Positions 1 through 41,378 of a DNA stretch of 41,378 nt are shown here, piece after piece; positions within the stretch are counted from its first letter, which is position 1; each line of letters starts with the position of its first letter. The notes under the pieces were generated by a model. That model saw nothing but the letters and a program-made list of their open reading frames with translations. It was not told where the DNA came from and ran no database searches. This DNA comes from Candidatus Kaiserbacteria bacterium RIFOXYD1_FULL_47_14. GTDB taxonomy: Bacteria > Patescibacteriota > Minisyncoccia > Phycocordibacterales > Phycocordibacteraceae. Both the position numbers and the translations under genes were made by a program. The stretch is taken from NCBI GenBank assembly GCA_001781915.1, contig MFMU01000009.1, positions 7,449-48,826 on the forward strand. The letters run 5' to 3'.

Positions 1-2962
1 GCGCCCACACTTCCATTTCGCCGAATCGCTGACCTCCGTTCTGTGCTTTACCGCCGAGCGGCTGTTGTGTGATGAGCGAGTAGGGTCCGATGGAACGCAT
101 ATGAATCTTGTCTTCCACCATGTGATGGAGTTTGAAGACATACATATAGCCGACCGAAACTGTCTGTGCGAATGCTTCGCCTGAACGACCATCATAGAGC
201 TGCATCTTTCCATTTCTCTCGAAGCCGGCTTTCTCGAGTTCATCGCGAATTTCGTCTGCAGTCGCGCCAGCGAACGGAGGAACAATCGCTTGATACCCAA
301 GCGTATGTGCCGCGATGCCGAGATGCATCTCGAGAATCTGTCCTAGGTTCATACGAGACGGAACGCCAAGCGGTGTGAGAATGATGTCGACAGGATTACC
401 ATCCTTGTCGTACGGCATATCTTCGACTGGAAGCACGCGACTGATAACACCTTTGTTGCCGTGACGGCCGGCGAGCTTATCGCCGACACTCACATTTCGC
501 ACTTGGGCAACAGTAACGACAATTTTCTTAATGATGCCACTCTCGAGTTGATCGCCGCGCTCCCGTGAAAATATTCGGACACCGATAACGCGACCGCGCT
601 TGCCGCCTTCCATGCGGAGCGAGGTATCCTTCACATCTTTCGCTTTGTCGCCAAAGATACTGCGCAAGAGTCGTTCCTCAGGCGTGAGCTGGGTTTCGCC
701 TTTCGGTGTTACCTTTCCGACAAGAATGTCTCCCGATCGTACTTCCGCACCAATACGGATAACGCCCTCTTCGTCGAGATTCTTAAGTCGCAATTCGCCG
801 ACATTCGGAATGTCGTGTGTGGTTGTTTCTGGTCCAAGCTTCGTATCGCGTACGACACAATCGAAGTCCTCGATATGAACGGTGGTGAATTTCGATTCCT
901 CGACAAGCCGTTCAGAGATAATTATAGCGTCCTCGTAGTTCGCGCCGTTCCAGCTCATGAAGGCAACACGCACATTCTGACCCAAAGCGAGCTGACCTTG
1001 CTCGGTCGAAGAATTGTCTGCAAGTACATCTCCTTTCTTCACAACATCTCCAGTTATGACCGATGGTCGTTGCATAAATACCGAACTCTGGTTGGTGCGG
1101 GTAAGTCCTTGAAGGCGATATTCTCGCGTCTTCCCCTCTTTATTTTTTACTAAAATCTTTCGCGCATCAACTTGTGTAATCTCGCCCGCTTCTTCTGCAA
1201 TCACGAGACGACCAGTGCTACGAGCCGCATGCGATTCAATACCGGTCGCAACGAGCGGTGCTTCAGGGATAAGAACCGGAGTCGCCTGCTTCTGCATATT
1301 CGAGCCCATTAAGGCGCGGTTCGCGTCATCATGATTCACGAAAGGAATCATGGCAGTCGCGACGGAGAACATCTGATACAGCGAAGCATCGATAAGCGTA
1401 ATCGCATCGCGTTCGACAATAATCGGTTCGCCCTTATGGCGCGCTTCGACAAGGTCAGGAATAAGGCGGCCATTCTCGTCGAGCTTCGTTGCACCGTGTG
1501 CGACAAATTCATTTTCTTCATCAAGTGCATTCAGATACACAATTTCTTTCGTTACTTCGCCATTCTTCACGCGAGCATACGGTGTTTCGATAACTCCGAA
1601 ACTATTGGTGCGAGCATTAATCGCGAGACGAAGAATAAGACCGATGTTCTGACCTTCTGGTGTATGAATCGGACACAGGCGTCCGTAATGCGAAGGATGC
1701 ACATCGCGCACTTCGAAGCCCGCGCGTTCACGCGTCAAACCGCCGGGACCGAGTGCTGAGAGCGTGCGCATATTCTCAAGTTCTGCGAGAATATTCTGTT
1801 GCTCCATAAACTGCGAGAGCTGGTTCGCGGTGAAGAATTCATGCACTGATGCATGAAAAGGACGCGGATTGACGAGCGCCATCGGGAGTGTGGTCTCGGT
1901 TGGCATCGTCGACATACGATCCTGAATATTGCGCTTCATACGGCTCATACCGATGCGCATGCGCGACTGCAAGAGTTCACCGACGAAACGAACACGGCGG
2001 AAACCGAGATGATCGATATCATCAGGGCGTGCTGCTGGGTCTGCATTGAGTTTTGTTATTTCTGAAATGATATGAACGAAATCGGCGAGAGTGAGCGTGC
2101 GCTTCTCGAGCGACTTTTCAGAGACCGGAAGACCGAAACGCATATTAAGTCGATGACGCCCAACCTTCCCGAGGTCATAGCGTTCAGCGGAGAAGAGCGA
2201 CTGCACGAAGTTCTTCGCGTTCTCCGGAGTCGCGAGATCGCCGTCGCGCATGCGACGATGAATTTCGATATATGCCTCTTCAATCGACTTCGCTTCGTCA
2301 TGTTCGAGCGTCGCCTTTATAGCAGCAAGCGCAAGCGGATCATTCGCAAAATGCTTAGCGACCGCCTCGCCCAAGCCCCCACCGAATACCGAGAGTAGCT
2401 GAGTAATAGGGAACTTGCGTTTCCGATCAATCTTCACAAAAATAGCGCCATCTGCTTCTGATTCAAATTCAATCCAGACACCGCGCAAAGGAATTATCTT
2501 CGCACCGAAAAATGGCTTGCCGCGCAAAAGTTCTGACACAAAGAAAGCGCCAAAGCTTCGCGCGAGTTGCGGAACGATAACGCGTTCAACACCGGAAACG
2601 ATGAAAGAACCGTGAGGTGTCATGAGCGGCATATCCGCGAGGAATATTTCCTGATTCTTTTCCGTGCCGAGTGTTTTATTAATAAGCTTAACCGTCACCT
2701 TGATTGGAGCTTCATAGGTGCGCAAAGTGTCGCGTACGAAATCCTCGTCATATTTCGGTTCACCGATTTCAAATCGTTCAAACTGAAGTTCGAACTTTTT
2801 CCCTGAATAGTCGCTAATCGGAGAGAATTCTTTAAAGAGTTCAGTGAGACCGTCCTTTAGGAGCCAATCGAACGAGCCGCGCTGGTGTCCGACGAAGTCC
2901 GGGAACGGCACTCGAGAGGCCTGAAATGCACCGAAGGTCTTTTGGACGAGGGTTTTGCGCAT
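1..2962 (-). CDS. rpoB: DNA-directed RNA polymerase beta subunit, N-terminal ~987 codons (3' end runs off the window edge, so it is absent from the ORF track)
   Basis: My translation of the minus strand from ATG at 2962 gives MRKTLVQKTFGAFQASRVPFPDFVGHQRGSFDWLL... At the window edge it reads ...GYMYVFKLHHMVEDKIHMRSIGPYSLITQQPLGGKAQNGGQRFGEMEVWA, the conserved RpoB catalytic-region motif. The frame is open throughout. Confidence 0.93.
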   Translation of the reverse strand, partial: MRKTLVQKTFGAFQASRVPFPDFVGHQRGSFDWLLKDGLTELFKEFSPISDYSGKKFELQFERFEIGEPKYDEDFVRDTLRTYEAPIKVTVKLINKTLGTEKNQEIFLADMPLMTPHGSFIVSGVERVIVPQLARSFGAFFVSELLRGKPFFGAKIIPLRGVWIEFESEADGAIFVKIDRKRKFPITQLLSVFGGGLGEAVAKHFANDPLALAAIKATLEHDEAKSIEEAYIEIHRRMRDGDLATPENAKNFVQSLFSAERYDLGKVGRHRLNMRFGLPVSEKSLEKRTLTLADFVHIISEITKLNADPAARPDDIDHLGFRRVRFVGELLQSRMRIGMSRMKRNIQDRMSTMPTETTLPMALVNPRPFHASVHEFFTANQLSQFMEQQNILAELENMRTLSALGPGGLTRERAGFEVRDVHPSHYGRLCPIHTPEGQNIGLILRLAINARTNSFGVIETPYARVKNGEVTKEIVYLNALDEENEFVAHGATKLDENGRLIPDLVEARHKGEPIIVERDAITLIDASLYQMFSVATAMIPFVNHDDANRALMGSNMQKQATPVLIPEAPLVATGIESHAARSTGRLVIAEEAGEITQVDARKILVKNKEGKTREYRLQGLTRTNQSSVFMQRPSVITGDVVKKGDVLADNSSTEQGQLALGQNVRVAFMSWNGANYEDAIIISERLVEESKFTTVHIEDFDCVVRDTKLGPETTTHDIPNVGELRLKNLDEEGVIRIGAEVRSGDILVGKVTPKGETQLTPEERLLRSIFGDKAKDVKDTSLRMEGGKRGRVIGVRIFSRERGDQLESGIIKKIVVTVAQVRNVSVGDKLAGRHGNKGVISRVLPVEDMPYDKDGNPVDIILTPLGVPSRMNLGQILEMHLGIAAHTLGYQAIVPPFAGATADEIRDELEKAGFERNGKMQLYDGRSGEAFAQTVSVGYMYVFKLHHMVEDKIHMRSIGPYSLITQQPLGGKAQNGGQRFGEMEVWA

Positions 2963-3151
2963 ATGGGGATGGCGTGAAGTGGTTAAAATGGGAATATACA
3001 GACGCAAACACACGCGGACTTGCTTCGCTTTGTGTTCTTTCAGTTCACAGTATGAATCTTCTCCTTCGGCGCCCTCCATTACTCACTCGTATCTATGTTT
3101 CTAATGTATCAGTCCCCGCCTTTTCGCGCAAGTACGGGTGGGGATAAAGAG

Positions 3152-3835
3152 CTATTTCTCTTTGCGCCAAGCATCGATATTCGCGTGGTGTCCGGTTTGG
3201 AGGACCTTCGGGACGCTGTAATTTTTACCTTTATACAAAATAGTTTCGGGGCGGGTGTAGACCGCTGATGAAGCGATTCGGCGTTCTTCGACTGACGCAT
3301 CTTTACCCAGAACGCCTGGGAGACGGCGGGTGACAGCGTCGACGATAGCGAGCGCGGGGATCTCTCCGCCGGTATAGACCGCCTCGCCCACAGCGAATTC
3401 TTTTATTGGTGCAAGCGTCTTCAGGATTTTCTTCGCGCGTTCGTCGATTCCTTCGTAACGGCCACAGACGAGAACAACATCGTCATATTTCGTGAGCGCG
3501 TCGGCATCTTTATTCGTAAATTGTTTGCCGCTCGGACTAAACCAAATGACCACTCGCCCATGTTTGGACTTCCGAAGTCCCAAAACTGACTTCTGAAGTC
3601 CTTTTCGCCCAAATGCTTTCTCGACTGCACGAACAACAGACAGTGCAGTCATCACCATCCCAGGCCCACCGCCGTATGGGCGTTCGTCTACCTTGCCCCA
3701 TTTATTATTGACAAAATCGCGCGGGTTCTGATAGTCAACTTTAATTTTTTTCTCTTTTCGAGCGCGTCCAACAATCGATGCATTCAAATAAGCATCGCAT
3801 GTTTCTTCAAACAATGTAATTAAGTGAAATTTCAT
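3152..3835 (-). CDS. trmD: tRNA (guanine37-N1)-methyltransferase TrmD
   Basis: 227-aa ORF with the TrmD motifs ERPYGGGPGMVM, VCGRYEGIDER, YTGGEIPALAIVDAVTRRLPGVLG and YTRP. It carries an in-frame palindromic insert (see the repeat at 3555-3601). Confidence 0.93.
   Translation of the reverse strand: MKFHLITLFEETCDAYLNASIVGRARKEKKIKVDYQNPRDFVNNKWGKVDERPYGGGPGMVMTALSVVRAVEKAFGRKGLQKSVLGLRKSKHGRVVIWFSPSGKQFTNKDADALTKYDDVVLVCGRYEGIDERAKKILKTLAPIKEFAVGEAVYTGGEIPALAIVDAVTRRLPGVLGKDASVEERRIASSAVYTRPETILYKGKNYSVPKVLQTGHHANIDAWRKEK
3555..3601. repeat. REP-B-like palindrome doublet inside trmD, in frame
   Basis: GGACTTCCGAAGTCC (3566-3580, 7-bp dyad) is followed 7 nt later by GACTTCTGAAGTC (3588-3600, 6-bp dyad). 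The 14-nt left flank CGCCCATGTTTGGA (3555-3568) is identical to 39463-39476 in the tkt gene. The element is translated on the minus strand as GLQKSVLGLRKSKHGR. Confidence 0.75.
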
Positions 3836-3841
3836 AAGCGA

Positions 3842-3915
3842 GAGATTTCGTGATTTCGGATAGTTGAAATGCCTAGTGCAGCGAAGCGTAACGCTATCCG
3901 AAATTACGAAATCTC
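3842..3915. repeat. Long intercistronic hairpin (22-bp arms, 30-nt loop) between the KH-protein gene and trmD
   Basis: GAGATTTCGTGATTTCGGATAG (3842-3863) pairs with CTATCCGAAATTACGAAATCTC (3894-3915). Of 22 positions, 21 are Watson-Crick and one is G.T. Each arm holds two GATTTCG / CGAAAT(C) half-sites resembling the REP-B core GATTTCCGAAA. Confidence 0.7.
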
Positions 3916-3921
3916 GAGCGG

Positions 3922-4221
3922 TTACAACTCCTCGACGATCTGATCGACGGTCTTGTGTTCCATTTCGCGTTTGCCGCCGACTGGCTCGTTGATCTTAAGA
4001 TTCACGCGTGCATTCCCTTTCATCCCGACGACGCGCAGGAGGATGCGCAGTGCCTCGGCTGTCTTACCGCTCTTACCGATTATTTTCCCCATATCTTCAG
4101 GATGGACGGTGAGGGTGAGCAGGACGCCCATCTGGTCGATAGTGCGCGTGGTCTCGACCGATTCTGGATGATCGACAAGCGCTTGTACTGCGTATTCGAG
4201 AAATGCTTGGTCTGGTTCCAT
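3922..4221 (-). CDS. KH-domain RNA-binding protein (YlqC/UPF0109-like)
   Basis: The sequence MEPDQAFLEYAVQALVDHPESV...HPEDMGKIIGKSGKTAEALRILL carries the GKSGK (GxxG) KH motif. The ORF-track start at 4356 is rejected because it would overlap rpsP; I use the internal ATG at 4221. Confidence 0.8.
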   Translation of the reverse strand: MEPDQAFLEYAVQALVDHPESVETTRTIDQMGVLLTLTVHPEDMGKIIGKSGKTAEALRILLRVVGMKGNARVNLKINEPVGGKREMEHKTVDQIVEEL

Positions 4222-4255
4222 AAAGGTATATTTAGTCCGCCATCTGGCGGATGAG

Positions 4256-4669
4256 TTACGCCGCCGGAGCGGCTTCTTCTTCGACTTCAACCGCGGGGGT
4301 CTCCGTAACAAGAAGAGCTTCAGCGACAACTTCTGCTTCAGTCGGAGTTTCAACAACAGGAACTGCTTTTACCTCTTCTGTTTTCTCTTTTTCAATAGGA
4401 GTTTTTCTGCCAAGTACATTTATTTTCTTGCCTTCAATGATGCCCTTCGTAATAAGGAGGTTATGGATTGAGCCGGTCAGCTGTGCACCTTTGGCAATCC
4501 ATTCCTTCACGCGGACTTCGTCAATCGTGAGCGCCTTGCTACGAGGATTATAGGTACCGAGCTGTTCGGTAATGCTACCGGCTTTCGCGGCGCGGCTTTT
4601 CTCTAGGAGAACAATGCGAAACGCCGGATCATTGGTCCGGCCGATGCGTTGGAATCGAATCATCAACAT
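4256..4669 (-). CDS. rpsP: 30S ribosomal protein S16 with an acidic C-terminal extension
   Basis: MLMIRFQRIGRTNDPAFRIVLLEKSRAAKAGSITEQLGTYNP is a typical S16 N-terminus. The start at 4669 was chosen because a TATAGT box lies 7 nt upstream. The track start at 4675 is a GTG. Confidence 0.9.
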   Translation of the reverse strand: MLMIRFQRIGRTNDPAFRIVLLEKSRAAKAGSITEQLGTYNPRSKALTIDEVRVKEWIAKGAQLTGSIHNLLITKGIIEGKKINVLGRKTPIEKEKTEEVKAVPVVETPTEAEVVAEALLVTETPAVEVEEEAAPAA

Positions 4670-4676
4670 AGACACA

Positions 4677-4682
4677 ACTATA
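4677..4682 (-). promoter_or_regulatory. -10-like box TATAGT, 7 nt before the rpsP ATG (leaderless-type)
   Basis: The minus strand reads TATAGT tgtgtct ATG(4669). Confidence 0.45.
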
Positions 4683-4703
4683 GCAGAAGTCCTGCAATAT
4701 TGC

Positions 4704-4709
4704 TAGAGT
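4704..4709 (+). promoter_or_regulatory. Extended -10 box TGcTAGAGT, 8 nt before the rnr ATG
   Basis: The plus strand reads TGCTAGAGT gtaagaaa ATG(4718). Confidence 0.4.
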
Positions 4710-4717
4710 GTAAGAAA

Positions 4718-6691
4718 ATGCCGATGGAGACAATATATGAGGGGCCGATAACGATGACTCGGAAGGGTTTCGGTTTTTTCGCTATTGAAGGCGCTTCCGA
4801 AGATCTTCTTATCCCGCCAGAATGGACGAATCACGCCATTTCGGGCGACCAAGTAAAGGTCGCTCCGGCGGGTATGTATCAAGATCCTTCGGGTAAGATG
4901 CCTCCAAGAGCTTCCGGTAAAGTGGTCGAGATCGTTTCGCGTGCGCGCGAAACATTCGTCGGCACGCTCACTGAAGAGAATGGAAAAATACTTTTGGCGC
5001 CTGATTATAAAAAGATGTATGTGCCGATTGAAATAGTAGACACGAAAGATGCCCAGCTCGGCTACAAAGTGTTAGTGCGTCTCCATGATTGGAAAGAAGG
5101 TGCGACCTATCCTTCAGGAATCATCGAAGACATCATCGGCAAAGCGGGTGTGCACGACACCGAGATGCGCGCGCTCGCACTCGGACAAGGATTCTCTTCT
5201 GACTTCCCTCCCGGAGTCATTGCTGAAGCGAAGCGGCTCGAGTCCGAGGGTACGGCGATACTCACGAAAGAAGTAGCAGCGCGAGTCGCCAAAGGCAACC
5301 CGCATACTGACTTTAGGAAAGTCAGTACCTGCACCATCGACCCCTTTGATGCGAAGGACTTCGACGATGCACTCTCGGTGCGCACGCTTCCTGATGGAAC
5401 TATCGAAGTCGGCGTCCATATTGCTGATGTATCGTTCTTCGTAAAACCAGGTGGAGCGCTCGATATCGAAGCTCGCGATAGAGCAACGAGTGTCTATCTT
5501 GTCGATCGCACAATTCCGATGCTCCCAGAGATTCTCTCGAACGATCTTTGTTCACTGAAACAAGATGAGGATCGCCTCGCGGTCTCGGCGGTCTTTACAC
5601 TCGACACTGAAGCGAATGTTCAGGATGTGTGGTTCGGCGAGACCGTCATTCACTCCAATAAACGCTTTACTTACGAAGAAGCACAAGAAGTACTCGATAA
5701 AGGAGAAGGGATACTGAGCGAAGAATTGTCTCTCTTATTAGGTCTCTCGAAGAAAATTCGCGCGCGCCGCGCAGCCAAAGGCGCTATAGAATTCGATACT
5801 GCCGAAGTAAAGGTTGAGCTAGATCCTGAAGGAAAGCCAATAGCAATCCATCTGAAAGAACGCAAAGCAACGAATTTGCTCATCGAGGATTTTATGCTTC
5901 TCGCGAATGAGGCGGTAGCGAAACATCTCTCCAAACTGACGAACAATAAAGGAACAAAATTTGCTTCGCTGTATCGTATTCACGATGTACCCGATGCTGA
6001 TCGTATTGAGAATCTCGTGAATCTCTTGCGTGTTATGGGCTACCAGTTAAAGACCTCTGGCGCCGGCACGGTAACAGGTGCTGAATTAAACAAACTCCTC
6101 GAATCGGTAAAAGGCACTCCGGAAGAATATCTGGTGAAGACCGCGGCGCTTCGTTCAATGAGCAAGGCTGTCTACGCGACACGCAATATCGGCCACTTCG
6201 GTCTCGCATTCGATTTTTATACTCACTTCACCTCACCAATTCGTCGATATCCCGATCTCATCATTCACCGACTCATAAAGTCACATGCTGGCGACGATCT
6301 TATTTCTGAAAAAGAAATGAGCGAGTTCGATGCGCTCGCAGTCCATGCTTCTGAACGCGAAGTCGCGGCTGCTGATGCTGAGCGTGATTCAATTAAGATG
6401 AAACAAGTGGAATTCCTCTCTGAGAGAATCGGTGAAGAATTCGGTGCGGTTATTTCTGGCGTTACCGAACGAGGTCTCTATGTCGAAGAACAAACCACCC
6501 ACGCCGACGGAATGATTCGCATTAAAGATATCGGTAATGATTATTTCGAATATGACGAGAAGCACTATCAGCTCCTCGGCCGCCGCACGCGCAAGTCCTA
6601 TCGCCTCGGCGACCCTATCCGCGTCAAACTCGTCGCCGCCCGTATCGCAGAAAAAGAACTAGATTTTGTGCCTGTACCAATCGCGACATAA
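4718..6691 (+). CDS. rnr: Ribonuclease R (RNB-family 3'-5' exoribonuclease with a C-terminal S1 domain)
   Basis: The RNB-domain motifs DPFDAKDFDDALSV, SVYLVDRTIPMLPE and HFGLAFDFYTHFTSPIRRYPDLIIHR are present, plus an S1-like C-terminus (GAVISGVTERGLYVE). The start at 4718 (MPMETIYEG) is used rather than 4649, which would overlap rpsP. Confidence 0.92.
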   Translation: MPMETIYEGPITMTRKGFGFFAIEGASEDLLIPPEWTNHAISGDQVKVAPAGMYQDPSGKMPPRASGKVVEIVSRARETFVGTLTEENGKILLAPDYKKMYVPIEIVDTKDAQLGYKVLVRLHDWKEGATYPSGIIEDIIGKAGVHDTEMRALALGQGFSSDFPPGVIAEAKRLESEGTAILTKEVAARVAKGNPHTDFRKVSTCTIDPFDAKDFDDALSVRTLPDGTIEVGVHIADVSFFVKPGGALDIEARDRATSVYLVDRTIPMLPEILSNDLCSLKQDEDRLAVSAVFTLDTEANVQDVWFGETVIHSNKRFTYEEAQEVLDKGEGILSEELSLLLGLSKKIRARRAAKGAIEFDTAEVKVELDPEGKPIAIHLKERKATNLLIEDFMLLANEAVAKHLSKLTNNKGTKFASLYRIHDVPDADRIENLVNLLRVMGYQLKTSGAGTVTGAELNKLLESVKGTPEEYLVKTAALRSMSKAVYATRNIGHFGLAFDFYTHFTSPIRRYPDLIIHRLIKSHAGDDLISEKEMSEFDALAVHASEREVAAADAERDSIKMKQVEFLSERIGEEFGAVISGVTERGLYVEEQTTHADGMIRIKDIGNDYFEYDEKHYQLLGRRTRKSYRLGDPIRVKLVAARIAEKELDFVPVPIAT

Positions 6692-6694
6692 TGA

Positions 6695-8929
6695 TTATTT
6701 CGCCACGGCGACGGCCTCGTCGAATTTGACAGAAAGAAGTTTGGAGACGCCGTCGCCGCCCATCGTGACTCCGTAGAGAATGTTGGTGCGGCTCATCGTC
6801 TCGCGGTTGTGCGTAATAACGATAAGTTGTGAGCGCTTCGCGAGGTTCTCTATCATATCGCCGTAACGACGGCTGTTCGCTTCGTCGAGCGCTGCATCGG
6901 TCTCGTCGAGAATAAGAAATGGCGGGGGATTCACCTGACTCATCGCGAAGATAAGCGCAATAGAAGTGAGCGCTCTCTCGCCTCCGGAGAGCTGCATAAG
7001 TGAATGTAATTTCTTTTTCGGCAGATTGACGGTTATTTCTATGCCCGCCCGTTCTTTCTTTCCCTCGTCGTATGACTCCTCGGGATCTTCGGACTCATCT
7101 AATGAGTCCTCGACTTCGGCTTCTTCCGGCTCTTCAAGAGCTAGACGCGCGCTCCCGCCGCCGAACATCAGTGCGAAGTATTCACTAAACGATGCATTAA
7201 CCCGAGCAAGGCCGTCGGAGAAATGCTTCGTGAGTTCTGTGTCCAGATCGCGTATAAGCGCACCGAGACCCGCTGCCGACTTCGCGAGATCGTCTAATTC
7301 TTTGGTAAGAAATGTTTCGCGTTCTGAAATTTCTTTATGTTCATGCCGGATATCTTCGCCCATACCGCCTGCTTCTTCGAGGCGAATCTTCGTACGCTCT
7401 AGAGAGCGCTTGCGTTCTTCTTGCACCTTTCGTTCTTCTGCGACTCCGCCAGCTGGCGGATCGAAAAGCGGATCATAGGAAATGGCTGTTGCACCAGTGA
7501 GCGCAAGCGCTTCGCCTTTATTGCGTTCGAGTTCTTCTTCGAGAAGTGAGAGTTCATATTCGCGCGCTTCGCAGCGAGCCACTTCTCCTTCTTCGTGCGC
7601 TTTTTCTTGAGCGGCATCAAGAATGCGATGGCGAATTTCTCGACCAGTTTCTTCAAATGCGATCATTGCTTCACGCGCGCGAGCGCGCGCGGATTCTGCT
7701 TTTTCAAGCGCTTCCGAAGTGAAAGAATACTTTTCAGCAAGTGCGGTTCGTTCTGTTTCGAGTTTCAGCGCTGCATCTTCTTCATCAGAAAAATAGTCAT
7801 CGCGCGGCGCGCAGTGCCGCGCAAAAAAGATTTTTACTGTCGCGCGAATCGCATCGAGTGCAGCACGCAATGCTTCTATACCGCCATCTGCAACATTCCG
7901 AGTTTGTTTCTCTACTTCCTCATGTAATGCTTCGAGTTCTTCACGAGGTACTTTTGCATACGGCTCGTGTGCGACTGTTGCTGCGCGACGCTTCACTTCG
8001 GCGAGCGCTCCCTCTACACGCCCCATATCGCGCGAGAGTGTCGCTCGTGAGGCCGAAAGTTCAGAGACCTCCTGCTCTGCTCTCCGTAGTGTTTCAGTGC
8101 GCTGCATGGTCTCGTTATCTGTCGATTTTGGATCTGCCACTCGTTCAAGCTCAGCACTCACTACTGCAAGACGCTCTGTCGCCTTTTGTTTTCCTTCTGT
8201 AATTTTTAATTTTTCTTGGGAAAGATAAGCATCTTCAATAGCAAAATAGGTCTGCGCAAGACTGATGAGATCAGCGCGAAGCGCATCAGCACGCTCGAGC
8301 TTCTTCACCTGACCTTCAAGGAACCGTAGATGCGGTGCGAGTTCTCGACGAAGAGAATTCACTTGTCCAATATTTTCTTCGGTTTTCTCGAGTTTCTTCG
8401 TTGCTTCCTGCTTCTTGAATTCATATACCTTCAATCCAAGTGCATCCTCGAGCATCGCACGCCGTTCGCGCGCGGAAGCGAGCAGAATCCGATCTGCTTC
8501 GCCTTGAGAAATAATGTGGTGGCCGGTCTCGCCGATATTCGCGCCCGCGAGCAATTCTTCAATATCGCGCAGGCGCACGCGCGAGCCGTTAATGGAATAT
8601 TCGCTCGTCCCGTCACGGAAGACCGCGCGCTCGATCGCAACTTCATCAAAATCAATTTTGAATGTTCGGCGAGAATTGTCGAAAATAATAACTACCGCCG
8701 CTCGATTCGCGCGCGGTATTGAATGTGAGCCATTGAAAATAAGATCCTCCGCGCGCTTCCCGCGCATACTCTTCATCGACTGCTCGCCGAGCGCGAAGCG
8801 GAACGCCTCGGCGACATTACTTTTCCCTGAACCATTCGGCCCCACAATTGCGGTGGTCGCACTCGAAAAGTCCAAGACGGTCTTCTTGGCGAATGATTTA
8901 AATCCGACGATCTCCAGTCGCTTCAGCAT
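6695..8929 (-). CDS. smc: SMC-family chromosome segregation ATPase, unusually short (744 aa), no recognisable hinge
   Basis: The N-terminal head reads MLKRLEIVGFKSFA...VGPNGSGKSNVAEAFRFALGEQS. The C-terminal head reads LSGGERALTSIALIFAM...PFLILDETDAALDEAN...VITHNRETM...LYGVTM. The roughly 400 aa between them are E/R/A/L/K-rich and look like coiled coil. Confidence 0.88.
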   Translation of the reverse strand: MLKRLEIVGFKSFAKKTVLDFSSATTAIVGPNGSGKSNVAEAFRFALGEQSMKSMRGKRAEDLIFNGSHSIPRANRAAVVIIFDNSRRTFKIDFDEVAIERAVFRDGTSEYSINGSRVRLRDIEELLAGANIGETGHHIISQGEADRILLASARERRAMLEDALGLKVYEFKKQEATKKLEKTEENIGQVNSLRRELAPHLRFLEGQVKKLERADALRADLISLAQTYFAIEDAYLSQEKLKITEGKQKATERLAVVSAELERVADPKSTDNETMQRTETLRRAEQEVSELSASRATLSRDMGRVEGALAEVKRRAATVAHEPYAKVPREELEALHEEVEKQTRNVADGGIEALRAALDAIRATVKIFFARHCAPRDDYFSDEEDAALKLETERTALAEKYSFTSEALEKAESARARAREAMIAFEETGREIRHRILDAAQEKAHEEGEVARCEAREYELSLLEEELERNKGEALALTGATAISYDPLFDPPAGGVAEERKVQEERKRSLERTKIRLEEAGGMGEDIRHEHKEISERETFLTKELDDLAKSAAGLGALIRDLDTELTKHFSDGLARVNASFSEYFALMFGGGSARLALEEPEEAEVEDSLDESEDPEESYDEGKKERAGIEITVNLPKKKLHSLMQLSGGERALTSIALIFAMSQVNPPPFLILDETDAALDEANSRRYGDMIENLAKRSQLIVITHNRETMSRTNILYGVTMGGDGVSKLLSVKFDEAVAVAK

Positions 8930-8937
8930 TACTGACT

Positions 8938-8943
8938 ATTGTA
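8938..8943 (-). promoter_or_regulatory. Extended -10 box TGcTACAAT, 8 nt before the smc ATG
   Basis: The minus strand reads TGCTACAAT agtcagta ATG(8929). Confidence 0.45.
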
Positions 8944-8961
8944 GCAAATACAAAAATTACT

Positions 8962-9000
8962 GGAGGTGAAACACCCAAGTTGCTTGGGTGTTTCACCTCC
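8962..9000. repeat. Palindrome C1 (perfect 18-bp stem, 3-nt loop)
   Basis: GGAGGTGAAACACCCAAG ttg CTTGGGTGTTTCACCTCC. It shares the GGT(G/T)AAAC..AAGTTGCT architecture with C2 (9930-9972) and the string GGTGAAAC(A/C)CCCAAGT with C3 (37867-37889). Confidence 0.85.
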
Positions 9001-9097
9001 AAGTTCTGGGTCTCTTGCTTTTGGCTTCGCAAGGAGCATACTTTATATGTGAGGTTTCGATCTCACTGTTGCTCTTTGGTTCAACCAATAACTCAGT

Positions 9098-9102
9098 GGA
9101 GG
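9098..9102 (+). promoter_or_regulatory. Shine-Dalgarno GGAGG, 5 nt before the ATG at 9108
   Basis: The plus strand reads GGAGG tacct ATG. Confidence 0.55.
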
Positions 9103-9107
9103 TACCT

Positions 9108-9872
9108 ATGGCTTCGGTCAGAAATCGCAAGACGCGGGCTCGAGAGACGCTTGACTATGCTCTCGGAAAGGCAAAATATGTTTCTTTCGGTCAATTGTCT
9201 GTATCCGAAAGTAACGAGCTCTTGAGAACCACGCTGCAAGATGTCGATTTAAGGGAACTGCGCGGGTTCAAACTTCTCAAGGATCTTCTGGTTTTTCGAC
9301 CAGGAAGTACCGTTTACGGAGGAGAGACCTCGCACACTCTGGATCTTAAAACCCTCGAGCTAAGTGACACGGTCTCTTTCTTGACTCGTGGATTCGAAGA
9401 AACTCTTCCAGTAGATATGGCCACTCATGTTCTTCGTCTGTATCGCTGGATATGGAACTGGCAGATGACATTCAAACGAAACGAATCGGGAGAAGAAACG
9501 GATGATAAGAAAGTGGCATCATCCTGGGGCAGGTCCGCACACCATCATAAAGGAAGCGGTGAAGTCCTAGCCGTTCGACGGCCTCACAACCACACCAGGG
9601 CGGACGAGAATCTTATCGTAATCAACTTTTGGTATGAAAAGATCCCGTTTGAGGAAAGGCACATCATCACAAGAATCGAAGTGGACGACCTTCCTCTTCA
9701 AAACTTCCGCAAGCATTTCGGCGTGTTATATGCTCAAGCGGCCGTCGAACTCATCGGAGAGCTCAGAAGTGCCTACTCAAGCACTGCGAGCGAACTCAGG
9801 TCCCAGCTTAATTATATTGAACGCAGGACCGCAGAGTTAGAGCGACTTTCCGGGGCAATAACATATCGATAA
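9108..9872 (+). CDS. Hypothetical protein (254 aa, orphan; no motif recognised)
   Basis: An open frame with a strong SD and its own terminator. The track start at 8988 is a GTG inside palindrome C1 and is rejected. The gene lies on the opposite strand to both neighbours (smc, rnc). Confidence 0.6.
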   Translation: MASVRNRKTRARETLDYALGKAKYVSFGQLSVSESNELLRTTLQDVDLRELRGFKLLKDLLVFRPGSTVYGGETSHTLDLKTLELSDTVSFLTRGFEETLPVDMATHVLRLYRWIWNWQMTFKRNESGEETDDKKVASSWGRSAHHHKGSGEVLAVRRPHNHTRADENLIVINFWYEKIPFEERHIITRIEVDDLPLQNFRKHFGVLYAQAAVELIGELRSAYSSTASELRSQLNYIERRTAELERLSGAITYR

Positions 9873-9888
9873 GTAAGATCTTTGTAGC

Positions 9889-9917
9889 AAAAACCACCGG
9901 AGTTTCGGTGGTTTTTT
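9889..9917 (+). terminator. Rho-independent terminator (usable in both directions)
   Basis: The structure is AAAAA CCACCG gagttt CGGTGG TTTTTT: an A-tract, a 6-bp GC stem and a T-tract. It starts 17 nt after the stop of the 9108-9872 ORF. Confidence 0.75.
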
Positions 9918-9929
9918 GTTTTTATGCAC

Positions 9930-9972
9930 TGAGAGGTTAAACCCTTAAGTTGCTGAGGGGTTTAACCTCTCA
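9930..9972. repeat. Palindrome C2 (15-bp perfect outer stem)
   Basis: TGAGAGGTTAAACCC ttaagttgctgag GGGTTTAACCTCTCA. The centre AAGTTGCT is shared with C1. It lies 4 nt downstream of the rnc stop codon. Confidence 0.85.
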
Positions 9973-9975
9973 AAA

Positions 9976-10677
9976 TTACCACTGCATCTTTTTAAGTCCT
10001 GCTTCTGCAGCTGCTTGTTCCGCCTCTTGCTTGCTCTGCCCTTCTCCGCGAGCAATTTCTTCAGTATCAATAAAAACGCCGACCGTAAAATGCCTTGCAT
10101 GGTCAGGCCCTTCTTCAGAAAGCGTTTCGTAGCGCGGCGTCGCACTGCGTTTTTCTTGCGAGGATTCTTGAAAGCGACTCTTCGCATCCTGATATGAACG
10201 CTTCGCGATTACCTCGTCGATCTTCCCGTAGAGATTCTTCGCGATAAATGCTTCAGCACCCGCATAGCCCGCATCAAGATAAATGGCGCCGATAATCGCT
10301 TCAAATGCATCGGCGAGTATCACATCGCGCGCACGGCCAGTGTCCTTCGCTTCGCCTTTTGAAAGCAAGAGGTAGTCATTAATGCCGAGCGCCTGTGCAC
10401 TTTCGGCGAGCGACATCGTGTTCACGAGCGCAGCACGATAGCTGGTCAAATCGCCTTCCGGCTTCGCAGGAAATTTTTTAAAAAGGAAATCGGTAGCGGC
10501 GAGTTCGAGTACGGCGTCGCCGAGAAATTCGAGTCGTTCATTATGACTGCCGGTATAATCGCGATGTTCGTTGAGGTACGAGCGATGCGTCAACGCCTCG
10601 ATGAGGAGGTTGAAATTGTTGAATAAAACGCCGAGTTGTTTTGAAAAAAGTAAGAAATCAGGCATGAGTACTCGCAT
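9976..10677 (-). CDS. rnc: Ribonuclease III
   Basis: The RNase III signature HRSYLNE...NERLEFLGDAVLEL is present, with a C-terminal dsRBD (GPDHARHFTVGVFI...GEGQSKQEAEQAAA). Confidence 0.93.
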   Translation of the reverse strand: MRVLMPDFLLFSKQLGVLFNNFNLLIEALTHRSYLNEHRDYTGSHNERLEFLGDAVLELAATDFLFKKFPAKPEGDLTSYRAALVNTMSLAESAQALGINDYLLLSKGEAKDTGRARDVILADAFEAIIGAIYLDAGYAGAEAFIAKNLYGKIDEVIAKRSYQDAKSRFQESSQEKRSATPRYETLSEEGPDHARHFTVGVFIDTEEIARGEGQSKQEAEQAAAEAGLKKMQW

Positions 10678-11557
10678 TATCTAAGAGTTTTTGCACCGCT
10701 GCGGTGACGATAGGGAGCATATCATCATAGAAATTGAGGTCAATGATGTCCTTCAAGCGGAACCATTTCGCATCATCGAGCCCGCCGCTTTTCTTCAAAA
10801 CGATTGGTTCGAATTCGCAGGAGGCAAGATAAAAGCAAACATGCTTGCGCACCTTCCCTTTTTCCGGATGCGAAGCGACATATTCGTTCTCGCCAATTTG
10901 ACCTTCTACTTTTACATTGAGATTCAACTCTTCTTTAATAACGCGCGCCACGCCCGCTGCGGGCGTGGCGTCTTGTTCAACATGACCTTTGGAGAGTGTC
11001 CATCGGCCGAATACATCATGCACGAGCGCGAGATAATATTGCCCATCATGTTTTGTGTAGACAATCGCGCCGCCCATTCGTTCTATCGGTAATTCTTCGC
11101 GCTTCATCTTCTTTTCTCCTTGTTCATTCTTCCCCGGTTCGCCGAGCTCTTTATAGACCGCTCCGAGAACGCCATTCACAAAACGCCCACTCGAATCGCC
11201 GCCAAATGTTTTCGCGAGTTCGATGGCTTCATTAATAGCAACTTTCGCCGGCACTTGTGCGCGATCAGCAAAAAGGAGTTCGTAGAGTCCAAGACGCAGA
11301 ATGTTTCGATCAATTGGCGCAATGCGCTCGAGCGACCACTCTGGCGCGGCCTTTTCGATAATGAGATCCACATCATTTTTCTTCGCGAGAACGCCGAGTA
11401 GGAGTCGTTCCATAAACGGATGATCAACATCATCACCTCCGAATTCTGCAGTGTTGCGCGCAAGAATTGTGAGGGTGTCCTTTTCGGATGCACCAGTAGT
11501 GTCCCATTCAAAGAGCGTCTGGAGGACAACTGAGCGCGCTAGGTGTCTATTCGCCAT
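10658..11557 (-). CDS. nusB: NusB antitermination factor fused to a C-terminal Nudix-fold domain
   Basis: The N-terminal ~145 aa are NusB-like (RSVVLQTLFEWD..., ILRLGLYELLF...VPAKVAINEAIELAKTFGG...FVNGVLG). The C-terminal ~150 aa have a Nudix fold with a degenerate box GHVEQDATPAAGVARVIKEELNL. The 3' end overlaps the rnc start by 20 nt. Confidence 0.8.
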   Translation of the reverse strand: MANRHLARSVVLQTLFEWDTTGASEKDTLTILARNTAEFGGDDVDHPFMERLLLGVLAKKNDVDLIIEKAAPEWSLERIAPIDRNILRLGLYELLFADRAQVPAKVAINEAIELAKTFGGDSSGRFVNGVLGAVYKELGEPGKNEQGEKKMKREELPIERMGGAIVYTKHDGQYYLALVHDVFGRWTLSKGHVEQDATPAAGVARVIKEELNLNVKVEGQIGENEYVASHPEKGKVRKHVCFYLASCEFEPIVLKKSGGLDDAKWFRLKDIIDLNFYDDMLPIVTAAVQKLLDNASTHA

Positions 11558-11575
11558 GGAAAGATCTATGCGCGT

Positions 11576-11581
11576 AGTATA
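11576..11581 (-). promoter_or_regulatory. -10-like box TATACT, 18 nt before the nusB ATG
   Basis: The minus strand reads TTGCTATACT acgcgcatagatctttcc ATG(11557). Confidence 0.35.
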
Positions 11582-11633
11582 GCAAACCCGCGACCATGCA
11601 ATACGGCCGCGGGGGATTATCCACAGCTATTAT

Positions 11634-11990
11634 TTATACTCCGCCGCCGAAACCGCTGCGCGCTTTTGGGCGACTTGTTGCTCCGATCGCTTTCCCTTGA
11701 ACTCCTTTTGAACTTTTCACTTCTGCATTTGCATGCTCTTCATGCGAGTGTTCATGCACACGCTTTGTTGTTGGCTCGGTATCAGGACCTTTCACTTTGG
11801 AGATTTGTTTTGCCTTTACCTTCGGGGTAAAAATCTGCTTACCGCGATACATACCCGTCGCCTCGTCGAGGCGATGTGGGAGGCGGAGATTTCCGCTCTC
11901 TTTATCCTTCACTATGGTGATGTTCTTGAGCGCGTGATGCGACCGGCGATTGCCGGCGTGACCACTCGTATTGCGCATGCGAATTGACAT
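11634..11990 (-). CDS. rpmF: 50S ribosomal protein L32 with a ~60-aa Lys/His-rich C-terminal extension
   Basis: [42 protein letters not shown] matches the L32 pattern RRSHDAL...D..SGE..L.H......G.YRG. The ORF is 118 aa, whereas typical L32 is about 57-60 aa. Confidence 0.8.
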
Positions 11991-11996
11991 GTGAGC

Positions 11997-12002
11997 ACCT
12001 TA
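11997..12002 (-). promoter_or_regulatory. Extended -10-like box TGaTAAGGT, 6 nt before the rpmF ATG
   Basis: The minus strand reads TGATAAGGT gctcac ATG(11990). Confidence 0.3.
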
Positions 12003-12027
12003 TCACGCCGCGTCAAAAAAGAAAAGT

Positions 12028-12057
12028 AAAACCCGCAAGATGTTATCTTGCGGGTTT
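12028..12057 (-). terminator. Rho-independent terminator of the 12043-12600 ORF
   Basis: AAACCCGCAAGA t(g)tt(a) TCTTGCGGGTTT forms a 12-bp stem. On the minus strand it is followed by TTTTACTTTTCTTTTTT. It overlaps the stop codon. Confidence 0.8.
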
Positions 12058-12600
12058 CGAGTATTCCGGGTTAAAAAGTTCAACGATTTTTGTCCCATAT
12101 TGCAGGACAACATCGTGAGTTCGACGGCTCCCATAATCCAGTATTCTCAACTTCCCATTGTGAAAGCAAAAATTACGAGGTTCTTCAAAATGATGTCCAT
12201 CATCGGAGACCTTGCCGTTGGTTAACTCGAGAAGCTGCCACCAGAAACCAGTTTCTTCCAATTGGCATGGTTCATCGAATCGTTGAATGTTCAAAAGACC
12301 AAAGAGCGAAAAGTAGGTTGGTTGGAGGAATGGATTTTTTGTCTTTCGGTAAAACCGAAATTCATTCCAGTTAGCAGATAGGCCTCTGAATAAAAACCAT
12401 CTGAAACTGCTCATATTTTTTGTCGGAAATTCGAGATATCTTTTCAGAATTTTCCATCGCCTTCCTTTCGCGCCACAATGAAAGAACATTTGCCATGAAC
12501 AGCGTGCTGCAAAAAAGAAATGCACGATAGGAAGTTTAACTACTATCCCCAATGATGGAAAAACAAACACTATTCGGTCATTACCTTTTCTGATTTGCAT
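12043..12600 (-). CDS. Hypothetical protein, possibly a minimal protein-kinase-like fold
   Basis: 185 aa. Kinase-like landmarks seen by eye are GIVVKLP (beta3 Lys?), NEFRFY (alphaC Glu?), DDGHHFEEPRNF (catalytic-loop D..N?) and ILDYG (DFG-like). The gene is visibly more AT-rich than its neighbours, with a strong SD and its own terminator. Confidence 0.55.
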   Translation of the reverse strand: MQIRKGNDRIVFVFPSLGIVVKLPIVHFFFAARCSWQMFFHCGAKGRRWKILKRYLEFPTKNMSSFRWFLFRGLSANWNEFRFYRKTKNPFLQPTYFSLFGLLNIQRFDEPCQLEETGFWWQLLELTNGKVSDDGHHFEEPRNFCFHNGKLRILDYGSRRTHDVVLQYGTKIVELFNPEYSKPAR

Positions 12601-12604
12601 GCAA

Positions 12605-12612
12605 CACCTCCT
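12605..12612 (-). promoter_or_regulatory. Shine-Dalgarno AGGAGGTG, 4 nt before the ATG at 12600
   Basis: The minus strand reads AAAGGAGGTG ttgc ATG. Confidence 0.55.
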
Positions 12613-12707
12613 TTATTTTTTGGAACAAATTTAGTCAAGTATCAACTTAACTTCTGCACCATACATTACAGTAAAATACGAAAGAAACAAGACACTCGTG
12701 TATCAAA

Positions 12708-13313
12708 TCAATGCAGAAACGACCGTCGATGGAGGATGCAAGGGCCGTATTTCTCGAGCATTTCGTAGTGTGCCTTGGTGCCGTAGCCCTTATGCTTCTC
12801 GAAGCCATAGAGCGGATACTGTGCAGAAAGTTCGACCATCAGTCGATCGCGGACGACTTTTGCTGCGATGGAAGCGAGTGAGATAATCGGAATAAGTTCG
12901 TCGCCGTTGATGATGGTTTCTTGTGCATATTCGACCGGCGCGCGAAGCGCGCCGTCGAGCAGAATGTGGACACCTGGTGTCAAAAGGCCTGTAGACACCG
13001 GGTGTCCACATTCTTCTGCGAGAGCGTTCACGCCGCGCGCGAGCGCGCGACGCACAGCGAATACGATGCCTTCTGTATCAATAACTTCAGCATTTTCGAG
13101 TTCAACTCTGAAACGAACATCACCCTGAGCGACCCGATCCTCGAGCAAAGCGAAAATCTCTTCCCTCTTCTTTTCAGACAGCTTTTTCGAGTCCGCAACA
13201 CCAATAAATTCTTTTGCCACATCAAAACCCTCTGGCACAGCGACCACCCCAACCGAGACCGGCCCCGCCAAAGGCCCTCGTCCCGCCTCATCGACCCCAA
13301 GAATAAATTGCAT
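12708..13313 (-). CDS. rnhB: Ribonuclease HII
   Basis: MQFILGVDEAGRGPLAGPVSVG is the RNase HII DEAGRG motif. Also present are LLDG..., SIAAKVVRD and GYGT..H. The start at 13313 is supported by a TATACT box 6 nt upstream. The gene contains an in-frame palindrome at 12961-13014. Confidence 0.9.
   Translation of the reverse strand: MQFILGVDEAGRGPLAGPVSVGVVAVPEGFDVAKEFIGVADSKKLSEKKREEIFALLEDRVAQGDVRFRVELENAEVIDTEGIVFAVRRALARGVNALAEECGHPVSTGLLTPGVHILLDGALRAPVEYAQETIINGDELIPIISLASIAAKVVRDRLMVELSAQYPLYGFEKHKGYGTKAHYEMLEKYGPCILHRRSFLH
12961..13014. repeat. 54-nt two-tier palindrome (REPIN-like doublet) in frame inside rnhB
   Basis: The outer arms form a perfect 14-bp pair, AGAATGTGGACACC (12961-12974) with GGTGTCCACATTCT (13001-13014). 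The inner arms form a 6-bp pair, GGTGTC (12976-12981) with GACACC (12994-12999). The right half reads GTAG-ACACCGGGTGT-CCACAT. The element is translated as EECGHPVSTGLLTPGVHIL, and the opposite strand gives the mirror peptide MWTPGV.RP.DT.CPHS (ORFs 12868..13128 and 12790..13011). Confidence 0.85.
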
Positions 13314-13319
13314 GCAGAA

Positions 13320-13325
13320 AGTATA
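13320..13325 (-). promoter_or_regulatory. -10 box TATACT, 6 nt before the rnhB ATG (leaderless-type)
   Basis: The minus strand reads GGGTATACT ttctgc ATG(13313). Confidence 0.5.
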
Positions 13326-13329
13326 CCCG

Positions 13330-13347
13330 AGCACTAAATTTAGTGCT
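13330..13347. promoter_or_regulatory. Perfect 18-nt palindrome AGCACTAAATTTAGTGCT between the divergent rnhB and dnaE -10 boxes (candidate operator)
   Basis: A 9+9 nt perfect dyad centred between the two TATACT boxes (13320-13325 and 13353-13358). Confidence 0.3.
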
Positions 13348-13352
13348 GGGTA

Positions 13353-13358
13353 TATACT
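13353..13358 (+). promoter_or_regulatory. -10 box TATACT, 7 nt before the dnaE ATG (leaderless-type)
   Basis: The plus strand reads GGGTATATACT gaatcat ATG(13366). Confidence 0.5.
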
Positions 13359-13365
13359 GAATCAT

Positions 13366-16300
13366 ATGGCGAGCCGATTCATCCACCTCCACACACACAG
13401 CCACTACTCGTTTCTTCAGGCATTACCGAAGATAGACGAGCTGGTCGAGAAGGCGAAAAAAGAAGGAATGGAAGCAGTTGGACTTACCGATGGAGGCAAT
13501 ATGCACGGCGCCATCGAGTTTTATAAAGCCGCAACGAAAGCGGGAATAAAGCCGATCCTCGGCGTCGATGCCTATCTCGCTCCGCGTTCTCGAAGAGAGC
13601 CCGAACAAAACGCCGATATCAAACGCTCGCGCATCGTTCTCTTAGCCGAAAATAATACGGGCTACAAGAATCTCCTCGCGATCGTGACGAAGTCATGGAC
13701 CGAAGGTTTCTCTGAAAAACCGCGTGTCGACAAAGAACTTCTGCGCGAATACCATACCGGCGTCATCGCACTCATTCCTTCTTTCGCTGGTGACATTGCT
13801 CAATGCCTGCGCGCAGGCGACACAAACGGTGCTGCAGCTGCGCTCGCAGAATTTAAAGATATTTTCGGCGCCGATAATGTCTTTCTCGAGATTACGCACC
13901 ATCCGAAAGTCGAAGGGCACGAGGCACTGATGCAGAAAATAATCGCCCTTGCCCGTCAAAATAGTACTCCTCTTGTCGCACAGAACGATGTCTATTATCT
14001 CGACCCGAGCGACCGAGAAGCAACCGAGATTATGCGCCGTATCCAGCACGGCGGGCGCGGAAGGAATGAAGATGAGGACTTCTCTTTCATCAGCGAGAAG
14101 ACCGCTGAAAAATTATTCAAAGATACACCTGAAGCCATCGATAATTCCAAACTGATTGCCGACCGATGCAATCTCTCTTTTGATCTTGGGAAATGGACAT
14201 TCCCTGCCGTTCCTGTCTCGCCGGGCTTCAAAAATCATGACGAAGAACTGCGCGCAAAATCTTACGCTGGTATCGCCACGCGCCATCTCGAAGAAACAAA
14301 AGAAGTCACTGACCGTATTGATTACGAACTGAACATTATCAACAACAAGGGCTTCGCCGTATATTACCTCATCGTCGCCGACCTTCTCGCCTTTGCGCGG
14401 CGCGCTGGCATCTTCACCACCACTCGCGGCTCAGCAGCCGGCTCCTTAGTTGCGTATCTCGTCGGTATTACCAATGTGAATCCACTTTTTTATAAACTTC
14501 CATTCGAACGATTTTTGAATCCTGAACGACCGAAAGCGCCAGATATCGATATGGATATGGCTGATAATCGCCGCGATGAAATGATCGCCTACACGAAGCA
14601 AAAATATGGCGAAGACCATGTCGCACAAATCGGCACCTTCGGCACTATGATGGCACGCGCCGCAGTGCGCGATGTGGCGCGCGCACTTGGCCACTCCTAC
14701 ACCACCGGCGACCGCATCGCAAAACTTATTCCTATCGGCTCACAGGGATTTCCAATGACTATCGATCGCGCACTCGAGCTCGAGCCGGATCTGAAATCTC
14801 TCTATGACGAAGATGATGAATCGCGCGAAGTCATCGACCTCGCGAAACGCATCGAGGGCTGTGTACGACATGTCGGTGTACACGCGGCAGGCGTCGTGGT
14901 TTCGCCGACGCCACTTATCGAATGGACGCCGATTCAGCCCGACCCGAAGGGCACCGGCAAACTTATTACACAATACGACATGTATTCAATCACCGACGAA
15001 TATGGAGGCGTCGGGCTCTTGAAATTCGACTTTCTCGGTATAAAAAATCTCGCTATACTCGCTGATGCGGTTTCGTGCGTGAAGCAAACGCAGCATGTGG
15101 TCGTGGATATCGAGAATGTCCCTATAAATGATACGAAAACATTCGAAATGCTCGCACGCGGAGAGACCGAAGGAGTTTTCCAATTAAACGGTTCAGGCAT
15201 GACGCGCTGGCTAAAGGAACTGCGCCCGACAACTATTCACGATATCAATGCGATGGTAGCTCTCTATCGTCCTGGACCGATGGAAACTATTCCGCAATAC
15301 ATTGAAAGAAAACATAATCCGAAACTTATTCGTTTCGTTGATTCGCGCATGAAGAGCTATCTCGACTTTTCGTACGGCCTCTTGGTTTACCAGGATGATG
15401 TGCTTCTCACTGCAATAAAACTCGGCGGGTATTCATGGCTTGAAGCAGATGCGCTCCGCAAAGCGATGGGCAAAAAAATTCCCGCAGTTATGCAAGCAGA
15501 AAAACAAAAGCTGACGAGAGGATTTATCGGATATGGAAAGCTTTCAGAAGACACTGCTCAAAAACTTTGGCAACTCATCGAACCATTCGCAGCATACGGT
15601 TTTAATAAAGCCCACGCTGCCAGTTACGGGAAAGTCGCCTACCAGACCGCGTATATGAAGGCGAATTATCCGGTCGAGTATCTCGCTGCCCTTCTTACTG
15701 CCGACTCGGGCGATACTGAGCAAATCGCTATTTTTGTCGCCGAAGCGAAGCGTATGAATGTCCTCGTATTGCCGCCGGATGTGAACGAGAGCGGTAGTAA
15801 TTTCACTGTAGTGCATATAGAAACGGGAGGAGAGGGAATTCGATTTGGACTTTCATCTATCAAAAACTTTGGCGATGGAATCTCTGAAGCCATTATTTCT
15901 GAGCGCAAGAATCATGGTGTTTTCAAAACACTTTCTGATTTCCTCTCGCGCATCGGAACAAAGAATCTTAACCGCCGATCGCTCGAATCGCTTATTAAAT
16001 GCGGCGCACTCGATTCTCTCACGCCTCCAGAAAACGGTCGCGGCACCCTGCTCGAAAATATTGAGACGATGCTCTCTTTCCATCGTGAATCGACCGCGAC
16101 AGCGCCTCAGGATTCTCTTTTCGGCGCTCTTATCGCACCGCCGCCACTCGTACTTCCTCCTGGCAAGCACAGCTCGCTTCTCGACAAACTCTCATGGGAA
16201 AAAGAACTGCTCGGCATTTATGTAAGCGGTCATCCGCTCGATGCGCACGCAGCGATAACCGCGAAAGCGAAACTTTCTATCGCAAAAATCAAAGAAAATC

Positions 16301-16554
16301 CTCAACCGGGTATGATGTTCATTCTGCCGGTACTGGTCGTATCAGCACGCGCCATTCTCACCAAGAGCGGCGAGAAAATGGCATTTCTCAAGTTAGAAGA
16401 TAAGACCGATTCGATCGAAGCGGTCCTCTTTCCGAAACTTTTTAAAGAACACGGAAGCGTTGTTGTACCTGGCACTTGTCTGCTCGTGAAGGGAAAGGTC
16501 TCAGTCAGAAACGGCGAACCCTCAATCGCGATTGAAGAACTCAAAATGCTTTAA
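13366..16554 (+). CDS. dnaE: DNA polymerase III alpha subunit
   Basis: MASRFIHLHTHSHYSFLQA is a PHP-domain N-terminus. Also present are PDIDMDM, GVHAAGVVVSP, KFDFLGIKNL and FNKAHAASYG, with an OB-fold C-terminus. The start at 13366 is preferred over 13312, which reads through the promoter and palindrome. Confidence 0.95.
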   Translation: MASRFIHLHTHSHYSFLQALPKIDELVEKAKKEGMEAVGLTDGGNMHGAIEFYKAATKAGIKPILGVDAYLAPRSRREPEQNADIKRSRIVLLAENNTGYKNLLAIVTKSWTEGFSEKPRVDKELLREYHTGVIALIPSFAGDIAQCLRAGDTNGAAAALAEFKDIFGADNVFLEITHHPKVEGHEALMQKIIALARQNSTPLVAQNDVYYLDPSDREATEIMRRIQHGGRGRNEDEDFSFISEKTAEKLFKDTPEAIDNSKLIADRCNLSFDLGKWTFPAVPVSPGFKNHDEELRAKSYAGIATRHLEETKEVTDRIDYELNIINNKGFAVYYLIVADLLAFARRAGIFTTTRGSAAGSLVAYLVGITNVNPLFYKLPFERFLNPERPKAPDIDMDMADNRRDEMIAYTKQKYGEDHVAQIGTFGTMMARAAVRDVARALGHSYTTGDRIAKLIPIGSQGFPMTIDRALELEPDLKSLYDEDDESREVIDLAKRIEGCVRHVGVHAAGVVVSPTPLIEWTPIQPDPKGTGKLITQYDMYSITDEYGGVGLLKFDFLGIKNLAILADAVSCVKQTQHVVVDIENVPINDTKTFEMLARGETEGVFQLNGSGMTRWLKELRPTTIHDINAMVALYRPGPMETIPQYIERKHNPKLIRFVDSRMKSYLDFSYGLLVYQDDVLLTAIKLGGYSWLEADALRKAMGKKIPAVMQAEKQKLTRGFIGYGKLSEDTAQKLWQLIEPFAAYGFNKAHAASYGKVAYQTAYMKANYPVEYLAALLTADSGDTEQIAIFVAEAKRMNVLVLPPDVNESGSNFTVVHIETGGEGIRFGLSSIKNFGDGISEAIISERKNHGVFKTLSDFLSRIGTKNLNRRSLESLIKCGALDSLTPPENGRGTLLENIETMLSFHRESTATAPQDSLFGALIAPPPLVLPPGKHSSLLDKLSWEKELLGIYVSGHPLDAHAAITAKAKLSIAKIKENPQPGMMFILPVLVVSARAILTKSGEKMAFLKLEDKTDSIEAVLFPKLFKEHGSVVVPGTCLLVKGKVSVRNGEPSIAIEELKML

Positions 16555-16561
16555 TTTGTGG

Positions 16562-16567
16562 TATATT
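16562..16567 (+). promoter_or_regulatory. Extended -10 box TGgTATATT, 8 nt before the thrS ATG
   Basis: The plus strand reads TGGTATATT ttgaggat ATG(16576). Confidence 0.45.
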
Positions 16568-16575
16568 TTGAGGAT

Positions 16576-18378
16576 ATGATTTCTATTGAAGAAAAACGAC
16601 ATACGCTCGCTCACCTGCTTGCAGCCGCGGTTATAAATCTTCATAAAGATAAAGAAGCAGCCATTCAACTCGCTATTGGTCCTGTTATTGACGATGGATT
16701 TTACTACGACATTCAGTTCGGTCCGGAGATAAAAATTTCTTCTGAAGATCTCCCGCGTATTGAGAAAAAAATGCGAGAAATCTTAAAGACATGGACGAAG
16801 ATGGAGAGAAAAGAAATCGACGAGCAGACAGCAAAAAGCTGGGCGGGAGCAAATACTTTCAAACACGAACTTATTAATGAGATTCTTGCACGAGGAGAGA
16901 AGGTAATTTTCTATACTGCAGGCGATTTTACTGACCTATGCGGCGGAGGGCACTCGGAAAATCCAGCAAAGGATATTGCGCCCGACTCATTCACGCTCGA
17001 TCGTGTTGCTGGCGCATACTGGCGCGGTGACGAAAAAAATCCAATGCTCACACGCATTTATGGTCTTGCGTTTGATACAAAAGAAGAATTGGTTGCTTAC
17101 CGAGTACAGCAAGAAGAAGCAAAGAAACGCGACCATCGCAAATTAGGCAAAGAGCTAGATTTGTTCCATATAGACGAAATGGTAGGATTAGGTCTTCCAC
17201 TTTGGCATCCGAAAGGCGCACTCCTCTGGCGAATCATCGAAGATTTTTGGTATAACGCACATTTGAAGAACGGATATGGACTTGTGCGTTCGCCTCATAT
17301 CGGCAACCGCATTCTCTGGGAAACTTCCGGGCATTGGGGTTTCTATAACGCTTCTATGTACCCGCCAATGGAAGTCGGCCAATCGCTTGAAGATCGCCAG
17401 CAAAATAAAAAGACAGAGAACTCTGAAGAGTATCTGCTTAAACCAATGAATTGTCCTTTTCATGTGCAAATTTATAAAAATGACAAATATTCATATCGCG
17501 AACTCCCAATGCGCTGGGCAGAATGTGGCACAGTATATCGCTATGAAAAGAAAGGCGAGCTGTCCGGATTAACTCGCGTTCGTGGCTTTACTCAAGATGA
17601 CGCACATATCATCTGTCGTGCTGATCAGGCAGAAGATGAACTTGAGCGAGTCATTGATTTCATCCTGTTTATGTATAAATCGTTCGGCTTTGACCTTAAG
17701 AGTGTGAATGTCTATCTTTCTGTGCGAGATCCGCAAAACAACAAATACGCGGGTACCGATGAGGGTTGGAATTTTACTGAAAATATTTTGGAAAAGATAG
17801 CCATCAAGAAAGGATTTGCTTATCAAAAGGATATTGGCGGAGCAGTCTTCTACGGACCAAAGCTTGACTTCAAGATAAAAGATGCCCTGGGCCGCGAATG
17901 GCAATGTTCAACTTTGCAATTCGATTTTAATTTACCAGAAAGATTTAAGATGTCTTTCATTAGCCAAAATGGTCAAGAAGAACAACCTTACATGCTACAC
18001 AGAGCTCTTTTCGGTTCTTTTGAACGCTTTATTGGCTTGCTTATTGAGCATTATGGCGGGGCATTCCCTCTATGGCTCGCACCCATTCAAGTAAAAGTTT
18101 TGAGTGTGTCTGAAAAACACGCGAGCTATGCGCAAGAAATTGCTGCAGCGTTAAAAGCGGAAAACATTCGCGCAGAGGCAGATGACTCAAACGAATCGCT
18201 CGGCAAGAAAATACGCGAAGCGAAGATGGAAAAAATCCCCTATCTCCTCGTCGTCGGCGATAAAGAAGTTGAAGCAAAAACTATCTCCATAGACAGCCGT
18301 GACAATGGAAAATTGGATACCACTTCTCTTACCGACTTCATCGCCCGCGCAACTTCAGAAATCAAAATTCATGCATAA
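16576..18378 (+). CDS. thrS: Threonyl-tRNA synthetase lacking the N-terminal TGS domain
   Basis: The protein starts at the editing-domain motif RHTLAHLLAAAV. The class II core (KPMNCPFHVQIY, YRYEKKGELSGLTRVRGFTQDDAHI, LHRALFGSFERF) and the anticodon-binding C-terminus are present. The track start at 16558 is a GTG; the ATG at 16576 fits the -10 spacing. Confidence 0.92.
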   Translation: MISIEEKRHTLAHLLAAAVINLHKDKEAAIQLAIGPVIDDGFYYDIQFGPEIKISSEDLPRIEKKMREILKTWTKMERKEIDEQTAKSWAGANTFKHELINEILARGEKVIFYTAGDFTDLCGGGHSENPAKDIAPDSFTLDRVAGAYWRGDEKNPMLTRIYGLAFDTKEELVAYRVQQEEAKKRDHRKLGKELDLFHIDEMVGLGLPLWHPKGALLWRIIEDFWYNAHLKNGYGLVRSPHIGNRILWETSGHWGFYNASMYPPMEVGQSLEDRQQNKKTENSEEYLLKPMNCPFHVQIYKNDKYSYRELPMRWAECGTVYRYEKKGELSGLTRVRGFTQDDAHIICRADQAEDELERVIDFILFMYKSFGFDLKSVNVYLSVRDPQNNKYAGTDEGWNFTENILEKIAIKKGFAYQKDIGGAVFYGPKLDFKIKDALGREWQCSTLQFDFNLPERFKMSFISQNGQEEQPYMLHRALFGSFERFIGLLIEHYGGAFPLWLAPIQVKVLSVSEKHASYAQEIAAALKAENIRAEADDSNESLGKKIREAKMEKIPYLLVVGDKEVEAKTISIDSRDNGKLDTTSLTDFIARATSEIKIHA

Positions 18379-18417
18379 AAGGGAAGTCTGGGTTCCTTAT
18401 TTCTTGTTTTAAAAAAA

Positions 18418-20499
18418 CTACAAATCCACAGTCGCCATTTTTGCGTTGGACTGGATGAATGATTTGCGCGAAGCGACATCGGTGCCCATAAGAATATCAA
18501 AAATGCGGTCGGCTGCAGCCGCGTCGTCAGTCGTCACCCGCTTCAGCACTCTTCGTGCCGGATTCATCGTGGTCTCCCAGAGCTCGCTTGGGTTCATTTC
18601 GCCGAGGCCCTTATAGCGCTGAATGTTCACCTTGGTCGATTTCTTTGTTGCTACTTTTTCTTCCTCTGCTTCGATCTCTTCCGCTAGCTCTGCTGATTCG
18701 TCGTCTGGATTCACCTCCTGCACTTCGCTCGCCGCGACACCAAGCTCTTTCAGAACTTCTTCTTTTTCTTTATCCGAATAGGCATACGCCATCGACTTCC
18801 CTTTGGTGATTTTATAGAGCGGCGGCTGGGCGATATAGACGAAGCCGCCTTCAATAATCGGTTTGAAATGACGATAGAGAAGCGTCAGAAGCAGCGTGCG
18901 AATGTGCGCACCGTCTACATCGGCATCGGTCGCGATGATAATTTTATGGTAACGCAGTTTCGAAATATCAAATATGTCGCCGATGGCAGTGCCCATCGCG
19001 ACGATGAGCGCGCGAATCTCGACCGAAGCGAGCATACGGTCGATGCGCGCGCGTTCTACATTCAAGATCTTTCCGCGCAGCGGTAGAATCGCTTGTGTAC
19101 GACGGTCTCTGCCCTGTTTGCTCGAACCACCGGCTGAATCGCCCTCCACGATGAAGAGCTCGCCTTCTTCAGCGCTCTTGGTCTGACAGTCGGCAAGCTT
19201 CCCTGGTAAAGTCATTCCTTCGAGCGCACCCTTGCGCAACACCGAATCTTTTGCAGCTTTCGCTGCCTTGCGCGCCTTGAGGGCGAGCAGAACTTTATTA
19301 ATAATAGCGCGTGCATCATCAGGATTCTCTTCGAGGAAGGCCGCGAGCGCTTCACCGAAGACCGTCGCGACAGCGCCCTGCGCCTCGACCGAGCCGAGTT
19401 TACTCTTCGTCTGCCCTTCGAACTGAATCTCAGGAAGCTTCACTGAGACCACCGCCGTGATGCCTTCGAGCACATCATCGCCCGTGAAGTTCTCATCCTT
19501 CTCTTTCAGAATATTCGCGTTCCTGCCATAGGTATTCAGAGAACGCGTGAGCGCGGTCTTAAAGCCGGTGATATGCGTACCGCCTTCGCTGTTATAGGTA
19601 TTATTCGCGAAGGCAGTGATACGCGGTGTGATGTCGTCAACATACTGAAGCGCAACTTCGACACCTACATTGTCCTGTTCGTGGTCGACATAAAAAATAT
19701 TTTTATGCACCGGCGTCTGATGCTTATTATAGAAAGCAACAAGCGACTTCAGACCTCCTTCGAAATAGAAGGTCATCGACGGCACGCCGAGTGCCTGATC
19801 GCGCATAAATAACCCTTCGACTCCGCTCAGAATCTTCGCTTCGCTTTGACGCGCATCGACCACTGAAACGCGAACGCCTTTTATCAGATACGCCTGCTGG
19901 CGCACATGCGTAATAATTTTTTCCAAGTCCAATTCAATGCCTTCTTTAAAGATGACGGCATCCGGTTTGAAGATAACAATAGTGCCATGTTCTTTACTAG
20001 TGCCGATTTTCTTCACCTTCGCGACTGGCTTACCGATTTTATATTCCTGCACATGCATCCCGCCATCTTGATGCACAACCACTTTAGTATGTTCGGAGAG
20101 CGCATTCACAACTGACGCACCGACGCCGTGGAGACCGCCTGAGACCTTGTATGCTTCATTGTCGAATTTACCGCCCGCGTGGAGCGTCGTCATAATCGTC
20201 TCGAGCGCTGAGACCTTCGTCTTCGGATGAATGCCGACCGGAATGCCGTTGCCGTTATCCGCTACGCGCACATAATTATCGGGCAGAAGTGCTACCTCGA
20301 TATCATCACAACGACCCGCCATCGCCTCATCGCGCGCATTATCGAAGATTTCCCAGACGAGATGATGAAGCCCATCGGGACCGGTTGTCCCAATATACAT
20401 ACCCGGGCGCTTGCGCACTGGCTCGAGTCCTTCGAGAACAGTAATAGACGAGGCGTCGTACGCCTTCTTTTTGGGTTCTTTTTCAGTCGTTTTAGCCAT
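18418..20499 (-). CDS. gyrB: DNA gyrase subunit B
   Basis: MAKTTEKEPKKKAYDASSITVLEGLEPVRKRPGMYIGTTGPDGLHHLVWEIFDN is a GHKL N-terminus. Also present are the Toprim region (ELFIVEGDSAGGS, IIIATDADVDGAHI) and QRYKGLGEMNP. The upstream extension to 20607 has no homology and is rejected. Confidence 0.95.
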   Translation of the reverse strand: MAKTTEKEPKKKAYDASSITVLEGLEPVRKRPGMYIGTTGPDGLHHLVWEIFDNARDEAMAGRCDDIEVALLPDNYVRVADNGNGIPVGIHPKTKVSALETIMTTLHAGGKFDNEAYKVSGGLHGVGASVVNALSEHTKVVVHQDGGMHVQEYKIGKPVAKVKKIGTSKEHGTIVIFKPDAVIFKEGIELDLEKIITHVRQQAYLIKGVRVSVVDARQSEAKILSGVEGLFMRDQALGVPSMTFYFEGGLKSLVAFYNKHQTPVHKNIFYVDHEQDNVGVEVALQYVDDITPRITAFANNTYNSEGGTHITGFKTALTRSLNTYGRNANILKEKDENFTGDDVLEGITAVVSVKLPEIQFEGQTKSKLGSVEAQGAVATVFGEALAAFLEENPDDARAIINKVLLALKARKAAKAAKDSVLRKGALEGMTLPGKLADCQTKSAEEGELFIVEGDSAGGSSKQGRDRRTQAILPLRGKILNVERARIDRMLASVEIRALIVAMGTAIGDIFDISKLRYHKIIIATDADVDGAHIRTLLLTLLYRHFKPIIEGGFVYIAQPPLYKITKGKSMAYAYSDKEKEEVLKELGVAASEVQEVNPDDESAELAEEIEAEEEKVATKKSTKVNIQRYKGLGEMNPSELWETTMNPARRVLKRVTTDDAAAADRIFDILMGTDVASRKSFIQSNAKMATVDL

Positions 20500-20526
20500 A
20501 AAAATAGCCGATTTTCGGTTACTTCT

Positions 20527-20532
20527 AGTATA
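20527..20532 (-). promoter_or_regulatory. -10-like box TATACT, 27 nt before the gyrB ATG
   Basis: The minus strand reads TGCTATACT followed by a 27-nt leader and ATG(20499). Confidence 0.35.
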
Positions 20533-20668
20533 GCATAAATCAACGCATTTTTCTCCTCTGTTATTTGGTGAAAAATGATCGCTCTTGGGGCTACTGACAA
20601 AATACACTCTATGGTATATGATGTAAAGAGTTGGTAGTTCTCACATCGTAATAGAAAGGTGGTCGGCG

Positions 20669-20767
20669 ATGGTTGGGAAAGATATTCCCTACAGATTGTT
20701 TTGGTTTATTGTAGCTGCAGGAATTATACTAATCGCTGGATTCATTATTTCTGTCATCAGCAAATAA
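20669..20767 (+). CDS. Speculative small membrane peptide (32 aa)
   Basis: The peptide is MVGKDIPYRLFWFIVAAGIILIAGFIISVISK, preceded by AAAGGTGG. It has one hydrophobic helix. The first codons overlap a degenerate REP-B-like sequence, so the ORF may be spurious. Confidence 0.25.
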   Translation: MVGKDIPYRLFWFIVAAGIILIAGFIISVISK

Positions 20768-20779
20768 AAAGGAGAGATC

Positions 20780-20923
20780 ATGGAGAATGTGGTCATCGGC
20801 GCCGACACATTTGAAAATTTCTTGCTGGAAACGGGAACGGAAGCACTGGTTCTCGTTGTCGACGCAACAGATGTTGTCGGTGAAATCGAACGGCACCTCA
20901 TCTGTCGTGGTAATGATGGATGA
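20780..20923 (+). CDS. Speculative small ORF (47 aa)
   Basis: The peptide is MENVVIGADTFENFLLETGTEALVLVVDATDVVGEIERHLICRGNDG. AAAGGAGAG lies 4 nt upstream and the hairpin at 20931-20966 follows. The ORF is below the length cut-off of the ORF track. Confidence 0.3.
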   Translation: MENVVIGADTFENFLLETGTEALVLVVDATDVVGEIERHLICRGNDG

Positions 20924-20930
20924 CGAGACA

Positions 20931-20966
20931 GAACCCCGGATTGGCCAATCGGCTAATCCGGGGTTC
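20931..20966. terminator. 12-bp-stem hairpin between the convergent small ORF and pheT (bidirectional terminator candidate)
   Basis: GAACCCCGGATT ggccaatcggct AATCCGGGGTTC, followed by ATTATTTTTAT on the plus strand. Confidence 0.6.
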
Positions 20967-20981
20967 ATTATTTTTATAGCG

Positions 20982-22760
20982 TTAGCGAACCTCGTATTTC
21001 TTTTCGGTAAGTGCTTCGGTAATTTTCTGCATAATAACATTCACTTCATCATCAGTGAGCGTCCGATCGAATGATTGGAAGACGAGGCGGAATGCGAGCG
21101 AGGTCTTCCCTTCTTTCTCAAATCGATCAAACTGGTCGAGACGAATCAAAAATTCTCCTGCGTTTTCACGAATGATGGATCTCGTAAGTCCATCATCGGC
21201 GTCGCTCGGCAGCCAGAGCGCGATGTCTCGCGTAATAAACGGATAGAGAGAAAATGGTTTATACGCGCCTAGATGATACTGTTTTGGTTCATAATTTTCA
21301 TCATCTTGTATCGCCGGCAATCCGGGCACTGGCTCTGATGTTTCAACTGCAAGTTTCTCGCCGTCTTTGGTGAAAATAGTGCCGATTTCAAAAAGCTTCG
21401 GCTTTTCATTTGGTGCGAGCACCAACGGCGCAAAATATTTTGCGCGTTCGAGTGCTTCTTTCATATTCTCGCTCAAAGTAGCGCGCAATGCTGGTTTCGT
21501 CTTATCGAGCGGATTCGCCAATATAATGTCGCCCTTCTTCGCGAATGATTGTGTCGAAATCTCCGTAAAGCCGTGGTCAATCAGAAAGTCCTTCACACGC
21601 TCGATGCCACGATAGCGCGCTTGATTCGGCTTCTCAGCAGCAGGAGGAAGTTCGACTATTGATACTCGATCATATCCAAGAATGCGACCAACTTCTTCGA
21701 TGAGATCTTCAGGAATCTGAATATCGTTTCGCTCGAAAGACGGTGTAACCGTAAAGGTTTCGCCATCTATTTTGGTATCTAAATCAAGTCGTCTGAACGC
21801 ATCAGCAACTTCTTCTTTTGAAAAATTCACTCCGAGAACGCCATTAATCTTCGCGAGCGACACAGAGACCTCCTGAATCTTTTCTGAACGAGTCGGGTAT
21901 ACATCTATAACACCTATGACTTCCCCGCCGGCAATTTCTTGAATGAGTGCAAGCACATCGCGCATACCATATGCAGCGAGTTCCGGCGACGGACGATTCT
22001 GAAAACGGAGTGATGCCTCGGTCGGAAGCTTCAATGCTTGTGCCGCACGGCGAATGGTCGTGCAGTCGAAGTTAGCTGATTCAACAACAATGTCAGTTGT
22101 TGCAGAAGTAATTTCTGCATGCATGCCACCCTTAACGCCCGCGATACCAATCGGAATATCTGCATTCTCGTCAGTGATGAGAAGTGTGCCCTCGGGCAAA
22201 ATAAATTCTTCTCCTGAAAGCGTCGTGATTTTTTCTTCCTTCTTCGCGCCGCGCACGCCGATAGTAAACGCCTCATCTTTTTCTACCAATTTCGTCGCAT
22301 CAAAAGCGTGCATCGGCTGACCAATGTTGAGCATCACGAAATTCGTCGCATCGACGATGTTGTTTATGGAGCGCTGACCGACTGCTTCAATCGCTTCTCT
22401 AAGCCACATCGGCGACGGACCAATCTTCACCCCCTTCACGAGCGCGCCAACATACCGCAAGCATTTCTTTCCATCTTCAATCTCAACTCTTAAGTGGGGA
22501 CTTACGAAGTCCCCATTTTGGATGGGCGTACGAAGCGGATCGTTCTTGAATGGAAGGTCGAGTATCGCCGCAAGATCTTTCGCGATGCCCCGATGACAGA
22601 GACAGTCCGCCGCGCGATTCGGCAGAACTTTCACATCCATTCTATCTCCATCCTGCTCCTCTATCTCGAAAGAATGAAAAGTGAAAGCGTCAGTAACGAC
22701 ATCTGCCGAAGGCAGCGGCTGGTCAAAATATTTCTGTAGCCAATTTCGTGAGACAATCAT
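20982..22760 (-). CDS. pheT: Phenylalanyl-tRNA synthetase beta subunit (short form, 592 aa)
   Basis: MIVSRNWLQKYF is a typical PheT N-terminus. The B3/4 region (CLRYVGALVKGVKIGPSPMWL), the B5 region and a C-terminal FDX-ACB-like domain are present. The 5' end overlaps the pheS stop by 4 nt. Confidence 0.9.
   Translation of the reverse strand: MIVSRNWLQKYFDQPLPSADVVTDAFTFHSFEIEEQDGDRMDVKVLPNRAADCLCHRGIAKDLAAILDLPFKNDPLRTPIQNGDFVSPHLRVEIEDGKKCLRYVGALVKGVKIGPSPMWLREAIEAVGQRSINNIVDATNFVMLNIGQPMHAFDATKLVEKDEAFTIGVRGAKKEEKITTLSGEEFILPEGTLLITDENADIPIGIAGVKGGMHAEITSATTDIVVESANFDCTTIRRAAQALKLPTEASLRFQNRPSPELAAYGMRDVLALIQEIAGGEVIGVIDVYPTRSEKIQEVSVSLAKINGVLGVNFSKEEVADAFRRLDLDTKIDGETFTVTPSFERNDIQIPEDLIEEVGRILGYDRVSIVELPPAAEKPNQARYRGIERVKDFLIDHGFTEISTQSFAKKGDIILANPLDKTKPALRATLSENMKEALERAKYFAPLVLAPNEKPKLFEIGTIFTKDGEKLAVETSEPVPGLPAIQDDENYEPKQYHLGAYKPFSLYPFITRDIALWLPSDADDGLTRSIIRENAGEFLIRLDQFDRFEKEGKTSLAFRLVFQSFDRTLTDDEVNVIMQKITEALTEKKYEVR
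22492..22518. repeat. REP-B-like palindrome in frame inside pheT
   Basis: AAGTGGGGACTT acg AAGTCCCCATTT forms a 12-bp stem including one G.T pair. It is translated on the minus strand as QNGDFVSPHL. The core GGGGACTTCG.AAGTCCCC resembles GGGACTTCCGA.ATCCC of REP-B. Confidence 0.6.
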
Positions 22761-23473
22761 ATCTTTTTTTCGTCGAATCCGTAAACGAATCGTATATCGC
22801 CAGAATGGAAAAGGCGGATGTCTGGAATGCCATACTTAATCATAACGAAACGCTCGATGCCGAGTCCGAATGCAAAACCTTGATATTTTGTTGCATCAAT
22901 CCCAGCATTCTCAAGCACTTTCGGATGCACCATACCGGCGCCCATCACTTCAAGCCATTTGTTTTGAGCCGAAAACCACACATCTACCTCAACTGACGGT
23001 TCAGTGAAGGGAAAGAAACTTGGACGCAAACGAACTTTTGCCTCACTTCCGAAATATTCTTTACAAAATCGTTCGAGTATGCCTTTTAAATGTCCAAGTG
23101 TAATGTTGGTATCAACCGCAAGACCTTCAAGCTGATAAAACTGCGCTTCGTGCGTCATATCAGTCGCTTCATTACGAAATACTTTTCCTGGCACAATAAT
23201 GCGCGTTGGTGCGCCATGTTTCTCAAGCCAGCGAATCTGCATAGGAGAAGTGTGTGTTCGCATAAGCTTGCGCTCCTCTCCTTCTTTTGTTTTTACCCAA
23301 AAGGTATCCCACATATCTCGCGAGGGATGGTCTGCAGGAATATTTAACGCATCGAAATTATAATGTTCGGTCTCAAGCTCTGGACCTTGAACAACACTGA
23401 AACCCATTCGGCCGAAGATATCCGCTATCTCGCGAATCGCGACTGAAATCGGGTGAAGCCGTCCCTCATGCAT
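22757..23473 (-). CDS. pheS: Phenylalanyl-tRNA synthetase alpha subunit, catalytic core only (238 aa)
   Basis: The protein starts at MHEGRLHPISVAIREI..., the point where the catalytic domain begins in full-length PheS. Present are NFDALNIPADHPSRDMWDTFW, FRNEA.D.THEAQFYQLEG and GAGMVHP. There is no room upstream for the usual N-terminal coiled coil. Confidence 0.9.
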   Translation of the reverse strand: MHEGRLHPISVAIREIADIFGRMGFSVVQGPELETEHYNFDALNIPADHPSRDMWDTFWVKTKEGEERKLMRTHTSPMQIRWLEKHGAPTRIIVPGKVFRNEATDMTHEAQFYQLEGLAVDTNITLGHLKGILERFCKEYFGSEAKVRLRPSFFPFTEPSVEVDVWFSAQNKWLEVMGAGMVHPKVLENAGIDATKYQGFAFGLGIERFVMIKYGIPDIRLFHSGDIRFVYGFDEKKI

Positions 23474-23481
23474 ATCTGGCT

Positions 23482-23487
23482 AGTATA
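23482..23487 (-). promoter_or_regulatory. -10 box TATACT, 8 nt before the pheS ATG; the palindromic AGTATACT may also serve the divergent GT2 gene
   Basis: The minus strand reads CAGTATACT agccagat ATG(23473). Confidence 0.45.
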
Positions 23488-23531
23488 CTGCATTTCTTCA
23501 GTAGAAAAAATGCCTGGAATCTGCTATTCTC

Positions 23532-24785
23532 ATGGTAATTATGGTGTGGAGTCCCGATGTCTATATTTATCCATTCCTCTTCTTAGCGCTCTATTTTGAG
23601 TCATTTTTGCTCGTAACCTTCCTCTCGAAGCCAGCGCGTATGCGACGCCTCAAGACGGCAGAACTCTCTGTGGTCCCTAATGTAGCGATTATCGTCCCGT
23701 GCTGGAATGAAGAGACAACTATCGCTGGTACGGTTGAATCATTGCTCGCGCTCGAATATCCGAAAGAAAAACTCTCACTTATTCTTATTAACGATGGGTC
23801 GACTGACGGCACTCCCGCCGTTATCGATCGCTTCGCCGAGCATCCGCAGATTACAACCATTCATAAAGAAAACGGCGGAAAGTTTACTGCTATGAATATT
23901 GGTATCGAACACGCGAAAGATGCCGAGCTTATCGGCTTTCTCGATGCCGATTCGTTTGTCGCGCCTGACTCTCTACGCGAGATTGTCGCCGCCTTCGATG
24001 CACCCGACATAGCAGCGGTCACTGCGTCAATGTCAATTCATAAACCCATTACCTTATTCCAACGAATGCAGTATGCCGAATATTCTCTTTCTATAACGCT
24101 TCGCCATGTATTTGCATCAATTAATGGTCTGTATGTCGCACCGGGACCTTTCTCATTCTATCGACGCTCTGTCTTCACTGAAATTGGACTGTTTAAACAC
24201 GCCTATCTTGCAGAAGATATGGAGATGTCGATGCGCGTTCAGCGCGCCGGGCTTCGCATCGGTAACGCGATCCGTGCACGCGTGTATACCAAAGGTCCTT
24301 CGACATTTCCGAAACTCCTCACTCAGCGCGTCCGCTGGACAACCGGATTCTTGCGCAATGCACTTTTCGACTATCGTGATTTGCTCGGTAATAAGAAAAA
24401 CAAAGTACTGGGTATGCTCGTTTTACCCTTTGCGCTCTATGCTGTCGTCGGTGGCATTTCCCTTTTTGTATATGGTTTGTACCAGACGATTACACACGGC
24501 CTTCACACTATTTCTATGGCACAAACCGTACCATTTTCTTTTCTGTTTTCTTGGCATCCGTTCAATTGGTTTTATCTCCCTTTCACCATCACCACACTAC
24601 TTGGCGCGGCACTAATGCTGAATGTTTTTGTTTGGATGATGTTGGGTAAATATCTCTCAAAAACACCCGGGAAACTCGTCTTGAATATTGCGATATTTAT
24701 TGTCCTCTATGGTATCGTCGCGCCGGTCTGGCTCATACGCTCGGTCTCTGATGTGGCACTTGGCACACGAACTCCGTGGCGCTAA
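23532..24785 (+). CDS. Family-2 glycosyltransferase, processive membrane synthase type
   Basis: Present are VAIIVPCWNEE, ILINDGSTDGT, FLDADS, EDMEMS and the QRVRW (Q-x-x-RW) motif, with N- and C-terminal transmembrane segments. An alternative start at 23541 is possible. Confidence 0.85.
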   Translation: MVIMVWSPDVYIYPFLFLALYFESFLLVTFLSKPARMRRLKTAELSVVPNVAIIVPCWNEETTIAGTVESLLALEYPKEKLSLILINDGSTDGTPAVIDRFAEHPQITTIHKENGGKFTAMNIGIEHAKDAELIGFLDADSFVAPDSLREIVAAFDAPDIAAVTASMSIHKPITLFQRMQYAEYSLSITLRHVFASINGLYVAPGPFSFYRRSVFTEIGLFKHAYLAEDMEMSMRVQRAGLRIGNAIRARVYTKGPSTFPKLLTQRVRWTTGFLRNALFDYRDLLGNKKNKVLGMLVLPFALYAVVGGISLFVYGLYQTITHGLHTISMAQTVPFSFLFSWHPFNWFYLPFTITTLLGAALMLNVFVWMMLGKYLSKTPGKLVLNIAIFIVLYGIVAPVWLIRSVSDVALGTRTPWR

Positions 24786-24792
24786 TATACTT

Positions 24793-25491
24793 ATGTCTTT
24801 CTTCGCCCGAAACGCACTTATTGCTCTTGGTATTACGGTAGCAATTGCTGGCACCGTAGCATATACAGTCAATTATCTAAATCGGGCGCGCATCACCGAG
24901 CTTGTGGCTATAGAAAATCAACTTTCTATCGACACCCTTTCTCTTGAAACACAATTTTCTCTCCTTGAAACAGCGCCCTGCGACAGTGTCGCTTCCTCAT
25001 CTGTACTAACCAATGAGCTTGCCGATCTCGGCGATCGACTTGCCTACGCTGAAGCCCAACTCGGCAAAAACAATGTCCAGGTGATGCAATTAAAGAAGCA
25101 GTATTCACTACTCGAAATACGCGATTATCTTATTACGAAAAAACTCGCTGCAGCCTGTGGCGCAAAACCGGTAACAGTTCTTTATTTCTATAGCAACTCT
25201 GGCGACTGTAGCGACTGTGATAAGGCCGGCTACGCACTCTCGTATCTGAATACCACCTATCCAGCACTGCGCGTTTACTCGTTCGATTATAATCTTGAAC
25301 TCGGCGCATTAAAGACCTTCATTACTGTAAACAAAGTGCAAAGGGCTCTGCCCGCTTTTGTAGTGAATGGCAAACATCTGTACGGCTTCACCTCGCTCGA
25401 AGACCTTGAGAAAATCTTCCCGAAGGGTGCGCTCGCTTCGACAACTGCGACTGGTTCAACAAGCTCACCGCAAGCAAGTTCCAAACCTTGA
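24793..25491 (+). CDS. Membrane-anchored thioredoxin-fold protein (CxxC)
   Basis: MSFFARNALIALGITVAIAGTVAY is an N-terminal transmembrane anchor. VTVLYFYSNSGDCSDCDKAGY has a C-S-D-C motif in a thioredoxin-like context. The track start at 24688 would overlap the GT2 gene and is rejected. Confidence 0.6.
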   Translation: MSFFARNALIALGITVAIAGTVAYTVNYLNRARITELVAIENQLSIDTLSLETQFSLLETAPCDSVASSSVLTNELADLGDRLAYAEAQLGKNNVQVMQLKKQYSLLEIRDYLITKKLAAACGAKPVTVLYFYSNSGDCSDCDKAGYALSYLNTTYPALRVYSFDYNLELGALKTFITVNKVQRALPAFVVNGKHLYGFTSLEDLEKIFPKGALASTTATGSTSSPQASSKP

Positions 25492-25506
25492 GCCGCCACG
25501 CGATTT

Positions 25507-26520
25507 ATGAAAGAAAATGCCCCAACACTTCAATCAATACCAGAAGAATCAGAAGAGCAATTTCGTACCAGACGAGCGGAACGCGTGGTAAAGTTTTTAG
25601 AAAAAATAGGAGCACTCGAATACGCAAAAAACATTCTCTCGAATGAAACGAATGGAGAAGCCCCTACATTTGAGGAATTTAAAGAATTTTTAAAACGAAT
25701 TAATGGGATTGCGAGAGATATTCCCATTTATGAAAGAAGATTTGATGGCGAAAAAGTTTATATTGATTATCCTCTAGGAGACGAGGAAATGCCCAGACAT
25801 GAAGATAAAGAAGATATTCTTGCATATGCGTATGAAGCCAGAACACATATTGATCCGGAAGATATTAAATATATGCTGCCTGCTGTTATAAACGCTGTAC
25901 ATTTGTTCAGCGATGGGAATGGCAGAACTAGTAGAATTATGCATCTTCTTCTCAAAGACGGTTCTTCTAAAGAAGATATAAAATTAGCTCTTGGGAAATA
26001 TGGTCGGTGGAATTCTTTTGATATAAATCCAGGAATTATCAGTTTTGAAATTGAGCGTATTGTATTGGGAAAGCATGGATGGGTATTTAAAGACAGCAAA
26101 CCAAACGGAAGATTGGGAGTAATTGAAACTGGCGCGAGTCACTATGAAGCGGGCCATCTTGATCAAAATCATCCATCCTATAAGGAAGCAGAAAAACTAT
26201 TTTGTCTATACGGAAAAGATTCTCAATATGTTCTGACTGCAATTCATATGAGTTTAGGAGATGGTAGTGTTCGAGATATATCTTCGAATTATTCTGGAAT
26301 AAATCGGGTATCACCACAAAAAATGTTGGCCACTTTACAACCTGAACAATGGCAGAAGATTATTGATAATTTCTACCAATTAAAGAAAGAACATGTTGAA
26401 ACGCTTGTGGACATATTTGTTGAACCAGACAAATTTATTTATGACGAAAAAAGTGGAGAAACACTGAAAGATATGTTCGAGAGAGAAATTCTACAAGCGC
26501 ACGAAAAATCTATATCTTGA
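25507..26520 (+). CDS. Fic-domain protein (putative AMPylase / adenylyltransferase)
   Basis: The canonical Fic motif HxFx(D/E)GNGRxxR is present as HLFSDGNGRTSR. The gene is visibly AT-rich compared with the flanking core genes. Confidence 0.85.
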   Translation: MKENAPTLQSIPEESEEQFRTRRAERVVKFLEKIGALEYAKNILSNETNGEAPTFEEFKEFLKRINGIARDIPIYERRFDGEKVYIDYPLGDEEMPRHEDKEDILAYAYEARTHIDPEDIKYMLPAVINAVHLFSDGNGRTSRIMHLLLKDGSSKEDIKLALGKYGRWNSFDINPGIISFEIERIVLGKHGWVFKDSKPNGRLGVIETGASHYEAGHLDQNHPSYKEAEKLFCLYGKDSQYVLTAIHMSLGDGSVRDISSNYSGINRVSPQKMLATLQPEQWQKIIDNFYQLKKEHVETLVDIFVEPDKFIYDEKSGETLKDMFEREILQAHEKSIS

Positions 26521-26538
26521 CCTTGAGAAACTAACCTG

Positions 26539-26559
26539 TGTGGCGGTTCAACCGCCACA
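26539..26559. repeat. REP-A copy 1 (just 3' of the RAYT-A stop codon)
   Basis: TGTGGCGGTT c AACCGCCACA is a 10-bp dyad. It lies between the Fic stop (26520) and the RAYT-A stop (26563). Confidence 0.85.
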
Positions 26560-26562
26560 AAA

Positions 26563-27234
26563 CTATTCGAGAAGAAGTCCTCTGAAATCTTTTAATTCCT
26601 CCTTTCTTTGCAAAATCGATTCCAGAGATGAAAGCGCGAACTCTTTATACTCACCAACATTTTTAAATTGCCCTAAAATAATTTCTTTTTCGCAAATGCC
26701 CTTAATCCTCGTATCTATATATTCTCCCCAACTTGACTTGCTCTCTACTAACTTGACAGTTGTGGCGATTGAACCGCCAAGTTGATGCACATGATCATTC
26801 AAATTCACATAGGAACTGGCGTGGAGAAGATATTCGTTTGAATCAATATGTATCGCTTTGAATCTTCCCTGAAATAACGCCCCGTTTCTTTCATATTTAT
26901 TATTAAAGTACCAAGTATATCCGCCAATTCTTTTCATAAACTCACTGATACCTCCATCTACGAGCTGTTCTAAAATGAGATGGTAATGATTCGGATTCAA
27001 ACAATACGCAAGAATATTAACAAGCTTCTCCGACAGTGTGGCGGTTGAACCGCCACACTGTCTACGCGAATTCTCATAGAGACTTCCTATCGGATCAATA
27101 ACATTGAATTCAATCATACTTTTAAAGAACCTTTCTATGTCGTATCGGTTCGTAAAGATAATCCTCTTATCAACCCCTCTGTTGAATACATGATAAAATT
27201 CTTCATTCGCGAAAGGTGCTTTTCTTGTACCCAT
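26563..27234 (-). CDS. IS200/IS605-family Y1 (HUH) transposase-like protein, RAYT-like (paralogue A)
   Basis: Present are FYHVFNRG, the HUH motif NHYHLIL, GALFQGRF and SSYVNLN (Tyr helix). Two internal segments (QCGGSTATLSE and LGGSIATTVKL) are encoded by REP-A palindromes. Confidence 0.85.
   Translation of the reverse strand: MGTRKAPFANEEFYHVFNRGVDKRIIFTNRYDIERFFKSMIEFNVIDPIGSLYENSRRQCGGSTATLSEKLVNILAYCLNPNHYHLILEQLVDGGISEFMKRIGGYTWYFNNKYERNGALFQGRFKAIHIDSNEYLLHASSYVNLNDHVHQLGGSIATTVKLVESKSSWGEYIDTRIKGICEKEIILGQFKNVGEYKEFALSSLESILQRKEELKDFRGLLLE
26763..26779. repeat. REP-A copy 2 (degenerate, inside the RAYT-A ORF)
   Basis: TGGCGATT g AACCGCCA has one mismatch in the 8-bp dyad. It is translated as GGSIAT. 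Confidence 0.65.
27032..27062. repeat. REP-A copy 3 (perfect 15-bp dyad inside the RAYT-A ORF)
   Basis: GACAGTGTGGCGGTT g AACCGCCACACTGTC. It is translated as RQCGGSTATLS, about 15 codons upstream of the HUH motif. Confidence 0.9.
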
Positions 27235-27260
27235 TGTTTATATCCTAACATTCGTTCCTT

Positions 27261-27277
27261 TGGCGGTTGAACCGCCA
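27261..27277. repeat. REP-A copy 4 (5' of RAYT-A, 15 nt from the tRNA-Thr 3' end)
   Basis: TGGCGGTT g AACCGCCA is a perfect 8-bp dyad. Confidence 0.85.
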
Positions 27278-27291
27278 CAAGTGAATAAGTG

Positions 27292-27364
27292 AGCCGAGAG
27301 TCGGATTCGGACCGACGACCTGCTCATTACAAGTGAGCTGCTCTACCAGCTGAGCTATCTCGGC
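27292..27364 (-). tRNA. tRNA-Thr (anticodon UGU), no encoded CCA
   Basis: The minus strand reads GCCGAGA TA GCTC AGCTGGTA GAGC A GCTCA CTTGTAA TGAGC AGGTC GTCGG TCCGAAT CCGAC TCTCGGC T. This is a perfect 7/4/5/5 cloverleaf with anticodon loop CT-TGT-AA. The T-loop reads TCCGAAT (C at position 55) instead of TTCGAAT. Confidence 0.9.
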
Positions 27365-27392
27365 AATTCTTTTTATTCTATTCCCTCTCTAA

Positions 27393-27797
27393 CTATATAC
27401 CAGGAATTTTTGGATGTGTCGCCCCGAGACGGCCCTTAAAATCGGAGAGTGTTTTTACAAACTCTCGCGCATTCTCGCGGGGCGTCTGGTCAATCGCCCG
27501 CTGGGTGTGGAGATGTCGAACGAGGCGTGTAAGAAGTCGTTCGACCGCGCGTACGGTCTGAAGTGAGAGATGTGCGACTTCTCGCGCAATGAGGTGCGAA
27601 AAGTGGTGAACTTCTTCACGCAGAAATGCTCCGAAATCAACATGTTCAATAATGAATTCAATGCGTGCGATACGCTCGTCGAGACGAGCGCGCTCACGCG
27701 CAAATAGTCGAACGCTGCGCCGCATCTCATACTCGGAGAGCACCAAAAAGCCGATAAAGAGCCCAAGAGCAATGAAAATGAAGACAAGGTATTCCAC
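27393..27797 (-). CDS. Hypothetical membrane-anchored protein (134 aa)
   Basis: A GTG start lies 6 nt after the tsf stop. The N-terminal transmembrane helix is YLVFIFIALGLFIGFLVL and the rest is Arg/Glu/His-rich and looks helical. No motif was recognised. Confidence 0.5.
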   Translation of the reverse strand: MEYLVFIFIALGLFIGFLVLSEYEMRRSVRLFARERARLDERIARIEFIIEHVDFGAFLREEVHHFSHLIAREVAHLSLQTVRAVERLLTRLVRHLHTQRAIDQTPRENAREFVKTLSDFKGRLGATHPKIPGI

Positions 27798-27802
27798 AGC
27801 AG

Positions 27803-28384
27803 TTAGCGAATAGAAATACGCACGAAGCGACTTACTTCTATACGCTCGCCGAATTTCTGTGTCGCTTCGTTCAAGAGATCACGCATCACCTTTGATTCAT
27901 CTTTAATGAAGGGCTGTTCAAGAAGCACTTGATCCTGGAAATAACTAGAAAGTTTACCCTCAAGAATCTTCTCGCGCATCTCGGCCGGCTTACCAGTAAC
28001 TTCTTTTTCAAATACTGCAGTAGCGGCATCCCTCGCTTCGCTCGGGATTTCTGCGGTTGTCGCATATTTCGGATCGGTCGCCGTAATCTGCATCGCAATC
28101 TCGCGAGCAAGAACGCCAAACTCTGGATTCTTAGCAACGAAATCGGACTCGCATGAGAGAATAACCATCGCACCAATGGCTCCGTCGTGGATATAACTTC
28201 CTAGAATGCCGGCCTTGAGCGTGCGCTCTGCCTTTTTCTCAGCAGCTTCGGCCGAATGTTTCTTCAGAATAACTTCTGCCTTGGCGAGGTCACCTTCTGC
28301 CTCTTCGAGCGCCTTCTTACACTGCATAACGGATACGCCAGTCATCTCCCGCAGTTGTTTAATGATTTCAGTGGTAATTTCCAT
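27803..28384 (-). CDS. tsf: Elongation factor Ts (short form)
   Basis: MEITTEIIKQLREMTGVSVMQCKKALEEAEGDLAKA is the UBA-like EF-Ts N-terminus, followed by SCESDFVAKNPEF. An alternative start at 28402 lies 9 nt downstream of a TATAGT box. Confidence 0.9.
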   Translation of the reverse strand: MEITTEIIKQLREMTGVSVMQCKKALEEAEGDLAKAEVILKKHSAEAAEKKAERTLKAGILGSYIHDGAIGAMVILSCESDFVAKNPEFGVLAREIAMQITATDPKYATTAEIPSEARDAATAVFEKEVTGKPAEMREKILEGKLSSYFQDQVLLEQPFIKDESKVMRDLLNEATQKFGERIEVSRFVRISIR

Positions 28385-28411
28385 AGAGTGATTATCGCAC
28401 ATATTTCTCGC

Positions 28412-28417
28412 ACTATA
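28412..28417 (-). promoter_or_regulatory. -10-like box TATAGT in the rpsB-tsf spacer
   Basis: The minus strand reads TAGTATAGT gcgagaaat ATG(28402). The homology-supported tsf start is 18 nt further on. Confidence 0.35.
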
Positions 28418-29116
28418 CTATGCTGTTTGTCCTTTCTGAAATGCGTTCGTAAGTTCTTTCAGAATGAACTTCACGGTCTCGCGAGAAGTGTCGTTCGCGA
28501 CAATCGGATATGCTGCATCTCGCAGATCGCAGTCCGAACTCATAATGGCGATAATCGGAATGCCCGCATCATTCGCCTCCTTCACCGCATGCTTTTCATA
28601 TTTGGTATCGACAACAAGAAGCGCATCCGGACGCTTGGTAAGAGTTGTGATGCCATCAAGCCGCTCGCTTAAACGCACTTTCTCGCGCTCAAGCTTCACG
28701 ATTTCGAGCTTTGTGTGCTGTTTCGCGAGCGTGCCCGCAGCTGACTTCTCCAAGAGCTCGGCGAGTCGCTCGACGCGCTTCTTTATCTCACTCCAATTCG
28801 AGATGGTACCGCCGAGCCAGCGTGATGCGACGAATGGCGCATTAATCTCCTGGGCCGCCTTTTTTACAAGTGCCGCGATTTCTATCTTCCCGCCGACGAA
28901 GAGAATCGTCTTCCCTTCCTTCGCAAGCGCCTCCATAACGGCTTTAGAGGCCTCAAGCTGTTCTGCGGTCTGCACCAGGTCGATAATCTCCTGTCGCCCC
29001 TTGGTCCCTACGAGAAATGGCTTCATAGAAGGGTGCCGGCGACTCTTCACCTGCGCGAAATGCGCCCCTGTATCGAAGAGGCGCTTCCATTCTGCCGTAT
29101 CAGTTCCGGTCGTCAT
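28418..29116 (-). CDS. rpsB: 30S ribosomal protein S2
   Basis: LFDTGAHFAQVKSRRHPSMKPFLVG...EIIDL..T, ILFVGGK and VVDTKYEKHAVKEANDAGIPIIAIMSSDCD are typical S2 motifs. Confidence 0.93.
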   Translation of the reverse strand: MTTGTDTAEWKRLFDTGAHFAQVKSRRHPSMKPFLVGTKGRQEIIDLVQTAEQLEASKAVMEALAKEGKTILFVGGKIEIAALVKKAAQEINAPFVASRWLGGTISNWSEIKKRVERLAELLEKSAAGTLAKQHTKLEIVKLEREKVRLSERLDGITTLTKRPDALLVVDTKYEKHAVKEANDAGIPIIAIMSSDCDLRDAAYPIVANDTSRETVKFILKELTNAFQKGQTA

Positions 29117-29124
29117 TTCGAGAT

Positions 29125-29130
29125 ACTGTA
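29125..29130 (-). promoter_or_regulatory. -10-like box TACAGT, 8 nt before the rpsB ATG
   Basis: The minus strand reads TACAGT atctcgaa ATG(29116). Confidence 0.35.
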
Positions 29131-29136
29131 CCCGAA

Positions 29137-29901
29137 TTACGCGGCAGATGCAAGGCGGAGCGCCTCGATAATATCATCGATATCGCCTGCGAGAATTTTC
29201 GGCAGATTATGCCAGGACTTCTGGAGGCGATGGTCGGTCACGCGGTCTTGAAGATAATTATAGGTGCGGATTTTTTCCGAGCGGTCGCCCGTGCCGATCT
29301 GCGCTTTGCGCTCTGCCGCGTGCTCCTTCGCTTCTTGTTCGTCGTGCAGTTGTTCGAGCTTCGCGGAGAGAATCTGCATCGCCTTCTCGCGGTTCGCGAG
29401 CTGGCTGCGCTCTGATGAGGACTTCACATCGATACCGGTCGGAATATGCACGAGCCGTACTGCGGTCTCAACCTTGTTCACATTCTGCCCGCCCGCTCCT
29501 CCGCTTCTCGAGAATTCCATCTGAATATCGGCAGGACGAATATCGACAGTCGACTTCGCGCGGATAGGCAACACAGCAATTGAGGCGGTTGAAGTATGAA
29601 TACGACCCGACTTCTCGGTTAACGGCACTCTCTGGACCCGATGCACGCCGGTCTCGTAGCGCAAAGCATCATACGCATCAGAACCCACAATTTCGAGTGT
29701 GAGCTCGTCGATAATACGCGTCTTCCATCCGCGCCGTTCAGCGTACTTCTGATACATTTCTTTCAAATCACGCGCGAAGATAGTTGCCTCATTTCCGCCT
29801 GCGCCCGCGCGCAATTCCATCACAACTGAAATCGGGCTCGTGTCTGAGCTCCCTTCACTGCTCTTTTGCACTCCTCCTTTTAAATATTCCGAATAGTCCA
29901 T
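29137..29901 (-). CDS. prfA: Peptide chain release factor 1 lacking N-terminal domain 1 (254 aa)
   Basis: Present are [27 protein letters not shown], the RF1-type tripeptide region [28 protein letters not shown] (PxT) and the GGQ motif [24 protein letters not shown]. The protein begins about 20 aa before domain 2. Confidence 0.88.
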
Positions 29902-29909
29902 ATGCCCAT

Positions 29910-29915
29910 ATTATG
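29910..29915 (-). promoter_or_regulatory. -10-like box CATAAT, 8 nt before the prfA ATG
   Basis: The minus strand reads TCATAAT atgggcat ATG(29901). Confidence 0.35.
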
Positions 29916-29957
29916 ACATCCGATGTCCGAATGCACGGGGACATCCGATGTCCGAAT
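29915..29957. repeat. Tandem pair of an 18-nt unit GACATCCGATGTCCGAAT, each containing a GGAC/GTCC-type mini-hairpin
   Basis: Unit 1 is 29915-29932 and unit 2 is 29940-29957 (identical 18-mers, 25-nt period). The dyads are GACAT ccg ATGTC and GGACAT ccg ATGTCC. The pair lies in the rpmE-prfA spacer. Confidence 0.8.
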
Positions 29958-29961
29958 CCAA

Positions 29962-30210
29962 TTATTTCTTCTTCGCTGCTCGTTGTTTAAATCGCTCAAC
30001 ACGACCCGTCTTATCGAGCATACGGTCTTCACCGGTATAGAAAGGATGAGATTTACTCGAGATTTCTACCGTTACTTTCGGGTATTCTTTGCCTTCAAAT
30101 TTTGTCGTTTCTGCAGTCGCAATCGTAGAGCCAATGCAAAACTGCGCGCCCGAGGCGAGATCTTCAAATACGACCGGGCGATACCCTTCTGGATGTATAT
30201 CTTTCTTCAT
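29962..30210 (-). CDS. rpmE: 50S ribosomal protein L31 (type B, no CxxC zinc motif)
   Basis: [24 protein letters not shown]...HPFYTG is typical of L31. Confidence 0.9.
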
Positions 30211-30217
30211 TCCGCCT

Positions 30218-30223
30218 ATACTA
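30218..30223 (-). promoter_or_regulatory. -10-like box TAGTAT, 7 nt before the rpmE ATG
   Basis: The minus strand reads GGTAGTAT aggcgga ATG(30210). Confidence 0.35.
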
Positions 30224-30231
30224 CCACACCT

Positions 30232-32934
30232 CTAAAATTCTTGGAAGAGCGGCAGAATATTCACGATGACCGATTGAGTTACCGAGGGGAAACCGATTGC
30301 CTGACAAGTTATGGTATAGGTTGATTGTGAGAGAATCGTGACCGCTTGTGATCCTGAAAGTGAAGTAGATGCAGTGAGTCCAGGACCTGAAATTGAACAA
30401 CTGTCCATATTGTGGGAACTCCATGAGATAGTTGAATCGGTACCAGATTGAACGCGCGACGGATTCGCACTGATGGTTGCACTTGGTTGCAGAACAATGA
30501 CTGTTACGAGAGCTGGAGCAAAAGTATTGCCATCAGCGTCTGTACAAATAATTTGATAGTTTTGGGTCTCGGTGAGCACTCCGGTGGAGACGCTGCCAGA
30601 TGTAGCTCCGCTGGTGGAGATTCCATTGGCGGGAGTACCGACAAATTCACAAGATGCCGCGCCGGAAAAATTCCACATCAATGTTGTGGACTGACCGCTA
30701 TCTATAGTGTCCAAAATCGCATAGAGAACAGAATCCGACGGATTCACAGTCACTGTAAAGCTGTTGCTCGCCACGGTTTCCCCTGTTGAACTTTTGTTTG
30801 CCCGTATGGAATATCCATAGGTGCCGCCGCTGGCTGTAATTGGCGCAGATACCGACATACTTCCCGTACAGGGAGCATATTCGGTGAGAGGAGCGCCCGT
30901 ATTGTCCAACAGTCGGCAATTAGTATTTGCCGATGTTCCATTGGTGAGCGTGTAGATCGCGGAAATAGTGTTGTTTGGCAAAGTAACTGAGTAGACGGAA
31001 GGACTGACGACAATTGAGAGAGTGGTTGGGATAGGACTTACCACAACTGACATTTCATCCAATCCGGTCAATCCGCCGTTATCAGTAACGGTAAGGCGGA
31101 AAACATAGGTGCCGGCAATCAAACCAGAAAATGTCGGGGTGAGGGTTGTGCTGTCAGTGATAGTAGGAACGGAAGGACCGCTTGTCCGCGTCCACAACCT
31201 CGCGCTGATAGTGCCGTCGGAGTCGCTAGCGCTAGCTCCGGAAACGATGACAGAATTTGTGGGAAGAGTGATAGCCCGATCAGCACCGGCGTTGGCGATT
31301 GGCGCGGAGTTGGCAGAAACACAACTGCTTCCATCCCACGAGCTCCCTGCGGCGCAAGTTGCTGTTGCTGTTTTTGTATCCAGCATAGAACCGCCGTTTT
31401 TCAAATTAAACACTGTTTGCGGATACGCCACCCACACTTGGAGTCCTGGAGATGACTGATTCGCCGAAGTTGAGAGCGTCGTTCCCGTGTTGCCATCTAC
31501 GAGTTTCGGATCTGTCGTATTCGCTGTTGACCATGTCGCATAGACCGTACTGCAGGTGCTTGCTCCGCTCGCGATGACACAGCTTGTTGGAGCAATGGAG
31601 AGAGAACCGGAGGGTGCCTGATTTGTGACACATTTATTCCCATTCCAGGCACTCCCTGCGGCGCAAGTTGCTGTTGCTGTTTTTGTATCCAATATGGTGT
31701 CGCCGCTGTTGAGATAAAACACTGTGCTCGGATACGCCACCCACACCTGTAACCCCCACGGATATGTTGGAGAGGTTGACAGTACCGTTCCCGTATTACC
31801 GTCCACGAGTTTAAAATTTGTCGCGCCTATCGTTGTCCATATTGCATAGACCGTACTGCAGGTGCTTGCTCCGCTCGCGATAACACAGCTTGTTGGAGAA
31901 ACAGAGAGGGATCCTCTAGGCGATTGATCGAAATCTTTCGTCACGACTGACATTTCATCAGACCCGGTTAAACCGGTATTATCAGTAACGGTAAGGCGGA
32001 AGACATAAGTGCCAACATACATCAAATTTGAAAATGTTGGCGTAAGCGAATTGCGGTTCGCGATAGTTGAAACAGTAGGACCGCTTATCTGCGTCCATTC
32101 TCTTGAACGAACATACCCGTCATCGCTTTCGCTAGCGCCAATGGGGCTGACATAGGAGGAAAATATATGGACCTCGAGATCGATACCGGCATTAGCGGTT
32201 GGAGATTGGTTTGGATTCGAAATGACTAAATTAAAGGTCGTGGCTGTTGTACCGCTCGAAACCGTGATGGGATAGATACCGGCTGTAGCGGTCGGCTGAA
32301 CTGAAGCCCTGAGTGTAACAGAACAGCTAGGACCGCTTCCACATCCGGCGGATTCATTAAGAGAAACTCCCGATGGGATTCCTGAAAGCGAGAAATAAAT
32401 TGGTTGGGGAGATCCGGTGATTAGCGTAGCGGTAATAGTATTTGAACCGGTGACGGCATAACTAGGCGACTTGGTAACATAGATTGGACCGGAGTTGGAG
32501 AGACCGTATCTGAACGAAGAAGGAGAATCTGAAATAACTAAATTAAAGATCGTAACTCTGATAATACCGCCGTCCATCGGTTCGCCCATAACTTGAATTG
32601 GAAAGGTGCCAACTGAAGCGGTTGGACTGACATCAAACTGGATGGTCGTAGAACAGCCAGGAACGCAGAAAGCTGGATTTGAAGATCCACTAACTCCTGG
32701 CGGTGTTCCTACTACACTGAATCTAATTACTTTAGACGGTCCCGAGTATAAGTATAATGAGGCGGTAACGGTGTTAAAGCCGTGGACAGTATAACTGGAC
32801 TTAGTGACATTGACAGTGCCGGAGTTGGAAAGCGAATAATTAAAAGAATCTGCATTTGCTGGCGGAATACCTATGGAAAAGAATATCGGCAAAATCAAAA
32901 AACCCATCAAGCAGAACCGTTTAAAAAATTTCAT
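30232..32934 (-). CDS. Secreted or cell-surface protein, 900 aa, built from several pairs of duplicated Ig/PKD-like domains
   Basis: The signal peptide is MKFFKRFCLMGFLILPIFFSIGIPPANA. The composition is Ser/Thr/Gly-rich. There are two PKD-like units (ANAG.D......SGASASDSDG..., GTYVFRLTVTDN.GLTG.DEMSVVV) and two ~100-aa Cys-containing units (PTSCVIASGASTCSTVYA.W...KLVDGNTGT...LQVWVAYP.TVF...TKTATATCAAGS). Confidence 0.8.
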   Translation of the reverse strand: MKFFKRFCLMGFLILPIFFSIGIPPANADSFNYSLSNSGTVNVTKSSYTVHGFNTVTASLYLYSGPSKVIRFSVVGTPPGVSGSSNPAFCVPGCSTTIQFDVSPTASVGTFPIQVMGEPMDGGIIRVTIFNLVISDSPSSFRYGLSNSGPIYVTKSPSYAVTGSNTITATLITGSPQPIYFSLSGIPSGVSLNESAGCGSGPSCSVTLRASVQPTATAGIYPITVSSGTTATTFNLVISNPNQSPTANAGIDLEVHIFSSYVSPIGASESDDGYVRSREWTQISGPTVSTIANRNSLTPTFSNLMYVGTYVFRLTVTDNTGLTGSDEMSVVTKDFDQSPRGSLSVSPTSCVIASGASTCSTVYAIWTTIGATNFKLVDGNTGTVLSTSPTYPWGLQVWVAYPSTVFYLNSGDTILDTKTATATCAAGSAWNGNKCVTNQAPSGSLSIAPTSCVIASGASTCSTVYATWSTANTTDPKLVDGNTGTTLSTSANQSSPGLQVWVAYPQTVFNLKNGGSMLDTKTATATCAAGSSWDGSSCVSANSAPIANAGADRAITLPTNSVIVSGASASDSDGTISARLWTRTSGPSVPTITDSTTLTPTFSGLIAGTYVFRLTVTDNGGLTGLDEMSVVVSPIPTTLSIVVSPSVYSVTLPNNTISAIYTLTNGTSANTNCRLLDNTGAPLTEYAPCTGSMSVSAPITASGGTYGYSIRANKSSTGETVASNSFTVTVNPSDSVLYAILDTIDSGQSTTLMWNFSGAASCEFVGTPANGISTSGATSGSVSTGVLTETQNYQIICTDADGNTFAPALVTVIVLQPSATISANPSRVQSGTDSTISWSSHNMDSCSISGPGLTASTSLSGSQAVTILSQSTYTITCQAIGFPSVTQSVIVNILPLFQEF
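31318..31923. repeat. Tandem duplication of a ~100-codon Cys-containing domain inside the surface-protein gene
   Basis: Long identical DNA stretches recur about 306-309 nt apart. One example is CTCCCTGCGGCGCAAGTTGCTGTTGCTGTTTTTGTATCCA at about 31343 and about 31652. Another is TAGACCGTACTGCAGGTGCTTGCTCCGCTCGCGAT at about 31541 and about 31847. Confidence 0.85.
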
Positions 32935-32946
32935 AGTGTTGCTTAC

Positions 32947-32952
32947 AGTATA
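32947..32952 (-). promoter_or_regulatory. -10 box TATACT, 12 nt before the surface-protein ATG
   Basis: The minus strand reads GAGTATACT gtaagcaacact ATG(32934). Confidence 0.4.
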
Positions 32953-32999
32953 CTCCCCATCTACCTGCCCTTCCTAGAGCTTTGTTCGAGTGTTGATAA

Positions 33000-34355
33000 C
33001 TAATTGTTCGCGAGAAAGTCGATATTGGACTGGATAGAAGAAACCTTCGCCATCACCTGATTCGCGTAGGTCTGCCCCACACCTGCCCAAGCGCCACCTG
33101 CATAATACTTGGCCGCTGCCCTGTGCTCGGCAGTATACCCTCCTGCATCTGCACCAAGATCACCAAGATACAGCGACATCGCCATAATGGCATCCTTCGG
33201 GTCCCAAGGATTTGCAATCGATTTCCCACTTCCTGTCGCGACACGAACAGCATAGGACTTCCAGGTGGAAGGAATAAATTGCGCCGGACCCATCGCGCCT
33301 CCCCATCCGCCCGCGCTCGCGATTGGACACGACACAACCTGATGATGAGGATCAAACCCGAGTTGGAGTCCGAGCGCGAGGAATGGCTGAACATCGCGCG
33401 TCGGGCTCATCACTTTTGCAAAAGCCGTACCAGTGTTCTTCCCGACGCCCGCGCCCGTGGCGTCATTCTTAAGATAACACTGGCCGACATTAGCGCCGAG
33501 ATTGGACTCTTGTGTGAGGATAGAGAGCACGAGTGCCGGATCAACACCAGTTACATTTTGCGCTGCTTGCGCATATTTGAGCGCATCGCCGAAAGAAATT
33601 GCGCTCGCATCACGAAGCGGGAAGAGTGCCGCGCGAATTGCTGCGGCCTTCGCCTGCCGATCAGCAAGAACTTTTTTATATTCAACTTCCTGATTTGCAG
33701 TTATTGAGAGAAGTTGTTGCTTCTGCGTTTTATCGGATGAAATTTGCTTTTGCGTCGTCTCAACGACATATTTCGCATCGGCTGTTTGATTCTGTTTCGC
33801 CGCCAAGTCGGCCTTCTCTTTTTCTGTCTGAACTTTGGTAATACGAATATCGGCAAAAAGGGTCTTGAGATCGGTCTTGATAGAAGAGAAAGCATCCAAG
33901 TCGCTGAAAAATCCTGAAACATCCTGCGAGCCGAATGCAACACTCACGACCGAATAATCATCCAACATCTGGGTTTGGCGCAGAATGGACGCGAGCGCCT
34001 CTTGCCCGCGAGTAATACGGTCTGATAGATGCACGATGACCGCATTCTTCTTCACTATCTGCGCAGCGAGTTGCTTAATGACTATATTTTTCGCATCAAT
34101 TTGCGCCTGCGCCGCTTTAATTTGAGCGTTCAGAAGAGTAACATCGCCTTGCAAAGTATTTTTCTTCGCTTGTGTGTCTTTAATGATTTGCTGCTGGACC
34201 TCAATTTCTTTCAGAAGCTGGTCATACTGCGACTGGAGTGCAACGCGCTCCTCTGGCGTAAGATCTTGCGCCTTCGCTGTGTGTAGAGACACAGCAAAAC
34301 TGTTTCCACAAACCACTACAAATAAAATAAAAGCCCAAACAACTTTTCGAAACAT
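33000..34355 (-). CDS. Secreted coiled-coil protein with a C-terminal lytic-transglycosylase (SLT)-like domain
   Basis: The signal peptide is MFRKVVWAFILFVVVCGNSFAVSLHTAKA. About 270 aa of Q/K/A-rich coiled coil follow (PcsB/CwlO-like architecture), then ALVLSILTQESNLG (the SLT catalytic E-S context) and GPAQFIPSTW. The track start at 34493 would overlap rplY and is rejected. Confidence 0.7.
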   Translation of the reverse strand: MFRKVVWAFILFVVVCGNSFAVSLHTAKAQDLTPEERVALQSQYDQLLKEIEVQQQIIKDTQAKKNTLQGDVTLLNAQIKAAQAQIDAKNIVIKQLAAQIVKKNAVIVHLSDRITRGQEALASILRQTQMLDDYSVVSVAFGSQDVSGFFSDLDAFSSIKTDLKTLFADIRITKVQTEKEKADLAAKQNQTADAKYVVETTQKQISSDKTQKQQLLSITANQEVEYKKVLADRQAKAAAIRAALFPLRDASAISFGDALKYAQAAQNVTGVDPALVLSILTQESNLGANVGQCYLKNDATGAGVGKNTGTAFAKVMSPTRDVQPFLALGLQLGFDPHHQVVSCPIASAGGWGGAMGPAQFIPSTWKSYAVRVATGSGKSIANPWDPKDAIMAMSLYLGDLGADAGGYTAEHRAAAKYYAGGAWAGVGQTYANQVMAKVSSIQSNIDFLANN

Positions 34356-34361
34356 CCCTTT

Positions 34362-34367
34362 AGTATA
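34362..34367 (-). promoter_or_regulatory. Extended -10 box TGgTATACT, 6 nt before the ATG at 34355
   Basis: The minus strand reads TGGTATACT aaaggg ATG. Confidence 0.45.
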
Positions 34368-34374
34368 CCAAAAA

Positions 34375-35031
34375 TTATTTGGTTTCTTCAGAAGCTGGCT
34401 CGCCCGAAGCGGTTTCTTCTTCCTTGCCTTTCCTCTCAACTTCAATTGATGAAATATCAGCTGGTACAACGACTTCTTCTTTTTCTTCAACAACTTCTTG
34501 TACGAGCGCGATAACCTCCTCCAATTCAGTCATAAGCACGACACCCGCAGGAAGTTTAATATCTTTCACATGGATTTTATCATTCATTATTTTCAACATC
34601 GAAAGATCAACCTCAAAAGCGTGTGGAAGATTCATCGGATCTGCTTCCACTTCAATTTCATGAAGTACTTTCACGAGATTTGCACCTTCCTCCACTGCCG
34701 GGGAGATGCCGATAAAGACAATCGGAATAGCAACTTCAACTTTCTCTCCCTTGGTCACCGCATAGAAATCAACATGGCGCGGGCGGTTCGTAATTGGGTC
34801 GAGATCGACTTCGTGGATGAGAGTCGGGAGCGGTTCTCCGAGACCCGAGAGAGAAACAATGGTCGCTTCGCCGGCTTCTTGGAGAATTTTTTCAAATGCT
34901 ACTGCACCAATTGAAATTGGCGTTGCCTCATGATGGGCACCGTAGACAACGCCTGGAATAGAACCTGAACGGCGCAAAGCCGCCATAGTTGCACTATTTT
35001 CCCCGCGTTTCTTAACCTTTAGCGTAAGCAT
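34375..35031 (-). CDS. rplY: 50S ribosomal protein L25 / Ctc form with an acidic C-terminal tail
   Basis: MLTLKVKKRGENSATMAALRRSGSIPGVVYG is the L25 N-terminus, followed by HVDFYAV. The track start at 35163 is a TTG that reads through REP-B1 and the RAYT-B start, so it is rejected. Confidence 0.88.
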   Translation of the reverse strand: MLTLKVKKRGENSATMAALRRSGSIPGVVYGAHHEATPISIGAVAFEKILQEAGEATIVSLSGLGEPLPTLIHEVDLDPITNRPRHVDFYAVTKGEKVEVAIPIVFIGISPAVEEGANLVKVLHEIEVEADPMNLPHAFEVDLSMLKIMNDKIHVKDIKLPAGVVLMTELEEVIALVQEVVEEKEEVVVPADISSIEVERKGKEEETASGEPASEETK

Positions 35032-35039
35032 ATTTTTTA

Positions 35040-35045
35040 AGTATG
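35040..35045 (-). promoter_or_regulatory. -10-like box CATACT, 8 nt before the rplY ATG
   Basis: The minus strand reads GCGGCATACT taaaaaat ATG(35031). Confidence 0.4.
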
Positions 35046-35073
35046 CCGCATCTTTCATATTTCCGCAACTTTC

Positions 35074-35104
35074 CTTATGTGGGATTTCCGAAACCCTACA
35101 TAGG
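35074..35104. repeat. REP-B copy 1 (upstream of RAYT-B)
   Basis: The sequence is CTTATGTGGGATTTC c GAAACCCTACATAGG. The dyad is centred on 35089 with G.T pairs and one A/C mismatch. On the minus strand it reads ATGTAGGGTTTCGGAAATCCCACAT, with a GTAG head. Confidence 0.85.
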
Positions 35105-35107
35105 TAG

Positions 35108-35113
35108 TATACT
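35108..35113 (+). promoter_or_regulatory. -10 box TATACT, 6 nt before the RAYT-B ATG (leaderless-type)
   Basis: The plus strand reads GGTAGTATACT tgtcga ATG(35120). Confidence 0.45.
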
Positions 35114-35119
35114 TGTCGA

Positions 35120-35803
35120 ATGGATTTGTACCATGTACTTAATCGTGGAATTGATGGACGCAAACTATTTCTTGACTCGCAGGACTACGCGCGATTTGTC
35201 CATAATCTGTACGAATTCAACGACACTGCCCCTGCATTAGAATTTACTCGCCGAGATACGCATAATTCGAATGTGGGATTTCCGAAACCCTACATTCGGA
35301 AAAGGAAACGGTTAGTGGAAATTCATGGATGGCATCTTGCAAAGAATCATTACCACTTACTTATTTCAGAGCTGATTGAAGGCGGGTTGGCGACTTTCAT
35401 GAAAAAGCTAAATATTGGTTTTGCAAACTATTACAATGAACGATATAGGCGACAAGGACACCTTTTCCAAGGGAAAACAAAGAAAATCCTCCTTGCGCGG
35501 CATGAACATTTTCTCTACATCCTCCATTACCTTCATTTGAATTCGCTAGATTATTTCCCTGGCGCGAAGAAATGGCGCGAACGAGACAAGGGTATTATTT
35601 CGAACATTCCAAAAATACTCGAATACCTCCGAGAATATCGCTGGAGCAGCTATCTTGATTATTGTGGTACACCGAACTTTCCATCAATCCTCACCACATC
35701 GCTTTTTGGTGATGCTCTTGGCACGAACTATGTCTCTTCTCTTAAAGAATATCTGATGGACCGAACCTCTGAGGATATAGATCAGAAATTACTAGAGTAT
35801 TAG
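35120..35803 (+). CDS. IS200/IS605-family Y1 (HUH) transposase-like protein, RAYT-like (paralogue B)
   Basis: Present are LYHVLNRG, the HUH motif NHYHLLI, GHLFQGK and LHYLHLN (Tyr helix). The protein is collinear with paralogue A. The internal segment SNVGFPKPYIR is encoded by REP-B copy 2. Confidence 0.85.
   Translation: MDLYHVLNRGIDGRKLFLDSQDYARFVHNLYEFNDTAPALEFTRRDTHNSNVGFPKPYIRKRKRLVEIHGWHLAKNHYHLLISELIEGGLATFMKKLNIGFANYYNERYRRQGHLFQGKTKKILLARHEHFLYILHYLHLNSLDYFPGAKKWRERDKGIISNIPKILEYLREYRWSSYLDYCGTPNFPSILTTSLFGDALGTNYVSSLKEYLMDRTSEDIDQKLLEY
35266..35300. repeat. REP-B copy 2 (inside the RAYT-B ORF, in frame)
   Basis: The sequence is TTCGAATGTGGGATTTC c GAAACCCTACATTCGGA. The 17-position dyad is centred on 35283 with wobble pairs and one mismatch. 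The 25-nt core is identical to copy 1. Confidence 0.85.
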
Positions 35804-35810
35804 CCATATA

Positions 35811-35841
35811 ATTATGTGGGACTTCCGAAATCCTACATGAT
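35811..35841. repeat. REP-B copy 3 (between the RAYT-B stop and the fba stop)
   Basis: The sequence is ATTATGTGGGACTTC c GAAATCCTACATGAT. It has the same polarity as copies 1 and 2. Confidence 0.85.
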
Positions 35842-35842
35842 G

Positions 35843-36847
35843 TTAAGTACCTGATACAGCGGAAGAAACCTTGGAGAGGCGGGCGAGAAATGCGGCGCGC
35901 GCATCTACAACATTTTCTTCTTCCCCCTTCCAGATGGTAAGTGCCTCTTCCTGAAGCGCGCGAGAATACGAAAATGTGAGCGGCCAGGGTATGGTTCCTT
36001 CCTGTGCTCGAGACAACCGACAAATTGCGGACAAATTGTCAGTCGCCTGATTTGGTGTCTGTCCGCCAGAGAGAAAGACGACACCCGCTATTTGTCGCGG
36101 AACGCATTTTAAAAGTGCTGCAATAGTGTCTTCTGCGACCTCTTCTGGCGCATCCTTTTTTCCACTTGATTCTCCTGAAAGCGCCATAGCGGTTTTAAGA
36201 ATGATACTCGCGCGATCAACTGACTGTTCGTCGAGCACTGAAAAAAGCATTTCAAGTGTTTCTTCAACAACGGCGCGTGCGCGTGTACGACTATGATTTC
36301 CTTCCAACAACACATCCGGCTCAAGAATAGGAACAAGACCAGCGATCTGCGATTCTTTCGCATAACTTGCGAGACGCTTCGCGTTTTCGTGAAGCGCCTG
36401 CGCTGAAGGCAGCTGGTCACCGTCAATGCGAATGACTGCACGCCACTTCGTAAAGATCGCTCCCTGCTTTTTATAAGCCGCGAGCCGTTCTGGAAGATCA
36501 AAAAGCCCTTGGGTGATAAGTTCATCAGGACTCGAAGGAAATGGTTCAGTGCCTAAATCAACTTTCACGCCCGGTACGATACCGCGCGCCGCGAGCGAAC
36601 GAGAAAATAATTTTTTATCACTGCCTTTCTCAAGAAGTGTTTCGGGAAAAAGAATGACACCTGAAAGATACTGTTCGATTCCTTCGGCGCCAAAAAATAG
36701 ATCGCGATACTGACGACGCATTTCCGCACTCGCTGAAATGCCATAGGAAGCAAGACGCGTCGTCGCCGTATGGACACTCTCATCTGCAGCGAGAATGCCT
36801 TTGCCATGGGCAAAAAATGATCGTGCTATTGCGACAAGATCAGTCAT
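35843..36847 (-). CDS. fba: Fructose-bisphosphate aldolase, class I
   Basis: GKGILAADESVHTATTRL is the class I FBA N-terminal motif, within a TIM-barrel-length ORF of 334 aa. Confidence 0.85.
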   Translation of the reverse strand: MTDLVAIARSFFAHGKGILAADESVHTATTRLASYGISASAEMRRQYRDLFFGAEGIEQYLSGVILFPETLLEKGSDKKLFSRSLAARGIVPGVKVDLGTEPFPSSPDELITQGLFDLPERLAAYKKQGAIFTKWRAVIRIDGDQLPSAQALHENAKRLASYAKESQIAGLVPILEPDVLLEGNHSRTRARAVVEETLEMLFSVLDEQSVDRASIILKTAMALSGESSGKKDAPEEVAEDTIAALLKCVPRQIAGVVFLSGGQTPNQATDNLSAICRLSRAQEGTIPWPLTFSYSRALQEEALTIWKGEEENVVDARAAFLARLSKVSSAVSGT

Positions 36848-36853
36848 ATATTT

Positions 36854-36859
36854 ATCGTA
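36854..36859 (-). promoter_or_regulatory. -10-like box TACGAT, 6 nt before the fba ATG
   Basis: The minus strand reads GCTACGAT aaatat ATG(36847). Confidence 0.35.
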
Positions 36860-36868
36860 GCATGCTAC
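36857..36868. promoter_or_regulatory. 12-nt perfect palindrome GTAGCATGCTAC spanning the divergent fba and PfkB-kinase -10 boxes
   Basis: A 6+6 dyad that overlaps TACGAT (minus strand) and TACACT (plus strand). Confidence 0.25.
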
Positions 36869-36871
36869 ACT
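36866..36871 (+). promoter_or_regulatory. -10-like box TACACT, 9 nt before the ATG at 36881
   Basis: The plus strand reads GCTACACT ctcctatat ATG. Confidence 0.35.
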
Positions 36872-36880
36872 CTCCTATAT

Positions 36881-37864
36881 ATGGACTTCATAGCTATTGG
36901 CGATACAACCGTTGACGAATTTATCCGGCTCAAAGAAGCGCAGGTCAATTGCGATACGAATAACGAGAACTGTACTCTTTCAATGAAATGGAAAGACAAG
37001 ATCCCATATGATTCTGCTGTGCTCGTCCCTGCGGTCGGTAATGCAGCGAACGCCGCGGTCGCCGCGGCGCGCCTCGGTCTCTCTGCTGGATTTATTTCAA
37101 ATGTCGGGAAAGATCATTTTGGAGAAGAAACATTTGCGACATTCGTTCGCGAAGGTGTGGATACAAAACATGTGGTTGTTAACGATGACATTCCAACGAA
37201 TCATCATTTCGTTCTTTGTTACGAAGCGGAACGCACTATCCTTATCCGACACGAATCATATCCGTATGTACTTCCAGAAGGATTCGTGCCACCGAAATGG
37301 ATCTATCTCTCGTCTATAGGCGAACACGCCGAAGCATTTCATATTGAACTTGCACAGTGGCTTATTGAACATCCAGAAACAAAGCTTGCTTTCCAGCCCG
37401 GCACATTCCAAATAAAAATTGGAAAAGAAAAACTCGTAGCGCTTTACGCGGTGACAGAGATTATTGCCTGTAATAAAGAAGAAGCGGAACGAATTCTTGG
37501 AATAGGCGAGACCGACATCAAAGAACTTATGGAAAAGATGCTCGCGCTCGGTCCAAAGATAGCGCTTATCACTGACGGTACGAACGGCGCGTTCGTTTCA
37601 AACGGTACAGAATCGTTCAAAGTGCCGATGTATCCTGACTCGAAACCGCCAATTGACCGCACCGGTGCGGGAGATGCGACGACTTCCACATTTGTCATTG
37701 CGCTCGTACTCGGGAAATCACTCGAAGAAGCGCTTCTCTGGGGGCCGATAAACTCCATGTCGGTCGTTCAGTACATCGGCGCGCAGGAAGGCCTACTCAC
37801 GCGTAACACACTCGAAAAACTTCTCGCCGAAGCGCCTGCGCAATATCGCGCTGAGTCGATTTAA
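36881..37864 (+). CDS. PfkB-family carbohydrate kinase (ribokinase-like)
   Basis: GNAANAAVAAARLG is a GG-type N-terminal motif, and the C-terminal anion-hole/ATP motif is DRTGAGDATTSTF. Confidence 0.8.
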   Translation: MDFIAIGDTTVDEFIRLKEAQVNCDTNNENCTLSMKWKDKIPYDSAVLVPAVGNAANAAVAAARLGLSAGFISNVGKDHFGEETFATFVREGVDTKHVVVNDDIPTNHHFVLCYEAERTILIRHESYPYVLPEGFVPPKWIYLSSIGEHAEAFHIELAQWLIEHPETKLAFQPGTFQIKIGKEKLVALYAVTEIIACNKEEAERILGIGETDIKELMEKMLALGPKIALITDGTNGAFVSNGTESFKVPMYPDSKPPIDRTGAGDATTSTFVIALVLGKSLEEALLWGPINSMSVVQYIGAQEGLLTRNTLEKLLAEAPAQYRAESI

Positions 37865-37866
37865 TT

Positions 37867-37889
37867 ACTTGGGGGTGAAACCCCCAAGT
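37867..37889. repeat. Palindrome C3 / bidirectional terminator-like hairpin
   Basis: ACTTGGGGG tgaaa CCCCCAAGT has a 9-bp stem. It contains GGTGAAACCCCCAAGT, which differs at one position from GGTGAAACACCCAAGT in C1. It lies between two convergent stop codons. Confidence 0.7.
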
Positions 37890-37893
37890 GAAA

Positions 37894-38061
37894 TTATTGA
37901 TTCAATATCGACTGTTGAAGCGAAGAATAGCTCGCTTCGCTTCCGCCGAATGTAGCGACAAAAGCGTTTGTTTGCACGATATGTATAATGAACCATGCCG
38001 CTACCGCGCCTGCAATAAACATAATCAGCATAGCAAAATAAAAATTTACATTTCCTTTCAT
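37894..38061 (-). CDS. Small hydrophobic protein (55 aa), hypothetical
   Basis: MKGNVNFYFAMLIMFIAGAVAAWFIIHIV contains one transmembrane helix. A TATAAT box lies 6 nt upstream and hairpin C3 lies downstream. The track start at 38097 would overlap the tkt C-subunit gene. Confidence 0.45.
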   Translation of the reverse strand: MKGNVNFYFAMLIMFIAGAVAAWFIIHIVQTNAFVATFGGSEASYSSLQQSILNQ

Positions 38062-38067
38062 ATATCT

Positions 38068-38073
38068 ATTATA
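38068..38073 (-). promoter_or_regulatory. -10 box TATAAT, 6 nt before the ATG at 38061
   Basis: The minus strand reads TATAAT agatat ATG. Confidence 0.4.
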
Positions 38074-39067
38074 TATGAATGAATGCACGAATAGCATCTG
38101 CTATGTGGAGAACATCGAGTCCATAGTGAGCGAGCAATTCGTCTGGCTGGCCTGACTGACCAAATTGATCCTGTATACCCAGTCGATGTATCGGCACGGG
38201 ATACTGTTCAGAAAGAAATTCAGTAATCGCACTTCCGAAACCGCCCGCGACTTGATGTTCTTCAATGGTGACGACGCGGCCCGCACGCTTCGCCACATCG
38301 AGCACCGCTTCAGTATCGAGCGGCTTTACGGTCGGTACATGGAGAACGACACACTCGATGCCTTCTTCGGCGAGCGTGCGGGCCGCACAAAGTGCCGTAT
38401 ATCCTAACGAACCAGTCGAAAGAATCGCAATTTTGAGCGTTCCTCCGCCAACTGGCGAATCCCAGAGAAGAAGCGCTTTCCCTATTTCAAATGGTGTTTC
38501 TGAAGTTGTAAAAGTCGGTGTTACTGCACGACCGAAACGAATGTATATCGGTCCATCGGTTGTCGCTGCAGCAACGATTGCCTTCCGCGCTTCTTCTGCA
38601 TCGCACGGCGCAATCACCGTCATATTCGGAAGCATGCGCATCATACCAATATCCTCAAGCATCTGGTGGGTCGCTCCATCAGGACCGACTGAAACGCCCG
38701 CATGCATTCCGCATATCTTTACTGACATCTGATTAAGCGCGATAGTGGTGCGAATGTGTTCATAATTTCTGCCCGGACTGAACACGGCGTAGGACGCAAT
38801 AAAAGGAATTTTCCCTGCAGCCGCCATGCCAGCGGCAACTCCTGCCATATTCTGCTCGGCAACGCCCATTTCAACAAAACGATCAGGGAACTCTTTCTGA
38901 AACTGTTCAGCGCGCGTGCTCTCAGAAACATCAGCGCAGAGCACGACGACGCGCGAGTCGGCTTTTCCTGCTTCCACTGCGCCACTTCCAAAACCATCGC
39001 GCATCGGAGCTTTTTCGATATCGTCCGCGAACACTTTTGCTGACATTCTTGCATCAGGATTAATCAT
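38069..39067 (-). CDS. tkt: Transketolase, C-terminal subunit (pyrimidine-binding and C-terminal domains)
   Basis: Present are MRDGFGSGAVEAGKAD..VVVLCADVSESTR, FVEMGVAEQNMAGVAAGMA and GATHQMLEDIGMMRMLPNM. The start at 39067 overlaps the N-subunit stop by 8 nt (ATGATTAA). An alternative ATG lies at 39046. Confidence 0.88.
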   Translation of the reverse strand: MINPDARMSAKVFADDIEKAPMRDGFGSGAVEAGKADSRVVVLCADVSESTRAEQFQKEFPDRFVEMGVAEQNMAGVAAGMAAAGKIPFIASYAVFSPGRNYEHIRTTIALNQMSVKICGMHAGVSVGPDGATHQMLEDIGMMRMLPNMTVIAPCDAEEARKAIVAAATTDGPIYIRFGRAVTPTFTTSETPFEIGKALLLWDSPVGGGTLKIAILSTGSLGYTALCAARTLAEEGIECVVLHVPTVKPLDTEAVLDVAKRAGRVVTIEEHQVAGGFGSAITEFLSEQYPVPIHRLGIQDQFGQSGQPDELLAHYGLDVLHIADAIRAFIHI

Positions 39068-39944
39068 GGCGGATTTCTTTAAGGAATCGTTCTCCTTCTT
39101 CATCTGTAGGCACTTTCCCGTGCCAATGATAATCATTTTCAATCTCCGGCACGCCCTTGCCGGGAATCGTGTGTGCGATAATGAGCGTCGGTTTTTCATC
39201 TATCGTTTTTGCTTCATCAATTGCTTGTATAAACTCTGTGATGTTGTGCCCATCGACTTCAAGCACATGCCAATTGAATGCGCGATATTTATCAGCGAGC
39301 GGTTCGAGCGGCATTATATCCTCGGTCATACCACCTATCTGTATATTGTTGCGATCTATAATCGCAGTCAAATTTGAAAGTTTATTTTTCCCGATGAACA
39401 TCGCCGCCTCCCAGGTGCTTCCTTCTTCCTGCTCGCCATCGCTCATCACACAGTAAATGCGCCGCCCATGTTTGGATATCGGAAGTCCCACATCTGATGT
39501 GGGACTTCCGATATCCCACATTTTATCGTCCATACGAAAGGCGTACGCTATACCAGCCGCCTGCGAGAGACCTTCGCCAAGCGGACCTGATGTGGTTTCA
39601 ACACCCGGCAATACTAAACGATCAGGATGCCCCTGGAGTCGGCTGCCAAACTTCCGTAGTGAGAGACATTCTTCAATAGGGAAATAGCCAGCGTGTGCCA
39701 TCGTCGCATAGAGTACCGGACAAATATGCCCGTTTGAGAGAACGAGCCGATCGCGCTCTTCCCACTCGGGCCACTTCGGATCGTGATTGAGAATATGAAA
39801 ATAAAATGCTGCAAAGATATCCGCCATACCGAGAGAACCAGCCGTGTGTCCGCTTCCTGCGGCAACAAGCATCTGAACAATTGTCTCGCGAATTGACTTC
39901 GCTCGTTTTTCCAGTGTGAGTAATTGCTCTTCAGTGAGTGCCAT
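39060..39944 (-). CDS. tkt: Transketolase, N-terminal (thiamine-diphosphate-binding) subunit
   Basis: Present are GSGHTAGSLGMADIFAAFYF, RDRLVLSNGH, LQGHP, VMSDGEQEEGSTWEAAMF and IIDRNNIQIGG. The gene contains an in-frame REP-B doublet at 39463-39521. Confidence 0.9.
   Translation of the reverse strand: MALTEEQLLTLEKRAKSIRETIVQMLVAAGSGHTAGSLGMADIFAAFYFHILNHDPKWPEWEERDRLVLSNGHICPVLYATMAHAGYFPIEECLSLRKFGSRLQGHPDRLVLPGVETTSGPLGEGLSQAAGIAYAFRMDDKMWDIGSPTSDVGLPISKHGRRIYCVMSDGEQEEGSTWEAAMFIGKNKLSNLTAIIDRNNIQIGGMTEDIMPLEPLADKYRAFNWHVLEVDGHNITEFIQAIDEAKTIDEKPTLIIAHTIPGKGVPEIENDYHWHGKVPTDEEGERFLKEIRHD
39463..39521. repeat. REP-B doublet (REPIN-like) in frame inside the transketolase N-subunit gene
   Basis: A perfect 20-bp inverted repeat pairs GGATATCGGAAGTCCCACAT (39474-39493) with ATGTGGGACTTCCGATATCC (39497-39516). 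The overlapping unit ATGTGGGACTTCCGATATCCCACAT spans 39497-39521. The left flank CGCCCATGTTTGGA is identical to that of the trmD element. The doublet is translated as MWDIGSPTSDVGLPISKHGR. Confidence 0.9.
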
Positions 39945-39951
39945 TCCTTCT

Positions 39952-39957
39952 AGTATA
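39952..39957 (-). promoter_or_regulatory. Extended -10 box TGtTATACT, 7 nt before the tkt N-subunit ATG
   Basis: The minus strand reads TGTATACT agaagga ATG(39944). Confidence 0.45.
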
Positions 39958-39959
39958 CA

Positions 39960-40673
39960 TTACACCCCATAAGGACTCTGAAGTTCTTCAAATGCCGCGA
40001 TGGCAGCAGCAGGATCGCTGGAGCGTACAATGGCAGAACCGATAATGATACTCGACACACCAAGCGCAACGAGTTTTTTTACTTGTTCAAGAGAAACGCC
40101 GCCATCAACCTGAAGAGGAATGTCCGGATGCCGTGCGTGGAATATTCGTATTTTTTCGAAGACACGCTCATCAAAGGACTGTCCTTGTCGCCCTATATTC
40201 ACAATGCCCATAAATTGCACAAATTCAATCTCACCAATACAGAGTTCGATGAGCGCGATATCGCTCGCGATATTGAGCGCAAGACCGAAAGAAATAAGAG
40301 GTGCTAATCCGCCAGCGCCATACCGTCTGCGAACAGACGAGAGAAGTCGCTGTACATTAGAAGCGCTCTCGGCATGAAAAGTGATGCGCGAGACACCGAG
40401 TGCGAGCCACGATTCGATGACACTTTCAGCGTCAAGGCACATCAGATCAATCTCATACACAAGACGGTCGAGATGCGGGAGCATCTCGCCACTCGCAACC
40501 ATAGTGTGTAATTCTGCAGGAGCGATATAGGGCCACGATGCTGGCGAAGCGAATCGACCATCGACCACATCAATCTGCACCCGGCTAACTGAATTGATCC
40601 GAGAAAAAAGTTCCAACTTCTCTTCAAGCTCATGCTTTGAAGAAGGAAGTACGGCCGGGACAACAATGCCCAT
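39960..40673 (-). CDS. rpe: Ribulose-phosphate 3-epimerase-like TIM-barrel protein (divergent)
   Basis: The landmarks QIDVVDGRF, DLMC, ITFHAES, VQFMGI..G.QGQSF, QVDGGV and IIGSAI are collinear with RPE-family landmarks. The start at 40673 is supported by a TATACT box 7 nt upstream, and the extension to 40739 is rejected. Confidence 0.65.
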   Translation of the reverse strand: MGIVVPAVLPSSKHELEEKLELFSRINSVSRVQIDVVDGRFASPASWPYIAPAELHTMVASGEMLPHLDRLVYEIDLMCLDAESVIESWLALGVSRITFHAESASNVQRLLSSVRRRYGAGGLAPLISFGLALNIASDIALIELCIGEIEFVQFMGIVNIGRQGQSFDERVFEKIRIFHARHPDIPLQVDGGVSLEQVKKLVALGVSSIIIGSAIVRSSDPAAAIAAFEELQSPYGV

Positions 40674-40680
40674 GCATATA

Positions 40681-40686
40681 AGTATA
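40681..40686 (-). promoter_or_regulatory. -10 box TATACT, 7 nt before the rpe-like ATG
   Basis: The minus strand reads GGTCTATACT tatatgc ATG(40673). Confidence 0.45.
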
Positions 40687-40725
40687 GACCAGAAAAGTGC
40701 AAGTGGATTCTGGGTGTTGCGCGAA

Positions 40726-41163
40726 CTAGAACTTTGCAAGCCGTCGCGCGTGGCGTGGAGAATCAGAAAATGGTGTTTCGAGAAATTGCTTCACAGCTTC
40801 CTTCGCTTCTTCTGGAGTGATACATTGGGCGCCGAGTGAAAGCATGTTTGCATTATTATGTTCGCGAGAGAGTTTAATAATTTCTTGCGGACCGCCATAA
40901 AAAACGGCGGCGCGTACGCCGCGTACGCGATTCGCACACATCGCTTCTCCCTCGCCTGATTTTCCGATAACAATACCGCGAGCAGCCGCATCTGATGCGG
41001 CTGCTCGCGCGCAAGGCGTTACAAAATCCGGATAATCATCTTCAGGATTGAACACATATGCTCCCATATCTTCTACCTCATATCCAAGCATGCGAATCTG
41101 TTCAATGAGTACGCTCTTAAGCGCGAATCCTGCATGATCGGAAGCAATAAATACTTTAGACAT
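40726..41163 (-). CDS. rpiB: Ribose-5-phosphate isomerase B
   Basis: Present are MSKVFIASDHAGFALK, GIVIGKSGEGEAMCANRVRGVRAA and EHNNANMLSLG. The start overlaps the gap stop by 8 nt. Confidence 0.9.
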   Translation of the reverse strand: MSKVFIASDHAGFALKSVLIEQIRMLGYEVEDMGAYVFNPEDDYPDFVTPCARAAASDAAARGIVIGKSGEGEAMCANRVRGVRAAVFYGGPQEIIKLSREHNNANMLSLGAQCITPEEAKEAVKQFLETPFSDSPRHARRLAKF

Positions 41164-41378
41164 TCCCTGTAGCGATTACATGTTTTATTAAACTTTCTGC
41201 ATATCCCATCTCGTTATCATACCAAGCGAGAATCTTCACGAGATTTCCGTCCACAACGCGCGTCATCGAGAGATCCGCGACAGAGGCGCAAAGCATACCG
41301 ATAATATCACTTGACACTAATTCTTCGTCAGTCGTCGAGAAGAGACATTCCCAGCGCGGTTTCGAGGCGGCAGCGCGC
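41156..41378 (-). CDS. gap: Glyceraldehyde-3-phosphate dehydrogenase, C-terminal fragment (5' part lies beyond the window)
   Basis: My translation of the minus strand gives ...SSDIIGMLCASVADLSMTRVVDGNLVKILAWYDNEMGYAESLIKHVIATGNV*. WYDNE.GY is the GAPDH C-terminal signature. Confidence 0.85.
   Translation of the reverse strand, partial: RAAASKPRWECLFSTTDEELVSSDIIGMLCASVADLSMTRVVDGNLVKILAWYDNEMGYAESLIKHVIATGNV

Follow-up and report, generated by a model that had tools for sequence, protein, structure and literature searches.

Results

trmD and its insert

The window, by which we mean the whole 41,378-nt stretch of Kaiserbacteria DNA that was analysed, carries trmD (tRNA m1G37 methyltransferase, 227 aa) at 3152..3835 on the minus strand and the N-terminal half of a split transketolase gene (tkt) at 39060..39944, also on the minus strand. 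Two genes between them are predicted to encode RAYT-like HUH/Y1 transposases: RAYT1 (35120..35803, plus strand, 227 aa), which lies 32 kb from the trmD insert, and RAYT2 (26563-27234, minus strand, 223 aa). The trmD product matched Pfam PF01746 (tRNA_m1G_MT) with an E-value of 9e-36 and TrmD entries of the PDB with E-values down to 4e-41, and its scores with the NCBIfam TrmD models (190-203 bits) were slightly below the cutoffs of 195 and 220.

At 3555..3605 (minus strand), trmD contains in frame a degenerate REPIN, made of two units of a 25-nt palindrome, REP1. Its coding strand reads AAAAGGACTTCAGAAGTC-AG-TTTTGGGACTTCGGAAGTCCAAACAT-GGGCG, and it is translated as RKGLQKSVLGLRKSKHGR in the context AVEKAFG-RKGLQKSVLGLRKSKHGR-VVIWFSPSGK. 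The preliminary description had reported an identity of 3555-3568 to 39463-39476, a spacing of the parts within 3555-3601 (GGACTTCCGAAGTCC at 3566-3580 and, 7 nt on, GACTTCTGAAGTC(C) at 3588-3601) and a translation, all of which were correct. When the copy was folded as single-stranded DNA, its two units paired with each other at -10.8 kcal/mol (z -4.9).

The TrmD loop is 12 residues longer than in the solved H. influenzae enzyme (4mcb), and the corresponding segments of E. coli and H. influenzae are empty, in keeping with the earlier statement that this linker is a few residues long in the E. coli enzyme. In three relatives with 80-90% identity (P0009, P0041, P0048) the protein measures 215 aa and its linker 5 residues; the closest of these empty-site forms, P0009, is 90% identical. 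An empty segment of 24-25 residues was found in 27 of 80 related species, where it was hairpin-free, as well as in E. coli and H. influenzae, so the proposed alignment of orthologues showed the insert to be missing from both some close and some distant TrmDs. Mean stem length was at most 2 bp in these 24-25-aa segments and 7-21 bp in most longer forms. Neither a clean junction nor a target-site duplication could be defined in the alignment of filled and empty trmD DNA, because the codons on either side of the insert differ too. The AF2 model of TrmD was poor (pLDDT 56) and supports exposure of the loop weakly. The loop was rich in Lys, Arg, Gly and Ser in every relative, including the empty forms (KGKKGK).

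The transketolase insert and its likeness to the trmD insert

The Tkt N-half was recognised by Pfam Transketolase_N (E 4e-60) and by the gene calls of the source contig, and its partner, the C-half, lies at 38069-39103. At 39468..39521 (minus strand) the N-half holds an intact 54-nt REPIN consisting of two inverted REP1 units with CAG between them, translated MWDIGSPTSDVGLPISKH; the segment with the insert reads DDKMWDIGSPTSDVGLPISKHGRRIYC, and the peptide across it is DIGSPTSDVGLPISK. The REPIN is followed by the junction GGGCG (39463-39467, CGCCC on the plus strand). It forms a hairpin with a 23-bp stem (-24.7 kcal/mol, z -10.1), and it makes Tkt exactly 18 aa (54 nt) longer than empty-site homologues, which are 275-285 aa long with the sequence FRMD(D/G/N)KKQRVYC.

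The best local alignment between 3550-3605 and 39458-39525 had 35 ungapped columns with 30 identities and a score of 25. The null distribution from 4957 random segment pairs of the window was 7.9±1.5 with a maximum of 16, and the z-score against shuffles was 12.3, so the similarity is well beyond chance. Both translations end in SKHGR, as previously noted. The only exact copies of CGCCCATGTTTGGA are those at 3555-3568 and 39463-39476. The preliminary description had taken this shared 14-mer for a flank; the identity is real, but on the coding strand the 14-mer is TCCAAACAT|GGGCG, which is mostly the 3' end of the palindromic unit itself, plus a recurrent 5-nt junction motif. The unit end TCCAAACAT is comparable to ..TCCTACAT and ..CCCACAT of other copies. 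The trmD and tkt inserts are thus inverted, REPIN-like doublets of the 25-nt GT(A/G)G-tagged palindrome ATGTGGGAYTTCCGAARYCCYACAT, the trmD copy being a shorter form from which 6 nt of the centre and the inner GTNG tags are gone.

The basic composition common to all TrmD loops, empty ones included, would fit a fast-evolving low-complexity linker shaped by selection on the protein (e.g. for tRNA contact), in which palindromy and the likeness to tkt were incidental. This reading is effectively refuted by the DNA identity to tkt and to the repeats flanking RAYT1, which is well beyond chance, and by the way hairpin strength follows loop length. The junction ACATGGGCG also recurs in two reading frames, as KHGR and as YMGGR, and is therefore a feature of the DNA and not of the peptide.

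Close relatives with empty trmD and tkt sites were found. Relatives at about 83-86% protein identity carry both inserts too, which makes the inserts old and not recent; the comparison with relatives gave no sign of recent movement in the source genome at either insert. The trmD copy is probably immobile by now. Of the earlier proposal that trmD records a second, independent landing of one element family, the in-frame position, the partial decay and the presence in two essential genes all stood. An independent landing, at sites that are shared by relatives and hence old, could not be told apart from re-insertion at a hotspot or gene conversion.

The REP1 family in the window

The 10-nt core of the palindrome matched 12 times in the window, against 2.6 matches expected, and the 25-nt REP1 was present at 7 sites as 10 units in 41 kb. 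The unit ATGTGGGAYTTCCGAARYCCYACAT occurs at 35077, 35271, 35814 and 39497 (repeat family D4), and related units occur at 3555, 22487, 29903 and 39463 (repeat family D2). The foot, ATGTGGGA...CCTACAT, gives the tetranucleotides GTGG and GTAG, one per strand; in the relatives L017, L029 and L030 both strands had GTAG.

Four of the seven sites are inside genes (trmD, pheT, RAYT1 and tkt). pheT contains a single REP1-like unit, GTGGGGACTTACGAAGTCCCCAT, at 22487..22521 (minus strand), read in frame as NGDFVSPH, with a hairpin of -9.0 kcal/mol (z -4.5); in the only other pheT compared at the DNA level (L090), a REP occupied the same codon. An intergenic variant doublet with GACATCCGATGTCCGAAT twice in direct orientation lies at 29903..29960 (plus strand), immediately upstream of the start codon of a release-factor gene (29137-29901, minus strand).

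Three copies are associated with RAYT1, all on the plus strand and all in direct orientation. The first (35077..35101) lies 19 nt 5' of where RAYT1 starts, within the 61 nt that separate the divergent L25 and RAYT1 genes, and is 100% identical to the second (35271..35295), which is read in frame inside RAYT1 as NVGFPKPYI just N-terminal to the HUH motif. The third (35814..35838) begins 11 nt past the stop. The position of the internal REP was kept in about 110 of 120 homologues, and its segment was modelled as disordered (pLDDT <50).

Several other kinds of element were considered and rejected for the palindromes. There are no intein or intron domains, and the units have just 36-54 nt; the spacing is too irregular for a CRISPR array; most copies lie within ORFs and lack the T-runs of ordinary terminators. 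A MITE was rejected because the whole unit is one hairpin and a target-site duplication was not visible in the filled/empty alignment. A scan of the palindromes against Rfam matched no known RNA family.

RAYT1 and RAYT2

RAYT1 scored 21.0 bits with Pfam Y1_Tnp (cutoff 23) and 19.5 bits with the NCBIfam model REP_Tyr_transpos (NF047646, cutoff 80). The core of its AF2 model had a pLDDT of 72-94, and the top 25 Foldseek hits were all IS608, ISDra2 or IS200 TnpA proteins or E. coli TnpA-REP (4er8), with a probability of 1.0. The HUH motif (H77/H79) and the Y-x-x-x-N-P motif are in register with 4er8, and H77, H79 and the putative catalytic tyrosine Y137 are invariant. When the PDB was searched by sequence only, a narrow RAYT1 profile had no match and a broader one had weak matches (E 0.03-0.5). 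The modelled fold, the HUH motif and the catalytic-tyrosine motif together identify the ORF at 35120-35803 as a predicted RAYT-like HUH/Y1 transposase.

RAYT2 belongs to a second, separate REPtron (26538..27279, minus strand). It is 33% identical to RAYT1, and it scored 26.9 bits with Pfam Y1_Tnp (cutoff 23) and 24 bits with REP_Tyr_transpos (NF047646, cutoff 80). It has its own palindrome, REP2 (GTGTGGCGGTTSAACCGCCACA, repeat family D7), on both flanks (26538 and 27258) and twice in frame within the gene (27036 and 26760); the internal hairpin had a folding energy of -17.9 kcal/mol (z -8.3). Because REP_Tyr_transpos is far under its cutoff for both proteins and Pfam is just under for RAYT1, we place the two in a distant Y1 clade on their sequence scores; they would not be classical RAYTs, nor equivalogs of the E. 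coli and Pseudomonas RAYTs.

RAYT1 was syntenic, between FBA and L25, in the window and in the related locus L106. Another related locus, L105, had a RAYT1-type gene elsewhere and a solo REP at the syntenic site, which hints that a whole RAYT+REP unit may occasionally move or be excised.

Palindromes and Y1 genes in related loci

All 11 homologous Y1 genes examined, in the window and in related loci, had a cognate palindrome about 40 nt 5' of the start and another just past the stop, and the same layout was seen at the Y1 genes of L085, L105 and L106. Where one genome had paralogous Y1 genes, each had its own palindrome family. Both facts bear on the suggestion that the palindromes spread without a RAYT, by template switching at hairpins, gene conversion or replication slippage, the Y1 gene being a frequent target or a passenger. 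Neither a target duplication nor defined ends were found, and in RpiB and GAPDH the palindromes overlay native segments without a change of length, a pattern closer to conversion or templated mutation than to insertion; REPs of the CGTC type without an associated transposase are known in other bacteria (PMC3733652). Cognate palindromes at fixed distances around every Y1 gene examined argue against such passive spread, and a separate family for each paralogue is what enzyme-substrate co-evolution predicts and a passive target does not. We consider RAYT-independent spread very unlikely.

In each of the window, L105 and L106, the doublet at Tkt codon 141 was identical in sequence to the REPs found at the flanks and in the interior of that genome's own RAYT1, and this sequence differed between the three (GTGGGAYTTCCGAARYCCYAC, GTCGGGACGTAGTACGTCCCGAC and GTTGGACGTGGTACGTCCAAC). 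Seven loci contained both a RAYT and trmD, and the trmD palindrome resembled the REP of the nearby RAYT only in the window and L023, so for the remaining genomes other RAYTs elsewhere must be assumed. An exact search for each species' trmD palindrome within its ±10 kb locus found second copies in just two loci, L005 and L025; copies are too sparse for samples of 20 kb, and this result counts neither for nor against genome-wide families.

Exact REP matches numbered 22 on 14 metagenome contigs, with up to 4 per contig, and about 16 of them were deep within long ORFs. Nearly all of the intragenic matches were read as xVG(L/F/H)(P/R)(K/M)SH(I/M), though all three frames are stop-free; this frame bias rests on the exact-pattern set and on recognisable REP1-type rows. 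A loose regular-expression census of GTNGG palindromes gave 59/24/20 over the three phases, a count contaminated by generic GC-rich palindromes.

Within the clade, 378 perfect hairpins with a stem of at least 9 bp were counted in 1.33 Mb, 212 of them inside ORFs. In the first 20 loci there were 110 hairpins against 8 in shuffled sequence, an excess of about 14-fold. An assembly or sequencing artefact at hairpin-forming sequence would be conceivable in that palindromes can give chimeric reads, and nothing specific points to one. The identical TrmD protein was recorded on 12 contigs, the RpiB-tkt-RAYT1 region had the same gene calls in three independent assemblies, and homologous inserts were present in hundreds of independent MAGs and metagenomes, which makes an artefact extremely improbable.

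Many other species had different palindromes at exactly the trmD and tkt insertion codons. The palindromes might have originated as mobile elements and now be kept for a function in the host, such as mRNA pausing or decay hairpins or DNA structures, and not by ongoing mobility. Perfect stems as long as 23-26 bp are retained within coding sequence, the arms at the Tkt codon vary between species by paired compensatory changes around a conserved centre (CCCACATCTGATGTGGG), and an RNase III gene is present in the window. Against a host function, many close relatives are without an insert at the trmD or tkt site, the same family occurs in unrelated genes and in intergenic DNA, and the trmD copy is visibly decaying; the sequences also match the RAYT-flanking REPs of their own genome and not a gene-specific consensus. 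Maintenance for a host function therefore appears unlikely.

Discussion

The trmD segment at 3555-3605 is in our judgement very probably an old, partly decayed REPIN of the REP family of RAYT1. We infer that RAYT1 was the mobilising enzyme and acted through single-stranded DNA, and that the inserts are translated and the proteins tolerate them. If it works as IS200/IS605 TnpA and E. coli TnpA-REP do, the RAYT would recognise the REP hairpin on single-stranded DNA and would cut and rejoin DNA by means of an HUH-coordinated metal and the catalytic tyrosine, so that REP and REPIN units could be copied or moved about the chromosome. Since the genome is about 90% coding, most landings would be intragenic. 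The survivors would be those with a length that is a multiple of three and a stop-free, tolerated frame (mostly G-x-x-x-S, giving peptides rich in Gly, Pro, Lys and Ser) in permissive surface loops, such as the TrmD loop that joins the AVEKA helix to the VVIWFSP strand or the Tkt loop at FRMD|KKQRVYC. Later the trmD copy would have been shortened by 6 nucleotides at its centre and would have lost the inner tags.

We regard the whole as a REP/REPIN–RAYT system of a Kaiserbacteria-like member of the Patescibacteria, a system that is largely intragenic, frame-biased and hotspot-bound, with a cognate REP inside the RAYT gene. A more far-reaching version is put forward tentatively, as possible but short of probable: in Kaiserbacteria-like CPR, a mainly intragenic REP-RAYT system may rely on a few protein loops (TrmD codon ~78, Tkt ~141, PheT ~80, RAYT ~50) as docking sites of long standing, where resident palindromes are repeatedly replaced or converted and so track the current RAYT-specific REP. 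The copy inside RAYT might then be a master copy or an autoregulatory or self-targeting site. If loops do serve as docking sites, enzyme-substrate co-evolution would be written into housekeeping proteins, and organisms with minimal genomes would have a steady supply of lineage-specific peptide loops. The match between RAYT-flanking, RAYT-internal and gene-resident REPs makes both REP-transposase co-evolution and the replacement or conversion of residents testable. If functional, an in-frame REP inside the RAYT gene would add to what is described for HUH transposases a new feature, one of regulation or self-targeting.

REP/REPIN-RAYT systems have been regarded as extragenic and mostly proteobacterial. 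Here one is found in an ultra-small, gene-dense CPR genome that offers almost nowhere but genes. The inserts mark, in the manner of a natural map, the loops at which essential enzymes such as TrmD, transketolase, PheT, GAPDH and RpiB tolerate insertion. They would explain much of the length variation of CPR orthologues and many 'hypervariable linkers', and they can mislead alignment, phylogeny and annotation.

The classical systems are described in Nunvar 2010, Bertels & Rainey 2011 (PMC3116915), Ton-Hoang 2012 and the report of structure 4er8 (PMC3479197). As in proteobacterial REPtrons, the palindrome here is short, imperfect and GT(A/G)G-tagged, inverted doublets make long hairpins, a Y1/HUH gene lies between cognate REPs, one genome has several REPtrons with their own REP families, and inheritance is vertical at a syntenic site (here FBA|L25, in the window and L106). 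Unlike in those systems, where REPs are extragenic by definition, most of the copies here lie within genes and in frame, and the RAYT gene itself has an in-frame cognate REP whose position is conserved. The enzymes also differ from proteobacterial RAYTs in that they are 220-230 aa long and have an additional C-terminal region, and the REPs at RAYT1 are direct, whereas inverted orientation is usual at classical RAYTs. The searched literature contained no report of REPs or RAYTs in CPR/Patescibacteria and no description of an in-frame REP inside a RAYT gene.

The fold and catalytic motifs, the proposed recognition of subterminal hairpins and the absence of target duplications are shared with IS200/IS605 elements and their non-autonomous derivatives with hairpins (PATEs). 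The Y1 gene, unlike that of IS200/IS605, appears not to be multicopy, the window having two 33% paralogues, each of which keeps to a stable syntenic site; dispersed units of 21-54 nt are much shorter than IS ends with cargo, and tnpB is absent.

Rickettsia palindromic elements (RPE), as they are summarised in a later paper, are selfish, lie in frame in essential genes, are tolerated at protein surfaces and are inherited vertically (Ogata et al. 2000, cited in PMC3733652). The elements described here resemble them in their in-frame insertion into functional protein-coding genes. They differ in that the hosts of RPE are Alphaproteobacteria, the sequences appear unrelated and no transposase is known to be associated with RPE. 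RPE-1 is about 100-150 bp long; our elements measure 21-54 nt and are set apart from RPE by this length.

Intragenic REPs have already been described in other phyla; what is unusual here is a population that is largely intragenic, frame-biased and hotspot-bound, with a REP inside the RAYT gene. GTAG and CGTC REPs lie within genes of, for example, Opitutus terrae and Thauera, with uvr and replication genes as frequent hosts (Di Nocera et al. 2013, PMC3733652). Intragenic copies are there a minority of a mainly intergenic population, unlike here, and that paper describes no case of different REP families recurring at one codon in different species, no frame bias and no RAYT-internal REP. GTAG-type monomers and dimers in ORFs of known proteins add about 7-30 residues, which its authors argue form loops or linkers (PMC3733652). 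The Kaiserbacteria-like elements share with these intragenic GTAG REPs the insertion into ORFs, the extra residues and a UvrC-like host, a gene that carries a REP in L083 and L088.

The trmD and transketolase inserts

The trmD gene (3152-3835, minus strand; Pfam tRNA_m1G_MT, E 9e-36) contains an insert at 3555-3605 that is translated in frame as ..AVEKAFG RKGLQKSVLGLRKSKHGR VVIWFSPSGK.., and the N-terminal half of a split transketolase (tkt; 39060-39944, minus strand) contains one at 39468-39521, reading ..DDK MWDIGSPTSDVGLPISKHG RRIYC... The preliminary description had proposed that the two are homologous mobile palindromic inserts; the observation is real, and the interpretation is supported by the data below. 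The 14-mer CGCCCATGTTTGGA is identical at 3555-3568 and 39463-39476 with no third copy in the window, and the trmD insert does contain the small palindromes noted there, GGACTTCCGAAGTCC (3566-3580) and GACTTCTGAAGTC (3588-3600). Local alignment of 3550-3605 with 39458-39525 gave 30 ungapped identities in 35 positions and a score of 25, beyond chance (z = 12.3 against shuffles; random pairs of window segments scored 7.9±1.5, n = 4957, with a maximum of 16).

The tkt insert measures exactly 54 nt and consists of two inverted units with CAG between them on the coding strand. As single-stranded DNA it is predicted to form a hairpin with a 23-bp stem (-24.7 kcal/mol, z -10.1). The trmD copy, which had been called partly decayed, is indeed a tkt-type doublet that lacks 6 central nt and has degraded inner GTNG tags; pairing between its two units persists in the single-stranded DNA fold (-10.8 kcal/mol, z -4.9). 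Judging from the central deletion and the lost tags, this copy is probably an immobile relic. The shared 14 nt are misnamed as a flank: on the coding strand they read TCCAAACAT followed by GGGCG, and thus comprise the 3' end of a unit and then a 5-nt junction. The junction ..ACATGGGCG occurs again in the trmD loops of three related loci (L023, L034 and L038) and also in Tkt homologues, where it is read in two different frames (KHGR and YMGGR) and is therefore a feature at the DNA level. This junction either belongs to the mobile unit or is a preferred target. According to the gene calls on the source contig, the 89.7-kb scaffold_167 of ENA ERZ28563774, the transketolase halves (38069-39944) overlap by ~44 nt, with the C-terminal half starting at 39103.

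A repeat family associated with a RAYT-like gene

A repeat search placed both inserts in a larger family of the window, REP1. The 25-nt near-palindrome ATGTGGGAYTTCCGAARYCCYACAT was found at 35077, 35271, 35814 and 39497, and related units at 3555, at 22487 within pheT, at 29903 in intergenic DNA upstream of a release-factor gene, and at 39463. Matches to the 10-nt core numbered 12, versus 2.6 expected. This palindrome brackets RAYT1, a 227-aa ORF (35120-35803, plus strand), with copies 19 nt before the start codon and 11 nt beyond the stop codon, and a third identical copy is in frame inside the gene. The sequence evidence for RAYT1 as a transposase is weak (Pfam Y1_Tnp, 21.0 bits, under the cutoff of 23; NCBIfam REP-associated tyrosine transposase, 19.5 bits versus a cutoff of 80), and the fold and motif evidence is stronger. 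The AF2 model has a confident core (pLDDT 72-94) with the REP-encoded segment disordered, and its 25 best matches among PDB folds are without exception TnpA of IS608, ISDra2 or IS200 or E. coli TnpA-REP (probability 1.0 each), the last in its REP-hairpin-bound form (4er8). In a profile alignment with 4er8, the HUH motif (NHYHLL vs EHMHCI) and the catalytic-Tyr motif (Y-L-H-L-N vs YIYINP, Tyr115) are in register.

The paralogue RAYT2 (26563-27234, minus strand; 33% identical to RAYT1; Pfam 26.9 bits, above cutoff) has its own palindrome, GTGTGGCGGTTSAACCGCCACA, which differs from REP1 and occupies both flanks and two in-frame internal positions. All 11 homologues compared, from the window and related loci, have a cognate palindrome ~40 nt before the start codon and another immediately behind the stop codon. 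Such an arrangement defines a RAYT with its REPs, or REPtron. The second REPtron (26538-27279) abuts a tRNA gene (27292-27364), and a perfect copy of GTGTGGCGGTTSAACCGCCACA lies inside a GAPDH gene ~9 kb past the right end of the window (L103:9142). The gap between FBA and L25 holds RAYT1 in the window and in related locus L106, and only a solo REP in L105, where the RAYT1-like gene is located after RpiB (stretches compared: window 35058-35120, L106 9544-10357, L105 15247-15275). This suggests that excision of an entire REPtron between the direct REPs on its flanks, or its relocation, can occur.

An in-frame cognate REP just before the HUH motif was found at a conserved position in ~110 of 120 RAYT1 homologues (P0241-P0360), encoding peptides such as NVGFPKPYI, NVGRTTSYI and NVGPRRSYI; in the window it lies at 35271-35295 in RAYT1 and 27036-27057 in RAYT2. 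Six homologues of 218 aa are without it. Within each genome the internal REP equals the flanking copies, while the REP differs between genomes (window, L016, L045, L085, L105 and L106). Full-text literature searches found no description of a REP inside RAYT genes, which, given their incomplete coverage, is absence of evidence only.

Filled and empty sites in relatives

The TrmD loop is 12 residues longer than in the solved H. influenzae enzyme. The segment flanked by PYGGGxGM and W(F/L)SP was measured in 80 related species. Segments of 24-25 aa (27 species) have essentially no hairpins (mean stem <=2 bp), those of 28 aa (16 species) are mostly palindromic, and those of 30-45 aa hold perfect hairpins whose stems reach 23 bp; ~10 unrelated palindrome families are represented in the longer loops. 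Empty sites exist in close relatives, the nearest being a 215-aa TrmD (P0009) that is 90% identical outside gaps and reads ..KALKNKKGKNIVIW... In a loop-masked tree the basal branch is uniformly empty, and the derived clade has empties interspersed with many different inserts. Tkt proteins with an empty site have 275-285 aa and the sequence FRMD(D/G/N)KKQRVYC. In filled ones, the doublet has a centre that is conserved, PTSDVG (encoded by CCCACATCTGATGTGGG), and arms that co-vary. Relatives at ~83-86% identity also have the two window inserts, and these are old and vertically inherited rather than recent.

In the window, L105 and L106, the Tkt doublet at the orthologous codon 141 is identical in sequence to the REPs flanking and inside the genome's own RAYT1, and the sequence differs between genomes (GTGGGAYTTCCGAARYCCYAC, GTCGGGACGTAGTACGTCCCGAC and GTTGGACGTGGTACGTCCAAC, respectively). 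The REP of L105 is also present in its RpiB and at one intergenic site. For trmD the link to RAYT is weaker than for Tkt: among seven loci with both genes, the palindrome resembles the REP of the nearby RAYT only in the window and L023. The remaining trmD palindromes presumably go with RAYTs at other places in the respective genomes, and several resemble REP2, the RAYT2-associated palindrome (ACTTGGCGG..CCGCCAAGT).

The use of one codon by different families, together with the Tkt match to the current REP, may reflect repeated insertion at permissive or preferred sites, replacement of one REP by another, or gene conversion. Palindromes of different families stacked in one loop (L001 and L023) favour repeated hits. 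Of the proposal that trmD holds a second in-frame landing of a mobile family, the family and the decay stand, and the data do not decide between landing, replacement and gene conversion.

Dispersal and coding bias

Searching metagenome contigs for the REP1 pattern gave 22 exact matches on 14 contigs, ~16 of them deep inside ORFs of at least 270 aa. Nearly all of these ~16 read xVG(L/F/H)(P/R)(K/M)SH(I/M), and all three frames are stop-free. Hosts included Tkt and PheT, each at the site occupied in the window (22487 for PheT), probable UvrC and MurD genes, and a RAYT1 orthologue in locus L085, which has two flanking copies and one internal copy. Selection for a loop peptide that is tolerated and rich in Gly, Pro, Lys and Ser is the best explanation of the frame bias; a mechanistic cause is a possible alternative. 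In 1.33 Mb of related sequence, perfect hairpins with a stem of 9 bp or more numbered 378, 212 of them inside ORFs; the first 20 loci had 110, versus 8 in shuffled sequence (~14 times). The most recurrent site was TrmD codon ~78, filled in 25 species.

In pheT, the window's copy (22487-22521) occupies the linker that precedes the B3/4 domain. One other pheT was compared (L090, 3141-3165), and it has a REP at the same codon (MWDIGSPT vs NGDFVSPH in the window), which may be another hotspot.

The data show the family membership of the trmD and tkt inserts, their insertion relative to orthologues, the fold and motifs of RAYT1, the REPtron anatomy and the within-genome covariation. The trmD insert is very likely a copy, REP or REPIN (inverted REP doublet), from a family associated with a RAYT. 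If RAYT1 acts as IS200/IS605 TnpA and TnpA-REP do, it would recognise the REP hairpin on single-stranded DNA, cut and rejoin it, and thereby disperse REPINs; that RAYT1 itself mobilises the trmD insert is likely, but less so than the family assignment. In a genome that is ~90% coding, the surviving copies would be only in-frame landings in permissive loops.

Comparison with known systems

REP/REPIN-RAYT systems are well described (PMC3116915, PMC3337134, PMC5581495, PMC3479197), and for GTAG-type REPs that lie in frame within genes there are reports from several phyla, along with the Rickettsia RPEs (PMC3733652), so this kind of system is known. Full-text search, with incomplete coverage, found no papers linking REPs or RAYTs with CPR/Patescibacteria, again absence of evidence only. 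Unlike in the known systems, intragenic copies predominate here and show a frame bias, hotspot codons are common to species yet filled by different families, the REPs at RAYT1 are in direct orientation, a cognate REP is in frame inside the RAYT gene, and the host is a CPR bacterium (Patescibacteria, Kaiserbacteria/Paceibacterota type). The enzyme clade is divergent from known RAYTs, longer, and far below the NCBIfam RAYT cutoff. On its own, the trmD insert is a relic of a kind that one would expect; the system that it reveals is unusual, and its intragenic hotspots, within-genome covariation and RAYT-internal REP make it directly testable.

Other palindromes and repeats in the window

RpiB (40726-41163, minus strand) contains a perfect palindrome with a 16-bp stem, CGCGAGCAGCCGCATCTGATGCGGCTGCTCGCG, at 40977-41009, encoding ARAAASDAAAR. 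By eye the segment is unchanged in length relative to E. coli RpiB, and L105 has a different palindrome (15-bp stem) at this position. The pattern resembles the replacement or 'palindromisation' of a native segment more than a simple insertion. The hairpin ACTTGGGGGTGAAACCCCCAAGT (37865-37891), directly 3' of the pfkB stop, has family members in the trmD loops of L051 and L062. Strong hairpins are also found between SMC and the next ORF (8961-9001, 19-bp stem) and just downstream of pheT (20931-20966, 16-bp stem), and a 12-bp-stem palindrome inside a NusB-NUDIX fusion gene (10946-10970) is conserved in L076. A 900-aa PKD-domain ORF (30232-32934) has internal direct repeats at 31042-32097 (72-122 nt, 74-89% identity) spaced ~300 and ~900 nt, consistent with tandemly duplicated PKD/Ig-like domains of a surface protein.

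What the first reader, a model, noticed from the sequence alone, without database searches (positions are those of the whole stretch)
8962..9972. Orphan gene cassette bounded by two related long palindromes, wedged between rnc and smc
Seen: C1 (8962-9000) is a perfect 18-bp stem, GGAGGTGAAACACCCAAG ttg CTTGGGTGTTTCACCTCC. C2 (9930-9972) has a 15-bp perfect outer stem, TGAGAGGTTAAACCC..GGGTTTAACCTCTCA. They align with each other and share the AAGTTGCT centre. Together they bracket a 254-aa ORF with no recognisable motif, on the opposite strand to both neighbours. Unlike the surrounding leaderless core genes, this ORF has a roughly 60-nt leader, a GGAGG Shine-Dalgarno and its own terminator. Established: rnc and smc are directly adjacent in some bacteria, for example the Bacillus subtilis rnc-smc-ftsY arrangement. 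Inference: the palindrome-bounded unit is an insertion. The palindromes could be a third REP-like family (C1 begins with GGAG) or the ends of a small non-autonomous element carrying cargo of unknown function.
Basis: partly seen in the sequence, partly recalled or inferred. Interest (0 to 1): 0.6.

Follow-up and report, generated by a model that had tools for sequence, protein, structure and literature searches.

The report
REPIN-like palindromes flanking an inserted gene
The two long palindromes are copies of a small mobile hairpin repeat (REP/REPIN type, tied to tyrosine-transposase genes) that is scattered through this tiny groundwater bacterium's genome. They sit on either side of a rare, self-contained gene of unknown function that was inserted between two normally adjacent housekeeping genes.

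Summary
C1 (8962-9000) and C2 (9930-9972) are real, far beyond chance, and bracket a 254-aa ORF (9108-9872, +) lying between smc and rnc (both on the - strand).

1. The segment is an insertion. In 12 of 20 same-genus genomes rnc and smc are 17-57 nt apart. Here they are 1046 nt apart, and an 8-bp direct repeat (AAAATTAC) lies flush outside both palindromes.
2. The palindromes belong to a REP/REPIN-like family: 16 units at 11 loci in this 628-kb genome. The genome also has 12 RAYT-like genes, each flanked by its own hairpin. In sister species the C1-type hairpin flanks orthologues of the window's RAYT A.
3. The gene is not an orphan. About 20 homologues exist, all in Paceibacteria-type (CPR) genomes. 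Each carries the same -10 box, a covarying 5' stem-loop, a GGAGG ribosome-binding site and a terminator, in at least 6 different genomic contexts, none with palindromes. Two are flanked by 36-38-nt direct repeats.
4. Close relatives keep the gene at this site but lack C1 (two genomes) or C2 (one genome).

Best reading: a relocating gene cassette whose two new intergenic gaps hold REPIN-like elements. A palindrome-bounded mobile unit is not excluded. The protein's function is unknown. Earlier notes of this scan had already described the REP/RAYT system in this genome.

The parts
6695..8929 (-). Short SMC-like gene (744 aa). Its extended -10 box TGCTACAAT (8938-8946, - strand) lies 8 nt before the ATG, so the mRNA is probably leaderless.
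   Evidence: Pfam SMC_N, E 1.9e-69. The promoter was read, and the same TGnTACAAT box precedes smc in the relatives.
8953..8960 (.). Left copy of the 8-bp direct repeat AAAATTAC, 1 nt outside C1. It looks like a relic of the rnc stop-codon region (GTAATTTT on the - strand).
   Evidence: The chance that two random intergenic 14-mers share 8 or more bases is about 1.3e-3.
8961..9001 (.). C1: a REPIN-like inverted doublet of the unit CTTGGAGGTGAAACACCCAAG, with a 19-bp perfect stem and a TTG loop.
   Evidence: Identical arms occur at C20:17253 and C20:34181.
9015..9044 (+). Putative promoter of the 254-aa gene: TTGCTT, 18 nt, TACTTT.
   Evidence: Read and conserved in L001, L002 and L110. The strict sigma-70 scan did not call it, so this part is inferred.
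9049..9066 (+). Conserved 5' leader stem-loop GTGAGGTTTCGATCTCAC, at or near the mRNA 5' end.
   Evidence: It is present in all 20 homologue loci. Pairing holds in 99.2% of cells, two pairs show compensatory changes (12 cells), and 0 of 500 shuffles reach the observed score. It is unique in this genome and has no Rfam match.
9098..9102 (+). GGAGG Shine-Dalgarno sequence, 5 nt before the ATG.
   Evidence: conserved across the alignment.
9108..9872 (+). 254-aa protein (P0001) of a rare family seen only in Paceibacteria-type (CPR) genomes. The model shows N-terminal helices, a six-stranded sheet and a 54-residue C-terminal helix.
   Evidence: The AlphaFold2 model has pLDDT 84.8. The only fold resemblance is a weak NTF2-like one, Z about 5.
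9889..9916 (.). Bidirectional intrinsic terminator shared by the 254-aa gene and the convergent rnc gene.
   Evidence: As RNA it folds at -15.3 and -15.4 kcal/mol on the two strands. It is conserved in L001, L002 and L110.
9930..9972 (.). C2: a diverged REPIN-like doublet with arms GAGAGGTTAAACCC(C/T)T(C/A)AG. It lies in the rnc 3' UTR, between the stop codon and the terminator.
   Evidence: A perfect 19-bp version is present in L001 and L110. It is absent in L002.
9972..9979 (.). Right copy of the direct repeat AAAATTAC. It contains the rnc stop codon (TTA at 9976-9978, which reads TAA on the - strand).
9976..10677 (-). rnc (RNase III).
   Evidence: Pfam Ribonucleas_3_3 (E 2.7e-40) and dsrm.
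26563..27234 (-). RAYT-like gene A. It is the orthologue (69-72% identity) of the sister-species RAYT genes that are flanked by C1-type units, so it is the likeliest enzyme of the C1 family.
37868..37888 (.). A single C1-type unit, CTTGGGGGTGAAACCCCCAAG.

Best explanation
Three separable things are nested at this locus.

(1) A segment of about 1.05 kb was inserted into an otherwise tight rnc|smc junction. It is flanked by the 8-bp direct repeat AAAATTAC, which includes the rnc stop codon.

(2) The core of the segment is an autonomous transcription unit: a -10 box, a covarying 5' stem-loop, a GGAGG ribosome-binding site, a 254-aa ORF and a terminator. It belongs to a rare gene family, seen only in Paceibacteria-type genomes, that turns up at different genomic places. 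In at least two other genomes it lies between long direct repeats, so it behaves as a relocating gene cassette. The protein's function is unknown. The model shows a weak NTF2-like sheet plus a long helix. I infer that the conserved 5' hairpin controls the stability or translation of its mRNA.

(3) C1 and C2 are REPIN-like elements. Each consists of two inverted copies of a REP-like hairpin unit of about 21 nt, joined by TTG or CAA. They belong to the REP family which, in sister species, flanks the orthologue of this window's RAYT-like gene A. By analogy with REP/RAYT and IS200/IS605 systems, the HUH tyrosine transposase is expected to recognise the folded hairpin in single-stranded DNA and copy it to new sites. 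C1 and C2 occupy the only two non-coding gaps that the insertion created, and they are gained and lost independently of the gene.

Shown here: the anatomy, the family census, the RAYT-hairpin pairing, the empty sites, and presence or absence in relatives. Inferred: RAYT-mediated copying, the order of events, and any role for the RNA hairpins.
For: Insertion:
- rnc and smc are 17-57 nt apart in 12 of 20 same-genus genomes.
- They are also adjacent in the close relative L006, where the homologue sits between rnhB and the L32 gene.
- The 8-bp repeat AAAATTAC lies flush outside C1 and C2; the chance value is about 1.3e-3.
- The reconstructed empty site, TGG TAA TTTTTGTATTTGCTACAAT, resembles real ones such as L018 and L020.

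REP/REPIN nature of the palindromes:
- There are 16 C1-type units at 11 loci, as singlets and as perfect doublets, against 0.01 expected in the window.
- The genome has 12 PF01797 hits with HUH and Tyr motifs. Each gene is flanked 5' and 3' by its own palindrome of about 21 nt.
- RAYT genes in G007, G053 and G046 are flanked by TTGGNGGTGAAACCNCCAAG units and are 69-72% identical to the window's RAYT A.
- Doublets of sister families lie in frame inside genes for enolase, MiaA, TsaD and others. The enolase insert is absent from 8 orthologues.

Separability of palindromes and gene:
- L001 and L110 have the gene here without C1.
- L002 has it without C2.
- Homologue loci in other contexts carry the same leader hairpin and their own terminator-like hairpins, and none of those examined has long palindromes.
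- L007 and L048 have 38-nt and 36-nt direct repeats around the unit and no palindromes.

Rarity of the gene: it was not found in 40 related genomes. The leader motif occurs in 3 of 301 genomes of the order, and one of the other two hits precedes a homologue.
Against: - No relative with the gene at this site lacks both palindromes. C1 is shared by the window and the outgroup L002 at the same position, so it is probably as old as the insertion.
- The 8-bp direct repeat is flush with the outer edges of both palindromes. That is what a bounded transposon (repeat, end, cargo, end, repeat) would look like. Under my reading it requires both REPINs to have settled right at the edges of the insert. Selection makes this plausible, because only about 10-20 nt are free on each side, but I have not shown it.
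- No RAYT gene in this assembly is flanked by C1-type or C2-type units. RAYT A is flanked by GTGGCGGTTCAACCGCCAC instead.
- C2 has no second doublet in this genome.
- Movement of these elements has not been observed directly. Nine metagenome contigs from several samples are identical over this region.
Confidence: 0.6

Rival explanations
1. The palindrome-bounded segment is itself one non-autonomous mobile unit, like a mobile insertion cassette or a MITE with cargo. C1 and C2 would act as its terminal repeats, and it would have been inserted as a whole, making an 8-bp target-site duplication.
For: The repeat AAAATTAC lies flush outside both palindromes. L002 has an analogous 8-mer, AAATTATT, next to C1 and at the rnc stop. 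The outer arms of C1 and C2 are related, 13 of 18 positions, and share the AAGTTGCT centre. Parsimony allows both palindromes to be ancestral to the three lineages. The genome holds two rve-type DDE genes.
Against: The gene family is found in at least 6 other contexts, with no long palindromes in those examined. In L007 and L048 the direct repeats flank the bare transcription unit. C1-type doublets occur alone at 5 other loci and show no comparable direct repeats in the flanks read. IS200/IS605-type (RAYT) transposition makes no target duplication, which is established knowledge. The one IS examined has unrelated ends (TGCATAAGGCCAC...) and a 5-bp duplication. No second copy of the unit was found anywhere.
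Confidence: 0.25
2. The palindromes are host regulatory structures kept for function rather than mobile DNA. C2 would be an RNA hairpin in the rnc 3' UTR, serving as a stabiliser or an RNase III autoregulatory target. C1 would be a terminator or insulator shielding the smc promoter from antisense read-through.
For: C2 begins 3 nt after the rnc stop codon and lies before the terminator, so it should be transcribed. As RNA it folds at -24.3 kcal/mol. On the - strand C1 is followed by TAATTTTTGT and scores as terminator-like. C1's arms are 37 of 38 identical between the window and L002, while the neighbouring spacer is about 80% identical.
Against: Identical or related palindromes sit inside coding genes and at unrelated loci. 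Relatives do without C1 or without C2. The loop flips orientation between close relatives. A proper terminator already serves both genes. A secondary, co-opted role is not excluded.
Confidence: 0.1

Closest known systems
REP/REPIN-RAYT systems ('REPtrons') of Proteobacteria (Bertels & Rainey 2011, PMC3116915; Bertels et al. 2017, PMC5581495; E. coli TnpA-REP)
   Same: Short palindromic units are dispersed through the genome as singlets and as inverted doublets that fold into one long hairpin. Each family is tied to an HUH/Tyr (PF01797) gene that is flanked by its own unit. The transposase genes are diverged paralogues, not identical IS copies.
   Different: The host is a 0.63-Mb CPR genome carrying 12 such genes. 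The doublet arms are joined by only 3 nt (TTG or CAA), giving perfect palindromes of 41-47 nt. Family members also sit in frame inside housekeeping genes. In this assembly the C1 family has no RAYT gene flanked by it; the orthologous RAYT now carries a different hairpin.
Rickettsia palindromic elements (RPE; Ogata et al. 2000; cited from my own knowledge, not checked here)
   Same: Palindromic repeats in a reduced genome that are tolerated in frame inside protein-coding genes as well as between genes.
   Different: RPEs are about 100-150 nt long and have no known associated transposase. C1 and C2 themselves lie between genes.
Mobile insertion cassettes and cargo-carrying MITEs (e.g. MIC231 of Bacillus cereus; cited from my own knowledge)
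   Same: A passenger gene without a transposase, lying between related terminal repeats and flanked by a short direct repeat.
   Different: No matching transposase and no second copy were found. The terminal 'repeats' here are complete REPIN-like palindromes that also occur alone.
Free-standing mobile genes of phages (seg/mob-type homing endonuclease genes; analogy only, from my own knowledge)
   Same: A patchily distributed single gene with its own promoter and terminator, wedged between conserved essential genes (rnc|smc, ftsA|ftsZ, rnhB|L32).
   Different: No nuclease fold or motif was detected. The hosts are cellular genomes. Direct repeats of 8-38 nt are not a homing signature.

Membership tests
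REP/REPIN | A short imperfect palindrome present in many dispersed copies, far above chance. | tested here: met
   There are 16 C1-type units at 11 loci in 628 kb. The window has 4 matches against 0.01 expected. The reversed-pattern control found 0 matches in 61 genomes.
REP/REPIN | A doublet of two REP units in inverted orientation that folds as one hairpin. | tested here: met
   C1 has a 19-bp perfect stem and folds at -22.5 kcal/mol. C2 is the same in L001 and L110. The spacer is only 3 nt, shorter than in the described REPINs.
REP/REPIN | A cognate RAYT gene flanked by the same REP unit in the same genome. | tested here: not met
   None of the 12 RAYT-like genes of this assembly (93.9% complete) is flanked by C1-type or C2-type units. 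The feature is met in the sister genomes G007, G053 and G046, whose RAYT genes are orthologues of window RAYT A.
REP/REPIN | A RAYT enzyme with the HUH motif and a catalytic Tyr (Y1 transposase fold). | tested here: met
   Ten of the 12 PF01797 hits are above the curated cut-off. The NH[FY]HLL and Y-x-x-x-N/K motifs were read in all 12 translations.
REP/REPIN | Extragenic location. | tested here: inconclusive
   C1 and C2 lie between genes. However, a C1-type doublet lies inside miaA, and doublets of sister families lie inside enolase, tsaD, mreC and other genes.
REP/REPIN | Mobility: presence or absence at orthologous sites. | tested here: met
   C1 is absent in L001 and L110, and C2 is absent in L002, with the gene retained in each. 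The enolase insert is absent from 8 orthologues. The direction of change (gain or loss) was not resolved.
Cargo-carrying MITE / mobile insertion cassette | A target-site duplication flush with the element's ends. | tested here: met
   AAAATTAC occurs at 8953-8960 and 9972-9979, with a chance value of about 1.3e-3. This was noticed after the fact.
Cargo-carrying MITE / mobile insertion cassette | A matching transposase, or further copies of the same bounded unit. | tested here: not met
   The unit is present once. The ends of the rve-type IS are unrelated. No DDE_Tnp_1 or TnpB gene was found.
Integron attC cassette | An RYYYAAC ... GTTRRRY core-site order at the cassette boundary, a promoterless cassette, and intI nearby. 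| tested here: not met
   Reading, C2 carries GTTAAAC ... GTTTAAC, which is the reverse order, and C1 has neither site. The gene has its own promoter-like box and leader. I did not search for intI.
Intrinsic terminator | A GC-rich stem followed by a T tract on the transcribed strand. | tested here: inconclusive
   On the - strand C1 scores as terminator-like. C2 has no T tract. The real terminator is at 9889-9916.

The most novel reading that the evidence does not exclude
The 254-aa gene, together with its covarying 5' stem-loop, may be a previously undescribed single-gene mobile cassette of Paceibacteria. It would insert next to the 3' ends or promoters of essential genes, duplicating 8 to about 60 nt of target. 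The protein, the hairpin, or both would take part in its own movement or retention. The REPINs would then be either hitch-hikers or the ends used for this particular jump.
Probability: 0.15. Interest if true: 0.75.

Novelty: new variant of a known kind. Interest (0 to 1): 0.45.

Why it matters
REP/RAYT systems are described mainly from Proteobacteria. Two full-text searches for RAYT/REPIN together with Patescibacteria or 'candidate phyla radiation' found no paper linking them. This locus adds three points.
- A REP family can outlive, or drift away from, the hairpin that now flanks its transposase. That gives a natural case of enzyme-hairpin turnover.
- REPIN-like elements colonise whatever non-coding DNA a gene insertion creates in a genome that is 90% coding.
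- A rare gene family always travels with a covarying 5' hairpin and is sometimes flanked by target duplications. This gives a concrete handle on how accessory genes move in CPR bacteria, which have few classical mobile elements.

Tried and rejected
- Protein function. Pfam, NCBIfam, PHROGs, PADLOC, a PDB profile search, Foldseek against PDB, VIA-align wide, ESM Atlas by structure and ESM Atlas by features gave nothing beyond a weak NTF2-like resemblance (Z about 5, TM 0.33 or less). I looked by eye for tyrosine-recombinase and PD-(D/E)xK motifs; neither the motif order nor the fold fits.
- Rfam. No family matches the leader hairpin, C1 or C2.
- Integron attC. Rejected by reading the core-site order.
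- Population polymorphism. Nine metagenome contigs are identical over 1.1 kb. The tenth, L102, diverges 9 nt from C1 into a 1104-nt rve-type IS. This could be an IS insertion variant or an assembly chimera.
- L001 as a clean empty site for C1. It is not one: 19 unrelated nt replace C1 plus 14 nt.
- Dispersal of the L007 and L048 direct repeats.
- My first palindrome census was swamped by runs of N and was redone.
- My crude ORF map is not a gene call.

Full report
**The observation**

The sequence shows C1 at 8962-9000 as GGAGGTGAAACACCCAAG-ttg-CTTGGGTGTTTCACCTCC. C2 at 9930-9972 has a 15-16-bp perfect outer stem. Both share the AAGTTGCT centre. Folded as single-stranded DNA they give -22.5 and -15.1 kcal/mol, and 0 of 200 shuffles fold as well.

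The ORF between them runs 9108-9872 on the + strand (254 aa). It is preceded by GGAGG and followed by a terminator at 9889-9916. Its neighbours, both on the - strand, are a 744-aa SMC-like gene and rnc. The window belongs to a 628-kb, 23-contig, 47% GC genome of Paceibacteria/Kaiserbacteria type.

**The palindromes are a dispersed family**

The unit CTTGG[A/G]GGTGAAAC[A/C]CCCAAG occurs 16 times at 11 loci.
- It occurs alone as a short hairpin, CTTGGGGGTGAAACCCCCAAG. One such copy is at window 37868-37888.
- It occurs as inverted pairs joined by 3 nt. Copies at C20:17253 and C20:34181 have arms identical to C1.
- The window holds 4 matches against 0.01 expected.

A census of perfect palindromes found 88 with stems of 12 bp or more. 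Among them are about 20 of 41-47 nt, built the same way from other units (GTGGACGCC..., TGTAGACAC..., GGATTTCCGAAACC... and so on). Many share the AG-TTG-CT or AG-CAA-CT junction.

**Link to RAYT-like genes**

The genome has 12 hits to PF01797 (Y1 transposase), 10 of them above the curated cut-off. The ORFs are 218-295 aa and carry HUH and Tyr motifs. Each gene is flanked, about 25 nt before the ATG and just after the stop, by its own palindrome of about 21 nt. These palindromes are the units of the doublet families.

No RAYT gene in this assembly is flanked by the C1-type unit. In same-genus genomes, however, the unit occurs in 11 of 61 genomes, with 0 control matches. RAYT hits in G007, G053 and G046 are flanked by it, and in two of those four loci also interrupted in frame by it. 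They are 69-72% identical to the window's RAYT A at 26563-27234 on the - strand. In this genome RAYT A carries GTGGCGGTTCAACCGCCAC instead. C1 therefore belongs to the REP family of the RAYT-A lineage.

C2 is a diverged relative:
- 13 of 18 arm positions match C1.
- Intermediates such as TTGGGGGTTAAACCCCCAAG exist in G005 and G014.
- Small GAGGTTAAACCTC hairpins occur at four other loci.

**Evidence that such doublets are inserted DNA**

Ten doublets lie inside long ORFs. Nine of these ORFs match Pfam families of housekeeping proteins: UDG, TsaD, enolase, MiaA (two doublets), a class-V aminotransferase, GH130, MreC, pol III delta' and a DUF4147/MOFRL protein. In enolase the palindrome encodes WKPGVHNNCGRLAST, which is missing from 8 same-genus orthologues. 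Earlier notes of this scan had already described RAYT A, RAYT B and the in-frame inserts. I re-derived them independently before reading those notes.

**The segment is an insertion**

I compared the rnc-smc junction in 20 same-genus genomes. In 12 of them the two genes are 17-57 nt apart, and the gap holds only smc's TGnTACAAT box. Others carry unrelated inserts of 123-1436 nt, including a YbjQ gene and several genes with no family. The junction is therefore a recurrently variable site.

In the window the gap is 1046 nt. The 8-mer AAAATTAC lies flush outside C1 (8953-8960) and outside C2 (9972-9979). The second copy contains the rnc stop codon. Random intergenic 14-mers share 8 or more bases with p of about 1.3e-3. 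Removing the insert and one repeat copy gives TGG-TAA-TTTTTGTATTTGCTACAAT, which looks like real empty sites.

**The gene is not an orphan**

Twenty homologues (33-86% identity) exist, all in Paceibacteria-type records. None was found in 40 related species genomes. Their contexts differ:
- smc|rnc in the window, L001, L110 and L002
- rnhB|L32 in L006, where rnc and smc are adjacent
- ftsA|ftsZ in L004
- other places in the remaining loci
- a tandem pair in L040

Every copy keeps an A/T-rich -10-like box, a stem-loop G[TC][GA]AGGT..GATCT[CT][AG]C starting 5-8 nt after that box, a GGAGG and its own terminator-like hairpin. The stem is paired in 99.2% of cells and has two pairs with compensatory changes (12 cells). 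It also has an invariant G-U pair, and 0 of 500 shuffles reach the observed score.

The stem-loop motif is unique in this genome and has no Rfam match. It occurs in 3 of 301 genomes of the order. One of the other two hits precedes a 41% homologue; the other lies in coding sequence and is a chance match. Its 3' arm can alternatively pair with the Shine-Dalgarno region. That is only a lead.

In L007 the unit lies between 38-nt direct repeats. The second copy overlaps the 3' end of the convergent AhpC-like gene. In L048 the unit lies between 36-nt exact repeats, about 60 nt if mismatches are allowed. No long palindromes flank the gene in L004, L006, L008, L009 or L048.

**Are the palindromes the ends of the insert?**

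| Lineage | Identity to P0001 | C1 | C2 |
|---|---|---|---|
| L001 and L110 | 85-86% | absent, replaced by about 19 unrelated nt | perfect copy present |
| L002 | 71% | present at the same position | absent |

L002 also has an 8-mer, AAATTATT, at both ends. The loop orientation flips between the window and L002 (TTG versus CAA), and between L001 and L110.

Parsimony makes C1 as old as the insertion and leaves C2 open. The data therefore separate the palindromes from the gene family in general. They do not exclude that this particular insertion arrived already bounded by them.

I weigh the readings as follows:
- 0.6: independent REPIN colonisation of the two narrow permissive gaps
- 0.25: a bounded unit inserted as a whole
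- 0.1: a mainly regulatory role for the palindromes

**The protein**

The AlphaFold2 model (pLDDT 84.8) has N-terminal helices, a six-stranded antiparallel sheet and a 54-residue C-terminal helix. The best structural matches are NTF2-like cones at Z about 5, which is within the noise for such searches. No sequence family matches. Its function stays unknown.

**Verdict**

C1 and C2 are further members of the REP/REPIN-RAYT-like system of this CPR genome. The cassette idea is right about the insertion, and probably wrong about the palindromes being its ends.

Noticed in passing
window 9049-9066, and the same place in 20 homologue loci: A covarying 5' leader stem-loop, GTGAGGTTTCGATCTCAC, always precedes this gene family. 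It has no Rfam match. Its 3' arm can alternatively pair with the GGAGG ribosome-binding site.
   Followed up: partly
L007:1779-1816 and 2717-2754; L048:2607-2642 and 3653-3688: In two distant homologue loci the transcription unit is flanked by 36-38-nt direct repeats. In L007 the second copy overlaps the 3' end of the convergent AhpC-like gene, as a target duplication would.
   Followed up: partly
L102:56-1158, which equals G000 C7:12062-13165; the junction is at window 9010: A 1104-nt IS abuts the window sequence 9 nt from C1 in one metagenome scaffold. It has an rve-type transposase, imperfect terminal repeats of about 28 nt, and a 5-bp duplication (ACTTA) at its C7 site. This is either an IS insertion variant or an assembly chimera.
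   Followed up: partly
window 8980-8982 versus L002; L001 versus L110 at C2: The 3-nt loop of orthologous palindromes is flipped (TTG versus CAA) between close relatives, while the arms stay nearly identical. This suggests hairpin-mediated inversion or re-insertion.
   Followed up: no
G000 C1:10544-10633: Four different REP-like units lie head to tail (GGACATCCGATGTCC, GGACATCGGATGTCC, CCAAGGTTCGACCTTGG, CTTGGGGGTGAAACCCCCAAG). The arrangement is a BIME-like mosaic.
   Followed up: no
G000 C6:12100-12144 and 12322-12365: Two doublets from different families lie inside the miaA reading frame. Contig C6 carries six doublets spaced about 3.6-4.8 kb apart.
   Followed up: partly
L093, L096 (sister-genome RAYT genes) and window RAYT A: The RAYT genes carry two extra in-frame copies of their own hairpin at fixed spacing (222/276/213 nt), encoding QLGGETPKL. 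An earlier scan note also describes this.
   Followed up: partly
rnc|smc junction in L015, L017, L021, L026, L027 and L028: The same junction holds unrelated small genes in other species of the genus (a YbjQ-like gene and several with no family). It is a recurrently variable site.
   Followed up: partly
L040:464-1168 and 1305-2009: Two tandem paralogues of the 254-aa family lie in one Paceibacterota genome.
   Followed up: no

Follow-up and report, generated by a model that had tools for sequence, protein, structure and literature searches.

Among the closest described systems to the palindrome analysed here are the REPIN-RAYT system, which was reportedly worked out by Bertels and Rainey in 2011, Nunvar et al. 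in 2010 and Ton-Hoang et al. in 2012, and the Rickettsia palindromic elements (RPE), which Ogata et al. are said to have introduced in Science in 2000. By definition, a REPIN is an extragenic unit whose replication proceeds as a doublet. With a length of about 100-150 bp, the classic RPE-1 is restricted to Rickettsia and is without a known dedicated transposase. Prokaryotic REPs in general were sorted into GTAG- and CGTC-tagged superfamilies (Di Nocera, De Gregorio & Rocco 2013, BMC Genomics 14:522, PMC3733652). Among the REPs found wholly inside open reading frames more than half are dimers or grouped repeats encoding 20-30 residues, many of them in genes of replication and repair, and different REPs occupy about the same recB site in two Xanthomonas species (PMC3733652). 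The same paper equates the Rickettsia elements RPE-4 and RPE-6 with intragenic REPs and summarises the action of IS200/IS605 and E. coli TnpA-REP on hairpins (PMC3733652).

The DNA analysed here is a stretch of 41,378 nt from Candidatus Kaiserbacteria bacterium RIFOXYD1_FULL_47_14 (contig MFMU01000009.1), called the window in the following; positions are those of the window. Its RNase HII gene contains a two-tier palindrome, which is composed as follows:

12708 to 13313, minus strand: RNase HII gene, 201 aa from the ATG at 13313 (mechanical ORF start GTG at 13334), Pfam PF01351 with E 2e-34
12958 to 13017, no strand assigned: two-tier palindrome, a REPIN-like REP-C doublet, from inverted-repeat search, shuffles and folding
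12965 to 12985, minus strand: left REP-C unit, inverted, reading TGTGGACACCTGGTGTCAAAA on the plus strand, with 3 mismatches when compared to the right unit on the other strand
12989 to 13011, plus strand: right REP-C unit CTGTAGACACCGGGTGTCCACAT, with exact 21-mer copies elsewhere in metagenomes

The outer arms AGAATGTGGACACC (12961-12974) and GGTGTCCACATTCT (13001-13014) form a perfect inverted pair of 14 nt with a spacing of 26 nt, and the inner arms are GGTGTC (12976-81) and GACACC (12994-99), as the preliminary description of this DNA had stated. The order at the site is AGAATGTGGACACC, T, GGTGTC, AAAAGGCCTGTA, GACACC, G, GGTGTCCACATTCT. With a repeat finder the dyad grows to 30+30 nt (12958-13017) with 87% complementarity and without a spacer, which makes it the longest inverted repeat of the window. 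Shuffling the window 200 times with the dinucleotides preserved never produced a perfect inverted repeat of at least 14 nt with a spacer of at most 40 nt, the longest being 13 nt, whereas the real window contains six. The palindrome is real and far above chance expectation.

Folding of the single-stranded DNA and the RNA, which had been proposed as a check, yielded a strong hairpin. The two DNA strands of the segment reach -24.0 and -22.1 kcal/mol (z -7.6 and -7.1) and the RNA in mRNA sense reaches -38.5 kcal/mol (z -7.6), and 0 of 200 shuffles were equally stable. At minimum energy the whole segment folds back on itself as a single, long hairpin, so that it has the build of a REPIN, i.e., two inverted REPs with a short spacer that fold into one long hairpin. 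An Rfam search of the window returned tRNA-Thr only, and the hairpin is covered by no known RNA family. On the minus strand the palindrome is translated as EECGHPVSTGLLTPGVHILLDG and the whole of 12958 to 13017 as (E)ECGHPVSTGLLTPGVHIL; the RNase HII segment across the hairpin reads ...EECGHPVSTGLLTPGVHIL.... The 54 nt from the first to the last base of the outer arms had been described as exactly 18 codons in frame. They are indeed a multiple of three and lie in the frame of the gene, but start on the third base of a codon and are not codon-aligned. Mirror peptides on both strands are present as well, but these are an automatic consequence of any palindrome.

The right half of the palindrome, TGTAGACACCGGGTGTCCACA, was named REP-C. 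Its unit of 21-23 nt starts with CTGTAG and consists of a GTAG head, a core stem of 5 bp (ACACC/GGTGT) that encloses a single base, and a CCACAT tail; the feet TGTAG and CCACA pair with one A-C mismatch, which results in a short stem-loop. This layout and its likeness to a second repeat, REP-B (ATGTAGGGTTTCGGAAATCCCACAT), had been noticed before and both were confirmed. REP-B has three copies in the window (35077, 35271 and 35814), and the GTAG tag is found in it as in the REP-C copies that flank a transposase gene of a related contig (L097, see below). The left half was rightly taken for an inverted and slightly diverged copy, and the two units form a head-to-head GTAG-REP doublet. On the minus strand the head of the left unit reads TTTTG instead of TGTAG and is therefore a degenerate tag. 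REP-A (see below), REP-B and REP-C have the frame TGT(A/G)G - stem - loop - stem - C(C/T)ACA in common, with stems of 5-7 bp and a loop of 1 nt, and the window contains three strict matches to this frame versus 0.000 expected from 500 shuffles. Five of the six reading frames of REP-C are open. Besides the RNase HII doublet, the 41-kb window contains neither a further REP-C copy nor a REP-C-flanked transposase. The REP elements outside the transposase loci of the window, in the RNase HII and the transketolase gene, are both intragenic.

The host gene is intact. All four catalytic acidic residues of RNase HII (D8, E9, D120 and D138) are kept and form invariant columns of the alignment, and the palindrome lies in a surface loop. 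In the AlphaFold2 model (mean pLDDT 79) residues 102-114, which hold the insert, form a coil whose pLDDT drops below 50 at 106-111. The coil is bordered by a helix (83-101) and a strand (115-120) that runs to the catalytic Asp of the LLDG motif. The insert is accordingly modelled as a floppy or disordered loop. The closest RNase HII proteins stem from Patescibacteria (Parcubacteria, Paceibacterota, Minisyncoccota). Among the best 120 RNase HII cluster representatives, with 68-100% identity, 69 carry the short loop ..NALAPD(A/S)ALVH(I/V)QLDG (empty), and the other 51 have a longer segment at the identical place, which adds 2 to 37 residues, most commonly 9 or 10, and is encoded by a palindrome (filled). 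E. coli RnhB (PDB 7UWE) and less closely related RNase HII proteins, both of other Patescibacteria and of further phyla, also have the short form; the outgroups were relatives of at most 53% identity from a genome-contig search with the RNase HII alignment, the matches of which were dominated by the universal GRGPLAGPV motif. Therefore, the empty form is ancestral and about 10 residues are extra and derived. The preliminary description had suggested to look for about 10-15 extra residues in an orthologue alignment, and had made its reading depend on the absence of the peptide from distant RNase HII proteins and on the existence of related copies; distant RNase HII proteins are without the peptide and such copies were found elsewhere.

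At the DNA level the filled allele of the window covers 19 codons (GAA GAA TGT GGA CAC CCG GTG TCT ACA GGC CTT TTG ACA CCA GGT GTC CAC ATT CTG) and the empty allele nine codons (CCA GAT TCG GCA CTG GTG CAC ATA CAG), i.e., 57 nt versus 27 nt. This is a net gain of 30 nt in which part of the host codons is replaced. As the preceding PD(A/S)AL codons are gone, the filled alleles do not have the form expected of a plain insertion between GTG and CAC. The element is not a clean insertion and stands in place of 27 nt of the empty allele. No target-site signature can be defined from the DNA of the filled and empty alleles, and the idea that the empty-allele sequence GTGCACAT mimics the REP tail GTCCACAT and served as insertion target was unsupported. 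The arms of the palindrome reach into the flanking host codons.

A search for related copies, which had likewise been proposed, was done as a scan of metagenome contigs for the exact 21-mer TGTRGACACCNGGTGTCCACA. It is present in 23 metagenome stretches, six of them from one sample (Ga0172379), in varied and unrelated contexts including the flanks of a transposase gene. The other contexts are:

Intergenic, running into terminator-like hairpins: L091, L102, L101, L088 and L100
Orthologous RNase HII site: L089
In frame in ArgRS, as a doublet reading ..TEGHPVSTGTVDTGCLQVG..: L081, L096 and L092
In frame in uracil-DNA glycosylase (UDG), reading ..CGHPVST..: L094 and L098
In frame in MiaA, reading ..PVDTRCPQ..: L095

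The DNA of REP-C is translated in three frames, as CGHPVST, as VDTGC or VDTRC and as WTPGV(Y/H). Since one DNA is read in three frames, the conservation is at the level of the nucleotides and not of the peptide. Compared to distant solved homologues the UDG copy adds two residues and the ArgRS doublet none, and the REP fills an existing loop, which a simple cut-and-paste model does not predict. The RNase HII site, in the window and in the orthologue L089, is the only one at which the exact doublet was found; most other REP-C copies are singlets, and the units of the ArgRS doublet are arranged inversely to those of the RNase HII doublet.

Transposase genes flanked by REPs are present both in the window and in the related contigs:

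26563 to 27234, minus strand: RAYT-like Y1/HUH transposase gene A, flanked by REP-A (TGTGGCGGTT[C/G]AACCGCCACA), with Pfam match
35120 to 35803, plus strand: RAYT-like gene B, flanked by REP-B (TGTAGGGTTTCGGAAATCCCACA; ATGTAGGGTTTCGGAAATCCCACAT on the minus strand)
5935 to 6639 of L097, strand not given: REP-C-flanked Y1 gene, ORF of 234 aa (also in L099), Pfam Y1_Tnp with E 2e-8

REP-A is located at 26539-26559 and, slightly degenerate, at 27259-27279 around gene A, with a third copy in frame inside the gene (27037-27057). REP-B is found at 35077-35101 and 35814-35838 around gene B and in frame within it at 35271-35295. In L097, REP-C borders the transposase gene at 5888-5908 and 6640-6660, and one more copy lies in frame within the gene (6116-6136). 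The cognate transposase of REP-C, in the sense of a REPtron, is therefore found in L097, a related metagenome contig, rather than in the window. A fourth member of the family (L115) is flanked by ACCGGAGAGACACCNGGTGTCTCTCCGGT and has no internal REP copy in its gene. This rules out that an internal REP is universal in these genes; it is present in three of the four examined, in one and the same loop, which in genes A and B precedes the HUH motif by about 20 residues.

The transposases are divergent proteins of about 225-235 aa. N90, H91 and H93 (NHxH) together with Y151 are invariant in 27 members of the family, which places them in the Y1 superfamily. For Pfam PF01797 A (26.9) and C (34.8) score above the gathering threshold and B below (21 vs 23). 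The best and only NCBIfam match for the three transposases is NF047646, 'REP-associated tyrosine transposase', with 24.0, 19.5 and 30.8 bits (30.8 for L097) versus an equivalog cut-off of 80. Because these scores are below the cut-off for RAYTs, the proteins are named RAYT-like here. When a profile of the family was searched against the PDB, its HUH region matched ISDra2 TnpA marginally (E 0.08), and E. coli TnpA-REP was not reached.

The analysis shows that the RNase HII segment is derived, that it is a member of a dispersed family and that the same REP flanks Y1 transposase genes. We consider it highly probable that the palindrome is an inverted pair of short GTAG-tagged REP units, a REPIN-like doublet, which lies in frame in a loop of RNase HII, is derived, dispersed and linked to Y1 transposases, and turns over as a passenger. 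It is best seen as selfish or neutral DNA rather than as an adaptation of RNase HII. By analogy with IS200/IS605 and E. coli TnpA-REP, the Y1 transposase would bind the REP hairpin on single-stranded DNA, cut at the feet of the hairpin and then move or copy it. In the gene-dense genomes of Patescibacteria selection would spare intragenic copies only if these are in frame, free of stop codons and located in tolerant loops, and the surviving copies would be translated as a disordered loop.

The preliminary description had called RNase HII the third housekeeping gene hit by a related element subfamily. Among the other coding-region palindromes of the window, that of the transketolase gene is a REP doublet and a true insertion:

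39468 to 39525, no strand assigned: second intragenic REP doublet, REP-B-like, in the N-terminal transketolase gene, with perfect arms of 21+21 nt at 39474-39516

This doublet encodes an insertion of 18 residues, KMWDIGSPTSDVGLPISK. The palindrome in the RpiB gene (40977-41009), however, is not an insertion, as the protein aligns without gaps to a solved RpiB. That RNase HII was 'hit', i.e., that the element transposed into the gene, is what we infer from the analysis. Other GC-rich coding palindromes that, like the one in RpiB, are not insertions were seen at NusB-NUDIX (10946) and in its orthologues and at a second site in RNase HII orthologues.

At the RNase HII site the coding-strand DNA of the orthologues carries different palindromes between near-identical flanks:

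Window and L089: type C, ..TGTGG ACACC.GGTGT .. ACACC.GGTGT CCACAT..
L106 (P0005) and L112 (P0004): type D, ..TGTGG AAGTC.GACTT .. AAGTC.GACTT CCACAT..
L108 (P0009): type E, GAAATTGGACATCCGATGTCC TCG GGACATCGGATGTCCAATTTC, perfect arms of 21+21
L114 (P0022): type E as single unit, GTTGGACATCCGATGTCCAAC, +4 residues
L110 (P0058): type D as triple, +16 residues
L109 (P0057): degenerate, one hairpin retained and the other decayed

Filled sites contain one, two or three units with at least four different hairpin cores. Compared to the window, L089 has a gene identity of 69% and an element identity of 89%, L106 of 86% and 60% and L112 of 82% and 70%, respectively. As different cores are found at one site and the identity of the element does not track that of the gene, the element turns over. 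A rough NJ tree of 120 short proteins shows filled forms scattered among empty ones; it is weakly resolved, does not allow gains and losses to be counted and was used for this interspersion alone. The D-type core GGAAGTCNGACTTCC recurs at other positions of these loci (L112:738, L106:5483 and, inside DnaE, L110:425), so that in three D-core loci the core at the site equals the core of REP copies nearby. This match points to a replacement or conversion by the REP family of each genome, or to repeated insertion at one permissive site.

The comparison of L112 and the window also bears on a more specific mechanism. The two have common flanks and a similar spacer (GGC CTT TTG in the window, GGG CTG TTG in L112), both cores differ, and the changes are matched on both arms. 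Because flanks and spacer are kept while both cores change in a matched fashion, this is compatible with Y1 transposases that, in resident REPs, swap the hairpin cores enclosed by the conserved feet (TGTGG ... CCACA). Compatible with such an exchange are also the match between the core at the site and REPs elsewhere in the locus and the frequent substitution of REPs for host codons instead of an addition; the internal REPs in the transposase genes would fit both the exchange and an additional role of the embedded REP in self-recognition or autoregulation. If true, a fixed intragenic site would be overwritten repeatedly by the active REP family of the genome, a cassette-like and site-preserving rewriting of protein loops. 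We rate this combination as conceivable but unlikely.

Apart from the degenerate one, all filled orthologues form long hairpins (-37 to -52 kcal/mol) despite their differing cores, and the outer arms covary (GCAGAAT/ATTCTGC in the window, GCAAAAT/ATTTTGT in L089). As the element of L089 is in addition more conserved than its host gene, there is room for a selected nucleic-acid function, and the insert peptide of P0002 is identical to that of the window in a protein of 88% overall identity. The hairpin might be selected as a cis-acting structure, either as a hairpin in the mRNA that adjusts how the RNase HII transcript is translated or degraded or as a DNA cruciform or RAYT-binding site. However, it is dispensable in the 69 empty orthologues, the same 21-mer is located at unrelated loci and within other genes, and one lineage (L109) tolerates its decay. 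The structure-preserving differences are explained equally well by replacement with a fresh REP, and we regard selection for the structure as quite unlikely.

It is very improbable that the extra loop is an adaptation of the RNase HII protein, for example a metal- or partner-binding Cys/His loop (CGH...H), in which the palindromy would be incidental. C, H and H do recur in the C-type inserts, and EC-G and HILLDG flank most filled forms, but these flanking residues are the translated REP feet TGTGG and CCACAT. In addition, the peptides of different orthologues are wholly different (CGHPVSTGLLTPGVH, CGSQTSKCAGKSDFH, IGHPMSSGHRMSNFN and YRSLTSVKLGKSDFH) while the DNA is still palindromic, in other proteins a different frame of the same DNA is translated, and the insert is modelled as a low-confidence coil. 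An origin in place by template-switch 'quasi-palindrome correction' or replication slippage, without a mobile element and in genomes prone to palindromic coding sequence, would agree with the non-inserted palindromes (RpiB, NusB-NUDIX, second RNase HII site) and with the arms extending into host codons, but is hardly credible, as it explains neither why copies within unrelated genes, between genes and around a transposase gene match in 21 of 21 nt nor why three REP types in one window have the same GTAG/CCACA feet.

The reading as a REPIN-like passenger extends the REP/RAYT-type mobile hairpins to the Patescibacteria (candidate phyla radiation). The hairpins end up inside essential genes of gene-dense genomes (RNase HII, transketolase, ArgRS, UDG, MiaA and DnaE), and short protein insertions in Patescibacteria that have had no explanation may originate from REPs. 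Gene calling and homology-based alignment must allow for palindromic in-frame segments. With its empty, single, double and triple alleles and several cores the RNase HII site provides a natural series for gain, replacement and loss of REPs, whereas the knowledge of RNase HII itself is unchanged.

Among the known systems, the REPIN-RAYT system resembles the present one in the inverted REP pair that forms one long hairpin, in single-copy Y1/HUH genes with cognate flanking REPs and in a transposase of its own for each REP family. In contrast to REPINs, the same doublet does not recur at many loci here: it is limited to the RNase HII site and the arrangement in ArgRS is the opposite one, so that replication as a doublet is unsupported. 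With RPEs the elements have in common that palindromic repeats lie in frame in housekeeping genes of a reduced genome, in surface loops where they are tolerated. Unlike RPEs, the units are only 21-25 nt long, linked to Y1 transposases, hosted by Patescibacteria and without sequence similarity to RPEs; the likeness is one of analogy and not of membership. Like IS200/IS605 TnpA (ISDra2 TnpA, PDB 2XM3) the transposases have a HUH motif and a Tyr, and the ends of IS200/IS605 are hairpins recognised on single-stranded DNA. In difference to IS200/IS605, the mobile unit here would be a bare hairpin and not a gene-carrying IS, and the similarity to the solved TnpA is marginal.

There is close agreement with the GTAG-tagged REPs (PMC3733652): a short stem-loop with GTAG at one end, pairs in opposite orientation that fold into larger hairpins, several families per genome and REP-flanked transposase genes. 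As described for intragenic REPs (PMC3733652), the copies in ORFs are mostly dimers and their hosts include genes of replication and repair, here RNase HII, UDG and DnaE. Because the elements match the description by Di Nocera et al. (PMC3733652) feature by feature, they are no new kind of element. GTAG-type REPs usually have an extragenic location, which the RNase HII copy, in frame inside a gene, does not share; intragenic members are nevertheless accepted (PMC3733652). Both REPs of the window outside the transposase loci are intragenic. Further differences are the host phylum (Patescibacteria/Parcubacteria), which was outside the survey, the very short stem of 5-7 bp with a 1-nt loop, the conserved CCACA(T) tail, the near-complementary TGTAG/CCACA and the divergent transposases below the RAYT cut-off. 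A literature search for REP, REPIN or RAYT in Patescibacteria found no paper linking them. What appears new compared to the known systems is the host group, the very short-stemmed REP, the feet of which (TGTAG/CCACA) are near-complementary, the large set of alleles at one site and the in-frame REPs inside transposase genes.

The REP types, short GTAG-type hairpin repeats, are found not only beside the RAYT-like (Y1/HUH) transposase genes but also within some of them. Three different genes of this kind, A and B of the window and RAYT-C of the related metagenome locus L097, each carry a copy of their own flanking REP type in frame:

Window 27037-27057: REP copy in RAYT-like gene A (ORF 26563-27234, minus strand)
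Window 35271-35295: REP copy in RAYT-like gene B (ORF 35120-35803, plus strand)
L097 6116-6136: REP copy in RAYT-C

All three copies occupy the same loop, with the HUH motif following about 20 residues further on; the pairwise identity of the three transposases is 23-26%. A fourth relative, L115, has no internal copy. The REP-coded GLWTPGVY of RAYT-C is restricted to its closest relatives (at least 70% identity), and the other relatives have G--NPxxFQWP in its place. Upstream of gene A, a REP-A copy is located 12 nt downstream of a tRNA-Thr(TGT) gene (window 27291-27364, minus strand; region 27259-27364), and therefore the entire unit of transposase A and REP directly adjoins the tRNA gene.

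Palindromes were also found in other coding sequences:

L113 259-963: RNase HII orthologue P0080, with a different two-tier palindrome
L112 10162, L106 10169, L089 13740: second coding palindrome of RNase HII orthologues, 14-16 nt (..GCGCGTCGCC.GG.GGCGACGCGC..)
Window 10946-10970, L112 11718, L106 12247: 12+12-nt GC-rich palindrome (CGCCACGCCCGC.GCGGGCGTGGCG) inside a NusB-NUDIX fusion gene
L110 425-476: REP-D doublet (GCCCGACTTGGAAGTCGGACTTCCAAGT GGAAGTCCGACTTCCAAGTCGGGC, 25-nt arms) inside a gene called as DnaE

The palindrome of P0080 has the outer arms GCCCCGTTAGAGAC..GTCTCTAACGGGGC and the inner pair AGTCGTC/GACGACT. It is preceded by an intact PDAALVKIQLDG of the empty type, without insert, and followed by a second, filled-type SVHILLDG. 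From this arrangement the target region appears to have been duplicated, with another element between the two copies. In the window RNase HII the site of the 14-16-nt palindrome is not palindromic. The NusB-NUDIX palindrome is kept in several genomes, and DnaE of L110, a related genome, is one more replication gene with an intragenic REP.

Beside RNase HII, a 185-aa ORF (window 12043-12600, minus strand) without any Pfam match separates it from the neighbouring genes, and in orthologous loci the stretch from RNase HII to ribosomal protein L32 likewise holds small, variable, unannotated ORFs.

Perfect or near-perfect hairpins of 19-20 nt (TGGAGGTGAAACACCCAAG.. and TGAGAGGTTAAACCC..) are intergenic:

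Window 8961-9001: first hairpin
Window 9930-9972: second hairpin
L112 12717: 19-20-nt hairpin

The second is kept in L112, in the gap that separates RNase III from the following gene. Most likely these hairpins are terminators that work in both directions, or else members of one more repeat family.

Two perfect palindromes share the centre CATCTGATG:

Window 40977-41009: 16+16 nt (CGCGAGCAGCCGCATC T GATGCGGCTGCTCGCG) in the RpiB gene
Window 39468-39525: 21+21 nt, within the N-terminal transketolase gene (a REP-B-like doublet)

The RpiB palindrome lacks the TGTGG/CCACA feet, and comparison with a solved RpiB (2VVO) ruled it out as an insertion. The transketolase palindrome, compared with the solved split transketolase 6YAK, codes for an 18-residue insertion, KMWDIGSPTSDVGLPISK.

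Follow-up and report, generated by a model that had tools for sequence, protein, structure and literature searches.

The closest described relatives of the locus analyzed here are REPtrons, in which a Y1 HUH gene (RAYT, or TnpA-REP) is bordered by its cognate palindromes, as reported in E. coli, Stenotrophomonas, and Marinomonas (PMC3333891, PMC8266576, PMC3479197). A REPtron genome can contain several hairpin types, each with its own enzyme, and the genes lack recent duplicates and are inherited vertically. Classical REP palindromes have a conserved GTAG tetranucleotide on their 5' side (PMC3733652, PMC8266576), and hairpins of Marinomonas REPtrons are denser near the gene (PMC8266576). REP doublets mobilized by RAYTs, termed REPINs, occur in hundreds of copies per genome (PMC3116915, PMC5581495). 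Members of the IS200/IS605 group (IS608, ISDra2) encode a TnpA with a similar catalytic fold; the element is small and has distinct, imperfect subterminal hairpins, one at its left and one at its right end. In-frame repeats that add a tolerated extra peptide to housekeeping proteins are known as Rickettsia palindromic elements and intragenic REPs (PMC3733652).

A Y1 gene (ORF A) in the 41,378-nt stretch of DNA that was analyzed, here called the window, belongs to a family that shares with REPtrons the bordering palindromes, the several hairpin types per genome, the lack of recent duplicates, the vertical inheritance, and the trend in hairpin density, but not the GTAG tag, and its closest solved fold is also that of a REPtron enzyme, 4ER8. 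Hairpins of the A family also differ from classical REPs in being near-perfectly symmetrical, with loop orientation of about 50:50 and no visible strand or orientation rule of the REP/iREP type; because they are almost perfectly symmetrical, a REP/iREP distinction does not exist. Copy number appeared to be far below that of classical REPs (0.015 to 0.03 per kb away from the gene, with no complete genome scanned), and some RAYT groups likewise have low-copy flanking repeats (PMC5581495). The protein is about 60 residues longer than a RAYT, carries a C-terminal helical region, and scores too low for the curated RAYT model. Several old paralogs reside together in one genome, which is not the case for classical RAYTs.

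With IS200/IS605 elements, the A family shares the catalytic fold, the small hairpin-bounded unit, and presence or absence at a chromosomal site, but it lacks multiple near-identical copies, its two ends are the same symmetrical hairpin, and copies of the end hairpin also lie inside the unit. No tnpB-like second ORF was seen in the hairpin-bounded unit (no dedicated search was made). As with REPINs, inverted doublets were found (window positions 39474-39520 and 8961-9001, and positions 768-818 of contig L116) that have the same sequence as hairpins of the associated enzyme gene, but there appear to be only a few copies per genome, many are single units, and several are coding. The likeness to Rickettsia palindromic elements lies in the tolerated in-frame repeats in housekeeping genes; the units here are much shorter, about 20 to 50 nt, are linked to a specific neighboring Y1 enzyme whose own gene is their most regular host, and fill one loop in many orthologs with genome-specific sequence. 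In the literature, no report was found of cognate hairpins in frame at two fixed places inside an enzyme gene, and nothing was found on RAYT, REP, or palindromes in Patescibacteria/CPR.

ORF A and its protein

26563-27234, minus strand: ORF A, 223 aa, ATG start, TAG stop, intact, Y1 HUH tyrosine-transposase-like; HUH is H83-Y-H85 and the catalytic Tyr is Y142

All four segments that the earlier note had read in this frame (FYHVFNRG, NHYHLIL, GALFQGRF, and SSYVNLN) are present. ORF A matched Pfam Y1_Tnp (PF01797) over residues 68 to 144 (E = 5.6e-6; 26.9 bits versus a cutoff of 23), and NHYHLIL, with H83 and H85, and SSYVNLN, with Y142, were invariant both in an alignment of 24 A sequences and in one of 121 A and B sequences. 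An AF2 model built from the 121-sequence alignment (pLDDT 81, pTM 0.79) superseded an earlier prediction from 24 close homologs that was unusable (pLDDT 37). In a Foldseek search, the PDB entry closest to this model was E. coli RAYT with its REP hairpin (4ER8_A; E = 3.9e-5), followed by the IS608 and ISDra2 transposases, and the first 23 PDB matches all belonged to these three (probability 1.00; target-normalized TM-scores 0.50 to 0.63). Searching the PDB by sequence with the ORF A profile gave no relevant match. The label "RAYT-like" given earlier holds for fold and gene layout but not for the GTAG tag or the curated NCBIfam RAYT equivalog NF047646, where ORF A (24.0 bits) and its paralog ORF B (19.5 bits) were both below the cutoff of 80.

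Homolog searches found 2587 relatives of ORF A, of which the best 120 listed are 68 to 100% identical, and 912 clusters at 50% identity (E <= 1e-30) fall in a Patescibacteria branch. Protein A is carried by 22 contigs; it has the same locus on each of the 10 displayed, and the 8 whose DNA could be compared showed no or almost no differences there, which gives no sign of current movement. ORF A is not a decaying pseudogene, an outcome that would have refuted the earlier note, given the 2587 homologs, the invariant HUH and Tyr, and the retention of the locus across the displayed contigs. We consider it likely that the product of ORF A is a catalytically intact Y1 HUH single-strand-DNA endonuclease/transposase of a large Patescibacteria clade, with RAYT/TnpA-REP as its nearest characterized relatives, and that its hairpins are copied or homogenized; binding, cleavage, and copying by the enzyme are inferred.

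Four hairpins at one gene

27261-27277: S1, upstream hairpin TGGCGGTTGAACCGCCA, 26 nt before the ATG (27232-27234) and 13 nt after tRNA-Thr
27032-27062: S2, intragenic perfect palindrome with 15-nt arms, codons ~58 to 68, encoding QCGGSTATLS (residues 58 to 67)
26763-26779: S3, degenerate intragenic copy with 1 mismatch, codons ~152 to 158, encoding GGSIAT
26539-26559: S4, downstream hairpin TGTGGCGGTTCAACCGCCACA, 3 nt after the stop codon (26563-26565)

Searching the window for GGCGGTTSAACCGCC with up to 2 mismatches returned exactly 4 matches, at 26542, 26764 (1 mismatch), 27040, and 27262. Chance expectation was 0.03, and none of 100 shuffles reached 4 copies, which upholds the earlier count of two flanking and two intragenic palindromes; no A-type copy lies beyond gene A and its flanks in the 41-kb window. 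The perfect dyad with 15-nt arms was also recovered as described (27032-27046 and 27048-27062). Placement of the outer copies on either side of the ORF stood, with the gap to the stop codon corrected from 4 to 3 nt and that to the ATG from 27 to 26 nt. The copies are spaced 222, 276, and 222 nt apart. Folded as single-stranded DNA, S2 reached −18.3 kcal/mol (z = −7.0), the flanking copies −10.7 and −9.3 kcal/mol, and the degenerate S3 −4.9 kcal/mol. S3 is a hybrid, with one arm of family-consensus sequence (CAACTTGGCGG) and the other of a clade-specific sequence (CGCCACA).

In the AF2 model, S2 falls in a loop predicted to be disordered, which connects helix 1 to the strand before HUH (pLDDT < 50 at residues 50 to 67). 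The catalytic-Tyr helix is followed at once by a predicted beta-hairpin whose turn is formed by S3 (pLDDT ~59 at residues 151 to 160). Both placements bear out the suggestion that the palindrome-encoded peptide is a tolerated loop. Promoter and terminator scans did not support S1 or S4 as terminators, and an Rfam search matched only the tRNA and no hairpin family.

The layout across 81 homologous genes

In a survey of 81 homologous genes from Patescibacteria genomes, a hairpin was present at S1 in 75 genes, at the S2 site in 52, at the S3 site in 63, and at S4 in 68, compared with 18 of 236 control windows. All four hairpins occurred in 34 genes and three in another 32, with the S1 equivalent at about −30 to −50 and the S4 equivalent at or over the stop codon. 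Many family members lack one or both internal hairpins, and the loops are shorter in homologs without them. The inference that the intragenic copy is maintained rather than decaying is supported by the occupancy of the two internal sites, by codon covariation, and by the intact ORF.

The hairpin consensus, cACTTGG-nn-G..C-nn-CCAAGTg, combines an outer stem (ACTTGG/CCAAGT) common to the whole family with an inner stem and loop that are gene specific and alike among the sites of one gene. Over the central 11 nt, identity was 86% within a gene (59% of pairs identical) versus 46% between genes (0.8% identical), and even genes with proteins at least 70% identical had a between-gene hairpin identity of only 0.66 to 0.68. 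Stem mismatches were common to several sites in one gene (for example, L044 and L007), a pattern that suggests copying more than selection for pairing at each site separately. Nothing was conserved outside the consensus, and no conserved flanking tetranucleotide was detected, GTAG and CTAC included; 25 of 129 flanking hairpins had one or the other no more than 10 nt away, which is close to chance by a rough estimate of about 11 per motif.

Inside the genes, perfect stems of 10 to 19 bp include third codon positions, and residue pairs in the encoded LGGxTxK peptides covary in the way that reverse-complement codons impose (L/K, C/T, Y/I, R/T, G/A, and G/P). Among 150 cluster representatives, reverse-complement-compatible peptides were enriched about 4-fold (71 observed versus 16.7 expected), with peaks at residues 60 to 70 and 150 to 160. 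As a test of RNA versus DNA, sense-strand G-T and A-C mismatches were compared; a recount, made after a first count that was biased by scoring, showed no clear excess of G-T (56 versus 38; p = 0.08). By site, the ratio was 31 to 11 in flanking copies, where site selection was biased, and 25 to 27 in intragenic copies.

Family hairpins reached 5.0 per kb within 120 nt of a Y1 gene and then fell to 0.075, 0.031, 0.028, and 0.015 per kb out to 10 kb, whereas other palindromes were flat with distance at ~0.2 per kb. Two further patterns were considered. L044 and L007 hinted that the flanking copies have a fixed orientation relative to each other, but a count of all loci rejected this, with direct and inverted arrangements at ~50:50. 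Module shuffling between paralogs at the hairpins, suggested by chimeric sets (L006, L028, and L042), could not be followed because per-segment nearest neighbors were too noisy.

A private hairpin for each paralog

35120-35803, plus strand: ORF B, 227 aa, 33% identity to A, between ribosomal protein L25 and fructose-bisphosphate aldolase (FBA) neighbors
35078-35100: B hairpin S1 (TGTGGGATTTCCGAAACCCTACA), upstream of B
35272-35294: B hairpin S2, intragenic, encoding NVGFPKPYI
35815-35837: B hairpin S4, directly past the stop of B

Paralog B repeats the pattern of A with three hairpin sites. In an alignment, the intragenic palindromes of A and B occupy the same stretch, after the EFN...P segment and ahead of the strand preceding HUH, in line with the matching protein position noted earlier. 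Paralogs in one genome had different hairpins in 15 of 15 pairs from 13 genomes, with proteins 49 to 78% identical and never more. Together with the difference between within-gene (86%) and between-gene (46%) identity, this bears out the proposal that each paralog has its own palindrome family.

Neighbors are conserved for A (L003) and for B, whose flanking genes are the same in L001, L112, and L114 to L117, and the A and B loci remain syntenic across 68 to 77% protein identity. In syntenic B orthologs the hairpin differs from genome to genome, with all sites altered together. Such covariation supports a paralog-specific recognition of hairpin by enzyme, an inference for which there are no binding data.

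Copies away from the enzyme genes

39474-39520: B-type hairpin doublet with perfect 21-nt arms, in frame in the transketolase N-subunit gene (39060-39944, minus strand), 3.7 kb from B
37867-37889: solo family-consensus hairpin ACTTGGGGGTGAAACCCCCAAGT, 2 nt past the stop of a PfkB-type kinase ORF, identical to the type of the L004/L005 paralog
8961-9001: intergenic doublet of two inverted, imperfect family-type units with 19-nt perfect arms

The doublet in transketolase is the one B-type copy in the window outside gene B and its flanks. It encodes an 18-residue insert (KMWDIGSPTSDVGLPISK) that is absent from PDB 6YAK and 3MOS; the corresponding loop carries an insert of this kind in about 60% of transketolase orthologs and none in about 40%. 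Each of L116, L117, and L118 has its own arm sequence, which the transketolase insert and the hairpins of the B-like gene on that contig have in common. A ComEC-like gene contains A-type and B-like units in frame, and about 5 of 34 distant hairpins lie within long ORFs.

The L25/FBA spacer exists in three states: it is empty in L009, contains a solo cognate hairpin in L118, where the B-like gene is located elsewhere, and contains hairpin-gene-hairpin in the window, L001, L112, and L114 to L117. A metagenome scan for the A-type hairpin returned 22 stretches, only 4 with an A-like gene, and few plausible solo copies. Because the scan missed contigs identical to the window and many matches were likely chance, it does not give a copy count for the source genome.

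Solo copies are often located past stop codons. Many single metagenome matches were in high-GC unrelated contigs and are probably due to chance. Within rpiB, at 40977-41009, a perfect palindrome occupies conserved coding sequence without an indel.

Proposed mechanism and alternatives

Each gene and its own short, near-perfect hairpin form one unit, in which the outer stem is family-wide and the inner stem and loop are private. The enzyme would bind its hairpin in single-stranded DNA, as TnpA-REP and IS608 TnpA do, and would cut and rejoin beside it, so that hairpin units are copied, replaced, or homogenized, singly or as inverted doublets. Such copying would take place mostly at or beside the enzyme's own gene and now and then elsewhere. 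In-frame copies could persist in tolerant protein loops, namely the disordered loop before HUH, the turn after the Tyr helix, and loops of housekeeping proteins such as transketolase. Recopying, combined with ordinary template switching within palindromes, would keep copies of one type alike while they diverge rapidly between genomes, and the intragenic copies would look maintained because they are repeatedly recopied. The anatomy, the fold, the four-site layout, the concerted evolution within the gene and with distant in-frame copies, the presence or absence of hairpins in loops, the low copy number, and the vertical inheritance are shown by the sequences. The probable explanation is a REPtron-like enzyme-hairpin system in which hairpins are copied or homogenized, also into tolerated loops of the enzyme's own gene, with binding, cleavage, and copying by the enzyme remaining inferences from sequence patterns.

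The unit from S1 to S4 (~750 bp) could instead be an autonomous, self-moving IS200-like insertion sequence, with the internal hairpins as accidental extra "ends" and hairpin dispersal as a by-product. Its size and the hairpin at either end resemble IS200/IS605, and the three states of the FBA/L25 spacer fit a mobile unit. This is unlikely, as no genome has near-identical copies (amino-acid identity peaks at 78%), synteny of the A and B loci holds over 68 to 77% protein identity, protein A is in the same place on 10 of 10 displayed contigs of 22, and one symmetrical hairpin stands at both ends in place of separate left-end and right-end types. Perfect internal copies that covary with distant transketolase copies would also be left unexplained. 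Homogenization by host processes alone, through short-tract gene conversion and quasi-palindrome template switching with the Y1 association merely historical, accounts for the random loop orientation between sites, which template switching predicts, and is compatible with the common stem mismatches, as any copying process would be, and with perfect palindromes in conserved coding sequence without an indel (rpiB). It does not account for the ~70-fold concentration of hairpins within 120 nt of Y1 genes (5.0 versus 0.075 per kb) where other palindromes are flat, or for a private hairpin per paralog even when sister paralogs share a cell. RecA-type recombination is poor at converting 20- to 30-nt repeats that lie kilobases apart inside essential genes, which also counts against host processes acting alone. 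We regard their sole responsibility as unlikely; homogenization by host recombination and template switching remains possible and is not excluded.

Locally selected RNA or transcription elements, such as a terminator, an mRNA stabilizer, or a translation brake unrelated to enzyme recognition, would fit the position of S4 at the stop codon and S1 in the leader, the solo copies past stop codons (e.g., 37867-37889), and the excess of G-T over A-C mismatches in flanking copies (31 versus 11, in a count biased by site selection). The stems have no T-run after them, the consensus terminator scan was negative at S1 and S4, no Rfam family matched, intragenic copies show no sense-strand wobble bias (25 versus 27), and local selection fails to explain the genome-specific match between gene-flanking and in-frame transketolase copies, all of which make this very improbable. 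Selection for LGGxTxK as a peptide motif used twice for structure or function, with DNA palindromy incidental, finds some support in the predicted beta-hairpin at the second site and the recurrence of the motif across the family. It is contradicted by the identical sequence in noncoding flanks and is hardly credible when complementarity extends to third codon positions in perfect stems of 10 to 19 bp, nearly every residue pair allowed by reverse complementarity occurs (GS/TS, GH/VS, and GY/VS), and the loop is dispensable in many members.

Implications

On the preferred reading, a REPtron-like system, these genes make up a large unexplored Patescibacteria branch of HUH enzymes inferred to recognize hairpins, in which each gene itself spells out its candidate target, in as many as four copies. 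This is a natural set of candidate enzyme-hairpin pairs that could reveal how Y1 HUH proteins read stem sequence and could supply orthogonal HUH tags for protein-DNA conjugation. The family also shows clearly how a short repeat can evolve in concert across noncoding DNA, the enzyme's own coding sequence, and essential genes, and the long-standing question of RAYT-type dissemination and homogenization of REPs becomes testable by comparative genomics. Small, streamlined genomes evidently tolerate palindromes in protein loops, where amino-acid pairs are then set by reverse-complement codons, and such palindrome-encoded loops matter for annotation, for alignment, and for the reading of "insertions" in Patescibacteria proteins.

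It is conceivable, though improbable, that the hairpin-encoded loops help recognize the same hairpin, so that one recopying event would switch enzyme and target specificity together; if true, the loops would be a self-referential specificity module. Against this, internal hairpins are missing in many members, nearly any residue pair is tolerated, and the first loop is predicted to be disordered. In E. coli RAYT, a C-terminal segment at the position after the catalytic-Tyr helix contacts the GTAG tag and is required for binding (PMC8266576). Compatible with self-recognition, the second loop of the A family lies directly after the catalytic-Tyr helix, and the residues in both loops are exactly those that the variable base pairs prescribe.

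Gene A is bordered and interrupted by its own hairpin

ORF A is intact and its product matches Pfam Y1_Tnp above the cut-off, with all protein motifs quoted in the earlier note present. The four palindrome copies claimed there were also recovered: at up to two mismatches, GGCGGTTSAACCGCC occurs four times in the window, against a chance expectation of 0.03 copies from shuffles, and every copy lies at gene A.

Features at gene A (S1 to S4 are hairpin sites)
27261-27277, S1, pre-start site, 26 nt upstream of the ATG
26563-27234, minus strand, intact ORF A, 223 aa, ATG start, TAG stop
27032-27062, S2, first intragenic site, perfect 15-nt arms, peptide QCGGSTATLS
26763-26779, S3, second intragenic site, one mismatch, peptide GGSIAT
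26539-26559, S4, post-stop site, 3 nt downstream of the stop

Folded as single-stranded DNA, S2 reaches -18.3 kcal/mol (z = -7), compared with about -10 kcal/mol for S1 and S4, which flank the gene. On the strand of A, a tRNA-Thr(UGU) gene precedes S1 by 13 nt. A 337-aa ORF (25507-26520, plus strand) is convergent with A and has a Fic-type motif, HLFSDGNGRTSR. The related locus L003 is otherwise syntenic but lacks this ORF, and its A-like gene directly adjoins the homologue of ORF 24688-25491.

Residues H83 and H85 (HUH) and Y142 do not vary within the A family, nor across a 121-sequence alignment of the A and B families, B being the paralogue of A. The AlphaFold model of A from this alignment (pLDDT 81, pTM 0.79) had as its top PDB match 4ER8_A, the Escherichia coli REP-associated tyrosine transposase (RAYT) with a bound REP hairpin, followed among the matches listed by the IS608 and ISDra2 transposases. 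Protein A scores 24 bits against the curated RAYT model NF047646 (cut-off, 80), which by sequence makes it no more than a remote relative of the curated RAYTs. The idea that the S2 peptide sits in a surface loop was borne out by the model, which places it in a disordered loop (residues 50 to 67, pLDDT <50) that links helix 1 to the strand preceding HUH. The S3 peptide is modeled as the turn of a beta-hairpin (strands 148 to 152 and 160 to 164, pLDDT about 59) that comes immediately after the helix with the catalytic Tyr. A large protein collection contained 2587 homologues of A; the best 120 of these were 68 to 100% identical, and the named ones among those 120 were labelled as Patescibacteria lineages. 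A profile search of cluster representatives returned 912 clusters at an E value of <=1e-30.

The four-site layout recurs across related genes

Scanning species-representative genomes yielded 79 loci, often several per genome and with few exceptions labelled as Patescibacteria lineages, and palindromes were sought in each Y1 gene plus 200 nt on both sides. Among 81 genes, 34 had four hairpins, 32 had three, 11 had two, and 4 had one, compared with 18 of 236 control windows of the same size that had any. In almost all genes the hairpins occupied four fixed positions: roughly 30 to 50 nt before the start (-30 to -50), two intragenic ones near +175 to +200 and +440 to +480, and one at or just past the stop. 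The four-site layout is a family trait. The family consensus is cACTTGG-nn-G..C-nn-CCAAGTg, with an outer stem conserved family-wide and inner base pairs and loop that vary. In the clade to which the window's A belongs, CTTGG/CCAAG has become TGTGG/CCACA, and S1 and S3 of A each retain one old-type arm.

A third Y1 paralogue type on the related contig L116 (gene at 1362-2021) has its own hairpin, GCCAAGGGGCGCCCTTGGC, as upstream doublets, an intragenic copy, and a post-stop copy (768-818, 1288-1334, 1500-1522, and 2027-2053). The layout thus reaches beyond the A and B families.

Hairpins within a gene change together

Within one gene, the central 11 nt of the hairpins were 86% identical, with 59% of pairs identical; between genes, these values were 46% and 0.8%. 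Hairpin centers were 66 to 68% identical between genes whose proteins were at least 70% identical and 43% identical at 50 to 60% protein identity. Since the centers diverge more between genes than the proteins do, the hairpins evolve faster than the protein, yet remain alike within a gene. In some genes, a stem mismatch is common to several sites, as in L044 and L007 with GCGGT opposite ACCCC; selection for pairing cannot account for such shared mismatches, and copying can. For any two sites, the loops are oriented alike or inverted about equally often (50:50), which accounts for pairs like LGGRTPK and LGGPTPK (CGG versus CCG) in one protein. The earlier proposal of paralogue-specific palindromes held for all 15 paralogue pairs compared (13 genomes), each with differing hairpins; same-genome paralogues were 49 to 78% identical and never recent duplicates.

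Constraint at the nucleotide level is also visible inside the ORF. Across homologues, residues flanking the hairpin center vary together in precisely the pairs expected of reverse-complement codons: L(CTT)/K(AAG), C(TGT)/T(ACA), Y(TAT)/I(ATA), R(CGT)/T(ACG), G(GGC)/A(GCC), and G(GGG)/P(CCC). Both intragenic sites of one protein encode an identical peptide, and stems of 10 to 19 perfect base pairs cover third codon positions too. In 150 cluster representatives, 71 reverse-complement-compatible peptides were observed versus 16.7 in shuffles (about 4-fold), peaking at residues 60 to 70 and 150 to 160. Genes without the hairpin have a shorter loop, which marks the internal copies as insertions or deletions in loops that tolerate them.

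Paralogue B and copies in housekeeping genes

Features at and beyond gene B
35120-35803, plus strand, ORF B, paralogue, 33% identical to A
39060-39944, minus strand, split transketolase N-subunit gene, host of the B-type doublet
39474-39520, B-type hairpin doublet, perfect 21-nt arms, in frame in that gene

The palindrome of B, distinct from that of A, is TGTGGGAYTTCCGAAAYCCTACA, found upstream of the start, within the ORF, and past the stop; a fourth copy lies at 39498 in the doublet. As had been noted, the intragenic copy occupies the site homologous to S2 of A. In the B family (1900 homologues), hairpins occupy three sites (S1, S2, and S4); the hairpin there is a related one, CATGTTGGACGT...ACGTCCAACATG, encoding NVGRTTSNM, HVGRGTSNM, and similar peptides. 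In the window, L001, L112, and L114 to L117, B is flanked by the genes for ribosomal protein L25 and fructose-bisphosphate aldolase, one on each side; its hairpin differs in each genome, and all sites change together. In L009 the L25/aldolase spacer is empty, and in L118, where the B-like gene is located elsewhere, it holds a solo cognate hairpin.

The transketolase doublet adds 18 residues, KMWDIGSPTSDVGLPISK, without counterpart in the solved homologues 6YAK and 3MOS. Of 120 Patescibacteria orthologues, about 60% have an insert encoded by a palindrome at this loop, and about 40% lack one; the inserts are genome-specific. In three contigs holding both genes, the doublet arms equal the hairpin arms of the B-like gene and differ between contigs.

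Arms shared by transketolase doublet and B-like gene
L116, TTGGACGT
L117, TAGGACCTC
L118, TCGGGACGTA

In a ComEC-like gene for a membrane protein (L097, 7510-9033), an A-type hairpin that encodes TSGGSTATM is in frame, and so is a diverged B-like doublet, IWDIVSPSSYGGLTMSKHG. The contigs with this gene come from samples in which the source genome also occurs, and L097 shares a JGI sample with a protein-A contig.

In L118, the B-like cognate hairpin occurs at 4438-4466 and 12268-12296, in frame in rpiB (CRDVLRPDM) and solo in the aldolase/L25 spacer. Small ORFs with 23S_rRNA_IVP or bAvd-type Pfam matches lie between or near both transketolase subunit genes in L117 (7908-8315) and L118 (2573-2947); the window lacks them.

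A probable REPtron-like system of low copy number

Perfect family-type hairpins in 1.18 Mb of loci numbered 72 within Y1 genes, 103 at <=120 nt, and 34 farther away. Their density was 5.0 per kb beside the gene and dropped with distance, up to 10 kb, through 0.075, 0.031, and 0.028 to 0.015 per kb, while that of other palindromes was flat at about 0.2 per kb. Distant hairpins were mostly intergenic, often directly past a stop codon, with about 5 in long ORFs. A metagenome scan, which is no valid census of the source genome, found few plausible solo A-type hairpins. These are low-copy elements, unlike classical high-copy REPs.

The best-supported reading is that A and its hairpins form a REPtron-like system, that is, one resembling a RAYT gene bordered by its own REP hairpins. 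Most likely, the Y1 HUH enzyme would bind and process its private hairpin as single-stranded DNA; hairpin units would be copied or replaced, chiefly close to the enzyme gene, and all copies would stay alike, among them the ones in two tolerant loops of the enzyme gene and in housekeeping-gene loops. The anatomy, concerted evolution, and in-frame insertions are direct observations; the enzymatic steps are inferred by analogy with solved relatives (PMC3479197, PMC8266576). The sub-threshold NF047646 score, together with hairpins that lack a GTAG tag, are symmetrical, and are low-copy, argues against simple membership of the RAYT family.

Protein A occurs on 22 contigs; the locus is the same in the 10 of these displayed, each from another sample, and in the 8 that allowed comparison its DNA matches fully or almost fully. 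L003, whose protein is 71% identical to A, has tRNA-Thr and glycosyltransferase neighbors as in the window. This constancy and synteny fit a vertically inherited, host-like gene, not an active insertion sequence. The rival readings are an autonomous IS200-like element, host-driven homogenization, elements acting at the RNA level, and selection on the peptide; none of the four accounts as well as a REPtron-like system for the genome-specific identity of gene-associated and distant in-frame copies. REP-flanked RAYT genes are well described (PMC3333891, PMC5581495, PMC8266576), and intragenic REPs and Rickettsia palindromic elements are known in unrelated genes (PMC3733652). In the literature searched, we found neither an earlier case of a RAYT-like gene with cognate hairpins fixed in its own reading frame nor an earlier description of A's Patescibacteria clade.

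Other palindromes in the window

37867-37889, solo consensus-type hairpin ACTTGGGGGTGAAACCCCCAAGT, 2 nt past the stop of a PfkB-type kinase ORF
8961-9001, intergenic perfect palindrome, 19-nt arms, two inverted imperfect family-type units, TGGAGGTGAAACACCCAAG / CTTGGGTGTTTCACCTCCA

The ACTTGGGGGTGAAACCCCCAAGT hairpin is identical to that of the L004/L005 paralogue type, which suggests that a third Y1 paralogue may lie elsewhere in the source genome. The 8961-9001 palindrome looks like a putative REPIN-type doublet. A 33-nt perfect palindrome (40977-41009; peptide ARAAASDAAAR) in an rpiB-like ORF (40726-41163, minus strand) is of a sequence type unlike the A and B hairpins and is unexplained. 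This part of ribose-5-phosphate isomerase B is conserved and contains no insertion when compared with L116 and L118, and rpiB of L118 is also palindromic at this position.

Follow-up and report, generated by a model that had tools for sequence, protein, structure and literature searches.

A RAYT-like gene of Patescibacteria with its own palindrome before, after and in frame inside its coding sequence

In Candidatus Kaiserbacteria bacterium RIFOXYD1_FULL_47_14, a gene for a RAYT-like Y1 HUH protein (gene B) has one short palindrome before it, after it and, in frame, inside it. This layout is kept in dozens of species, with the palindrome changing in step. The stretch of DNA analyzed, called the window below, comprises 41,378 nucleotides of contig MFMU01000009.1 and also contains a paralogue, gene A (Table 1). 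Gene B is a domesticated transposase-like gene, and the palindrome is presumably its substrate. The explanation that we favor, with moderate confidence, is a REPtron-like relative of the RAYTs whose own hairpin has come to lie in its gene, at a permissive loop, and has been updated there by copying.

Results

Gene B carries the landmarks of IS200/RAYT proteins that a preliminary description of this DNA had listed for its reading frame: YHVLNRG (amino acids 4 to 10), EFN (32 to 34), NHYHLL (76 to 81), GHLFQG (113 to 118) and LHYLHLN (135 to 141). The HUH motif consists of H77 and H79 within NHYHLL, which aligns to DHVHLL of the ISDra2 TnpA, and the candidate catalytic tyrosine is Y137, accompanied by N141. 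On alignment these four residues, the candidate tyrosine among them, are invariant in 122 homologues. HUH together with Y-x3-N at the right spacing occurs in 91 of the 93 genes of our family sample, which comes from Patescibacteria genomes (the homologue searches returned at least 1,900 and at least 2,587 homologues). In the predicted model, the HUH motif lies on a strand (residues 77 to 84) and Y-x3-N on a helix (128 to 138). IS608 has a single catalytic tyrosine on a helix, with a polar metal ligand following four residues on (Y-x3-Q). Y137 is probably the counterpart of this catalytic tyrosine, judging from motif and fold rather than from a residue-level superposition.

The Pfam model Y1_Tnp (PF01797) gives gene B 21.0 bits, below the gathering cut-off of 23, and gene A 26.9 bits, above it; a precomputed PF01797 match is present on many homologues. 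With the NCBIfam RAYT model (NF047646, REP_Tyr_transpos), gene B scores 19.5 bits and gene A 24 bits, and neither reaches the cut-off of 80. Searching the PDB sequences with the single protein gave no match, and searching with the family profile gave one marginal match to ISDra2, over the HUH strand, so that a comparison of folds was needed to place gene B. The model has a mean pLDDT of only 63, with a core of 80 to 94, and its top 27 PDB matches in Foldseek are all IS608, ISDra2, RAYT or IS200-type transposases (target TM-scores of 0.5 to 0.63). The best of them are the hairpin-bound TnpA proteins of IS608 and ISDra2, the E. coli RAYT (4er8) and the IS200 TnpA. These fold matches and the invariant HUH and Y-x3-N residues agree with the RAYT-like Y1 class to which gene B had been assigned.

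Table 1. Coordinates of the genes, palindrome copies and promoter-like box discussed in the text (positions within the window)
Feature	Position	Strand	Remarks and basis
Related palindrome (TTTGGACTTCCGAAGTCCCAAA) in frame in trmD	3555-3589		Encodes VLGLRKSKHG; segment absent or different in relatives' trmD
Related palindrome (GGGGACTTACGAAGTCCCC) in frame in pheT	22488-22522		Encodes GDFVSPHL; dyad search, family search
Gene A, downstream palindrome copy	26538-26559		3 nt after the stop codon
Gene A, 223-aa paralogue	26563-27234	-	30% identical to B, same fold family; alignments
Gene A, second in-frame copy	26760-26781		LGGSIAT; directly after the candidate catalytic Tyr helix
Gene A, first in-frame copy	27036-27057		CGGSTAT; extended dyad 27032-27062; same loop as internal copy of B
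Gene A, upstream palindrome copy (GTGTGGCGGTTSAACCGCCACA family)	27258-27279		Between tRNA-Thr and the start of A
Gene B, upstream palindrome copy	35077-35101	+	Extended dyad 35074-35104; ends 18 nt before the ATG
TATACT, -10-like box	35108-35113	+	6 nt before the ATG; consensus only
Gene B, Y1 HUH (IS200/IS608 TnpA-fold, RAYT-like) protein, 227 aa	35120-35803	+	ORF, invariant residues, model, Foldseek
Gene B, in-frame internal copy	35271-35295	+	Extended dyad 35266-35300; translated NVGFPKPYI; pattern search, covariation
Gene B, downstream copy	35814-35838	+	Extended dyad 35811-35841; starts 10 nt after the stop codon
Inverted doublet (REPIN-like), same palindrome family as B	39474-39521		Encodes MWDIGSPTSDVGLPISKHG; inside the transketolase N-subunit gene

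The 25-nt palindrome ATGTGGGAYTTCCGAAAYCCTACAT has exact pattern matches upstream of, inside and downstream of gene B, all on the plus strand, as previously described, and the minus strand of all three copies does start with ATGTAGG. The spacings first given were slightly off: the upstream dyad ends 15 nt rather than 16 nt before the ATG, the downstream dyad begins 7 nt rather than 8 nt after the stop codon, and the internal copy starts 15 rather than about 17 codons after EFN; it ends 18 codons before the first HUH histidine, within the 15 to 20 estimated. The upstream and internal copies are identical at 25 of 25 positions, including two non-Watson-Crick positions, and the downstream copy, which sits between gene B and a convergent aldolase gene, differs from them at 2 positions. 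Folded as DNA single strands, the three hairpins reach only moderate stability (-3.9 to -8.7 kcal/mol, z of -1.7 to -2.8); unlike these copies, most gene B orthologues have perfect stems. The GTAG head is confined to part of the family: the ATGTAGG foot is found in many orthologues, and other family members have GTGG, GTCG, GTTG, GAAA, GATG or TATC in its place.

Could these repeats be chance or generic genome-wide palindromes unrelated to gene B? The genomes are palindrome-rich, and a palindrome scoring at least 9 turns up in 7% of randomly chosen segments of about 130 nt. However, the ATGTGGGAYTTCCGAAAYCCTACAT pattern has four matches in the window, including one with 2 mismatches (39497-39521), versus 0.00 in shuffled sequence. 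At the conserved in-frame site of the 93 family genes, the best palindrome has a median score of 11, compared with 5.5 in random segments. In the subset with a strong internal palindrome (67 of the 93 genes), 98.5% have an upstream copy and 91% a downstream copy, defined as a sequence within 130 nt of the gene with at most 3 of 21 mismatches to the internal palindrome; by the same definition, copies appear in 0.4% of random windows and in 5.9% of non-cognate flanks. The median gap is 18 nt between the upstream copy and the start codon, and 6.5 nt between the stop codon and the downstream copy. Moreover, each paralogue, in the window and in other genomes, has its own palindrome at all its positions. 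The shuffled-sequence count and the flank-match rates refute chance or generic repeats as the explanation, which retains a negligible probability.

Within the series of syntenic orthologues, all 13 stem pairs covary, with changes on both sides. Of all stem-pair cells, 91.1% are paired; shuffling lowers this to 65.7%, with none of 500 shuffles attaining the observed value, and sliding the partners gives 31 to 45%. These pairing statistics are inflated, since each palindrome was picked as the highest-scoring dyad of its segment, a choice that does not affect the flank matches. Homologues vary the NVGFPKPY peptide and keep the dyad, and the compensatory substitutions of the syntenic series, along with the separate palindrome of each paralogue, bear out the earlier proposal of two co-evolving enzyme/hairpin pairs. 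Imperfect palindromes recur as exact flank copies (21/21) in 14 of 32 cases. All four orientation combinations of the flanking copies occur, and we found no fixed orientation rule for them of the kind seen in IS ends or REPIN arms.

Gene B sits between the genes for L25 and a class-I aldolase in about 28 species-level genomes, which argues that it is a resident gene and not a jumping insertion sequence. The 762-bp unit could still be read as an active IS200-like insertion sequence, with the outer hairpins as its ends and an accidental internal hairpin: its size and its succession of hairpin, small Y1 gene and hairpin resemble IS200, and its nearest structures are the transposases of IS608 and ISDra2. 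Yet the protein identities between gene B orthologues are similar to those of the neighboring genes, and no near-identical second copy of the unit was present in any genome sampled. Where a genome has paralogues, these are 53 to 71% identical to B and have distinct palindromes, and the left and right hairpins have the same sequence in any orientation, unlike the differentiated ends of insertion sequences. Synteny and the lack of duplicates led us to reject an active insertion sequence as highly improbable.

Of 72 family genes tallied in aligned orthologous upstream regions, 44 have a TAnnnT box 6 to 7 nt ahead of the start codon. Its position suggests that the gene B transcript may be leaderless or near-leaderless, and the -35 region would then fall inside the upstream palindrome. 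A generic promoter and terminator scan of positions 34900 to 35950 gave nothing useful and did not call the -10-like box. The box also bears on the proposal that the palindromes work as RNA hairpins, that is, as 5', internal and 3' stems setting mRNA stability or translation. The copies adjoin the start and stop codons, and there are precedents in REPs, which are known 3'-UTR stabilizers, and in the leader hairpin of IS200, which acts on translation (discussed in PMC3733652). However, the upstream hairpin is separated from the ATG by the box, which hence predicts that the upstream copy is outside the mRNA of the gene. Stem mismatches on the sense strand have no excess of G-T over A-C (6 versus 14 upstream, 12 versus 15 internal, 8 versus 5 downstream), and imperfect copies occur as exact reverse complements, in which wobble pairs become RNA mismatches. 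Moreover, the palindromes match no Rfam family; the Rfam gathering search of the window returned tRNA-Thr only. We regard a role as RNA hairpins as very unlikely.

In the predicted model, the peptide encoded by the internal copy of gene B falls in the loop between helix 20-32 and strand 66-73. Loop residues 40 to 61 have a pLDDT below 50, and the loop may be structurally permissive. The closest orthologue (L081, 85% identical) has as its internal copy the exact reverse complement of that in the window, also in frame, so that five changes are one flip and FPKPY becomes FRKSH. Between these two loci the upstream and downstream copies are identical at 25 of 25 positions, whereas the other intergenic bases differ by about 15%. 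The exact imperfect copies, the mix of orientations and this flip support the view that copying, rather than independent selection, would keep the palindromes alike.

The in-frame site is occupied in about 80 of the 93 family genes (about 86%) and is common to genes A and B, which are only 30% identical. About 10 family genes, mostly diverged paralogues, are without an internal copy and keep the flank copies and the catalytic motifs. In L014 and L015, two otherwise intact syntenic orthologues, the internal copy has decayed and the flank copies are intact. Frameshifting or bypass at the internal hairpin was considered and rejected: all 31 loci missed by the first motif filter (31/31) give one continuous tblastn alignment across the site.

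For gene A, the preliminary description correctly placed a palindrome at the same relative position as that inside B; it reported this single copy, and there are actually four (Table 1). The first in-frame copy folds at -18.3 kcal/mol (z of -7.8), and the second is degenerate in this window. Among the homologues of subfamily A, the two in-frame sites co-vary within each of 29, with confirmation at the DNA level in L086 and L087.

Copies also exist outside the gene unit, both in the window and in the contig of a relative. The fourth match in the window, missing from the preliminary description, forms a doublet with an inverted partner (39474-39494) and lies in frame in the transketolase N-subunit gene (39060-39944, minus strand; Pfam Transketolase_N). 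This doublet folds at -24.7 kcal/mol (z of -10.5). In relatives, the transketolase site is empty in about 22 and holds an insert in about 14 (about 14/36, or 39%), and in L001 and L002 the insert matches the genome's own gene B variant. Besides the related palindromes in trmD and pheT of the window, relatives have in-frame copies in dnaX and in a 392-aa ORF whose start is glycosyltransferase-like, by eye only. Overall, 1.12 Mb of flanking DNA contains 25 extra copies (about 2.2 per 100 kb), 13 of them inside ORFs, and a 693-kb contig of a relative has only 4 exact matches, 3 of which are at the gene unit itself.

Discussion

We propose that genes A and B, separately, are resident, vertically inherited genes of REPtron-like units, each encoding a single-tyrosine HUH nuclease/ligase of the IS200/IS605-RAYT kind that presumably recognizes its own hairpin in single-stranded DNA. 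The palindrome would bracket the gene, with one copy abutting the -10-like box before the start codon and one following the stop codon. Further copies of the palindrome, forming a small population of single elements and inverted doublets, would be scattered genome-wide, many of them in frame in housekeeping genes of these compact genomes. The internal copy would then be one more member of this population that settled in the gene of the enzyme itself, in the stretch separating the first helix from the strand that precedes the HUH motif; in subfamily A, a second copy would have landed after the tyrosine helix. Why does the internal copy stay identical to the flanks? We hypothesize that the hairpins replace one another time and again, by recopying or exchange and in both orientations, through either cleavage and rejoining by the enzyme or short-tract gene conversion. 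Such recopying would make all positions follow when an enzyme/hairpin pair drifts to a new sequence. We infer that the enzyme binds and cuts these hairpins from their co-location and co-variation, both of which are inflated by vertical inheritance. The enzyme probably also drives the copying of the hairpins, and the internal copy appears to be tolerated rather than required. We lean toward seeing the internal copy as a product of self-targeting that is kept up to date, rather than as an indispensable regulatory site.

A different explanation is that the hairpins are selected cis-acting sites, at which the enzyme or a cruciform extruded by supercoiling throttles synthesis or loads the enzyme in cis. 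The internal copy would then be kept because it works and not merely be tolerated, and the upstream copy would overlap the promoter. One point in its favor is the occupancy of the in-frame site: about 86% in the family, at a site common to paralogues that are only 30% identical, versus about 39% at the transketolase site. With such values a pure passenger needs a strong cis bias or difficult loss, and selection for function would explain the high in-frame occupancy more simply. Selected sites would also fit the fixed distance of the upstream copy from a conserved -10-like box, with the -35 region inside the palindrome, and the complete conservation of flank hairpins (25/25) across genomes in which other intergenic bases differ by about 15%. 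However, catalytic motifs and flank copies are kept in the roughly 10 family genes without an internal copy, the internal copy has decayed in the otherwise intact L014 and L015, and orientation is free at every position. The same palindromes stand in unrelated housekeeping genes, where an autoregulatory logic does not apply, and the TnpA(REP) of E. coli shows no binding to REP in double-stranded form (PMC3333891). Selected cis-acting sites are thus possible, but in our judgment rather unlikely.

We are similarly hesitant about the broader idea that the in-frame hairpin is a selected part of a self-referential enzyme/substrate module, stable over the large Patescibacteria radiation; it has some plausibility, and we would not expect it to be correct. 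If it were, the gene, by keeping its substrate both within its reading frame and across its promoter, would itself belong to the hairpins that its enzyme maintains; cis control would be possible, for example, by self-limitation or loading, and enzyme and substrate would be inherited and updated together.

With the presumed substrate hairpin written into the gene, each homologue carries its own enzyme-to-hairpin label. This label is often readable in the protein too (NVGRTTSYI, MSGRTTSRH, MKDLGGLSF), and the two or three further cognate copies that each gene typically holds are internal controls. The family could thus provide a natural specificity data set for the reading of hairpins by Y1 HUH enzymes, with a bearing on REP/REPIN biology, IS200/IS605 transposition and engineered HUH tags. 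It would also extend REP-RAYT-type systems to the candidate phyla radiation with its reduced genomes, where several extra copies are in frame in essential genes. Constraints on the way in which such repeats are copied come from dated cases of hairpin turnover: flips in place, inversion of the entire unit in place, and sites that are empty in some genomes and occupied in others.

Some HUH initiator genes, such as phiX174 gene A and pT181 repC, have their own nick site inside the gene. Gene B resembles them in having a hairpin that is presumably cut by an HUH enzyme within the coding sequence of that enzyme. Unlike these single phage or plasmid replication origins, gene B is chromosomal and part of no replicon of this kind, and its site occurs in three or four identical copies. 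The IS200/IS605 insertion sequences (IS200, IS608 and ISDra2) provide the best structural matches, and they share with gene B a small Y1 gene between two sub-terminal hairpins and, presumably, the recognition of hairpins in single-stranded DNA. The units described here differ from them in that there is no sign of mobility as a unit, the ends are identical, a TnpB partner is absent and the locus is conserved across species.

REPs within genes have been described before (PMC3733652). Like the RPEs of Rickettsia and the intragenic GTAG/CGTC REPs (Di Nocera 2013, PMC3733652), the palindromes studied here stand as short in-frame elements in other genes (trmD, pheT, transketolase and dnaX), add 9 to 20 residues at tolerated sites and differ between related genomes in being occupied or empty. 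Unlike those elements, they are tied to identifiable enzyme genes, and one of the host genes encodes the putative mobilizing enzyme.

REPtrons (Nunvar 2010, PMC2817692; Ton-Hoang 2012, PMC3333891; Bertels 2017, PMC5581495) resemble genes A and B in encoding a Y1 HUH enzyme whose catalytic motifs and fold are the same, and in having a gene bracketed by its own short palindrome. For the TnpA(REP) of E. coli, binding and cleavage of single-stranded REP and recombination between REPs in vitro are established, and REPtrons do not transpose as units (PMC3333891, PMC8266576). Further likenesses are vertical inheritance at a fixed locus with housekeeping-like behavior and no identical duplicates, several diverged gene/palindrome pairs per genome, inverted doublets elsewhere, and a GTAG-type foot (ATGTAGG) in many family members. 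The differences concern both protein and repeats. The similarity to curated RAYTs is very low (19.5 to 24 bits versus a cut-off of 80), the protein, at about 220 aa, is longer than REPtron RAYTs and has a conserved C-terminal region, and genomes hold several paralogues, exceeding the reported RAYT-group figures of 1.3 to 1.8 per replicon (PMC5581495). The palindromes are near-perfect and occur in either orientation, and the dispersed copies are far fewer than in classical REP families (about 2 per 100 kb), with about half of them inside ORFs. In the open-access literature searched, we found no report of a REP inside a RAYT gene or of RAYTs in Patescibacteria. Unlike the REPtrons described in the papers searched, the units presented here have a cognate copy in frame at a fixed site inside the gene of the enzyme, and in subfamily A at two such sites.

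Results

Gene B, a RAYT-like Y1 HUH gene, had been described as carrying a palindrome on either side and a third copy within its own reading frame. Translation bore this out: the ORF encodes 227 amino acids with the listed motifs, and the middle palindrome is read in frame as NVGFPKPYI. A pattern search with the 25-mer ATGTGGGAYTTCCGAAAYCCTACAT located these three copies and a fourth with 2 mismatches, against 0.00 matches expected in shuffled sequence. The upstream and internal copies are identical, including both non-Watson-Crick positions, and the downstream copy differs from them at two bases. As single-stranded DNA, the three hairpins are only moderately stable (-3.9 to -8.7 kcal/mol).

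The paralogous gene A (223 amino acids, 30% identical to B) has four copies of an unlike palindrome, GTGTGGCGGTTSAACCGCCACA. Subfamily A shares the layout of B but has two in-frame sites, whose peptides covary per protein (e.g., QLGGPTPKP with QLGGPTPKL). We read this layout directly from the DNA of three further homologous loci: all four copies are present in L087, three were detected in L086, and L088 has the upstream, first in-frame, and C-terminal copies and has lost the second site. Gene A is directly preceded by a tRNA-Thr gene (TGT) of the same strand, and the upstream hairpin of gene A falls within the 57-nt gap between the two.

Positions in the window of genes, palindromes, and neighboring features
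Feature	Position	Strand	Remark
Gene B	35120-35803	+	ORF
ATGTGGGAYTTCCGAAAYCCTACAT, upstream copy	35077-35101	+	pattern search
ATGTGGGAYTTCCGAAAYCCTACAT, internal copy	35271-35295	+	pattern search; in frame
ATGTGGGAYTTCCGAAAYCCTACAT, downstream copy	35814-35838	+	pattern search
ATGTGGGAYTTCCGAAAYCCTACAT, fourth copy	39497-39521		pattern search; 2 mismatches
TATACT (TAnnnT box of gene B)	35108-35113		consensus of orthologous upstream regions
Plausible L25 promoter	35040-35068	-	TTGCGG-17-CATACT
Gene A	26563-27234	-	ORF
GTGTGGCGGTTSAACCGCCACA, upstream copy	27258-27279
GTGTGGCGGTTSAACCGCCACA, first in-frame copy	27036-27057
GTGTGGCGGTTSAACCGCCACA, second in-frame copy	26760-26781
GTGTGGCGGTTSAACCGCCACA, downstream copy	26538-26559
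tRNA-Thr	27291-27364	-
Inverted doublet, gene B palindrome	39474-39521		perfect, 21 bp; in frame in transketolase N-terminal subunit, 39060-39944 (-)
GGACTT(C)CGAAGTCC	3555-3589		translated in frame in trmD, 3152-3835 (-)
GGACTT(C)CGAAGTCC	22488-22522		translated in frame in pheT, 20982-22760 (-)
TTACTTGGGGGTGAAACCCCCAAGTGA	37865-37891		intergenic
Dyads with TTG center	8961-9001; 9930-9972		intergenic
60-nt palindrome	12958-13017		between or within short ORFs
900-aa ORF	30232-32934	-	direct repeats at 31042-32100

The hairpin layout is a family-wide property. In 79 loci fetched from species-representative genomes, all of them Patescibacteria-type metagenome-assembled genomes, and in the window, we found 93 family genes, about 80 of which have the full arrangement. 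Every one is a continuous ORF over the internal site, and hence the internal palindrome is translated. The best dyad between the EFN and HUH landmarks had a median score of 11, versus 5.5 in equal-sized random segments. When the central 21 nt of the internal palindrome served as the query in the 67 genes in which it is strong, an upstream copy within 130 nt was found in 98.5% at ≤3 mismatches (88% at ≤1) and a downstream copy in 91% (71% at ≤1); the controls gave 0.4% in random windows of the same loci and 5.9% in the flanks of other family genes. Spacing relative to the gene ends is tight: the median distance between the upstream copy and the start codon is 18 nt, and that between the stop codon and the downstream copy is 6.5 nt. 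Exact flank copies also occur in many genes with low-scoring ("weak") internal palindromes.

Center alignment of 72 distinct internal hairpins revealed both-sided changes at 13/13 stem pairs and compensatory changes in 225 cells (67 expected). Paired cells amounted to 91.1%, versus 65.7% in shuffles (0/500 as high) and 31 to 45% with slid partners; such pairing statistics are favored by detection through a dyad search, a bias of which the flank matches are free. The stems are ~95% Watson-Crick (median, 13 bp), and on the sense strand G-T is not in excess over A-C, so that no RNA signature was seen. Imperfect palindromes had an exact flank copy in 14 of 32 cases, with all four orientation combinations represented. 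Of the individual events, the clearest was seen in a 693-kb contig (84.6% identity over 4 kb) that bears a syntenic orthologue. Both flanking hairpins of this orthologue match those of the window at 25/25 positions, and the five differences in its internal hairpin make it the exact reverse complement, which turns FPKPY into FRKSH in frame. This points to whole-unit copying or flipping of hairpins and not to base-by-base drift under pairing selection.

Dispersed copies are few: 25 lie beyond the gene units in 1.12 Mb (2.2 per 100 kb), 13 of them inside long ORFs and several as inverted doublets. Three of the four exact hits on the 693-kb contig are at the gene itself. An exact-pattern metagenome scan returned the orthologous gene unit and in-frame copies within dnaX and within a 392-aa ORF resembling, by eye, a glycosyltransferase. 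The doublet in the transketolase gene adds about 19 residues (MWDIGSPTSDVGLPISKHG); this site is empty in about 22 relatives and occupied, by one insert or a double one, in about 14 others. Where checked (homologous loci L001 and L002), the insert matches that genome's own gene B variant. The palindrome in trmD and pheT, both essential genes, is a related one; at the trmD position, relatives have either no such segment or a different one.

The window holds further repeats. Another intergenic palindrome family is represented by TTACTTGGGGGTGAAACCCCCAAGTGA and by two 41- to 43-nt dyads; because TTACTTGGGGGTGAAACCCCCAAGTGA shares its sequence type with the hairpin of an A-subfamily gene in another genome (L087), the window genome may hold a third enzyme/hairpin pair beyond the window. 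The 60-nt near-perfect palindrome, with two inverted ATGTGGACACC... units that are 87% complementary and have no spacer, looks like another doublet family. Direct repeats of 72 to 122 nt (74 to 89% identity), at spacings of about 306 and 900 nt, suggest that the 900-aa ORF encodes a protein of repeated domains.

Sequence models recognize the gene B protein only weakly (Pfam Y1_Tnp, 21.0 bits, under the cutoff, and 26.9 bits for A; NCBI RAYT model, 19.5 bits and 24 bits for A, cutoff 80), and by sequence score it does not belong to the curated RAYT family. Homologues are numerous, the searches for B and A giving at least 1,900 and at least 2,587, respectively; those named are from Kaiserbacteria, Paceibacterota, and Parcubacteria, and a few are labeled RayT. 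H77, H79, Y137, and N141 are invariant in 122 aligned sequences, and the family profile aligns NHYHLL with DHVHLL of ISDra2. In the AlphaFold model built on this alignment, the core is confident (strand 3-10, helix 20-32, strands 66-73 and 77-84 [the latter with HUH], helix 89-108, strand 116-123, and helix 128-138), and residues 40 to 61, which include the palindrome-encoded peptide, have a pLDDT of <50. Its best structural matches are IS608 TnpA with bound end hairpins, ISDra2 TnpA, E. coli RAYT (4er8), and IS200-type transposases. We conclude that gene B encodes a Y1 HUH enzyme. The C-terminal ~90 residues (~140 to 227; 35537-35800) are conserved (WRERDKG, YRWSSYLDYC, and NFPSILT), lack a family match, are modeled with low confidence, and are missing in IS200/IS608 transposases.

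Is gene B then an insertion sequence? We rejected this reading in favor of a resident gene, since in about 28 species-level genomes the orthologue is flanked by the genes for ribosomal protein L25 and class I fructose-bisphosphate aldolase, a PfkB kinase gene lying farther out, and has diverged much as its neighbors have (protein identity to the window of 52 to 76% for B, 51 to 75% for L25, and 53 to 79% for aldolase). Other paralogues, 53 to 65% identical, occupy other loci. Up to five paralogues per genome were seen in the sample, each with a distinct hairpin. In homologous loci L028 and L075, the same two neighbors enclose the entire hairpin-gene-hairpin unit in inverted orientation (compared with window 34375-36847), as expected if the flanking palindromes recombine as inverted repeats.

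Discussion

In our reading, the gene B locus is a REPtron-like unit that pairs a domesticated Y1 HUH enzyme with the hairpin cognate to it. E. coli TnpA(REP) acts on single-stranded REPs by binding, cutting, and recombining them (PMC3333891, PMC8266576), and by analogy the gene B enzyme would copy or exchange its hairpins. The in-frame copy would then be a product of self-targeting within a permissive loop, and this enzyme-driven copying or exchange would keep it up to date.

The main rival, that the hairpin copies at gene B are selected control or loading sites, appears unlikely to us. In some ten members of the family, most of them diverged paralogues, the internal palindrome is absent and the loop is shorter, with flank copies present and HUH and Y-x3-N intact, and the internal copy has decayed between intact flanks in homologous loci L014 and L015; these cases count against a need for the internal copy. 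Its occupancy (about 86%, versus roughly 39% at the transketolase site) and a site common to paralogues only 30% identical count for one. Orthologous upstream regions share, by consensus, a conserved TAnnnT box, present 6 to 7 nt ahead of the ATG in 44 of 72 tallied genes. If this is a -10 element, the transcript would be leaderless and the -35 region would lie within the upstream palindrome, arguing against an RNA role of the upstream copy and leaving room for DNA-level control. The plausible promoter of the divergent L25 gene ends 9 nt before the L25 ATG, which would place the upstream hairpin of gene B between two predicted back-to-back promoters in an 88-nt spacer. A CGCAAC motif (+ strand) is conserved in the orthologous spacers.

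In the searchable literature, we found no cognate REP that occupies a fixed in-frame site of its own enzyme gene throughout a family and in step with the flanking copies. REPtrons and in-frame REPs are already known (PMC3733652); the units described here differ in that the cognate hairpin also resides in the enzyme's own gene, at a fixed in-frame site.
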